A stretch of DNA of 64,000 bases from Schmidtea polychroa (taxonomy: Eukaryota). Positions 1 to 64,000 of the stretch are shown one piece after another. The stretch lies in the NCBI GenBank assembly GCA_044892525.1, contig CM097885.1, positions 2,668,001 to 2,732,000 of the forward strand. The letters run 5' to 3'. The position numbers and the translations under genes were made by a program. How positions within the stretch are numbered: the first letter of the stretch is position 1; each line of letters begins with the position of its first letter. The notes beneath the pieces are model-generated. The model was not told the origin of the DNA, made no database searches, and saw nothing but the letters and a program-made list of their open reading frames with translations.

Positions 1-868
1 TAAATTATAACTGGATGTCCTATTTCTAGCATAACTACTAACCTCATCATATTTTAAAATAGCTAAAATGCTATATAAAAAACATGAATCATCGGTGTTT
101 TTTATATTAATTAAACAATATTTATTTTTTTTAGATAAGTAGGTAGTTCAATGAAACTCCTACCACTTAATCTACTTAGCCTACTTATCTTTGTTATGGT
201 GAAGTGAATTTCTGTTATTTTTTTTATGATCCAGCTACTTCCTAACTCTGTGATATTACTTATTTTCTCGTTTAGTTCCCTAATGCCTTCGTCAAAAAAT
301 GATGCAGTTAAAGGCTTTGCATAATTTGAGATATTATTAACCTTTATTTCCCCGTCTTTTTCAAATTCGATTGTTATTCCGAATTGAATTTTGACGGAGC
401 CTAATTCGTTAATAATATCTCGTAATTTTTTTATTAGTTGTTCAGGAAATATTATTTCTTTTATATTTAAGTCGCTTGTATTTAAGCTTAATATTTGATG
501 GGTACCTCTTAGATCTTTTTGTATTATTGGAACATTTCCACCTATTTGTATTATATTTAATCCATCCCAAGAGTCAAGGGAAATATTATCTAATCCGACC
601 TGGGATTCAACAACCAATCCATCATGGGATTCGACAACCAATCCATCATTGGATTCCACAAAAGGCAATCCGACCTGGGATTCAAAAGAAGAAGTATCTA
701 ATTTAATTTTTTAATTTTTATTATTTTTTTTTCTATAGTTGAGGGTCTTTTAAAAACACTATCTTTTTTAAAATTAAACCTATCTAAATGATTTTTATGT
801 TTATTATAAAAAACGCTATATGTTACGGGGTCACTAGTCTTACATACTGGACATATTTTAAAACACAT
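1..868 (-). CDS. Inverted second copy of the 5' part of pPolB-A, cut by the window edge
   Basis: Mirror image of 3965-4832, including the same A8 frameshift run (T8 at 125-132). Confidence 0.8.
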
Positions 869-1306
869 TTTGACGCTAAAGTTGACTTATTTAACATTTT
901 CATAATAATTTAATAAAAATAATGTGATGAACCCACAAAGTAATATCATTTTTCATCAAATTGCAAAACAGTAATAACGTTTTCATAAAATTGTAACAAA
1001 GTAATAACATATTTCAGATAAATTTTCAACAGTTGTAAAATATTTAAGCAAATTGTAACAAGATTAGAAAATATTACAACAAAGTAGTAACATATTTCAG
1101 AAAATTTCAACAAATTTGTAAAATATTTATCAAATTGTAACTAAAATAATAAAAATATTGCAACAAAGTAATAAAATAATAATGGTAATTAAGACAAATC
1201 AATACATTATTTCGAAGACGGACAACAAATTAAAAAGAATATTGTAACTAAAATAATAAAAATATTGCAACAAAGTAATAAAATAATACAACATTTTAAA
1301 CTCTAG

Positions 1307-1720
1307 ATCAATCCATTTTATAGAAAATTAAATTTTATCTATATAATATATGAATAAATATCCAAGGAAATTACGTTAACGTATAATAAATACAAATTTA
1401 TCGTAAAAACATGTGTGTATTACACACAAAACAAGATACATAATTTCTAATCAATCCATTTTATAGAAAATTAAATTTTATTTATATATTATATGAATAA
1501 AATCCTAAGAAAATTACGTTAACTGTATGAAAAATACAAATTTATCATAAAAACATGTGTGTATTACACACAACATACGAGACATAATTTTTAATCAAGC
1601 TATTTTATAGAAAATTAAATTTTATCTATATAATATATGAATAAAAATCCAAGAAAATTACGTTAACCGCGCGAAAAACTACAAATTTATTGTAAAAACA
1701 TGTGTGCATTACACACAAAG
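1307..1720. repeat. Three ~143-bp tandem units, each with a TGTGTG(T/C)A-T-TACACACA palindrome (mirror copy at ~3113-3526)
   Basis: Units start near 1307, 1450 and 1594 with atcaa..attttatagaaaattaaatttta and end in aaaacatgtgtgtattacacacaa-like sequence. Confidence 0.85.
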
Positions 1721-1902
1721 CATCAAACTGAAATTGTAATTGCGCCATGTTGTAGAGAATTAAATTCTGCCTATACATTGTTACACTTAAATCTCGATCA
1801 GACATGTGAAAAGAGACATAAAAGATAAAAAACAGTAGAGTAGTATGATGTGGGCCCGCCCGGCCAGGAGCCCGCTCGGCCACATATACCCCCTCCCCCC
1901 CG

Positions 1903-2925
1903 TTTGTAAAATAATGTTAATAATAATATTTATATATCAGTATATAGATTTTGCACTGGGCTTTAAAATAAGTGTTTGATTAATAAATTCGGATGATGGA
2001 AACATTACTTTTGGGAAGAAAAAAAGTAGGTCACCGCTGGACCAATTAATTTAAAAAAATTACGTAATAGTTCTAAAAATATTAGGCATCGTTCTAAAAA
2101 TATTAGGCATTGATTACGTAATAGTTCTAAAAATATTAGGCATCGTTCTAAAAGTATGACGTAATCTTTCTAAAAATATTAGGAATCGTTCTAAAAATAT
2201 TTGGCATCGTTCTAAAATATTAGGCATCGTTCTAAAAGTATGACGTAATCATTCTAAAAATATTAGGCATCGTTCTAAAATTATGACGTAATCATTCTAA
2301 AAATATTAGGCATCATTCTAAAAGTATGATGTAATCATTCTAAAAATAATAGACATCGTTCTAAAAATATTTGGCATCATTCTAAAATATTAGACATCAT
2401 TCTAAAAATGTGATGAGTCATTGTCTTTGTTCTAAAAATGTGATGAGTCATCGTATGATAAAAATCTATATCTCATTAGAAAGTTCTTGGACTGAGCTTT
2501 AAAATAAGCTATCGATCAATATAATATGTTGGCGGGAACAATAATTTTTGGGATGAAAAAAAGTAGGTCCCCGCTGGATCACTTAATAATATTTTGAAAA
2601 ATAATAATAATTTAACGTTGAAAAGATGGTGGTCATCAATTGTTAATAACATTAAAACTATTAAAGATATATAAGATACCTATAGCTCATTCGAAAGGCC
2701 TTGGACTGAGCTTGAAGATGAGGTATCGGTTAATAAAATTTGTTGGCGGGAACATTACTTTTGGGAAGAAAAAAAGTAGGTCCCCGCTGGATCACTTAAT
2801 TTAAAAAAAATTACGTAATAGTTCTAAAAATATTAGGCATCGTTCTAAAAATATTAGGCATTGATTACGTAATAGTTCTAAAAATATTAGGCATCGTTCT
2901 AAAAAAAAAAAATAAAATTTTTTCC
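1903..2925. repeat. Non-palindromic spacer: ~20-22 bp tandem array (ttctaaaaatattaggcatcg / ttctaaaagtatgacgtaatc) plus three copies of a ~100-bp motif
   Basis: The array spans ~2060-2450 and ~2810-2900. The motif ending ttttgggaagaaaaaaagtaggtccccgctggatcacttaat recurs at ~1955-2050, ~2472-2588 and ~2686-2800. Confidence 0.85.
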
Positions 2926-2987
2926 CGGGGGGGGGGGGAGGGGGTATATGTGATCTGGAGGGGACATGGTCTGGGGAGCTCACATCC

Positions 2988-4832
2988 TACTACTCTACTG
3001 TTTTTTATCTTTTATGTCTCTTTTCACATGTCTGATCGAGATTTAAGTGTAACAATGTATAGGCAGAATTTAATTCTCTACAACATGGCGCAATTACAAT
3101 TTCAGTTTGATGCTTTGTGTGTAATGCACACATGTTTTTACAATAAATTTGTAGTTTTTCGCGCGGTTAACGTAATTTTCTTGGATTTTTATTCATATAT
3201 TATATAGATAAAATTTAATTTTCTATAAAATAGCTTGATTAAAAATTATGTCTCGTATGTTGTGTGTAATACACACATGTTTTTATGATAAATTTGTATT
3301 TTTCATACAGTTAACGTAATTTTCTTAGGATTTTATTCATATAATATATAAATAAAATTTAATTTTCTATAAAATGGATTGATTAGAAATTATGTATCTT
3401 GTTTTGTGTGTAATACACACATGTTTTTACGATAAATTTGTATTTATTATACGTTAACGTAATTTCCTTGGATATTTATTCATATATTATATAGATAAAA
3501 TTTAATTTTCTATAAAATGGATTGATCTAGAGTTTAAAATGTTGTATTATTTTATTACTTTGTTGCAATATTTTTATTATTTTAGTTACAATATTCTTTT
3601 TAATTTGTTGTCCGTCTTCGAAATAATGTATTGATTTGTCTTAATTACCATTATTATTTTATTACTTTGTTGCAATATTTTTATTATTTTAGTTACAATT
3701 TGATAAATATTTTACAAATTTGTTGAAATTTTCTGAAATATGTTACTACTTTGTTGTAATATTTTCTAATCTTGTTACAATTTGCTTAAATATTTTACAA
3801 CTGTTGAAAATTTATCTGAAATATGTTATTACTTTGTTACAATTTTATGAAAACGTTATTACTGTTTTGCAATTTGATGAAAAATGATATTACTTTGTGG
3901 GTTCATCACATTATTTTTATTAAATTATTATGAAAATGTTAAATAAGTCAACTTTAGCGTCAAAATGTGTTTTAAAATATGTCCAGTATGTAAGACTAGT
4001 GACCCCGTAACATATAGCGTTTTTTATAATAAACATAAAAATCATTTAGATAGGTTTAATTTTAAAAAAGATAGTGTTTTTAAAAGACCCTCAACTATAG
4101 AAAAAAAAATAATAAAAATTAAAAAATTAAATTAGATACTTCTTCTTTTGAATCCCAGGTCGGATTGCCTTTTGTGGAATCCAATGATGGATTGGTTGTC
4201 GAATCCCATGATGGATTGGTTGTTGAATCCCAGGTCGGATTAGATAATATTTCCCTTGACTCTTGGGATGGATTAAATATAATACAAATAGGTGGAAATG
4301 TTCCAATAATACAAAAAGATCTAAGAGGTACCCATCAAATATTAAGCTTAAATACAAGCGACTTAAATATAAAAGAAATAATATTTCCTGAACAACTAAT
4401 AAAAAAATTACGAGATATTATTAACGAATTAGGCTCCGTCAAAATTCAATTCGGAATAACAATCGAATTTGAAAAAGACGGGGAAATAAAGGTTAATAAT
4501 ATCTCAAATTATGCAAAGCCTTTAACTGCATCATTTTTTGACGAAGGCATTAGGGAACTAAACGAGAAAATAAGTAATATCACAGAGTTAGGAAGTAGCT
4601 GGATCATAAAAAAAATAACAGAAATTCACTTCACCATAACAAAGATAAGTAGGCTAAGTAGATTAAGTGGTAGGAGTTTCATTGAACTACCTACTTATCT
4701 AAAAAAAATAAATATTGTTTAATTAATATAAAAAACACCGATGATTCATGTTTTTTATATAGCATTTTAGCTATTTTAAAATATGATGAGGTTAGTAGTT
4801 ATGCTAGAAATAGGACATCCAGTTATAATTTA
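2988..4832. repeat. Right arm of the large inverted repeat (mirror of 1-1845)
   Basis: Reverse complement of 1-1845. Imperfect similarity continues inward to about 1902/2926. Confidence 0.95.
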
Positions 4833-7748
4833 TCTGAATTAATATATAATCCATTGGACTTACCCATGAAATTAAAAGATATTAGAAAATTCGAGGCCAA
4901 AAATCCAGGCTTAATAATTAACGTTTTTTCTTATGACAATAACAAACAATTAATAGATAATTACGTATTAAAACACCCACATTTAGATATTATACATCGT
5001 TCCAAAGTTTTAAATGGAACTGTAATTAATTTACTATTATTAAATAAAGGAAACAATTTCCATTACGTTGCTATAAGTAATTTAAATAAGTTAATGAATT
5101 GTCATATCAACACTAGTTGTCCTACACGCATACGTTCATTATGGTGCCATCGGTGTTTGAATGGGTTTAATAATAAACACGCACTAGAAAAACATGAAAT
5201 ATTATGTAAACGTAATCAATTAGGAACAACTCTTTACACCTTCCCTCAAAATAAATTATTACAGTTTACTGACTGGTCGAAAACAGTAACTCCTCCTTTT
5301 GTAGTTTATGCAGATTTTGAGGCTATTTTACCTTCTGATAATGATCATTTCCAACGACACATGCCAATATCTGCTGGTCTTTTACTTGTAAATAACTTTG
5401 ACGGATCTAAATCTTATCAGCAGTTCATAGGTTTAGATTGCGTCGAGAGTTTTTTAAGTGCTATAGAGGATATAGCATTAAATAAGGTTCTTCCTTTTTA
5501 TTATAAAATGGGTAGGAAACCTATGATGAAATTAACAAAAATTGAACAACGTCAATTTGTTAGTGCATCTGTTTGTTATCTTTGTATGAAATCTATCGTC
5601 GATCCTGTTAGAGATCACGATCATTTTACGGGGAAATACTTGGGTGCAGCTTGTAGCACATGTAACGTAAATAGGAAAATAAATAAAATTTTGCCTATCG
5701 TATTTCACAACTTGAAGGGATACGATATGCACCATATACTTAAATATGGATTAAATAAATTTAAAAATTGGAATTTAGGGTGCATCCCAATAACTACGGA
5801 AAAATTTATATCTTTGATTGCTCATTTAGGTAAAATTAGCCTAAGATTCATTGATTCGTATCAATTTGTCAATGATTCTTTGGCTAAAGCAGTCAAAACT
5901 TTGAATTCTTTGCCTTTTACTAATTCTGCTTTTTCTGGCACCATAGTAAGTGAAAAAGGAATCTTCCCTTATAATTTCGCCACTTCTTTAGATATTCTCC
6001 AAACTACTTATGAATTACCACCAATCTGGGAGGGTGTCACTGAGCTTGAGTATGAAAAAGCTCAGGAGATTTGGGTAGAAACTAATTGCGTAACTTTATT
6101 AGATTATATGATGATCTACCTAAAACTTGATTGTTTTCTTTTGGCTGATTTCTTTCATCAGTTTCGGTTGAAATCCATTGCTCACAATAGATTGGAACCA
6201 TTGAATTATTTCGGAATTCCAGGCATGTCTTGGTCTTCTGCATTAATGTCTTTAAATGAACCAATTGAACTCATAACTGAAAACGAAATGTTTAGCTTTT
6301 ATGAGGGTGGAATAAGAGGCGGTCTTACTTTTGTGAATAAGCATTACGTAAAAACCGACGAGAACACTGAGTTACTATATATAGATATTAATAATCTTTA
6401 TGGCTGGGCTTTAAGTCAATCATTACCTTGTGGCGAATTTTGTTGGGTTCTTGATGGATTTGATAAAATAATGGATGAATGTAGGAATTTAAATCTTGAA
6501 TCTTTGTCTTATGGATACACACTTGAAGTTGATCTTGTAATTCCTTCTGAGCTTCATGATAAGTTGGATGATTTCCCTGTAGCTGCTGAAAAAATGAAAC
6601 CTGCTGGGTCTAAGGTTGAAAAATTATTATTAACTCATCTTCCAAAATCTAATTATGTTATTCATTGGAGATTATTAAAATTATATTTGGAACTTGGTGT
6701 TAAAGTAACACGTGTAAATAGGGGTGTAAGATTTAAGCAATCACCAATTTTTAAAAAATATATAGATACAAATACCGAATTAAGATCAAAAAGCGTAAAT
6801 AGCTTAGATAAAAATTATTATAAATTGCTAAATAATAGTTTATACGGCAAAACAGTTGAAAATTTAAAGAGAAGAATGAATCTTCGTCTTTGTACAACTG
6901 CCGGTAAATTAGTTAAATATTCGTCAAAACCGACTTTTAAAAAATCTATTAAAATAGCAGATAATTTAATTGCAGCACTATTGAATTCCGATTCTATATG
7001 TTTAGATAGACCGAGTTACATTGGTCAATCTGTACTTGATCTATCTAAACTTAGAATGTATGAATTGCAATATAAGGATCTGGAATCATTTCGCAATGAG
7101 TTTAATTGTAAAATTAATATCGTTGCAGGTGATACAGATTCTTTTTTCCTCGAAGTCATTAACTGCAAACTTGAGGTTCTTTTACCTGCAATGGTTCGAG
7201 ATAATTTATTGGATACTTCCAATTACAATAGTTGTCATTCCTTATATAGTAAGAACCTTGATTCAGTCATTGGAAAGTTCAAAGACGAGAATAAAGGTCT
7301 TAAATATAAGGAGTGGGTTTTTCTTAGACCTAAATGTTATAGCTTGTTGGGTGATGAGGAAACAAAAAAGGCTAAAGGTGTAACATTGAAAGGTGGTGAC
7401 ATAAAACATCAGTCATACCTGGATTGTTATAACACTAACCAGATTTTTTCGGTTCCTCAGACTAAAATAACAAGCAAAAATCATCAAATTTTTACAATTA
7501 AAAACACAAAAATAGCACTAACTAACAAAGATGACAAAAGGGTTTGGGTGGGGCAAAATACTAGTCTTGCATATGGGCATGTAAGATTAAGTGAATTAAA
7601 TATTGGAGAAAATGTTGGAGAAATTGTTGCAGAAAATGTTTCAGAAAATGTTGGAGAAAATGATGGAGAAGATGAGGAAGAATTAAATGAAGATTTTGGA
7701 GAAGATGACATCGATATCGATGACGTTATTTTGTCCGATGAGGACTAA
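3965..7748 (+). CDS. pPolB-A: Polinton/Maverick-type protein-primed family B DNA polymerase with N-terminal zinc finger, terminal-protein/vOTU-like region and endonuclease VII-like insertion; needs two -1 frameshifts as assembled
   Basis: Exo motifs YADFE, FHNLKGYD, YLKLDCFLLAD. Pol motifs YIDINNLYG, KLLNNSLYGK, GDTDS, KCY, KAKGV. Endo VII-like CYLC..VRDHDHFTGKYLGAACSTCN. The frame upstream of 4854 reads NKYCLINIKNTDDSCFLYSILA and joins ORF 4165-4722 (GSSW...SFIELP) across A8 at 4701-4708. ATG 3965 opens MCFKICPVCK..HKNH, joined across A6 at 4121-4126 (this join is less certain). Confidence 0.92.
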
Positions 7749-7935
7749 TTTTATTGAATAAATTTTATATCTTTACATTTGTTATTTGGTAAATTTTTAT
7801 GTTTGTTATGTGTCTAGTTCATTTTTATGTGTTTAGTTAATGTTTATATGTTTTGTTATGTGTCTAGTTATTTTTATGTGTTTAGTTAATTTTTTATGTG
7901 TTGTATAGTATTTGGTTGATATATTATTAATATTA

Positions 7936-8006
<71 letters not shown>

Positions 8007-8199
8007 TCATAAAAATTTTCATTAAAAATTATCTTAAAAATTATTCTATTAAAATTTCCATTAAAAATTACCATTGAAAATTATTCATAAAAATTTCTAT
8101 TAAAAATTACTTAAAAAATAATTCATTAAAATTTCCATTAAAAAATTTCAATTCTCAAACACCTTCTATTTTTGTTAATAAATTTAAAAATCTTACTTT

Positions 8200-8812
8200 A
8201 ATTTACTTATTACATTACTTTAATTTACTTATTTAAAAATTATTACTTTAATTTACTTATTTAACTTTAATTTAAATTTTTTTTTACCATTGATTATTTA
8301 ATTTTAAAATTTGGACCTTAATTAACTTTAATTTAATTTTTAGAACCATAATTTACTTTAATTTTAAAATTTTTGACCATTATTTACTGTAATTTAAAAT
8401 ATTTGGACCATTATTTACTTTAATTTAATTTTTTAGAACCATTATTTACTTTAATTTAAAAATTTGGATCATAATTTACTTTAATTTAAATTTTTGGACT
8501 GTAATTCAAAAATTTTGACCATAATTTACTTTAATTTAATTTTTAAGAACCATAATTTACTTTAATTTAATTTTTAAGAACCATAATTTACTTTAATTTA
8601 AAAATTTGGACCATAATTTACTGTAATTTAATTTTTTTAGAACCATTATTTACTTTAATTGAAAAATCTTAGCCCATAATTTACTTATTTAGACCATAAT
8701 TTACTTTATTTCAAAAATAAATCTGAACCTTGATTTACTTAAATTTTTAGACCCATCATTTACTTTATTTTTAAATTTTAGACCCATAATTTACTTTATT
8801 TTAAAAATTTAC
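8200..8812. repeat. Degenerate ~29-30 bp tandem array (gaccataatttactttaatttaaaaattt) downstream of pPolB-A
   Basis: Many recurring accataatttacttta units are directly visible. Confidence 0.85.
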
Positions 8813-8986
8813 TATGCGTTTTATAATGTAAACCACCTTTTCTATTGAAATTCTCATGACCAAGAAGATCCCCTCACTATAGTGTGAAAAATCCATGCTT
8901 TTTTATTGAAGACTACCTTTTTCTATTGAAATTCTCAGGACCAAGGAGACCCACCCAAATAATATTTATCCTTGGCTTGTTTATTG

Positions 8987-9017
<31 letters not shown>

Positions 9018-9135
9018 TATTTAAAATCCCAGAAAACATTGGGCATTACGGCAACAATTATGTAATCAAAAAATGTCTACGGAAAAAGTTATGCAATCAA
9101 AAGTTTGCAACATTTTTTACCCCCCCCCCCCCCCC

Positions 9136-9465
9136 TATTGCTGCCGCGGGCCACTAACTACCTACTTTTCTGTGGCTGATGGTTTCTTAACTGAAATAGT
9201 TTCATTATCTTATACTTCTAAAAAGAAAAGTTTATATAGAGAAGTTTGTTTATCAATAGAATTAGGAATCTCTAAATTATTTTTATTTCAATTAAAAGCT
9301 TTGGAAGATGGAATCCTGACAGACGAAGAAATAATGAAATCAAATCAAATAATACAAGATATAAAGAATGAGGTTATAAGATTAAAAAGGGAGGGCATGG
9401 TGGCTAATGTTATAAGTAATAAAAAAACATCTCGAGAAAAATGGTTAAAGAATTCTTACTTATAA
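9136..9465 (+). pseudogene. Probable 5'-truncated small accessory protein converging on pPolB-B
   Basis: A hydrophobic stretch is followed by SKL...KALEDGILTDEEI, resembling from memory a helical ORF often seen in animal Polintons (unverified). The coding-like sequence starts abruptly after the poly-C tract at 9120-9135. Confidence 0.4.
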
Positions 9466-9559
9466 AATGGGTGTATTTTTAAAAAAGTAGATCAGGTTGC
9501 TATAGTTGCTTAAATTAATTGTCGACATTTTATTATTAAAAAATTAAATATCGTTGGTT

Positions 9560-12500
9560 TCAGTTATGGTTGAAAGCCAACCTATGAATCATTAATTTAT
9601 GATCTTTAAATTCTTTATCACTTAGACCTTTTATATATTCAGGATCAGTATTAAAATATTTAAGTTCTAAACATATAGGATTAAAAACTTGAGAATATAA
9701 AGGTTTCTCGATTTCTCTCTCGGGATAAATAATTTCAACATTATAAATATCAAGATCAGTAATCTTTGTATCATATAACTTATTCAACTTTTCTAGATTT
9801 TTTATTATAGGGATTAAATTATTTCCAATAGGTAGAGTTGTCTTTAAATCACTTAGTATGAATCTCTTATCATCATAATTTGATAATGATACTTTTTGAG
9901 ATTCTATCAAGTGAATATCATGGTTTTCACTTTTAAGTTGATGTATTTCATCAATTTTATCTTTATGATTTGGATTCAATGTATCTATATAATCTTGATG
10001 AGAAAGATTCTTTGCAACCACTCTCTGTATTCCTTTACATCTGTTATCCTTTACAGGTTTTTCTTCTTTAGGAAATATAGGATATCTATGTGTAATGGTT
10101 TCTTCTGTTTCTGGAGTTTTAAATATAAATGATCTAGTTATAAATTCAGGGTTTCTAAATGTTTCGTATGAATATTGTTTAGCACGAATAAATATTCCAT
10201 TTTCTATAGGAGTAAAAGGTTTTTCATCTTTAAACGAAAATAATTCTCCAGATGAATTTATTAAATTTGAAAGTATAGGATTTTCTTTCATATCTTTTTG
10301 TAAATCATGAGTTCTTATTGTTAAAAACATTGAATCTGTATCCATTGCATGCATTGATATATTTGCTCCGTATATAGGTTGTAAGATGTTATAATATGTT
10401 TCATACATTTGTAATTTTGAAAGTTCTAAAATTGTAAACCCTATAAATATTGGTTTGTTATATGTTTTCTCATAATTTTTTAATTCTACTGCAGTAAGAT
10501 TTTCAGAAAATACTTGTGCGTTTTTAAATGTAGGCTTTCCTAGCATGCGATTATAACGCTTAATATCTTTGGTAGTATTTGTTAGGAGTTCAATATGAGT
10601 ATATTTATCAACATTCTCCATTGTTTTCCCAAAGACTGAATTGTTTAAAATTTTATAATTATTATCTTTAAAAAGATTACCTTCTCTTTTTGCAATGTTT
10701 CGGCACCTAATGTTCTCCTCGATAAAAGCTTTCATGAATGGAGCTTGTTTAAATCTTATGACACTATGAACTTTTTTTAATATCATTCCTCGTGAAAGAT
10801 AAAATTGGAGGAGTCTATAGTGACAAAGATAAAACCTTCGATCTGTTTGATCACAAAGAAGTTTCATTGTTGGAGGTTTATCTTGTGAGATTTGCCATTC
10901 AGAAAGTTCGTTGATATCAATCTTTCTTCTTACAGGAGCTAATGGAAAATATCTTGTTCCTGATTTTATATCATCTGGATAGTCGAGGTCGCATTCTATA
11001 AAGTAACCTATTGGAGAATCTTTCGATGTTGAAAGTATTTCTTTCATAAGGTCATCTGTTGGGTTCTCTATTTCAGTGAAATCACCCATTGGTAAAAATT
11101 GAGTCATAATTCCTGAATATAAAGCTGTTGCATCTATATAAAGTATAAATATAGGATTTTTCATTGTTTCTAATAATTCTTTTAATTCCTCATTGTTAAT
11201 TTTCATATATGGATCATCAGGGTGTTTAGATAGTCTTCGGCTAGTAGTTATTGCATTTCTAGCTTTTATTTCTCTATTCCCCCTTACTGAAGAGACTCCT
11301 CCTCTAATGTTTGTTTTAATTTGGTTAAACATATCGAGGTTAGTTAAAAGATCTATAATTTATCACCTTCTTCTATATTTGAAGTCCAAATGGTATATAA
11401 CATAGTATCCCAAGCTAAAGAGGGTGCAGTTATATAATTATAAGGTTTAAGAACAAAAGATTTTGTAAATTCTTCAAAGCAATCTGCTAGAATATAAACA
11501 TCCAAGGATAAATACATACTTGTATATTCTCCTAAAGTTTTACACTTGAATAATTCCCACATTTTATTTGCTCGAGAATATTCTTGATTTGTAATATGAT
11601 TTTTTTGAAGTTGTGAATAGAAATCTTCTTGGCTAGGAAGACTTGTTTCATTATATCTTTCAAACGAGTCAACATAGTCATAAGGATATATTCCTTTTGC
11701 TAAACATGTAGGATATTCTTCTAGAGAAATATTATTTTTTTCCAAGAATTCTCGAGTGATTTTAAAATTTTCTGGTTTCATTGTTTTTGCTACTGCATCT
11801 AAAGACATTTGGAGAAAGTTTAACGAGTCTATAAATTTTAATTTTCCATATTCAATTGATTTATATTTTTCCTTTGTTAAGCCGATAACTTTGAAAGAGT
11901 TTTTAGCATTTGCTGCGAGGTGTTTAATAAATAGATGTATGTCATATCCAAAAAGATTATGAAATATAACAGGTATAAATTTAGGAGTATGGCAATTAAG
12001 ATTGCAATTTTTATGAGCTGCTCCTCGATAATTATTTTCCTTTTTTAAATGATCATGATCTATAACTTTTTCATCAGGAAGAATATTCTGTTTACACATC
12101 CAACAGTTGGAAGTATTTTCATATTCTTGTTGTTGTTGATTAGAAATATTTTGAGGATACTTTGTTTTTAATATTTTAAATATTTCATGTTCTAGATCAT
12201 TTATATTTTTAGTAAAATGATTCAAGACTTCTTCAGGGGTACCTCCTAGAATTGAATATTCTCTAGATTCTATGAGTTCAGGATAATTACTTTTAAATAA
12301 TAATTTATAAGCAGATGGTAATTGTTTAGTTTTTTTAACACTATTAGGTTTATTTCTTTTTCTTAGAAAGGCTTTCATCCTCTCTGGTTTCATCTTCTCT
12401 CCTGAGGAGTTCCATAAATCCATGAGTTTATTTTTTTCTATTATTTTTAAATATTGATAAACCAAATCTTGTTTATGGTTTATAGATTCAAAGTCACCAT

Positions 12501-13878
12501 AAAGAACTCCAACTGTTTGTAGTAAATTTGAAAAGTTTTTAAAATACATCTTGGGATTATTAGGCATTTTAATTAAAGCTGGATCATCTTTTTCACAAAA
12601 TCTTGTATGTTTAATCATAGAGTTTTTAGTTGTTGAATAATGAAGACATCTTTTACATGTTCCTCCTCCACTAGTTAGATTCTCTGGAGATGTAAAAGCT
12701 TGAAAGTTTTTTATTAAAACATAATGTTGATTATTTTCTTGTTCCAAGATTAAAAGATATATCTCGTTGTCCTGTGCTCCGTTATCCTTGGTTCCACTAT
12801 CTGAAATATAAATTGGAATAATTTCTTTCCCTATAACATGTTCATAAATATTAAGTTTAAGATTATTTAATTTTTCAAATTCTGGAATGTCTTCTAGTTT
12901 CATTGGGTGTTTGAATCCTTTGGGAAATATTAATTCATTTTCATATTGTTTGTATTTTGAAACTCTTTCGGGATTTGTTGCTTGAGGATGTAAATGTGCA
13001 AGTATTGACCAGATGAAACATTTGTTATCATTATTCTGTACATTTATAACATTTTTAGATTTAAAGGGTGTAGGAATATAAGATTTAGGATTGGGTGGTA
13101 ATCCTCTCCAATAATCAATCACTAAAGTTTGGAAAGAGTTGAATACTAAGTTTGAATCTCCTAATTCATTTTCTACTTCCTCTTGTTTTGCTTCTGCTGC
13201 TTTAATTATTTCTTTGATGGTTTTATCAAATCCTTTAATTGAAAATAAATATTTAAAAGGTATTCCAATTTCAACATCTAAGGGTGTTGTCTTTTCTTCT
13301 GCTCCTCTCCAGTATTTTGCTTTGATTATAATTTTATATTTTATAACATTATACCTTGTCGGTTTATAATTTTTTAAAGCTTCAGTGAAAGAATTTTTAA
13401 TATTTTTTTTATTTTTATTTATATATTCTCCAGGAGTTGCAGGCCCATTAATTTTTAATTGAAATTCATCTATATGATTAAAATTATCCCAGTTATATTT
13501 TTCTCTTTCAACATGATCAGGTTCTCCTTCTGAATGACATTCCTCATCGTCAGAATTTTGTTTTTTATTTTTACATTCTTTTATATGTTCTAAATAATAG
13601 AAATTTAGTTTTGTTGAAAAGTTACAATGAGGACATGTAAATATTTCTCTATTTTTCTCGATACAATTTTCAAAATGTTTATTATATCCAGAATGTAGAA
13701 ATCTTCCTTTACATTTAAGACAAAGTTTTGAATTTGTATCATTAAGATTATTTTCTTTTAATAAATGAGCTTTCGATTTTAAGTGAGAAATTAATCCAGT
13801 TTTATTTTTAAAAACTTTATTGCAAATATTACAATTCATTTTTAGAAATAAATTTTTTATTGGATACCCTGTTTTCAT
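9560..13878 (-). CDS. pPolB-B: second, divergent Polinton/Maverick-type protein-primed DNA polymerase with N-terminal zinc fingers; one -1 frameshift as assembled
   Basis: CNICNKVF..HLKSKAH finger; SYIPTP..INVQNNDNKCFIWSILA; YGDFES; CWMC..IDHDH..YRGAAHKNCN; FHNLFGYD; YLSLDVYILAD. ORF 9560-11332 then gives IRGG, YIDATALYS, KILNNSVFGK, MDTDS, KQY, CKGI. One extra base near 11359-11361 would fuse the two ORFs (…DKIIDLLTNLDMFNQ). Confidence 0.92.
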
Positions 13879-13944
13879 TTTATTTTTTAAGATTTATATT
13901 ATTCATTTTTTATAATAAAAATTTAAAAAATGACAAAAATTCAA

Positions 13945-14026
13945 ACCTTGATGGCGCAGTGGGCTAGACTGACACAGTGGTTCAAAATGCTAGCGGTTCA
14001 AATCACATCTGAGGTTAGTTTTTTTT
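13945..14026 (+). ncRNA. Putative RNA polymerase III (type 2 promoter) small RNA, tRNA-like but not a canonical cloverleaf
   Basis: A box TGGCGCAGTGG at 13952-13962, B box GGTTCAAATC at 13995-14004, T8 terminator at 14019-14026. The ends can pair (aaccttgatg / catctgaggtt). Confidence 0.5.
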
Positions 14027-14198
14027 CAACATAAAATAATATTAAAAATTTGAAAATAATATTGAAAATAGTGTGGGTATCTTATATTTATAAAGTACTT
14101 GTATATTTTATTTTATTTATTTTATTTTATTTTATTTTTTTATTAATTAATTATTTTTTAAACATAAATATGAAAAAAAAAATATTGAAACGGGTGAT

Positions 14199-14562
14199 GG
14201 TGGCGAACCGGTAATTATCGCCACCTGTCTTTCGAACACCCCCGGATCGATCCCGGTAATGTGCACATTTATTTCTCAGTTGTTTTCGGACCTCTTTCGA
14301 ATTCGCTTTCGAATTCATTTGTACTTTCGAGCAGCACACTTAAAACGCCGATGAAATCGTATTCGAGCGAGAAGCGAATAATAAGGCGTGCTGCTATTAT
14401 CGGATTGATTCTGATGTATGAGTCTGGCCAGCTTGTATATTGGAAGAGATTCGATAAACGAAAGAGGTTGATAAATAAAAAAAATGATCCGGATCAAAAA
14501 AAAACTGTTGAGGGGACAGTGAAAAAAAAAAAAAAATACCACTGTCCCCTCAGAGCAGTTTT
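14199..14562. other. Densely base-paired non-coding region upstream of pPolB-B
   Basis: Stems at 14199-206/14218-225, 14242-48/14486-92, 14290-99/14459-68 and 14330-37/14388-95, plus a perfect 13-bp stem at 14509-21/14540-52. Confidence 0.65.
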
Positions 14563-16043
14563 ACTATTTTTCATTTATTTTTTAATTTATATAATTTAAA
14601 ATCAATAACTTCCTCTAACTTTTTCATAATGCCATTTTCTTTTCTATTCTCTTTTTAGTTTGAAGCTTTTGAGTTTGAGGCTTTAAAGATTAAAACAGTT
14701 AGAGTCATTAAGGGTGGTTGTTTTCAAAATATAGGGTTAAAATACTATAAAAGTATAAGTTTTAGGTTGTTTTTCTAATAGCTTAAGTGATTTGGAGGCA
14801 TGTTTTTGTTGGGGGGCTGTTTTGGTTGGGTATATAACCACACTACTATCAACACCTAGCGGAGAATCGGTCAAACGTGAACTTTGGTTGTCATTTATTG
14901 TTGAGAGAAATATAATTTTGTGATTCAAATATATTTTGGGTATTTTATTGTTTTGATTAAAAGAACACGGGGAGTCAGAGGTTACCGACTTAAATTAACT
15001 AAAACCCAACAACTCTATATGACATGGGACTTCCGAACTCATGCCTCTGAGAGTACACATATTTCGTATTACATTAATATAAATACCGGAACATTGGCTA
15101 AACTTTATTCCGAATTCATTGCAGTAATCGAGATGGAAATCGTCACTTCTTCTTAGTGTATTTCCTCACTACTTAGTAGAGTATCTTTCTTATCATCTGC
15201 AATTGTCTTATGAGCGCAGAGTTTTCCCATAAAAAATACTAAATATGCAAAATTATTCATGAGGATACAGGAATAATAAAATAAAACAATTATTAAATGA
15301 GTAAAATGATTAAGGGAAACAAGTGTAATGCCAGACCTCCAAAAAGCAATAAGGAAAGTGAAATGGAAAAATAATAACAAAGAATCAATTAATAAAAATA
15401 ATAGTGGTTATTAATAAGTTAGTGCAAGTTGAAAATAGAAGTTTAAAAATAAAAATAAAACGCAAAAGGAATTCGCTCATCTTGACAAGTTGTTTGAGCT
15501 AATGAAATGGTATAAAACCCAAAAATTTATCGATTAACGAACAAAATTTTATCAAGTTTTATTCAATGTCCAAACCATAAAGCCAAATCAATTATTATAA
15601 TGAAAAAATCGACATATGACAAACAAAATTGTTAAAAAGGTAACGAATTGCAAATTTTTCGATTAAATTTCCAATAATTTCAATTTTATTTGAATATAAT
15701 TTAACCAATAATTAAAAGAAATACAAAAGTTTTGTTAATAAAAGATATATTCCCAATACTTCAAACTTCCCAGCAAATGACAGTTATTTTGCAACATTGT
15801 AATAGCTGTTACAAATTATTTTTACAAAAACTTTTATAATTTATTAGAAATTTCTATTTGTTTAGGTGAATGAATAAAATCATTTTTAATATGTAGCTAA
15901 ATGAATTTCAAAATTATTTATTAAATTTCTGATGTTAATTATATTTTAATTTTCTGTTTATTTTATAATAATTTACTTTTGGAATTATTGATTGAATAAA
16001 ATATTCTTTTTTCAGTAAAAATTTCTATTTTTGATATCATTAA

Positions 16044-31892
<15,849 letters not shown>

Positions 31893-32123
31893 TTGGTCGC
31901 CAACCCCCCCCCCCCCAACCCTTCCATCCATCTCATCCTCTCCAATCTACTCGGCTCTCCTTCAATTGGGGAACGATTGTAATTATTGTAACTCGAGATG
32001 TCAACTATTTCTTGTTTTGCATTTTCCTTACTTATTTACTATTATTTCTGACTCGCCGTTTTCCATGAACATCTTGAGCTGTTATTATTCAATTGATTTT
32101 CTTTTTTACTTTATTTTCTTTTA

Positions 32124-32203
<80 letters not shown>

Positions 32204-32260
32204 TATTATTATTATTTATCAATATTTATATTTATTATTTATTATTATTTCTTATTAATA

Positions 32261-32338
<78 letters not shown>

Positions 32339-32371
32339 ATTATTATTATTATTTATTAATATTTATTATTA

Positions 32372-32404
<33 letters not shown>

Positions 32405-32455
32405 TATTAATATTTATATTTATTATTATTATTTTTATTATTATTATTATTATTT

Positions 32456-32508
<53 letters not shown>

Positions 32509-32544
32509 ATTATTATTATTATTATTATTATTTATTAATATTTA

Positions 32545-32580
<36 letters not shown>

Positions 32581-32617
32581 TATTAATATTTATATTTATT
32601 ATTATTTATTATTATTA

Positions 32618-32670
<53 letters not shown>

Positions 32671-32784
32671 TGTATTATTATTAATATTATTATTAATATT
32701 ATTTATTATTATTATTTATTATTATTATTTATTATTATTATTATTATTATAATTATTAATATTATTATTATTTATTAATATTTA

Positions 32785-32832
<48 letters not shown>

Positions 32833-32888
32833 TATTAATATTTATATTTATTATTATTTCTTATTAATATTATTTCTTATTATTATTA

Positions 32889-32924
<36 letters not shown>

Positions 32925-32933
32925 TTTATTATA

Positions 32934-33008
<75 letters not shown>

Positions 33009-33041
33009 ATTATTATTATTATTATTATTTATTAATATTTA

Positions 33042-33086
<45 letters not shown>

Positions 33087-34068
33087 TATTATTATTATTA
33101 TTATAATATTATAGAGAATAAATAGGATGAATATCAGTTAAGATATGGTCATTTGTAGGAATATAGAGATTTTATCGGATGAATAAATTTAATCTTTCAA
33201 TGGATCTTATCAAATAAAAGTTAATTATACAGTAATATAAAATCTTACAGAAATTTTATTTTAAATTTTGAGGAGAGTTATTTGCTGGTTTTATCAATAA
33301 ATTTATCAATATTTAGATAATAGGAAAGTAGATTACAGTTAAAAAGGGTAGAATTTTAGTCATTTATAGGGATTTTAAGGAATCTTATTAATCGGATATT
33401 TAGAGAGAAAATATATGATCTTTTACAGGTATTTATCGATATAATACCTATCTTTAAATATGTATATATATTTCGGGTAAATTGATGCTTTTTAGATGAT
33501 TTTAGTGGAGAATTCGCTTGGATATAACAAATGGTAGAACATCGTCATTTAATTGATTTAATTGGTTTATTTGATGATAATCAATTAGTTGGCTATGGAA
33601 TTTGATGATAATTATTTAGATATTTTTAGTGTAGATTCACGACTTTGATAATTTGTATATGAATTTGTACTGAATTTTCTGAATAATTTGAGCAATCAGT
33701 CAATCAATTTGAGTATACATGCGATAAATTACTTTAAAAAATTCATTAAGATTAATTTATTTCAATTAATTTATTTAATCTAAATAAACAAATATTTATT
33801 AGATTTTATTAGGAAATTTTTATTCACTTGAAGGAGGATCTTAGATGATTCATATTTAAATCCTGGGACCTTAAATTACTATTGAAATTTTAAGGAGGAT
33901 CAGATTTTTTGTACAAAAATATTTCTAGGAACATATAATACCATGGCTCTTTTACCGAGGATCATATTTTGTATTAAAAATCCTTGGGATCAAGGAGACC
34001 CCTTCACTAAATTCTTCGTGTTAACGGAGCCGAAAAGTTGAAATGGCGACTAGAAGGAAAATGTTGTT

Positions 34069-35930
34069 TAAAGGGTAGTAAGAAAGAGTTGCTGATATGA
34101 ATCATGTACGGACTTTCGAAAACCACCACACGACGATTTCCAAACGAAAGAGCATCCATGTCAATGATCATGTTGATAATGTGCGAAGACAGCGAAAACT
34201 ACAGAGCAGGTGAGCTCCAGTGTTAGGACTAGTCCCTGTATACTTTCTCACAATATTTCTGAATTTCGTCCAGCAAATTTAAATCGACATCATTCGTAGT
34301 CACACATCGCTTTGCAATGACTTCAGTGTGATCTTCTGTCTTAAATTTTATTTCTATTTTGAAATTGTCTTCTGGATCGAAACTGATTTTGACATCCATC
34401 ATATATTCTTCTGTTGGGTTATTACTGTTAAAGTCGCTATTGAATCTAACTCCTCATGTTCTTTGTCTCAGTTATCAAGATAAAATCCGACAAAAAACTT
34501 CATTAAATATTATCAAATTTTGATACAAAGTTCTCAATTGCACACTCTTTATTAAAAATTGAAAGCAAGTGACTTTAAAGTAGACCGCTTTATTCAGATT
34601 TGGCAATGATTTCTATCTTAAAATATGAATTGCCTAAGTTTCTTGCTCTTTAATCACGATATAGTAGTTTTCTCTCCTCGACCAACTGGCATTTGCCAAA
34701 CATTGTCGTTTACTTTTTTATTACGACTCATCCTGCTTACTCGTATAATTAAATTAGCATCGACCAAAAACAAAATATTTGAATGGGTATCATCTTGCCT
34801 TTGTTTACGAATCTCGTTTTGCTTATTTAAAATTAATAATTTTGAAAGTAGGCCTAATTATATTATCAAATTGTTTATGTGTCGGTTTTTTACATAAATC
34901 CGGCATCCCACATTAATTTTATTCATTTATTTTTAATTAATTTATATTCATTGAATATCTTTTTCTGGAGAACCTTCGTCGATTTTTTATCAGTATATCT
35001 GTGTACGTCTCAGCGTTTGCTATCCATACATACTAACTTCCTTCCACATACGTCATTTTAAGATTTTCAAACTTTTAATTTATTTTCGATTTTTATAGGC
35101 TTTCACATTTTATTGATTTTTACATTTAATGTTTTTGTTGGATTTAAATAATTTTTTGTCAGTAATCTCAGACTCCTAATGTCCCTTTAATTGAAAATCA
35201 CAAATAACAAACTACTTAACGTATATTTGTTTTATTACAATTTTTTACAACGCATCGGATAAGCAAACAAAATTATTTCTTAATTACTTTATCAAGCTCC
35301 TCTGCGGGATATCTGGACTATGTACGATTCACAGCAATAGATCTCACCTGCTCATGGATTTTCAACCACTGTATACAGCAACAACATGGTTATTACCATG
35401 GGTATACAAATGGTATAAAGTACAAAAGTAATGAAGGCGTTTTAGGAAGGAGCCAATTCAAAATTTATAAATTCCCTAACACATTAAAAAAATTACACGC
35501 CCCTAAGCGCCAACACCATCATAATTTCCTTTATCATCAATTCTGTGCATGACACAACTTTATTTGTCTTTTTCATTCGAGCTACATTTTATTTAAATTT
35601 ATTTAAATTTACTGACCTCCACATTTCCAATTTCCAACTTTTTTGAGTTCTATATATACGAACCCTAACACTTCAGTAGACATTTATTTCTAGCTTAGTT
35701 GAGCTTCCCGACATATATACTTACCCCAGAACCCAACCGAAGGTTCCGAGTGTTCATCCAAGCTGTATAGTGTTAACGTCAATTTAAAAATTTTGTGAGC
35801 TTGCTTTTTGATGACTGTTGTTACTGTTTTTAAACAAAGATTTCGTTTATGAAACTAAAGCTTTGTTTTATTAATTAAATCTCCTTTATTTTTACTACTG
35901 ACCTTCTTTCTTTACAATGTCTTAGATCTT
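34069..35930 (-). CDS. Probable unidentified gene(s) with short introns, divergent from the apyrase
   Basis: Exon-like frames with splice signals, e.g. …MMDVKISFDPEDNFKIEIKFKTED…QKYCEK | 45-bp GT-AG intron | FSLSSHIINMIIDMDALFVWK…TTL*, and …KIFKLTLTLYSLDEHSEPSVGFW|gtaagt. I could not assemble a full model and recognise no family. Confidence 0.35.
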
Positions 35931-36399
35931 CATTTGTTTTCAATAATATATTAATATTTTTATTCATTTAGAAATTAAAAAAACCTTTTTCCATAACTCA
36001 TGGAAAATCACCTGAGTTATCGACCTAGATAAAAATTATTGACGATAAAGAAAATTGAATCTTTTTATTATAAAAAATTCCTTTAAGTCATAAATCTTTA
36101 TCATTTCTCGAATCTTATAAAATTATTCATAAAAATAATTAAATTGGCTTTTGTTTAAACCAGATAAATGTGCTATTAAATTGCCACTTTTTAATATTAT
36201 AATTTTTTGAAATAACTTTTCAGTTGCATCTGTTTAGGAGTTAAAGATTAGTTTTAAAGCCTAATTTTGGAAATAAATTTACTAGAATATCCATGTGTAG
36301 CATAATAATTATTTAAAGTAATTGTATCAACGTTGACTATTTCAAATTTTTAATTATTTTAAATTCACACCAATTTATTTATCTTAAGTTTTCATTTTT

Positions 36400-44032
<7,633 letters not shown>

Positions 44033-45699
44033 TTCTGATGATTTAGTTCGCTGTCACATCCATTATCAAGTCTTTCTGTGAGTTTCCATTGCTGATCTTT
44101 GATATCTGGTTCTGAATAAATATATCAGTTGTTGTTTTTATTCCCGTTGGGCCAGAGCGTCCATCGGATGCGATCCATTCATACTTGCTCTATTATTGAC
44201 TCAATTGATAGGATATATAAATTATTATTATCATCATCACTATTTAACATAACTATAGACAAGGTTGAGCTCCTTGTGATCTCTTTCCCTATTAGTTCCC
44301 TATCAGTGTTAGGTACAAATTCATATTCTGCATTTTATATGCGGTGATATTCGGATATAGTGAAAGGATTTTTGTCAGATATTTTCTATTATAACCAGAT
44401 TTGTTAATATCCGGATTCAATAATAGAGATCAAATGGCACTTAGTGTGACAACATTATGTTGCCAGCTACTAGAAAGGATATCGGTTATATCAAACCGTG
44501 CTGAAGAGATATTACAAAGAAATCAAAGCTGGTCTTAAATTGTACTAACCTCCAAATATAAATGATAGCAAAAGATTAGGGAATTTACTTTGGAAAAGAC
44601 TTGGTAAAAGTGACGATTTTATTTGAATGCGATTTTGCTAGATATGAAATTCCCAATTGATAATTCTGATAATTTCCAATAACTGTAGATTCCAATTGAG
44701 GTTTACAGATCAATAAGTTTCCTCGAATGATTGATTATTAGGATTCTCACAATAGATTTCCACAAAAAAGCTAAATCAGTTTCGATTTTTACAGCTATAA
44801 TTTCTGTGTCGGCATTTATAGTTAAGTTATTTCTCAATTGGGCAATTATATTCGTTTTCTATATTGTACAGTTGTACCTCTCTCTGTCTAACATCTTTAC
44901 CATCGTTTCTCGACAGATTATTCCATATCATATACTAAGTTTGACTAGATTACATAAAATATTTTTGCTTAAATTAGACTTACCTAAAAATAGTATTATT
45001 TAATTACTATAAATGCTTGTTGTTTATTATTAATTAGTATAAATATACATATTTATATTTTCTATTATTAGTAATATTAAAATACTCTATTTATAAATAT
45101 ACTAGGAAATAGAGATTTTATCGTTATCTGAGTTTTGCTACCTACTCTCGCATCCTACAATCAAAACTATAGGAGTTTCAGAATGTGATAGGTATTTTCA
45201 GTGTAAATACCATAACCAACGACTCTTTATACAAAGTTGCGGCTCTTTATTTCCATACAAAAAAGTTAATAAGTTATAGTTAAAAACCTGAAAAAATAAG
45301 AAAATATTATCTCAATAGCTTAATTTTCACAATCATTAATTGCAAATCGTTATGAATAACATGACCATAATGAGATAAATTTGAACTATTGTTTTGTTCT
45401 TTGAGATGAGGCTTCGTGAACATGTTTATCTTTCAGCCAAATGCATTCTATTTCCGTCTCACCCAAAGTTCCACTGTCTAGAGTTTAGACAATATGTACA
45501 GACTCTAGTCAGTCAGTCATCCTTGGATAGTGAGTTCGACGGAAATTTGCACGTGTGTGATTTTAATCACTTGTGATTTTTGCGTGTCTATTGGCTTCTT
45601 GTTTCAAGAAGAATATGATTATGAAAAATATGGAAAATCAATTGTTTGATGTTTTATATAGCTATAATTTTAAAAAATAATTTTTCTGACACCCGAACA

Positions 45700-46400
45700 G
45701 CACGGCACCTGATAGAGAAAAGAGAAGAATTGAAAAGAGAAGAAGAAAACCGAGAAATCAATCAAGATTGGAAAGAGTCGTTTGCACTCATATGAAACAC
45801 AGATGACCTTCCAACTTCCTCACTTGCCACGAAAATCTCGCACACAATAAGTTAAATTTGGAGACACTTCACTTCAAAACATATCCAGTTTGCTGGTAAA
45901 TATCAAACGAAAGACACGAAAAAAGCATATGAACATCTTAAAGAAAACAACAACAACCTAGCTTTGCAGTGTCATTAGAAATTGCAAAAAGAGGAAAACA
46001 ATTCACAGATGGTGAGTACGTCAAAAATTGTTTTATACGGGCATCTAAAAAACTGTTTCATAATTCAAAAAAAAATCTGAAATCATAAAATAAAATCACT
46101 GTTTTGCCTATATCTGTTAATACAGTACTAGATAAAATTACTAAAATTTCTTCAAATGTAGGACATCTGCAAGTGAAAGACATTCAACTACCTTCTTCCC
46201 TATCACTTGCTATGGAGGAGTCTCGCGACATGAAAGATATGGCACAAGTTACCCTTTTTTTCAGGTATATTTCGTTCCCATGTCCAAAAGAAAAACTGTT
46301 AAGATTGCTACCCGTCTCATGGCAAACTCGTGAAGAAGAAATAGAAAATGTTCTGCAAGAATGTCTGGAAGACAGAGGAATAAATTCCTCAATTAACTGA
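45700..46400 (+). pseudogene. Degenerate hAT transposase fragment (GTF2IRD2/Charlie-like)
   Basis: SLAMEESRDMKDMAQVTLFFRY matches the hAT S-L-A-x-D-E-S-T-D…A-Q-L-x-I-F-V-R-Y block. Upstream EIAKRGKQFTDGEYVKNCF. Multiple frameshifts and stops. Confidence 0.8.
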
Positions 46401-47394
46401 TAGAGTGTTGTTTCCGAGGAAGTAAGACGTTCTATCGGCCGTCCAGAATTTCAGATGAATATTAGGTAAAGAGTAGTCTTGGCAACAAAGTCTACACATA
46501 CCCACTGTATGCAGTACTAACATGGACTGTCATCACGGGTAACCTGAGGGTTAGTTTTCAATATTCATGTTGTTCTCTGTCAATGGATCACCTCGGTTTT
46601 CCCCATAGACGTTTCACCGATCCTATTCTCAGTACGACATCTGCTATACGAAATCAGATTGCTGCCACTATTAAGATTCTCATAATAGATGGGGCATCTA
46701 TTATGCGGTGACATATGCACAGAGCAAATATGATTTTAGCTGATAAAATTTGATTTGTCTTCGTTTTGTACTGAAAATATTTTATTTAGAATGATTTTTT
46801 ATAATATCCTATATATACTGTATATACTACAACTAATGCACTTGGAAATTTAATTAAAAAGTTTGTATTTTGTATTATTCCAGATATTATTAAAATTTGT
46901 TTCGATTTTCATCTGTGATTTGTTTTCAATTGGCATTGTATTTATAAAAAAATTGATCATGAATCAGTAAATATGTCGAAATATTTTCTATTCACTTATT
47001 GTAGAAACAGCCTTTTTCAAGTAATTTTTCCAGATAGCATAGATATTACTGTTTAAAAATTATATTTTAGAAATGATTTAATTCAAAATAAATATGTTTT
47101 TAAAGTTATCAAATCTTCTAACAAATAAATCTATTCTTATCATTTGAAATTTAATTAATTTCCTTTTAATTGAAAAGTAAGATTATTAATAAATTTTATT
47201 AATAAATGTTAATAAATTTTCATTATTGAAAATGTTGACCTTGAATATCGTTTAAACGAATAAAAGTTTTATTTACTTCTTACATAAAGTTTTAAATAAA
47301 CATTGAAATAAATTTAATCATTTATCGTCAGAGTAAAAAGAAATTGTCTAATATCGAAGTTCCAGCGATTAATTAGCCACATTTCAGATGTAGA

Positions 47395-56051
<8,657 letters not shown>

Positions 56052-56238
56052 TATCATTGACAAAGATGTTATGATGAATAAAAATAAAGAGATCCCGTAA
56101 ATGGTTTTTAATCATATTAAATATTATTAATATTAACCCTATCTAATTCCGATTCATTAACCAATTCCACAAACTATCCCCCCTGACGAGTATTAAACGT
56201 TCCATATCTGTATTACAGTATTATAACCGATCATTTAA

Positions 56239-56592
56239 CCTTCACCCGTCCCTCAAATTCACTGTACACTAAAGTCCCTCGGGTCTTTTTTGACCCAAGT
56301 AGAAATTTTTGACTTAAAAGAAACCAAATGCAAATGATTAAATTAAATTTATTAGTATGGGTAATATTGACTGTTTAGGAATAATAAAGAGCGATTTATG
56401 TGTTAATTAATTATTTATTACATACATTATGGGAATGCGCCTTACAAATAAATCTTTTACAATATTTACATTCTAATGCATTTTTATTGTCCGATTTTGG
56501 GCAAATGTCACATCTACCTCTTTTTTGAGATAAAATATATTTGCAAAACCAAAAAGTTTCGAGCCGAAAAAGACCCGAGGGATGAATAAAGG
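56239..56592 (-). mobile_element. Internally deleted piggyBac-like element (354 bp) retaining the C-terminal Cys-rich domain
   Basis: TTAA at 56235-38 and 56593-96. Imperfect TIRs CCTT…TCCCTC / GAGGGA…AAGG with inner CCCTCGGGTCTTTTT / AAAAAGACCCGAGGG. The minus frame reads KRGRCDICPKSDNKNALECKYCKRFICKAH. Confidence 0.8.
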
Positions 56593-57196
56593 TTAAATGA
56601 TGTGATATGAGATTATTATTAATTAAATTAATCAACAATTTCATTAATAATTGTGTGAATGTGTGTGCAGTTTGAATAAATTTGATTGGTTAAATCATTT
56701 ATTTCATTTTCATCATATTTCTCAATTGCAATGATAACAAATAAACAATTTTCATAACCGTTTAATAAACATTTTGATCTACAAGAAAACCAAACCAATT
56801 TAAAGGGCAAACACAATAGGAAACAATCAGAATATTTATTCCTCAAAAAATATTGGTTGCAAACTTTTCTCCGCTCGATCAAGGAGGTAAACTCGAATCT
56901 CGTAAAGCATATTTTGAAATTTCCCGAGAAATGCCACATTAATAAATTGGACATGGGAAATGCAGCTGAAAGATTCTCGAGACAAATTTAACAATTTCAA
57001 TCCTGCGTTACCATAGAAATAAATTAGAGCAACACCATAATTATTCCAAACCATATTTGGACGAATTGATACATTCATATATGAAAATGGCCAATAACGA
57101 GTCACAGGGCCTGATGATGGAGCTATTATTAAGCTTGGCAAGATTGATTGCCAGCTGGAGTCTGGAGATATTATCCGATGTAACCATTAGCAAATG

Positions 57197-57363
<167 letters not shown>

Positions 57364-58159
57364 CAAGCAAGAGCAATTATTTGACCCCCTTCCTATGGAA
57401 GTTTCCAAGCGCCAAATATGCCGGTAGTAACGAATGCGTGAGGAAGAGCGATAACTCATAAATTTATAAAATTTTGTTGATCGTAACCAAGACAACGTAT
57501 TCTTTCCAAAAAGAAAATTTTTCAAACATTTACCTTCGATATTGTAATCAAGTTCTCACTAATTTATATCAATATTTATATAGAGCCAAAACACTGGCTT
57601 CTCTGAATTTGTATAATATTTATTCATTTAATTGAGCATTAAAACAAAAGTGCAATTGATTTGCACAGCACCATGCATTCCATGGGTATCCATCAACTCT
57701 ACCTGGGCATAAATATGCATATGTTTGCGCGCCACGACACATTCCTACTGTTACTAGGTGGCAATATGTGACAGATGTTACGATGTAACTTGTTATAGGG
57801 CAAATTCATTTTATAGGATGAAATATTGTCTCGCATTCCGCATCATATGGTGATGAGGTTTTATAATATTTCGGTTTGTGAAATATCTAGATGTGATGTA
57901 TTGTGATCATAAACAATTTGGCCACGTTCACACAATAATCAGGCTATATAGATCGTTAACAACCGTTGCTAAGTGCTAATTAAAAATGCATGAAATTTAT
58001 CCCCAGACAGGCAAATAAGCATTCAATACATGAACAACAAGATAAATAATTATCTCCAATATCTACACACATTTGTAACAGTGAAAGAGCAAATAAGCAA
58101 GAAGGCGAATGGAGAAGTGGAATTCCCGCAACATGAAGGATAGTAAAAAGGAAACTTAC

Positions 58160-61100
58160 AAAACGGATAGAGCCGATTGAGAGAAAACAGATCTGGTTTC
58201 TATTGTAGCTTTGCGGCCAATCATGTAATAGATCCGTAGCAGTAATTCAGCCTCGCAACACCACTTAGTAATGGCGATTCGAGACGCATTCAGCAGGAAC
58301 TGAAATAAGATTATGTTAAGCAATTCAATGTAATAACATGGACAATCATAAATAACTCAATGATGAGTGTTCCTCACTGTATTGTCCCCCAATAGGGATA
58401 TAGATAAGTGCAAACCATTCACATCCTCAAATCTAATTCTTCATGCTCTTCATCAAAATGATGACTTAATACAACAACTGTTATTATTATTACTTATTAC
58501 TTTACTATTTCAAGCGTTTACAACTTATATGCTTGATAATAGGACTAGATATCCCAATGGTATCCCAACCTTTATTTGATAATGGCTTTTCTCTTTCTAT
58601 TTCTTTTCTCAGAAACTTGTTTTCTCTTTTTATCTCCTACTGCAATGGGACTGACTGATTTGTTTGGTATTTATAAAGGGCTCTCTGCTCATCATTTGTG
58701 ACTAAATATTATTAAAGTGGCAAGCTGATATTTTCCTAATGTTTTTGCCTTTCTTAATTAATTAATATTTCCTATATACCTTTGTTAGGGACCCCAAATC
58801 GATTAATATTGCTATATCTGTGTTGCCCTCATCACATGTCATCAGATTATTAATTAATTTGACAACTTAAATTATTATTTTTTGAAATCTGTTAAATGGT
58901 TTTTACTATTCTCTAAACCAGTGGTTCTCAATTAATATAAAGTGCGGAACACCATTCACACGATTCATTTAAGCGGAACACAAAAAATACTTGCTCACAA
59001 TGAGTAACCAATCACAAATTACTATAAATCTGTCTTAAACGTAAACAATGCCTTCTTATAAGCAAAGAAAATACCACGCGCAACAATAACAAGCAATAAA
59101 AAGAAATTTATATATGTATGTTTATATATCTGTGCAACGGCTTTCTTATTGAATCATCTTATTAAAAAATTAATTGAGGTTTTTGATGATATGTATCTGA
59201 AATGCAAATTTAAAGATAAAATGTCATTTTTTTCGCGGAACACTGGAAGCGTAATCGCGGAACACAGGTTGAGAACCAATGCTCTACACAGACTTCCTTA
59301 CATTTGGACCTTGTTTTATAGAGATCTAGACAGCTGCAATAGACACAGTGATTGATCGATACGGGAAAAAGAGAACATCTGGAACAACCACAAGCGCATT
59401 CAATTGATACAAGCAAAAGAAATACCGAATTATACAGCTGATGATATTCATCGCCATCAGGACGAGAGGAGCTCATATAATTATCTAATAAGCTGAAACT
59501 CATCGGTGCCTCCCAGGCTGGCACATTTGGCTCCTCTGCAACATAGAACAAGTCGAAGGCCCTAAACAGACGAATGAAATAACAAATAATCAACGAAATA
59601 ACATTGACAAACTCGACCAATGAACGCAGGTTACTTGACAACTTGCCTTCGATTACATTTCCAGCTTTTGCGTCAGAATCAATAATCGCCCAGATCTTGC
59701 ATAGCAACGGCTGCTGACAAATAGACATGCCTTCTCTAACAACCGGTTGCACGAGTCGAGTCTGTAGCACTGGAACCGAGATCGATAGAAAATATTGATA
59801 ATTATTCCGTTACCTTTGCTGAGCTGTGCCACCTCCCGGGCTGGCAGGGTCAGTAGATTTGTAATGTGCACAATATGGCTTCCAGGTCCTAGCAACGCAC
59901 CGACTGAAAGAACAAAAAAAATTCACACACACACTCACCCACACATATATATACAATCGAGTGCCAGGAACTTGTCACCACTGCAAACCCTGCCCACGAG
60001 TAGATCCTGGCTACCGTGCCGATGGAAGGACCGAGTGTAGTTGCTAGCCGTGCTAATGATTTTCCCGACAATACCTGTGTCATGCGCAGCTACGACCAAT
60101 GAGATTGGTCTGTATCGCATATCCTCAGCCGTTAGATATTTCCGATTGCCACTGACCTCTATTTGATGCTTAATGTGAATAAAGGGCTAATTTTGTTGAT
60201 GGGATTCGGAGTTTCCAGCCAGTGCCGTAATGCGGGACACAATTGGAACCACAACAAGCCTAGTGGGACACAATATAGCATCCCGCTCCATAGATTCAAA
60301 CAGTAGCCTGTGCACCAGAAACACAGATATTACGGCACCACATTTCCTCGCAATTGAAACAATGCCAATCCCAATAAACTCAGTTACCAAGGAGATTCTG
60401 ATGCGCCACACCCATACATTACTCACACGCTACACCGATAAATCACACCTACACACAGGTTACACTCACACACACCATTCATTACACACACATATTACAC
60501 CCATACATTACACCTATACATCATACCCGCACCCACTCACACACCCATTCATTACACACACACACCCATTCATTACACCTATACATCATACCCGCACTCA
60601 CTCACACACCCATTCATTACACCTATACATCATACCCGCACCCACTCACACACCCATTCATTACACCTATACATCATACCCGCACCCACTCACACACCCA
60701 TTCATTACACACACACACTCACTCACTCACACACCCATTCATTACACCTATACATCATACCCGCACTCACTCACACACCCATTCATTACACACACCCATA
60801 CATTACACCTATACATCATACCCGCACCCACTCACACACCCATTCATTACACACACCCATTCATTACACACATACACTCACACACACACACATTCATTAC
60901 ACCTATACATCATACCCGCACTCACTCACACACCCATTCATTACACACACACACACACTCACACACCCATTCATTACACCTATACATCATACCCGCACTC
61001 ACTCACACACCCATTCATTACACACACACACACACACTCACTCACTCACACACCCATTCATTACACCTATACATCATACCCGCACTCACTCACACACCCA

Positions 61101-62944
61101 TTCATTACACACACACACACACTCACTCACTCACTCACACACCCATTCATTACACCTATACATCATACCCGCACCCACTCACACACCCATTCATTACACC
61201 TATACATCATACCCGCACCCACTCACACACCCATTCATTACACCTATACATCATACCCGCACTCACTCACACACCCATACATTACACCTATACATCATGC
61301 CCACACCCACTCACACACCCATTCATTACACACACACACACACACACACTCACACACCATACATCACACATATCCATACATTACATCCAACAAGCGGGAA
61401 ATAAAGAGTAGCCAATAGAAAATACCTCGCCTGTATTGGAGAGCAATAGCAACATCAATAAGAGCTTCAAAAGGAAAAAGGAACCGGCAATAGAAACCTC
61501 ATCTAAATATCAAAGAACGTGACTCAATGCTCAATGTTATCAAAGGAATTATAACGGTACCAGCGAACATGAAAGCCATCATGAAACAGGGCCCGAATTC
61601 ATAACTAGATATATCTGCAAATGAACAATATATATCCAATTGAACCTGATGAAAGATCATCAATATTTACCTGTTGGCATCTTATGCCAGATCTTCATCC
61701 ATGACAAATGCTCGACACTGGAACCTGACGGATCGGGCACCATCACATTACAAATCTACACATCATCATCACTCAATACAATACAGCACATTATTGGTAA
61801 CAATATCGATACCTCAACCCCATATCTCAGATTGGTCAATGATCCCTTAGTCATGAGATATCCAATGAAATAGAGATCCTTCCCGATCTCAATCCATTTA
61901 CATAGATCGCCTGAACATGTGGAACATATGAGAATTTCCTAATGCAAATTTCACCTCTAGCGATGCATGAGATCGCTCGATTTATCCGGCTGCGTTTCCG
62001 CTGCCTGCTCGAAGGTAATATTACAGAAAATTCCAGGATTTCTATAATTGGATGATCAAGTTCCATTTACATGTGTCACAAATACCATGGAATACTCTTT
62101 CATTCATATCCTCTTCATATCCCATTCCACAGATGCAACTCTCCTGCCTATATTAATTGTTATCAACTATAGCAACCATGACTGACCCTAGGTCACTCTA
62201 GATCAGGGGTTTGCAACCAGCAGCCCGCCTGCTGACAATTACATCAAGTCCAGAAAGTAAATAGATGTGAGGCCGTCATATATACATCATTTACACCAGG
62301 AAATGGAGGTCATATATAGAAGTGTGGGATAACAAAGAAATGATGTGAATGAGTGCAAGACAAGGATCAGGAAACATGTGAAATGTTATGGCAAAGAAAT
62401 GGAATTATTCAATAGGAAATAAAATTATTGTTGAGGGACAGAGGGAGAAACAGATGAATGCAAATGTTATGATAACGATCAAGAAGAAATTTCCGAAATT
62501 TGACCGAGGAACCGAACAATAACTGAATAATAATTGTATATATGGTAAACTTCACCTGGAGCTGTTCGAGGCAGCCGGGAATTCAGGATAAAACACGTCA
62601 ATAAAGTACTGAGGACGGTTTGGGCACAATTTGTCAGTACAGCGATAGGAACAACTTCTTGAGAATTTGGACCCGGAATTGATGGCGACTATCAAACCGC
62701 TGAAGGTTACGATTTTGTTGTTTAGTGATGCCATTTGCGTCCCGTTCACGAGGAGCATTCTGAAAGGGATTTGCAAGTGATAACAATAGCTGCTACACAA
62801 GTACAAATACTGGATAATTAGAAGGTATCAGGTGAAGAAGTTGGTTGTTAGATGGAGTGTCATTGTGTGAATCACTGTGGAGTGTCTTACTGACCAAGTT
62901 AATTGTGAGGCTACAGCGGCATAATAGGTGTTGGTGAATTTCGT
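58160..62944 (-). CDS. MCMDC2: MCMDC2-like (atypical MCM, meiotic recombination) multi-exon gene; both ends unresolved
   Basis: Exon 62809-62556 FSGLIVAINSGSKFSRSCSYRCTDKLCP (OB/Zn finger). ~61450-61610 AFMFAG…GSFFLLKLLLMLLL. ~59815-59910 VGALLGPGSHIVHITNL. Exon 58299-58160 FLLNASRI…EAELLLRIYYMIGRK…SQSALSVL. These are colinear with the MCMDC2 blocks as I recall them. Confidence 0.7.
58919..59281. mobile_element. Non-autonomous hAT (Charlie-like) MITE
   Basis: TIR CAGTGGTTCTCAA … TTGAGAACCAATG. 8-bp flanks ctctaaac / ctctacac (7/8 match). Internal GCGGAACAC repeats. Confidence 0.85.
60465..61360. repeat. CA-rich ~46-bp minisatellite (cattcattacacctatacatcatacccgcacccactcacacacc) in an MCMDC2-like intron
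   Basis: Directly visible; it explains the His/Thr-rich ORF. Confidence 0.92.
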
Positions 62945-63190
62945 CTAAGTTAATTTCGTTGTCAGGTGGATGTTACTTGGTTTTTTTTTAAATTTTTTCT
63001 TGATTTATCTGTAGTGATGGTCTTTTGAGGAGGTAATGTAAGGATTGGATGTAAGATGGCAATATGATCTTGTACTTTAATAAGTGGTATGACGGTCAGT
63101 TTTTTTTTATTTCCGGGTATGCTTATTCCCATCTGAAGGTGGTATGTTCAGTGATGGTTTTAGTTTTGTGAAATTTTTGCAAATGTCCAT

Positions 63191-63877
63191 TCAGTTGTAG
63201 CCATCCAAGTGGTCCGAGATTTGTGCGTGAGCATTTGAATTGCGGCAGTGGATGAAACCATCAAAACTAAGAACAAAGATGGGTTCTTTTGAACAGAGAA
63301 AAAGCAAATTGTTTGCATTTGAGGTGGAAGAGGTGTTTGTCTCATTGGGGATTGGGGATTCGATGAATCGAAGATTTTGCTGAGTTTCCAGCGAGGTGAT
63401 CAGAGTCTTGAGAAGCTTGTTATTCGGAAGAGGGATTTTCTTGGGGAGGTTGAGAAGATGGATGAGAGTTTGAAGGGCTTTATCGCTGAGAGAGGTCTGG
63501 AGAGGTGTTGCGCTGTTAATTAATTTTTTGTGGGTGTGTAGGTGAGTTAAGTAGAATAGGGTGAAATTCATAATAGGCGTAAAATGTTTAGTCCCTGATA
63601 GCATATCAATGGAGATATCTTCTAGGGAACTTTCAAAAGAGGAGGTGGTTTCATAAAGATTCGTGGAGAAGTCAAGTATAAGTTGTTGTGCGTCGTATGA
63701 TTGGGTGGATGGTAAAGATATGGATTCAGTTATGGGAGATGTGTGTGATTGTGAATCTATTGCAGAAGGCAAATGGTTAAAAGTGAGATATGTTAGAGAG
63801 TCAGGGTTGGTGATGCTTATGGGTAATTTGTGTGTGGGGGATGATTGTGAAAAAGCTGATAGTATGATGTCAAACAT
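63191..63877 (-). other. Unidentified 228-aa ORF, possibly a retroelement remnant
   Basis: Long open frame with strand skew but no motif I recognise. Confidence 0.25.
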
Positions 63878-64000
63878 ATGAGTGGGTTTGACATTATATT
63901 TGCTGTAAAAAGTATTACTTGTTGTATTAGGGTTGGTTTATCGTGTATTTTACTTATTTCCTCTGGTTGATATAGTTAGGCTGATTTCTATTATTTTTGG

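What the first reader, a model, noticed from the sequence alone, without database searches (positions are those of the whole stretch)
1..14562. Cluster of pPolB-centred units with no visible capsid, integrase or ATPase: candidate minimal protein-primed replicon family
Seen: two clearly different protein-primed PolB genes tail-to-tail, plus an inverted partial third copy, flanked mainly by tandem arrays, palindromes and structured non-coding DNA. Host genes start at 16 kb. Known: Polintons normally carry one pPolB with an RVE integrase, FtsK-like ATPase, adenain protease and jelly-roll capsids in 15-25 kb. Inference: these may be short polymerase-only, linear-plasmid-like elements that cluster or concatemerise. 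Alternatively they are the remains of two nested, truncated Polintons; the 5'-truncated ORF at 9136 fits that reading for unit B.
Basis: partly seen in the sequence, partly recalled or inferred. Interest (0 to 1): 0.85.

Follow-up and report, generated by a model that had tools for sequence, protein, structure and literature searches.

The report
Polymerase-only palindromic Maverick inside ordinary Maverick
An ordinary virus-like Maverick/Polinton transposon in an animal genome has been split by insertion of an unusual relative that consists only of two mirror-image copies of a DNA polymerase gene and exists in roughly 150 near-identical copies.

Summary
The sequence features are real, but the region is a nest of insertions, not a cluster of minimal replicons. 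Unit B (window 9167-14847) is the left 5.7 kb of an ordinary 15.1-kb Polinton/Maverick. Full copies carry pPolB, A32-type ATPase, PLA2+rve integrase and a double-jelly-roll capsid gene, with 945-bp TIRs and a 6-bp TSD. There are at least 777 exact termini in the genome. The rest of this copy, including capsid, integrase and ATPase, lies left of the window.

Unit A (window -4325 to 9166, 13,492 bp) is inserted into B with a 6-bp TSD. It is a near-perfect palindrome: two 6.2-kb arms around a 1-kb spacer. Each arm carries one outward-facing pPolB gene plus tandem arrays. No other Polinton gene is detectable. A is a real family, with 313 exact termini, mostly paired 12.8-15.4 kb apart. TSDs were found in 3 of 3 elements checked, and the polymerase coding sequence is almost identical between copies.

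I read A as a non-autonomous, polymerase-only Polinton derivative integrated in trans. It possibly arose by snap-back duplication of one Polinton end. No evidence bears on plasmid-like, extrachromosomal life. Concatemer-like end fusion was seen at only two loci. Verdict: new variant of a known kind, moderate interest.

The parts
1..1901 (-). Inner 1.9 kb of the LEFT arm of element A. The arm continues to 4,325 bases left of the window. This part holds tandem arrays and the N-terminal pieces of the mirror polymerase gene (about 862-138).
   Evidence: Inverted repeat 1-1901 / 2932-4832, 99%. The full arm is -4325..1901. P0001 residues 14-253 map to 862-138. The mirror PolB lies at C1:2665088-2667979.
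1902..2931 (.). Asymmetric 1,030-bp central spacer of element A. It is built of 21/43/84-nt direct tandem repeats.
   Evidence: The arm boundary is blurred: all 14 arm-to-arm substitutions lie in 2953-2987.
2932..9166 (+). RIGHT arm of element A (6,235 bp).
   Evidence: Arms are 6,227 and 6,235 nt. There are 0 substitutions from 2988 to 9166 and only two length differences, in a (TAT)n run and in the terminal poly-C run.
3971..7748 (+). PolB A gene. In this copy it is broken into three frames by two 2-nt insertions relative to other copies, at 4101-4102 and 4701-4702. The C-terminal 964-aa ORF (4854-7748) holds the exonuclease and polymerase domains, a C2H2-type module and an HNH/Endonuclease-VII-like Cys/His module.
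   Evidence: Pfam. Mapping of homologues onto three frames. Other copies have uninterrupted frames of 1,207 or 1,301 aa. This protein keeps all columns that are invariant across 20 homologues.
7749..9166 (+). Subterminal non-coding region and right terminus of A. It contains (TAT)n, 13/39-nt and 31/61-nt arrays, and two 81-nt-spaced repeats. It ends ...CCTACT.
9167..9172 (.). Right copy of the 6-bp target-site duplication TTTCTG made by A's insertion. The left copy is at window -4331..-4326.
   Evidence: B positions 5697-5702 are present on both sides of A.
9167..14847 (-). Left 5.7 kb of Polinton B (B positions 5702 to 1). It ends at the terminus 5'-AGTAGTGTGG...
   Evidence: 98.98% identical to the full C4 copy. 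The terminus is sharp in 13 of 13 copies compared.
9560..13878 (-). PolB B gene. Intact copies have a 1,439-1,449-aa frame with an N-terminal C2H2 zinc finger. Here it is broken by a 1-nt deletion near 11362.
13904..14847 (-). Left TIR of Polinton B (about 945 bp).
   Evidence: TIR of 944/949 nt at 96% in the C4 copy, and window 13924-14847 matches B 14177-15125.
9073..9465 (+). Chimeric ORF, not a gene. It joins the last 94 nt of A to the C-terminal part of B's 203-aa ORF, which A split.
   Evidence: ORF list. B ORF at element positions 5404-6015. Junction at 9166/9167.

Best explanation
The region is a nest of virus-like Polinton/Maverick transposons in an animal chromosome.

SHOWN
- Unit B is a dead copy of an ordinary, abundant 15.1-kb Polinton.
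- It spans C1:2647368-2682847, which is window -20632 to 14847.
- It has been hit by at least two later insertions: a 4.7-kb LTR retrotransposon left of the window, and element A.
- Element A is a 13.5-kb palindrome with two identical 6.2-kb arms around a 1-kb spacer.
- Each arm reads, from the outside in: a Polinton-type terminus (5'-AGTAGG...), 1.4 kb of tandem arrays, an outward-facing pPolB gene, then more arrays.
- A carries no integrase, ATPase, protease or capsid gene.
- A has Polinton-style ends and 6-bp target-site duplications, and exists as roughly 150 near-identical copies.

INFERRED
- A is a non-autonomous Polinton derivative. A Polinton rve integrase supplied in trans inserts it. 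Family B, or an unidentified family with matching ends, could be the source, and possibly packages A as well.
- A keeps its own protein-primed polymerase to copy itself from its own termini.
- The palindrome is most simply explained by a snap-back (strand-switch) event while one polymerase-bearing end of a Polinton was being replicated. That event gives a one-ended fragment two identical, integrase-competent ends, and brings it to about the length of a full Polinton genome.
For: Unit B
- A full copy at C4:7557452-7572576 is 15,125 bp, with a TIR of about 945 bp.
- Its genes are a 1,439-aa pPolB, Pox_A32 ATPase (E=1e-8), PLA2_4+rve integrase (E=3e-11) and a DJR capsid protein (E=2e-26).
- Its TSD is AAAAAC.
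- The genome holds 401+376 exact 34-nt termini, against 0 for the reversed control pattern.

Nesting
- Window 9167-14847 equals B 5702-1. Window -6706..-4326 equals B 8077-5697. Positions 5697-5702 are therefore duplicated on both sides of A, as TTTCTG.

Unit A, structure
- The arms show 0 substitutions over 6.18 kb.
- tblastn with all ORFs of B and of three IMG/VR Polintons against the whole of A hits only the two polymerase genes.
- Pfam finds nothing else.

Unit A, family
- There are 156+157 exact 35-nt termini, against 0 for the control, and 472 within 3 mismatches.
- Of the first 100 listed (all on C1), 90 form 45 +/- pairs. 42 pairs are 12,817-15,446 bp apart; the others are 6.9, 9.0 and 27.8 kb. 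10 termini are solo.
- Of 47 scored PolB A matches, 32 form 16 divergent pairs, 4 form 2 convergent pairs and 11 are single.
- Perfect 6-bp TSDs were found in 3 of 3 elements with both ends in hand: TTTCTG, TACATA, CATCAT.
- Between copies the 2,892-nt coding stretch differs at 0-4 nt. In the 5 comparisons against the window copy that were scored by codon, all differences (0-2 codons) were synonymous.
- A lineage with both frameshifts sits at two unlinked loci, the window and C2:181.19 Mb.

Polymerase
- It keeps every column that is invariant in 20 homologues.
- Relatives at 31-34% identity sit in ordinary Polinton-type IMG/VR contigs in 3 of 3 examined. All three have a DJR capsid, A32 ATPase and a PLA2 domain; rve was found in 2 of 3.
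Against: - No helper has been tied to A. A's and B's ends share only the first 5 nt (AGTAG) plus a G/C homopolymer about 30 nt in.
- I could not read the surroundings of the closest other polymerase family (C, 62% identical to A's, 4 loci).
- Snap-back origin is an inference from the shape alone. Stepwise TIR expansion would give the same structure.
- Two A subfamilies differ sharply in the inner arrays and by 2.6% in the polymerase N-terminal region, yet are nearly identical nearer the ends. A single snap-back event does not explain that mosaic.
- The near-identical coding sequence may reflect youth rather than selection. The counts (0-2 synonymous, 0 non-synonymous codons per comparison) are too small to test.
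- Nothing here shows that the polymerase is expressed or used.
Confidence: 0.72

Rival explanations
1. First reader's main reading. A and B are short polymerase-only, linear-plasmid-like protein-primed replicons that live extrachromosomally and cluster or concatemerise in the chromosome.
For: - A encodes only a pPolB between long inverted repeats, as invertron plasmids do.
- One kind of direct end-to-end fusion of two A termini exists, with a few bases lost at the joint.
Against: - B is an ordinary Polinton.
- A copies are dispersed single insertions with 6-bp TSDs in 3 of 3 cases, and with paired termini.
- Fused termini occur at only 2 loci with the same junction sequence, one on a small unplaced contig, out of 313 or more termini.
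- Pfam found no T7-like RNA polymerase or other plasmid gene in the 8 ORFs scanned.
- No data on free ends could be obtained, because only contigs could be laid.
Confidence: 0.1
2. Pure debris. Both units are just decayed remains of nested, truncated Polintons, and A has no life of its own.
For: - B here is indeed dead. It carries a frameshift, is split by A and by an LTR element, and is internally rearranged.
- The window's A copy carries two frameshifts.
Against: - The same palindromic architecture recurs in 42 of 45 terminus pairs on C1 at 12.8-15.4 kb, with different flanks and TSDs.
- Polymerase coding sequence is near-identical between copies, and many copies have uninterrupted 1,207-1,309-aa frames.
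- Random decay does not reproduce one architecture about 150 times.
Confidence: 0.08
3. A is autonomous. Its polymerase's HNH/Endonuclease-VII-like module, or its N-terminal domain, carries out integration, so no integrase is needed.
For: - A weak Endonuclease_7 match (E about 2e-3) lies at residues 237-272, with invariant Cys/His/Asp columns across homologues.
- No helper has been identified.
Against: - The same module is aligned in B's polymerase and scores as Endonuclease_7 in 1 of the 3 IMG/VR Polinton polymerases scanned. All of these elements also carry an rve/PLA2 integrase region, so it is a clade feature, not a replacement.
- A's TSD length (6 bp) and AG...CT ends equal B's, which is the signature of the rve integrase.
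Confidence: 0.06
4. Assembly artefact. The palindrome is a chimeric fold-back produced by long-read assembly.
For: Perfect multi-kb palindromes are a known artefact class (recalled, not tested).
Against: - About 150 loci share the structure and have unique flanks with matching TSDs.
- The spacer is asymmetric.
- Independent runs of two species labels hold 76-93% of the sampled words of the 4000-9400 stretch.
Confidence: 0.02

Closest known systems
Polinton/Maverick self-synthesising transposons (polintoviruses)
   Same: - B matches on all main counts: pPolB, rve integrase, A32-type ATPase, DJR capsid, TIRs, 5'-AG...CT-3' ends, 6-bp TSD and 15 kb length.
- A shares the polymerase clade, the end dinucleotides, the TSD length and the overall size.
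   Different: - A lacks the integrase that defines the family. [quoted passage not shown]
- A also lacks the whole capsid module.
- Its TIRs are 6.2 kb, against the 100-1,500 bp quoted for Polintons (PMC10748475, introduction passage read).
- It carries the polymerase gene twice.
Non-autonomous derivatives of DNA transposons (internally deleted, mobilised in trans). Tlr1 has sometimes been viewed as a 'non-autonomous polinton' (PMC5499653, passage read).
   Same: - It keeps the ends, lacks the integrating enzyme and has a high copy number.
   Different: - Typical non-autonomous elements lose all genes. A keeps, and duplicates, an apparently intact replicase, and is not shortened: 13-15 kb against 15.1 kb for B.
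Snap-back / copy-back defective genomes of linear DNA viruses. Example: AAV 'snapback' genomes (PMC8235507, abstract seen in a search listing only). Adenovirus and phi29 examples are recalled, not checked.
   Same: - One genome end is duplicated in inverted orientation around a short unique turn-around. This gives two identical functional ends, and helper functions are needed.
   Different: - Those are transient by-products in infected cells. A is a germline-resident, integrated family with TSDs. The resemblance is in shape only and was not tested.
Linear protein-primed plasmids (invertrons) of fungi and plants
   Same: - TIRs plus a pPolB of the same Pfam family, PF03175.
   Different: - No RNA polymerase gene was found. 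A is integrated in nuclear chromosomes with TSDs. The ends and TSD are Polinton-like. Extrachromosomal existence is untested.

Membership tests
Polinton/Maverick | [quoted passage not shown] | tested here: met
   - A: PF03175, E=4e-31.
- B: E=1e-11 in the full copy.
- Both keep the columns that are invariant in 20 homologues.
Polinton/Maverick | Retrovirus-like (rve) integrase encoded by the element | tested here: not met
   - For A: no match by Pfam on the ORFs, and none by tblastn with B and IMG/VR Polinton proteins over the whole 13.5 kb.
- For B the feature IS met in the full copy: rve E=3e-11 plus a PLA2_4 domain.
- I therefore file B as a member and A only as a derivative.
Polinton/Maverick | TIRs ending 5'-AG...CT-3' and a 6-bp (5-8 bp) target-site duplication | tested here: met
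   - A: AGTAGG...CCTACT, with TSDs in 3 of 3 elements.
- B: AGTAGT...ACTACT, with a TSD in the 1 copy checked.
Polinton/Maverick | Capsid module: DJR major capsid protein and A32-type packaging ATPase | tested here: not met
   - A: none.
- B: met, with DJR-like_dom E=2e-26 and Pox_A32 E=1e-8.
Polinton/Maverick | Adenain-like protease and minor (penton) capsid protein | tested here: inconclusive
   - B: six unassigned ORFs gave no Pfam match better than E=0.06 (Peptidase_C39, 153-aa ORF).
- A: absent.
Polinton/Maverick | Size 13-25 kb with TIRs of 100-1,500 bp (PMC10748475) | tested here: not met
   - A: the size fits (12.8-15.4 kb in 42 of 45 pairs), but the TIRs are 6.2 kb.
- B: 15,125 bp with a 945-bp TIR, so met.
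Linear protein-primed plasmids (invertrons) | Extrachromosomal linear DNA with protein-capped 5' ends | not testable with these tools
   Only assembled contigs of public runs could be laid. No molecule ends are visible.
Linear protein-primed plasmids (invertrons) | Companion genes, typically a phage-type RNA polymerase (the feature is recalled) | tested here: not met
   No Pfam match other than the polymerase in A's ORFs.
Snap-back defective genomes (works-like comparison only) | Inverted duplication of one genome end around a short unique turn-around | tested here: met
   Arms of 6.2 kb with 0 substitutions outside the boundary, and a 1,030-bp asymmetric spacer.
Snap-back defective genomes (works-like comparison only) | Dependence on a helper genome for the missing functions | not testable with these tools
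   No helper was identified. The surroundings of family C could not be read.

The most novel reading that the evidence does not exclude
Element A is a heritable 'satellite' of Polintons in an animal germline. It would be a snap-back, genome-length derivative that keeps only its own protein-primed replicase and origin-bearing ends, and borrows integrase and capsid from a full Polinton. In effect it would be a hyperparasite of an endogenous virus. Retention of two intact polymerase genes would then mean that Polinton replication is cis- or origin-specific. That would give the first natural system in which the never-demonstrated protein-primed 'self-synthesis' step can be separated from integration and packaging.
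Probability: 0.35. Interest if true: 0.75.

Novelty: new variant of a known kind. Interest (0 to 1): 0.5.

Why it matters
How Polintons/Mavericks replicate and move has been inferred almost entirely in silico. A family that has shed every gene except the polymerase still inserts with the Polinton signature and has reached about 150 near-identical copies. That argues that the integrase (and perhaps the capsid) can act in trans, while the polymerase is worth keeping in cis. This separates the functions in a way that can be tested. The family also extends known Polinton architecture (6.2-kb TIRs, a duplicated polymerase). And it is a caution for annotation pipelines that require five core genes, because they would miss such elements. 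Unit B itself is ordinary.

Tried and rejected
1. Mitochondrial or ciliate reading. The window has no tRNA or rRNA, and tables 4 and 6 do not improve the frames. Rejected: it is a nuclear animal chromosome, shown by an R7-type RGS architecture at 54.6 kb.

2. B as a 5.7-kb polymerase-only element. The sharp 1468-7148 boundary looked like this. It is an artefact of the query being interrupted, because all 12 other copies run on past that point.

3. Public runs. All 24 runs are kept as contigs, and no RNA holder is listed. Laying 4 runs gave no usable depth, molecule ends or strand. Pieces of the polymerase in runs guessed to be RNA are not evidence of expression.

4. Search for relatives.
   - Metagenome contigs gave 1 weak locus.
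   - Viral contigs gave 19 loci at 29-37% identity. I examined 3 of them.

5. Search for A's autonomous relative or helper.
   - A third polymerase family (C) turned up at 4 single loci. It is 62% identical to A's polymerase.
   - A Pfam DJR search of the genome scored 126 of 2,527 candidates. None lies near the four C loci, which is inconclusive.
   - One 1.2-kb sample upstream of a C copy has no ORF above 75 aa and no similarity to A or B.
   - Larger stretches could not be had, so C's make-up is open.

6. Earlier findings of this scan: nothing on record.

7. Literature. Four searches and passages of five papers turned up no description of a polymerase-only or palindromic Polinton. Subscription journals, Repbase and Dfam entries, and supplements were not seen.

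Full report
**What the window is**

The window is G000:C1:2668001-2732000 of a 781-Mb assembly dominated by four chromosome-scale contigs. It is AT-rich with patchy GC. It has no tRNA or Rfam hit, and mitochondrial or ciliate codes do not improve the frames. Downstream ORFs include an R7-type RGS architecture (DHEX + GGL + RGS), GDA1/CD39 exons and a Tc1-like DDE_3 transposase. The host is therefore an animal. I treated the elements as animal proviruses and only observed them.

**Checking the observation**

- PolB A is at 4854-7748 (+), 964 aa, DNA_pol_B_2 E=4e-31.
- PolB B is at 13878-9560 (-), split into 841-aa and 590-aa ORFs.
- The two are convergent and only 28% identical, but homologous over nearly the whole of A.
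- Window 1-1901 is a 99% inverted copy of 2932-4832.
- Tandem arrays are abundant.
- No capsid, integrase or ATPase is detectable within 1-14562.

The raw observation therefore stands. Its boundaries and the 'third copy' need correcting, as set out below.

**Unit B is an ordinary Polinton/Maverick**

- A DNA search with 7700-17500 suggested a sharp 5.7-kb unit at window 9167-14847.
- Comparing 12 other copies showed that only the 14847 end is a true terminus (5'-AGTAGTGTGG..., with unrelated flanks). At the 9167 end all 12 others run on with the same sequence.
- Extending one copy gave a 15,125-bp element at C4:7557452-7572576 with TIRs of about 945 bp at 96%.
- Its TSD is AAAAAC.
- Its genes are:
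  - a 1,439-aa pPolB with an N-terminal C2H2 finger;
  - a Pox_A32-type ATPase;
  - an integrase with a parvovirus-type PLA2 domain plus an rve core;
  - a double-jelly-roll capsid protein.
- Six further ORFs stay unassigned.
- The exact 34-nt terminus occurs 401+376 times, against 0 for the control.
- Most scored polymerase copies have open frames of 1,444-1,449 aa at 98-100% identity.
- The window's copy has a 1-nt deletion near 11362 that splits the frame.

**A is inserted into B**

- To the right of A, window 9167-14847 equals B positions 5702 to 1 (98.98%).
- To the left of A, window -6706..-4326 equals B 8077 to 5697 (98.95%).
- B positions 5697-5702 therefore occur on both sides of A, as TTTCTG. 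This is a 6-bp target-site duplication.
- B's other terminus is at C1:2647368, which is window -20632.
- Window -19999..-15447 matches B 14492-9924. By the coordinates this stretch holds the capsid gene, the integrase gene and most of the ATPase gene.
- Between lie two further features:
  - a 4.7-kb LTR retrotransposon with identical 152-nt LTRs and protease, RT, RNase H and integrase domains;
  - about 2 kb of rearranged B pieces.
- This B copy is dead several times over, and the 'missing' capsid/integrase module lies left of the window.

**Anatomy of A**

- A runs from window -4325 to 9166, which is 13,492 bp. The terminus coordinates confirm this.
- The arms are 6,227 and 6,235 nt.
- All 14 substitutions between the arms lie in 2953-2987, at the arm/spacer boundary.
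- From 2988 to the terminus there are none. The only differences are one 3-nt unit in a (TAT)n run and 5 nt in the terminal poly-C run.
- The 1,030-bp spacer (1902-2931) is an asymmetric array of 21/43-nt repeats.
- From the outside in, each arm has:
  - the terminus 5'-AGTAGG(T/G)AGTTAGTGG... followed by a G run;
  - 1.4 kb of arrays;
  - the polymerase gene, pointing outward;
  - further arrays.
- Mapping the closest public homologues (62% identity, typically about 1,240 aa) shows that the gene really starts near 3971. In this copy it runs through three frames.
- Alignment with nine other arms shows two 2-nt insertions, at 4101-4102 and 4701-4702. They are present in both arms here and in one arm of an element on C2.
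- Other copies have uninterrupted frames of 1,207 or 1,301 aa.
- tblastn with every ORF of B and of three IMG/VR Polintons against all of A hits nothing but the two polymerase genes.

**A is a family, not an accident**

- The exact 35-nt terminus occurs 156+157 times, against 0 for the control. Within 3 mismatches of a 32-nt version the count is 472.
- Of the first 100 places listed (all on C1), 90 form 45 +/- pairs. 42 pairs are 12,817-15,446 bp apart, three are 6.9, 9.0 and 27.8 kb apart, and 10 termini are solo.
- Of 47 scored polymerase matches (all about 100% identical over 964 aa), 32 form 16 divergent pairs, 4 form two convergent pairs and 11 are single.
- All three elements for which I held both ends have perfect 6-bp TSDs in unrelated flanks: TTTCTG, TACATA and CATCAT.
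- Within each of these three elements the arms show 0 substitutions over about 5.8 kb.
- Between elements the 2,892-nt coding stretch differs at 0-4 nt. In the 5 comparisons against the window copy scored by codon, all differences were synonymous (0-2 codons, too few to test selection).
- Two subfamilies differ by 2.6% in the N-terminal coding part and are barely alignable in the inner arrays.
- The two convergent pairs are direct fusions of two termini with a few bases lost at the joint. A pattern for such fusions finds only these two loci, which share one junction sequence, one of them on a small contig.
- End-to-end joining therefore exists but is rare.

**How it most likely works**

*Shown:* A has Polinton-type ends and TSDs, lacks every gene except the polymerase, and is young and multi-copy.

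*Inferred:*
- (i) Integration is done in trans by a Polinton rve integrase. The 6-bp TSD and AG...CT ends equal B's.
- (ii) A keeps its own protein-primed polymerase because replication starts at its own ends. These differ from B's after the first five bases.
- (iii) The palindrome arose by strand-switching (snap-back) while a polymerase-bearing Polinton end was copied. That event would give a one-ended fragment two valid ends, and would bring it to about the length of a full Polinton (13-15 kb against 15.1 kb). The length match would also suit packaging by a helper.

Step (iii) rests on shape alone. The mosaic divergence between subfamilies is not explained by it.

*Motifs:* the polymerase keeps all columns invariant in 20 homologues. 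These include residues I recognise, from recall, as the Exo I-III and Pol A-C motifs. It also keeps an HNH/Endonuclease-VII-like Cys/His module.

*Why the module is not an integrase substitute:* the same module is aligned in B's polymerase and scores as Endonuclease_7 in 1 of 3 IMG/VR Polinton polymerases. All of those elements also carry an rve/PLA2 integrase region. I therefore do not take the module for an integrase substitute.

**Open point: the helper**

- A third polymerase family (C) occurs at four single loci and is 62% identical to A's polymerase.
- I could not read its surroundings.
- A genome-wide DJR search was uninformative for these loci.
- A 1.2-kb sample upstream of one copy is non-coding.
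- Relatives of A's polymerase at 31-34% identity sit in ordinary Polinton-type contigs in 3 of 3 examined, out of 19 found.

**Comparison with what is known**

- B meets the Polinton definition.
- A fails it on the integrase ('by definition', PMC5499653) and on the capsid module. Its TIRs are about four times the upper bound quoted in PMC10748475.
- A works like a non-autonomous transposon that has kept its replicase, and looks like a snap-back defective genome.
- Four full-text searches found no description of such an element. Repbase and Dfam entries and supplements were not seen.

**Verdict**

- A is a genuine, unusual polymerase-only Polinton derivative.
- Extrachromosomal life and expression remain untested, because only contigs could be laid.

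Noticed in passing
L031:4553-9253 (window -15447..-10747, left of the window): A 4.7-kb LTR retrotransposon with identical 152-nt LTRs and ORFs carrying aspartyl protease, RT, RNase H and an integrase (H2C2 + rve). It is inserted in the ATPase region of the same Polinton B copy.
   Followed up: partly
G000 C1:15399707-15403087 (L068), C1:26989148, C2:50152403, C3:119145586: A third pPolB family ('C') with open frames of 1,157-1,408 aa. It is 62% identical to A's polymerase and present as single, unpaired genes.
   Followed up: partly
L047 (C3:88713650-88714050) and C36:38989-39027: Two A termini are fused tail-to-tail with a few bases lost at the joint. The junction sequence is identical at both loci, so this may be one locus assembled twice. 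These are the only such fusions found in the genome.
   Followed up: yes
L045:4975-6381 (family B integrase); also L049, L050, L052: The Polinton integrase region carries a parvovirus-type phospholipase A2 domain (PF08398). In the IMG/VR relatives it also carries DUF5679, as a fused or adjacent ORF.
   Followed up: no
window 4854-7748, residues about 237-272 of the 964-aa ORF: An HNH/Endonuclease-VII-like Cys/His module with invariant columns sits between the first and second exonuclease motifs of this polymerase clade. A further C2H2-type module lies at residues 98-118.
   Followed up: partly
runs X1-X4: A run under a second species label holds 80% of the sampled words of A's arm. The family is therefore shared, at near-identity, by two labelled organisms.
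   Followed up: no
window 40611-41657 (+) and 20477-21136 (+): Other mobile-element ORFs in the window: a Tc1/mariner-like DDE_3 transposase and a GIY-YIG endonuclease-like ORF.
   Followed up: no
window 50978-51661 (+): One open frame joins an EAP30/Vps36-like segment (residues 1-108) to a proteasome-subunit segment (109-201). It may be two abutting exons or a chimeric or retro-copied gene.
   Followed up: no
window 32001-33000 and 22001-23000, 37001-38000, 39001-40000: Kilobase stretches with extremely low GC (0.04-0.12) lie between GC-richer exonic blocks.
   Followed up: no

What the first reader, a model, noticed from the sequence alone, without database searches (positions are those of the whole stretch)
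1846..2987. Inner ends of the inverted repeat: same register, diverged 26-nt GC-rich core, compensatory stem change
Seen: identity stops at AGTAGAGTAGTA (1834-1845), but the mirror register is kept. The left end has stem ATGTGG(1848-53)/CCACAT(1880-85) and the right has ATGTGA(2948-53)/TCACAT(2980-85), a G-C to A-T paired swap. The enclosed 26 nt match at only 15/26, yet each holds two ~13-nt direct repeats 16 nt apart (gcccgcccggcca/gcccgctcggcca versus gctccccagacca/cccctccagatca). Both are followed by CACATATACCCC and a poly-C tract. Inference: selected terminal or recombination signals with left/right identity. Short AGT/TAC repeats are typical of termini of protein-primed replicons.
Basis: partly seen in the sequence, partly recalled or inferred. 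Interest (0 to 1): 0.7.

Follow-up and report, generated by a model that had tools for sequence, protein, structure and literature searches.

The report
Maverick ends at a palindrome's centre
Two slightly different ends of a virus-like jumping element (Maverick/Polinton) face each other across a 1-kb spacer in an animal genome, and they probably folded onto each other and primed the copying that made the perfect mirror-image arms around them.

Summary
The arms 1-1845 and 2988-4832 match at 1845 of 1845 positions. The register continues inward with 14 mismatches, 13 of them within 28 nt, and the paired G-C/A-T swap is real. The stems fold no better than shuffles. The host is an animal, and the right arm runs into a broken Polinton-type polymerase gene. 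AGTAGAGTAG (1834) and CTACTCTACT (2999) most likely are Maverick/Polinton ends facing inward. They bound a 1,166-bp non-coding piece with 68-bp ends that are 79% alike. As a single strand, the two ends pair into a panhandle with a matched 3' end, so self-primed copy-back would give exactly this mirror. This predicts a 13.5-kb palindrome ending at 9166. Public contigs show a very abundant, mixed family, but no listed record bridged either junction and no genome was held. Left/right identity is therefore unproven. Earlier scan notes (unchecked) report many palindromic Mavericks in this genome, though not this centre. Verdict: new variant of a known kind, interest 0.4.

The parts
1..1833 (-). Left mirror arm; runs off the window edge; holds the mirrored 5' part of the polymerase gene (ORF 111-668) and mirrored 144-bp repeats
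1834..1901 (+). End 'L': Maverick/Polinton-type terminus read inward (AGTAG repeat, GC-rich core, CACATATA, poly-C)
   Evidence: sequence
1848..1885 (+). 6-bp inverted pair enclosing two 13-nt direct repeats 16 nt apart; more likely a double-stranded binding site than a hairpin (inference)
1902..2931 (+). Polar non-coding spacer: three ~100-bp units in direct orientation (about 1951, 2488, 2701; 76-86% alike) and 21-bp tandem arrays (2052-2409, 2804-2905)
2932..2999 (-). End 'R': second terminus, 54 of 68 identical to L, with a longer poly-G/C tract that varies in length among public contigs
3000..4832 (+). Right mirror arm as far as the window shows its partner; 144-bp repeats at 3114-3531
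4165..7748 (+). Polinton-type protein-primed DNA polymerase gene (PF03175 plus endonuclease VII-like insert), broken by a frame break near 4,700; the same break is mirrored in the left arm
9120..9166 (-). Candidate outer terminus of another subtype (AGTAG repeat, GC-rich box, poly-G); predicted right end of the palindrome
   Evidence: likeness to L only marginal, 41 of 1,000 shuffles

Best explanation
L and R are two Maverick/Polinton termini that face inward and bound a 1,166-bp non-autonomous piece lying upstream of a polymerase gene. They diverged long ago under constraint, probably as ends of sister subfamilies, which kept the terminal repeat, the inverted pair and the poly-C block while the core changed (inferred). 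Much later a single strand ending at L arose, most likely a displaced strand of protein-primed replication, or else a resected break. It folded back so that its 3' end paired with R across the 1-kb loop. The 3' end was extended over the arm and the polymerase gene to the outer end, and second-strand synthesis gave a mirror-image element with the old imperfect ends at its centre (inferred). Shown: the sequence anatomy, the motif orientation in relatives, and the computed panhandle. Not shown: the event itself, the enzyme, the left outer end.
For: Identity is perfect outside the ends (1845 of 1845) but 79% inside them (54 of 68), close to the 76-86% among the spacer's own units; this points to two ages. 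The family is very mixed: only 26,400 of 107,396 contigs laid from run X1 are 99% alike or better, and 468 variant places were counted, so identical arms must come from one molecule or be homogenised. On both strands the first 19 pairs (bar the mismatch at 1846) and most of the inner 21 pairs form with probability 0.9-1.0, leaving a paired 3' end. The duplex energy is -50.5 kcal/mol against a mean of -17.1 and a best of -31.5 in 300 shuffles. 8 of 90 related loci (7 distinct contigs) start with GTAGT(A/G) pointing at pPolB, against 2 and 2 of 90 in the two outward controls and a background of 134 of 15,103. There is no direct target duplication around L-R, as expected if one flank was overwritten. 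Diverged inverted repeats 1.5-5 kb apart give inverted dimers in single-stranded DNA in yeast (PMC10164571, passages).
Against: Neither junction is bridged by any of the 32 records listed out of 99,716. Two diverged contigs from two studies (X3 record 9, X7 record 25) align to the arm down to 2990 and then continue with 129 and 19 unaligned letters. So CTACTCTACT travels with the arm in old copies, which a one-off insertion does not explain. The terminal 12 matched letters may be a product of the copying and not its primer. The relatives that show termini are distant (27-33% protein identity). L resembles only 1 of 6 of their ends clearly (L059, 0 of 1,000 shuffles), L066 and L061 weakly (13 and 31 of 1,000) and 3 not at all, and R resembles none. 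The yeast repeats were 320 bp long against 68 bp here.
Confidence: 0.5

Rival explanations
1. Family-wide design, the first reader's idea made concrete: L and R are a selected, deliberately unequal pair. A one-armed linear form ends at L, folds onto internal R in every cycle and self-primes, so the arms are continually rewritten while the loop and cores drift under a pairing constraint.
For: Mismatches avoid exactly the two blocks that clamp the panhandle. The terminal motif stays attached to the arm in diverged contigs of two studies. The spacer and the poly-G tract before R are covered by many contigs in X1, X3 and X5. Relatives L048 and L065 also carry internal terminus-like motifs in ~155-bp repeats near an end.
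Against: In run X1, 28 contigs continue left of 1910 with other sequence, so the L-spacer joint is not universal. There is only one covarying pair and no folding excess. Run X7 showed no cover over L and none over R's core, though a hole proves nothing.
Confidence: 0.22
2. The ends face outward: the arm element itself begins at 2990 with CTACTCTACT, two copies sit head to head, and the cores belong to whatever lies between them.
For: Two independent contigs lose alignment at exactly 2990.
Against: Published Maverick ends and relatives read AGT inward. The mirror register continues 56 nt past that point, including a 21-nt exact block.
Confidence: 0.1
3. Library or assembly chimera: an amplification or long-read fold-back at the 68-bp imperfect repeat, or arms polished onto one another.
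For: Perfect identity, including the same frame break in both arms. No bridging record was listed.
Against: All parts exist in independent runs, and L and R differ in a patterned way unlike consensus error. Earlier scan notes report palindromic Mavericks with target duplications in this genome, but those notes are unchecked and are leads only.
Confidence: 0.1
4. A mini-element inserted at the axis of an already palindromic Maverick, with no part in making it.
For: The region is crowded with Polinton pieces (second pPolB at 9560-13878), and termini of relatives cluster next to each other (L065).
Against: The flanks are mirror images and not a direct duplication, for both terminus placements tested. 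Insertion exactly on the axis needs a special target.
Confidence: 0.08

Closest known systems
Maverick/Polinton elements and their non-autonomous derivatives (PMC8097293; 10.1101/2023.08.22.554363; passages seen)
   Same: AG/AGT-repeat termini read inward; adjacent pPolB with PF03175 and an endonuclease VII/HNH-like insert (the pPolB2 group is described with an HNH insert; placement in it was not tested by a tree); animal host; high copy number.
   Different: The terminus pair lies at the centre of a larger mirror, is only 68 bp and 79% alike (100-1,500 bp is typical), and has no target duplication. No integrase, ATPase, protease or capsid gene was found in the window.
Fold-back inverted dimers primed by spaced, diverged inverted repeats in single-stranded DNA (PMC10164571, passages seen)
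   Same: Same end product: perfect arms outside, imperfect repeat in register, unique spacer kept.
   Different: Shown for yeast chromosomes with 320-bp Alu repeats and host repair proteins; here the repeats are 68-bp element ends and the single strand may come from protein-primed replication.
Racket/panhandle intermediate proposed for Polinton replication (as summarised in PMC4196379, passages seen); adenovirus panhandle repair and snap-back genomes (recalled, not read)
   Same: A single strand pairs through its terminal repeats.
   Different: Here one partner is internal, so pairing leaves a template overhang that yields a palindromic dimer and not a unit-length copy.

Membership tests
Maverick/Polinton | Protein-primed family B polymerase | tested here: met
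   PF03175 E=4e-31 on 4854-7745; 2,197 relatives, best 62% identical. The gene is broken near 4,700 and lies outside the L-R piece.
Maverick/Polinton | Short AG/AGT repeat at the 5' ends | tested here: met
   AGTAGAGTAGTA at both ends (2 matches, 0.05 expected). It is a variant of the published (AGT)2 and (AG)3 motifs, not an exact match.
Maverick/Polinton | Terminal inverted repeats of 100-1,500 bp | tested here: not met
   The L-R pair is 68 bp at 79%. The outer arms would be far longer (at least 1.8 kb, 6.2 kb if 9166 is the end).
Maverick/Polinton | 5-8-bp (usually 6-bp) target site duplication | tested here: not met
   None for 1834/2999, 1839/2994 or 1834/9166. The predicted outer left end lies outside the window and could not be tested.
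Maverick/Polinton | Integrase, packaging ATPase, protease, capsid genes | tested here: not met
   736 open frames from the 90 related loci hit the window only in its polymerase regions, and none of 19 window ORFs scanned had such a Pfam family. Relative L018 has a weak adenoviral protease hit, E=0.013.
Maverick/Polinton | Dispersed copies with element-host junctions at these ends | not testable with these tools
   No genome held; short contigs gave abundance but no flanks.
Fold-back inverted duplication | Perfect arms beginning at a pre-existing in-register inverted repeat around a unique spacer | tested here: met
Fold-back inverted duplication | Both junctions present in independent molecules | tested here: inconclusive
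   No bridging record among 32 listed of 99,716.

The most novel reading that the evidence does not exclude
The unequal L/R pair is a selected, built-in hairpin primer. These Mavericks would replicate as a one-armed linear strand that self-primes on an internal terminus copy and integrates as a palindromic dimer, which grafts parvovirus-like self-priming onto a protein-primed element. It would explain the giant mirror-image Mavericks noted elsewhere in this genome.
Probability: 0.17. Interest if true: 0.75.

Novelty: new variant of a known kind. Interest (0 to 1): 0.4.

Why it matters
How Mavericks/Polintons copy themselves is inferred, not observed. A palindrome that still carries two mismatched element ends at its centre marks the base where copying restarted, so it is a fossil of a single-stranded, panhandle-forming intermediate. 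If the arrangement recurs across copies, the racket model becomes testable from genome sequence alone. If it is unique, it is an ordinary rearrangement in a Polinton-crowded region.

Tried and rejected
No genome was held, so other copies could not be aligned. Exact motif scans found 0 matches in viral contigs and 3 in prokaryote genomes, with about 17 expected by chance and unrelated flanks. The single-protein viral scan found no relative. No Rfam match in 1700-15500 and no tRNA in the window. No RNA holder was listed among the runs, which is no evidence on expression. My first impression that L058's start resembles L failed its test (295 of 1,000 shuffles), as did a candidate end at 14847 (107 of 1,000). 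I tried to derive an L:R ratio from binned depth and dropped it, because contigs that fit both mirror places make it undefined. The far ends of two viral relatives could not be read. The ORF remnant right of 9166 had no atlas hit above 0.79 and no hit in the loci, so 9166 is not confirmed as an insertion point. A parvovirus-type flip/flop relation was considered and rejected by eye: the cores are homologous in register and are not inverted complements. A bidensovirus reading was rejected because the terminus of L087 is unlike these ends. Paper searches listed nothing on palindromic Mavericks with inward-facing ends at the centre. The library lacks most subscription journals, only listings and selected passages were seen, and no supplements were read.

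Full report
Observation. The window opens with an inverted repeat whose arms, 1-1845 and 2988-4832, have no mismatch in 1,845 positions; the left arm runs off the window. The same register continues for 56 more positions with 14 mismatches, the last 21 positions (1881-1901) being identical again, and then breaks at 1902/2931. The 6-bp inverted pairs, the two-sided G-C to A-T change and the 15 of 26 core identity are as stated. The direct repeats are clear on the left (12 of 13) and weaker on the right (9 of 13).

Is it more than chance? The differences are clustered: 13 of 14 fall within 28 nt (p=0.0003 over the 68-nt zone, 0.0024 if the first 12 nt are left out). Keeping the stem with a two-sided change happened in 0.44% of 200,000 random placements, but the stem was chosen after being seen, and the test involves one pair in two sequences. 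The ends do not fold better than shuffles (z +0.33 to -1.08). I read the motif as a double-stranded binding site and not as a hairpin (inference). Parallel changes in both repeats were not significant (p=0.09).

Surroundings. The host is an animal: the window holds an intron-split R7-type RGS gene and other eukaryotic genes. The right arm leads into a Polinton-type protein-primed polymerase (PF03175, E=4e-31, with an endonuclease VII-like insert). It is broken near 4,700, and the same break is mirrored in the left arm. Its N-terminal part looks like the terminal-protein and vOTU region described for polintons (PMC11071308, passages); this is by resemblance and was not modelled. A second, distant polymerase lies at 9560-13878. 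No other Polinton gene was found: 736 open frames from 90 related loci hit only the polymerase regions. The spacer is polar, with three direct ~100-bp units and 21-bp arrays.

Which way do the ends face? Vertebrate Mavericks begin with (AGT)2 or (AG)3 and end with the complement (PMC8097293, passages). Among the 90 loci fetched with the polymerase alignment (77 metagenomic, from the best 80 of 492 confirmed stretches, and 13 viral), 8 have GTAGT(A/G) in their first 36 bases pointing at the polymerase; two of these appear to be the same contig. The far end had it in 4 of 90, the two outward controls in 2 and 2 of 90, and the background was 134 of 15,103. So AGTAG at 1834 and CTACT at 2999 most simply open and close the 1,166-bp inner piece. 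Caveats: those relatives are only 27-33% identical in protein, the closer ones do not reach an end, and beyond the motif only L059 clearly resembles L while none resembles R. A third end-like stretch closes at 9166; its likeness to L is marginal (41 of 1,000 shuffles).

Public runs. Of 24 listed runs, 20 hold part of 1700-7760. I laid 4 of them, from 3 studies; X1 may be the window's own source. All are short contigs, so depth is no copy number. Still, 107,396, 8,290, 11,449 and 671 records were laid, with 468 variant places, which shows an abundant and mixed family covering spacer, arm and gene. The poly-G tract at 2927 varies in length in X1, X3 and X5. Results that cut against a simple story follow. 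No record among the 32 listed of 99,716 bridges either junction. In X1, 28 contigs continue left of 1910 with other sequence (24 of 3,536 loose ends were shown). Two diverged contigs (X3, X7) follow the arm down to 2990, including CTACTCTACT, and then carry 129 and 19 unaligned letters. The last point means the terminal motif is an old companion of the arm, with further core variants or other flanks beside it; I could not see those letters.

Mechanism. There are two ages here. L and R are 54 of 68 alike, similar to the spacer's own units (78 of 102, 80 of 100, 88 of 102), whereas the arms are identical in a family full of variants. Folding the inner piece as single-stranded DNA pairs L with R. 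The first 19 pairs (bar one mismatch) and most of the inner 21 form at probability 0.9-1.0, the core is loosely paired, and the 3' end is matched next to the arm as template. Extension of that end copies the arm, the gene and the outer end, and second-strand synthesis gives the observed layout, with perfect identity starting at the terminus and no target duplication. Such fold-back at spaced, diverged repeats is shown in yeast single-stranded DNA (PMC10164571, passages), and a single-stranded racket intermediate is the standing proposal for Polintons (PMC4196379, passages; the original paper was not read). I put this reading at 0.5. If 9166 is the outer end, the element is 13,500 bp and its left end lies 4,333 bases before the window.

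Rivals. A selected, recurrent self-priming pair with left/right identity (0.22) fits the conserved clamp blocks and the old motif-arm linkage, but not the variable joint at 1910. Outward-facing ends starting at 2990 (0.1), a library or assembly chimera (0.1) and an insertion on the axis of an older palindrome (0.08) remain open.

Earlier scan notes. Notes from other windows of this genome describe gene-less palindromic Mavericks of 10.9-17.7 kb, some with target duplications, and a copy-back element. I had written the fold-back idea down before seeing them. They are unchecked and are not counted as evidence. Searches by sequence, by nearness and by words found no note on this centre.

Comparison and novelty. 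The piece works like a non-autonomous Maverick derivative and like a fold-back inverted dimer. As a member it fails three tests (repeat length, target duplication, other core genes), so I call it a Maverick-derived rearrangement and not an intact Polinton. Polinton ends are known substrates of rearrangement (10.1101/2024.01.15.575659, passages), and general descriptions give 15-25 kb elements with ordinary ends (PMC6431247 and 10.1101/2023.08.22.554363, passages). Six searches listed no description of this centre arrangement; the library is partial and supplements were not read.

Verdict. The feature is real, and the termini reading is largely right, but the ends face inward. The best reading is a copy-back scar; left/right identity is untested. 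New variant of a known kind, interest 0.4. The bold reading, a built-in hairpin primer, has probability 0.17 and would merit 0.75.

Noticed in passing
window 9560-13878 (-): A second, unrelated Polinton-type polymerase gene (27-29% identical to the first) with an N-terminal zinc finger, split in two frames near 11,340.
   Followed up: partly
window 14501-14562: Strong DNA hairpin upstream of the second polymerase (z=-6.9, 0 of 200 shuffles); it shares GAGGGGACA with the R core.
   Followed up: no
window 2060-2450, 2811-2872: The spacer's 21-bp arrays carry repeated TGACGTAA, TTACGTAA and TGAGTCA words, which resemble CRE/AP-1 sites (recalled); possibly an enhancer.
   Followed up: no
window 1910 and 3937: Many public contigs continue leftward with other sequence at these two points (28 and 33 contigs in X1; 3 in X7 at 3937), so the family is a mosaic of modules.
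   Followed up: partly
L059, L061, L066, L029, L065 termini: These relatives share a GGGGTTCT(A/G)G-like box 12-20 nt inside the AGTAGTA end, reminiscent of a Pol III B box (recalled). The window's ends lack it.
   Followed up: no
L065:7380-7560; L048:6370-6670: Repeats of about 155 bp, each holding a terminus-like TACTAC motif, followed by a new AGTAGTA end (in L065 a near head-to-tail junction).
   Followed up: partly
window 50993-51664 (+): Intronless ORF fusing an EAP30/Vps36 piece to a proteasome-subunit piece between AAT microsatellites; it looks like a captured host-gene mosaic.
   Followed up: no
window 40481-41849: Tc1-like DDE transposase ORF (40644-41660) between 61-bp inverted repeats that are 97% alike.
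   Followed up: no
window 53573-55539: R7-family RGS gene (DEP, DHEX, GGL, RGS) with introns, the main sign of an animal host.
   Followed up: partly

What the first reader, a model, noticed from the sequence alone, without database searches (positions are those of the whole stretch)
13945..14026. Pol III-type small RNA unit divergent from pPolB-B (VA-RNA-like arrangement)
Seen: consensus A box and B box at tRNA-like spacing, a T8 terminator, terminal stem aaccttgatg/catctgaggtt and internal gctag/ctagc and actg/cagt stems, but no pairable T-arm. It is a GC island ~70 bp upstream of the polymerase ATG. Known: adenoviruses, relatives of Polintons, encode Pol III VA RNAs near the pTP/pol region. 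Inference: an element-encoded ~80-nt RNA or a Pol III boundary element. I am not aware of such RNAs being described for Polinton-like elements, but it could be a tRNA-derived SINE head.
Basis: partly seen in the sequence, partly recalled or inferred. Interest (0 to 1): 0.7.

Follow-up and report, generated by a model that had tools for sequence, protein, structure and literature searches.

The report
Maverick-borne tandem Pol III RNA genes
A virus-like Maverick transposon, present in many copies in what is probably a flatworm genome, carries two back-to-back stretches with RNA polymerase III promoter boxes just upstream of its DNA polymerase gene; they likely give a short tRNA-sized RNA and a longer hairpin-rich RNA, which would make them a transposon counterpart of adenovirus VA RNAs, although transcription has not been shown.

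Summary
13944-14026 has an 11/11 A box, a 10/11 B box at the modal tRNA spacing, a closing stem in acceptor-stem register and T8. It points away from a pPolB start 66 bp off.

It is not a tRNA: the D, anticodon and T stems are broken, and ARAGORN, Rfam and a purpose-built tRNA model miss it. It folds no better than shuffles, so it is a poor VA-RNA look-alike on its own.

Public contigs place it inside a multi-copy Maverick-type repeat, not in host flank.

It heads a roughly 370-nt region that folds strongly (z -9.7), with a pre-miRNA-like arm that folds on the + strand only. The two listed variants in it are A-U/G-U swaps.

Best reading: a tandem, element-borne Pol III cassette whose likely payload is unit 2. 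The main rival is a DNA-level TFIIIC boundary. No run could show discrete transcripts, and none of 40 distant pPolB relatives has such a unit at this place. Unchecked scan notes report similar units in other Mavericks.

The parts
13944..14026 (+). Unit 1: predicted ~78-nt Pol III type 2 gene; tRNA-sized, cloverleaf broken, closing stem kept
13952..13962 (+). Unit 1 A box (11/11)
   Evidence: consensus from PMC7279448
13970..13989 (+). Second, overlapping A-like (10/11) and B-like (8/11) motifs inside unit 1
13995..14005 (+). Unit 1 B box (10/11), 43 nt after the A-box start
   Evidence: A-start to B-end span of 53 equals the mode of real tRNAs, 53 of 72
14019..14026 (+). T8 Pol III terminator-like run; one extra T in many copies
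   Evidence: table 4
13911..13919 (+). TATA-like word about 30 nt before unit 1 (weak: the flank is 92% AT)
14190..14571 (+). Unit 2: predicted Pol III type 2 gene, ~95 nt if it stops at T4 14283, ~370-380 nt if it reads through to T4 14559 / T5 14567; multi-branch fold
   Evidence: (z -9.67), 53 vs 54, 92 (no Rfam match)
14201..14211 (+). Unit 2 A box (10/11)
14244..14254 (+). Unit 2 B box (10/11), 43 nt after the A-box start; T-arm-like hairpin with 4 of 5 pairs
14329..14396 (+). Hairpin arm of unit 2, removed whole in some copies
   Evidence: z -3.39 on +, -3.13 on -; joints 14328/14331 to 14399
14397..14456 (+). 60-nt G.U-rich, pre-miRNA-like arm of unit 2
   Evidence: z -5.18 on +, +0.92 on -; variant at 14403 keeps its pair
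14505..14558 (+). Terminal hairpin with A-rich loop, followed by T4, T5 and T6 runs
   Evidence: z -7.07
11353..13878 (-). pPolB-B, N-terminal ORF (841 aa; C2H2 finger; 23-35% identical to PolB-type relatives)
9560..11332 (-). pPolB-B, C-terminal ORF (590 aa, PF03175), in another frame: this copy is split
9073..9465 (+). Remnant of a small ORF also found beside pPolB in related locus L206
   Evidence: E 1.7e-5, 36% identity
13872..13900 (.). AT-rich TATA..ATG context of the pPolB start, repeated at about 14568-14593; the two copies flank the ~700-bp RNA module
   Evidence: alignment; joint 13878 to 14578
14842..15012 (.). Right end of the repeat: (ACT)2 motif at 14842-14847, or the depth step near 15012
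   Evidence: end motif from PMC8097293

Best explanation
The stretch is the upstream member of two tandem units with type 2 RNA polymerase III promoter boxes that lie inside a multi-copy Maverick-type element and point away from its pPolB start; both are likely transcribed, unit 1 into a predicted ~78-nt RNA probably worn down from a tRNA and unit 2 into a predicted ~370-nt hairpin-rich RNA that would act, like VA RNAs and TMERs, as a Dicer/Argonaute substrate or decoy. Shown: the boxes, spacing, T runs, broken cloverleaf, position in a multi-copy repeat, and the strand-biased fold of unit 2. Inferred from established Pol III biology: TFIIIC binds A and B, places TFIIIB on the AT-rich upstream DNA, and Pol III stops at T8. 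Inferred and untested: transcription itself, read-through of the single T4 in unit 2, processing of the 60-nt arm, and any effect on host silencing. For unit 1 the promoter, rather than the RNA fold, looks like the retained part, so it probably serves mainly to load the Pol III machinery next to the pPolB promoter.
For: Promoters: two B sites with an A box 41-45 nt upstream in 64 kb, both at offset 43 and 249 bp apart; 0 of 300 block shuffles give two, 17 of 300 give one. tRNA register of unit 1: acceptor 6 of 7 pairs (1.2% of 100,000 shuffles of the non-box letters) and span 53. Inside the repeat: summed contig depth 0.47-2.1 million (X1) and 0.04-0.56 million (X5) over 12500-15045, against 221 and 39 on the unique flank contig; single contigs reach 12x and 46x the flank. 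Unit 2 fold: z -9.67; core 14240-14500 z -4.65 on + against -1.27 on -; arm 14397-14456 z -5.18 against +0.92. The only two substitutions listed within unit 2 among the 40 shown of 266 rows (14300, 14403) switch between A-U and G-U on the + strand. Natural joints remove one arm whole. Precedent: VA RNAs (PMC11240694), TMERs (PMC8223928), BLV miRNAs (PMC12498455).
Against: No discrete transcript is shown: all runs laid were contigs. Unit 1 folds no better than shuffles and is missed by a tRNA covariance model, so tRNA ancestry rests only on register and spacing. Unit 2 has a T4 at 14283, and scarcity of T runs in it is not significant (54% of shuffles do as well). The arm deletions and the terminal hairpin fit DNA hairpin slippage equally well. 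Only one copy's sequence was in hand, so there is no covariation test. No listed contig bridges pPolB and unit 1 (32 of 45,199 pieces listed). 0 of 40 distant relatives have a unit within 400 nt upstream of pPolB. No integrase, capsid or ATPase hit in the window, and this copy's pPolB is split.
Confidence: 0.45

Rival explanations
1. DNA-level role: the A/B boxes bind TFIIIC/TFIIIB and act as a barrier or nucleosome-free anchor that shields (or damps) the pPolB promoter about 40 bp away; any RNA is a by-product.
For: Boxes near perfect while D, anticodon and T stems are broken; no significant fold of unit 1; doubled A/B-like motifs; position between pPolB and the element end. TFIIIC-bound sites act as barriers in yeasts (PMC10530723). 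An unchecked scan note (e1-8072744) reads similar units this way.
Against: Does not explain the strand-biased, G.U-rich fold of unit 2 or the pair-keeping variants, nor the closing stem and T8 kept in unit 1.
Confidence: 0.25
2. Neutral passenger: a captured tRNA pseudogene or a SINE/MITE-like module inserted upstream of pPolB and amplified with the element or on its own.
For: The module is flanked by ~28-nt AT-rich direct repeats. A joint 13878 to 14578 (one contig, depth 6,446, short side 24) removes it, and in run X10 cover is concentrated on 13974-14510, two to five orders deeper than on the ORF. It is absent from distant relatives. The unit was noticed because of its boxes, which biases the impression of their conservation.
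Against: T8 directly after unit 1 and no A-tail or repeat tail, unlike a retroposed SINE; two units with the same spacing; structure-keeping variants in unit 2; no second copy elsewhere in the 64-kb window.
Confidence: 0.2
3. Unit 1 itself is the effector: a VA-I-like or vault-RNA-like short decoy for a double-stranded-RNA sensor or tRNA-binding protein.
For: Stable closing stem (pair probability 0.82-0.97), strong boxes, T8. [quoted passage not shown]
Against: About 78 nt against about 160 nt for VA RNA; no long apical stem; z about 0; no Rfam match to any of 4227 families at E<=10 except two chance minus-strand hits.
Confidence: 0.08
4. Chance motif match in a GC-richer patch.
For: ARAGORN finds it only at a threshold that yields 76 hits in the window; covariance model negative.
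Against: 2 of 300 shuffles for A+B+T; 0 of 300 for two units; acceptor register 1.2%.
Confidence: 0.02

Closest known systems
Adenovirus VA RNA I/II
   Same: Type 2 Pol III promoters, one or two genes, carried by a pPolB-based dsDNA element related to Polintons (PMC11240694, PMC7279448, PMC11161782). That VA genes lie next to and opposite the pTP start is recalled, not confirmed by a call; Polinton pPolB carries the TP at its N terminus (PMC11161782), so the position would be analogous.
   Different: Lengths ~78 and ~95/370 nt against ~160 nt; no Rfam match; unit 1 has no significant fold; no sequence homology shown; expression and function untested.
MHV68 TMERs (tRNA-miRNA-encoded RNAs) and vtRNAs
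   Same: tRNA-type promoter head, repeated A-box motif, downstream hairpins that could be processed (PMC8223928).
   Different: Here unit 1 ends at T8 with no hairpin behind it and is not a cloverleaf; unit 2's head keeps only a T-arm-like hairpin (acceptor register 3 of 7).
Bovine leukaemia virus Pol III miRNA cluster
   Same: Several Pol III units with hairpins in an integrated element (PMC12498455).
   Different: BLV B boxes lie beyond the terminator; here A and B are both internal at tRNA spacing.
tRNA genes and other ncRNAs in polinton-like viruses and MELD viruses
   Same: Pol III-type genes inside Polinton-related elements (558 tRNA and 10 miRNA hits among 8,300 PLV genomes, PMC12220804; tRNA flags in a figure legend of PMC8502044).
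   Different: Those were found by Rfam or ARAGORN and read as translating tRNAs; these units are invisible to both and cannot form a cloverleaf.
tRNA-derived SINE heads and tRNA pseudogenes; TFIIIC/tDNA barrier elements
   Same: A and B boxes kept on a decayed tRNA scaffold; repeated many times.
   Different: Terminator directly after the head, no tail, embedded in a DNA element next to a second unit; barrier activity untested.

Membership tests
Pol III type 2 gene | Internal A and B boxes about 42 nt apart start to start | tested here: met
   11/11 and 10/11 at offset 43 (unit 1); 10/11 and 10/11 at offset 43 (unit 2)
Pol III type 2 gene | T-run terminator, no earlier T>=4 in the body | tested here: met
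   Unit 1: T8 with no internal T3. Unit 2: one internal T4 at 14283 leaves its end open.
Pol III type 2 gene | Transcribed by Pol III (5'-PPP, oligo-U end, occupancy) | not testable with these tools
   Only contigs could be laid; no holder on record as RNA
tRNA | Cloverleaf with D, anticodon and T stems | tested here: not met
   D at most 2/4, T 2/5, no anticodon stem above 3/5 clear of the T arm; ARAGORN, Rfam and own model negative
tRNA | Acceptor stem in register with the boxes | tested here: met
   6 of 7 pairs; null 1.2%
Adenovirus VA RNA | About 160 nt, strongly structured, matches the Rfam VA model | tested here: not met
   length from PMC11240694
Adenovirus VA RNA | Inhibits PKR; saturates Dicer/RISC | not testable with these tools
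   needs bench work
TMER | tRNA-like head followed in the same transcript by pre-miRNA hairpins | tested here: inconclusive
   Not met for unit 1 (T8 follows). Unit 2 has box-bearing head plus a 60-nt arm but no cloverleaf head, and needs T4 read-through
Vault RNA | Match to the vault RNA model | tested here: not met
   No vault match at E<=10; a divergent invertebrate form could be missed
tRNA-derived SINE | Head continues into body and tail; dispersed copies with target-site duplications | tested here: inconclusive
   T8 directly follows the head; no other copy in the window; genome not held; module partly separable
Maverick/Polinton | Protein-primed PolB | tested here: met
   split in this copy
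Maverick/Polinton | Integrase, capsid and ATPase genes; terminal inverted repeats with 6-bp target-site duplication | tested here: not met
   In this copy no such hits from 897 ORFs of 110 related loci and no matching left end; one (ACT)2 motif at 14847. Consistent with a truncated copy; family assignment rests on pPolB, one accessory ORF and copy depth.

The most novel reading that the evidence does not exclude
Animal Mavericks encode their own VA-RNA-like counter-silencing cassettes: tandem Pol III genes divergent from the TP-pPolB start, one of which feeds Dicer/Argonaute with a pre-miRNA-like arm. These have been overlooked because tRNA and Rfam scanners miss them, and they show the kind of precursor from which adenovirus VA RNAs could have arisen.
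Probability: 0.15. Interest if true: 0.85.

Novelty: new variant of a known kind. Interest (0 to 1): 0.57.

Why it matters
Mavericks are described by their proteins. In the searches run and the passages read, no Pol III non-tRNA RNA of an animal Maverick turned up. If these units are expressed, a high-copy germline-resident virus-like element has its own small-RNA arm, with a concrete and testable route to blunting host silencing or shielding its promoter. It would also give a living comparison for the origin of adenovirus VA RNAs, since adenoviruses derive from Polintons (PMC11161782). If they are only TFIIIC sites, it is still a neat case of a DNA element borrowing a tDNA-type boundary.

Tried and rejected
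Genome: none held, so no copy alignment, covariation or linkage count.

Family scans: Rfam at gathering score over the window, 0 hits. E-value scans gave only weak unrelated hits or none. ARAGORN 0 at default; the unit appears only at a threshold giving 76 hits. A tRNA model from 67 viral tRNAs lacking the unit's A-box word found 6 weak hits in the window, none at either unit, while it found the tRNA-like units of L158, L203 and L224.

Parent tRNA: a resemblance to eukaryotic tRNA-Trp is recalled only. A pattern search found 0, no isotype stood out among 213 viral-set tRNAs, and phage blastn found nothing.

Homologues of the units: 0 in metagenome contigs. The 6 viral hits to a unit-2 stem pattern are unrelated. 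No look-alike in scan windows. The single-protein locus search failed; the alignment search gave 30 viral and 80 metagenome loci.

Expression: no RNA holder listed. Run X8 (RNA by guess) has contigs over unit 1 and over 14242-14509 and none in the 14108-14241 bin, but contigs cannot show starts, strand or level, so this is not used as evidence.

Other ideas dropped: suppressor tRNA for the pPolB break (the break is a frame change and the unit has no anticodon arm); hammerhead ribozyme in unit 2 (core motifs not in a workable order; no Rfam ribozyme hit); coding role of the 82-aa ORF at 14351-14599 (copies carry frame-changing indels at 14476-14522); T-run avoidance as evidence (not significant); restriction-site library as the cause of X10's profile (no enzyme clearly fits; left open).

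Full report
Setting. The window is from a compact, AT-rich animal genome with tiny introns; the best named hits of a host RGS7 protein are flatworms. No whole genome is held. Two distant protein-primed PolB genes lie in the first 14 kb (27-29% identical to each other). pPolB-B runs on the minus strand from an ATG at 13878 and is split into ORFs of 841 and 590 aa in different frames. Its relatives are 23-35% identical proteins, three of them in clusters of 49-168 members on large contigs, and polinton-like viral contigs. Of 897 ORFs from 110 related loci, only pPolB and one small accessory ORF hit the window; no integrase, capsid or ATPase did. This copy is therefore a truncated Maverick-type element.

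The observation. The unit is as described. Against the consensus printed in PMC7279448 (passages), the A box at 13952 scores 11/11 and the B box at 13995 scores 10/11; T8 follows at 14019. It is the only A+B+T4 hit in the window, matched by 2 of 300 block shuffles. The A-start to B-end span of 53 is the commonest in real tRNAs carrying the same boxes (53 of 72). The flanks pair 6 of 7 in acceptor register, which 1.2% of shuffles reach. Everything else of a cloverleaf is gone: T stem 2 of 5 (66 of 69 real matches have 5 of 5), D stem at most 2 of 4. ARAGORN, Rfam and a model built from 67 viral tRNAs miss it, so tRNA ancestry is likely but not proven. The closing stem is stable (pair probability 0.82-0.97), the GCUAG/CUAGC stem is not (0.13), and the overall fold is no better than shuffles.

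Element or host? Contigs of 4 of the 24 listed runs were laid on 12500-16500. In X1 and X5 (same species label, two studies) summed depth is 0.47-2.1 million and 0.04-0.56 million from the ORF through the unit to the 14912-15045 bin. It then falls to 221 and 39 on a single flank contig. Summed depth is not a copy number, but single contigs within the stretch reach 12 and 46 times the flank. The unit thus lies inside a polymorphic multi-copy repeat. Linkage to pPolB in other copies is inferred from continuous cover and few listed loose ends between them (24 of 1,308 shown); no listed contig bridges both (32 of 45,199 shown). X1 may be the source sample. Two things point to some independence of the module. 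One contig joins 13878 to 14578 (depth 6,446; short side 24, so weak) across AT-rich direct repeats. And in X10 (another species label, library unknown) cover is concentrated on 13974-14510.

A second unit. A consensus scan of the whole window found only two B boxes (>=10/11) with an A box 41-45 nt upstream: unit 1 and one at 14201/14244, both at offset 43; 0 of 300 shuffles give two. With a looser 35-69 nt spacing, 16 of 300 give two. Downstream, 14190-14562 folds at z -9.67. Its core folds on the + strand (z -4.65) but not significantly on the - strand (z -1.27), and 11 of 77 pairs are G.U. A 60-nt arm at 14397-14456 has z -5.18 on + and +0.92 on -. The only two substitutions listed within unit 2 (of 40 shown, 266 in all) switch between A-U and G-U. 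Some copies lose the arm 14329-14396 whole. There is no Rfam match. A T4 at 14283 could end the RNA at ~95 nt, which is not structured (z -0.36); the supported fold lies beyond it, so read-through is inferred. A weaker third A/B pair (9/11 each) sits at 14360/14402. I saw the structured block before reading earlier scan notes; the second promoter was found after them.

Relatives. In 110 pPolB loci (791,468 bases) the same scan gave 4 hits against a shuffled mean of 0.65: two intact tRNA-Thr loci and two degenerate units (L158, about 1 kb upstream of pPolB and facing it; L217). None of the 40 loci with at least 400 nt before a full-length pPolB start has a unit in that stretch. The layout is lineage-specific, not a mark of this polymerase clade.

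Mechanism. Most likely (0.45) the element carries a two-gene Pol III cassette. TFIIIC binding, TFIIIB recruitment and termination follow from type 2 promoter biology (PMC7279448, PMC12498455; passages). Unit 1 would give ~78 nt closed by a stem, with the promoter as its main retained feature. Unit 2 would give a long hairpin RNA suited to Dicer/Argonaute, as for VA RNAs (PMC11240694; passages) and TMERs (PMC8223928; passages). Rivals: a TFIIIC barrier next to the pPolB promoter (0.25; PMC10530723, passages), a neutral captured or SINE-like module (0.20), unit 1 as its own decoy (0.08), chance (0.02). Expression could not be tested.

Known and new. Polinton-like viruses are known to carry tRNAs and a few Rfam ncRNAs (PMC12220804; passages). 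The adintovirus paper has no mention of VA RNA or polymerase III (PMC8502044; term counts). The vertebrate and nematode Maverick surveys have no mention of tRNA (PMC8097293; 10.1101/2023.08.22.554363). PMC11161782 (passages) places the TP at the pPolB N terminus, derives adenoviruses from Polintons, and does not mention VA RNA. 10.1101/2025.04.19.649669 (passages) reports Polinton-type insertions in flatworms. Searches (25 of 81 listed; 20 of 79; 0 papers; 15 of 9,402) showed no report of such units; only listings were seen, supplements were not read, and most subscription papers are outside the library. The location of VA genes beside pTP is recalled; one search did not confirm it. Unchecked scan notes describe the same kind of units in Mavericks of this genome and two others; none matched this sequence, and they are leads, not support.

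Verdict. The feature is real and element-borne. It is not a tRNA and not a VA RNA by membership, and it is best read as half of a tandem Pol III cassette that may work like VA RNAs or TMERs. Novelty: new variant of a known kind. Interest 0.57.

Noticed in passing
window 1-4832: A 1,901-bp, 99% inverted repeat (1-1901 / 2932-4832) includes the 5' part of pPolB-A. Inside it, AGTAGT-type ends at 1839 and 2994 face each other around a 1-kb core with tandem repeats: a fold-back arrangement with Maverick-like end motifs.
   Followed up: partly
window 4100-7748: pPolB-A continues upstream of its 960-aa ORF in another frame; no A+B unit lies near it.
   Followed up: partly
window 13872-13900 and 14568-14593: Duplicated TATA..ATG context flanking the RNA module; one contig fuses the outer copy to the pPolB start. 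The outer minus-strand ATG near 14574 is followed by a GT that could be a micro-exon donor; untested.
   Followed up: partly
window 14608-14612: Many contigs (25 and 34 in X1) carry extra sequence here that this copy lacks.
   Followed up: no
window 14918-15012: About 74% similar to 35135-35191 and 54099-54162: an older dispersed repeat abutting, or forming, the element's right end.
   Followed up: partly
window 15314-15581: A separate repeat in the host flank, over 100 times the flank depth in X1 and deep in X10.
   Followed up: no
run X10 on window 13974-14510: Cover two to five orders deeper than on the pPolB ORF, with the unique flank uncovered and the 5' half of unit 1 much less covered than its 3' half; unexplained (non-autonomous derivatives, a related species, or library type).
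   Followed up: partly
L158:289-362: Degenerate tRNA-like unit with perfect A and B boxes and T4, about 1 kb upstream of an intact 1,217-aa pPolB and facing it; host SINE or element part not resolved.
   Followed up: partly
window 16044-32000, 20714-21139, 40644-41660, 50993-51664: Host LRR-repeat gene with tiny introns, a GIY-YIG fragment, a DDE transposase ORF, and an ORF fusing EAP30 and proteasome-subunit fragments.
   Followed up: no
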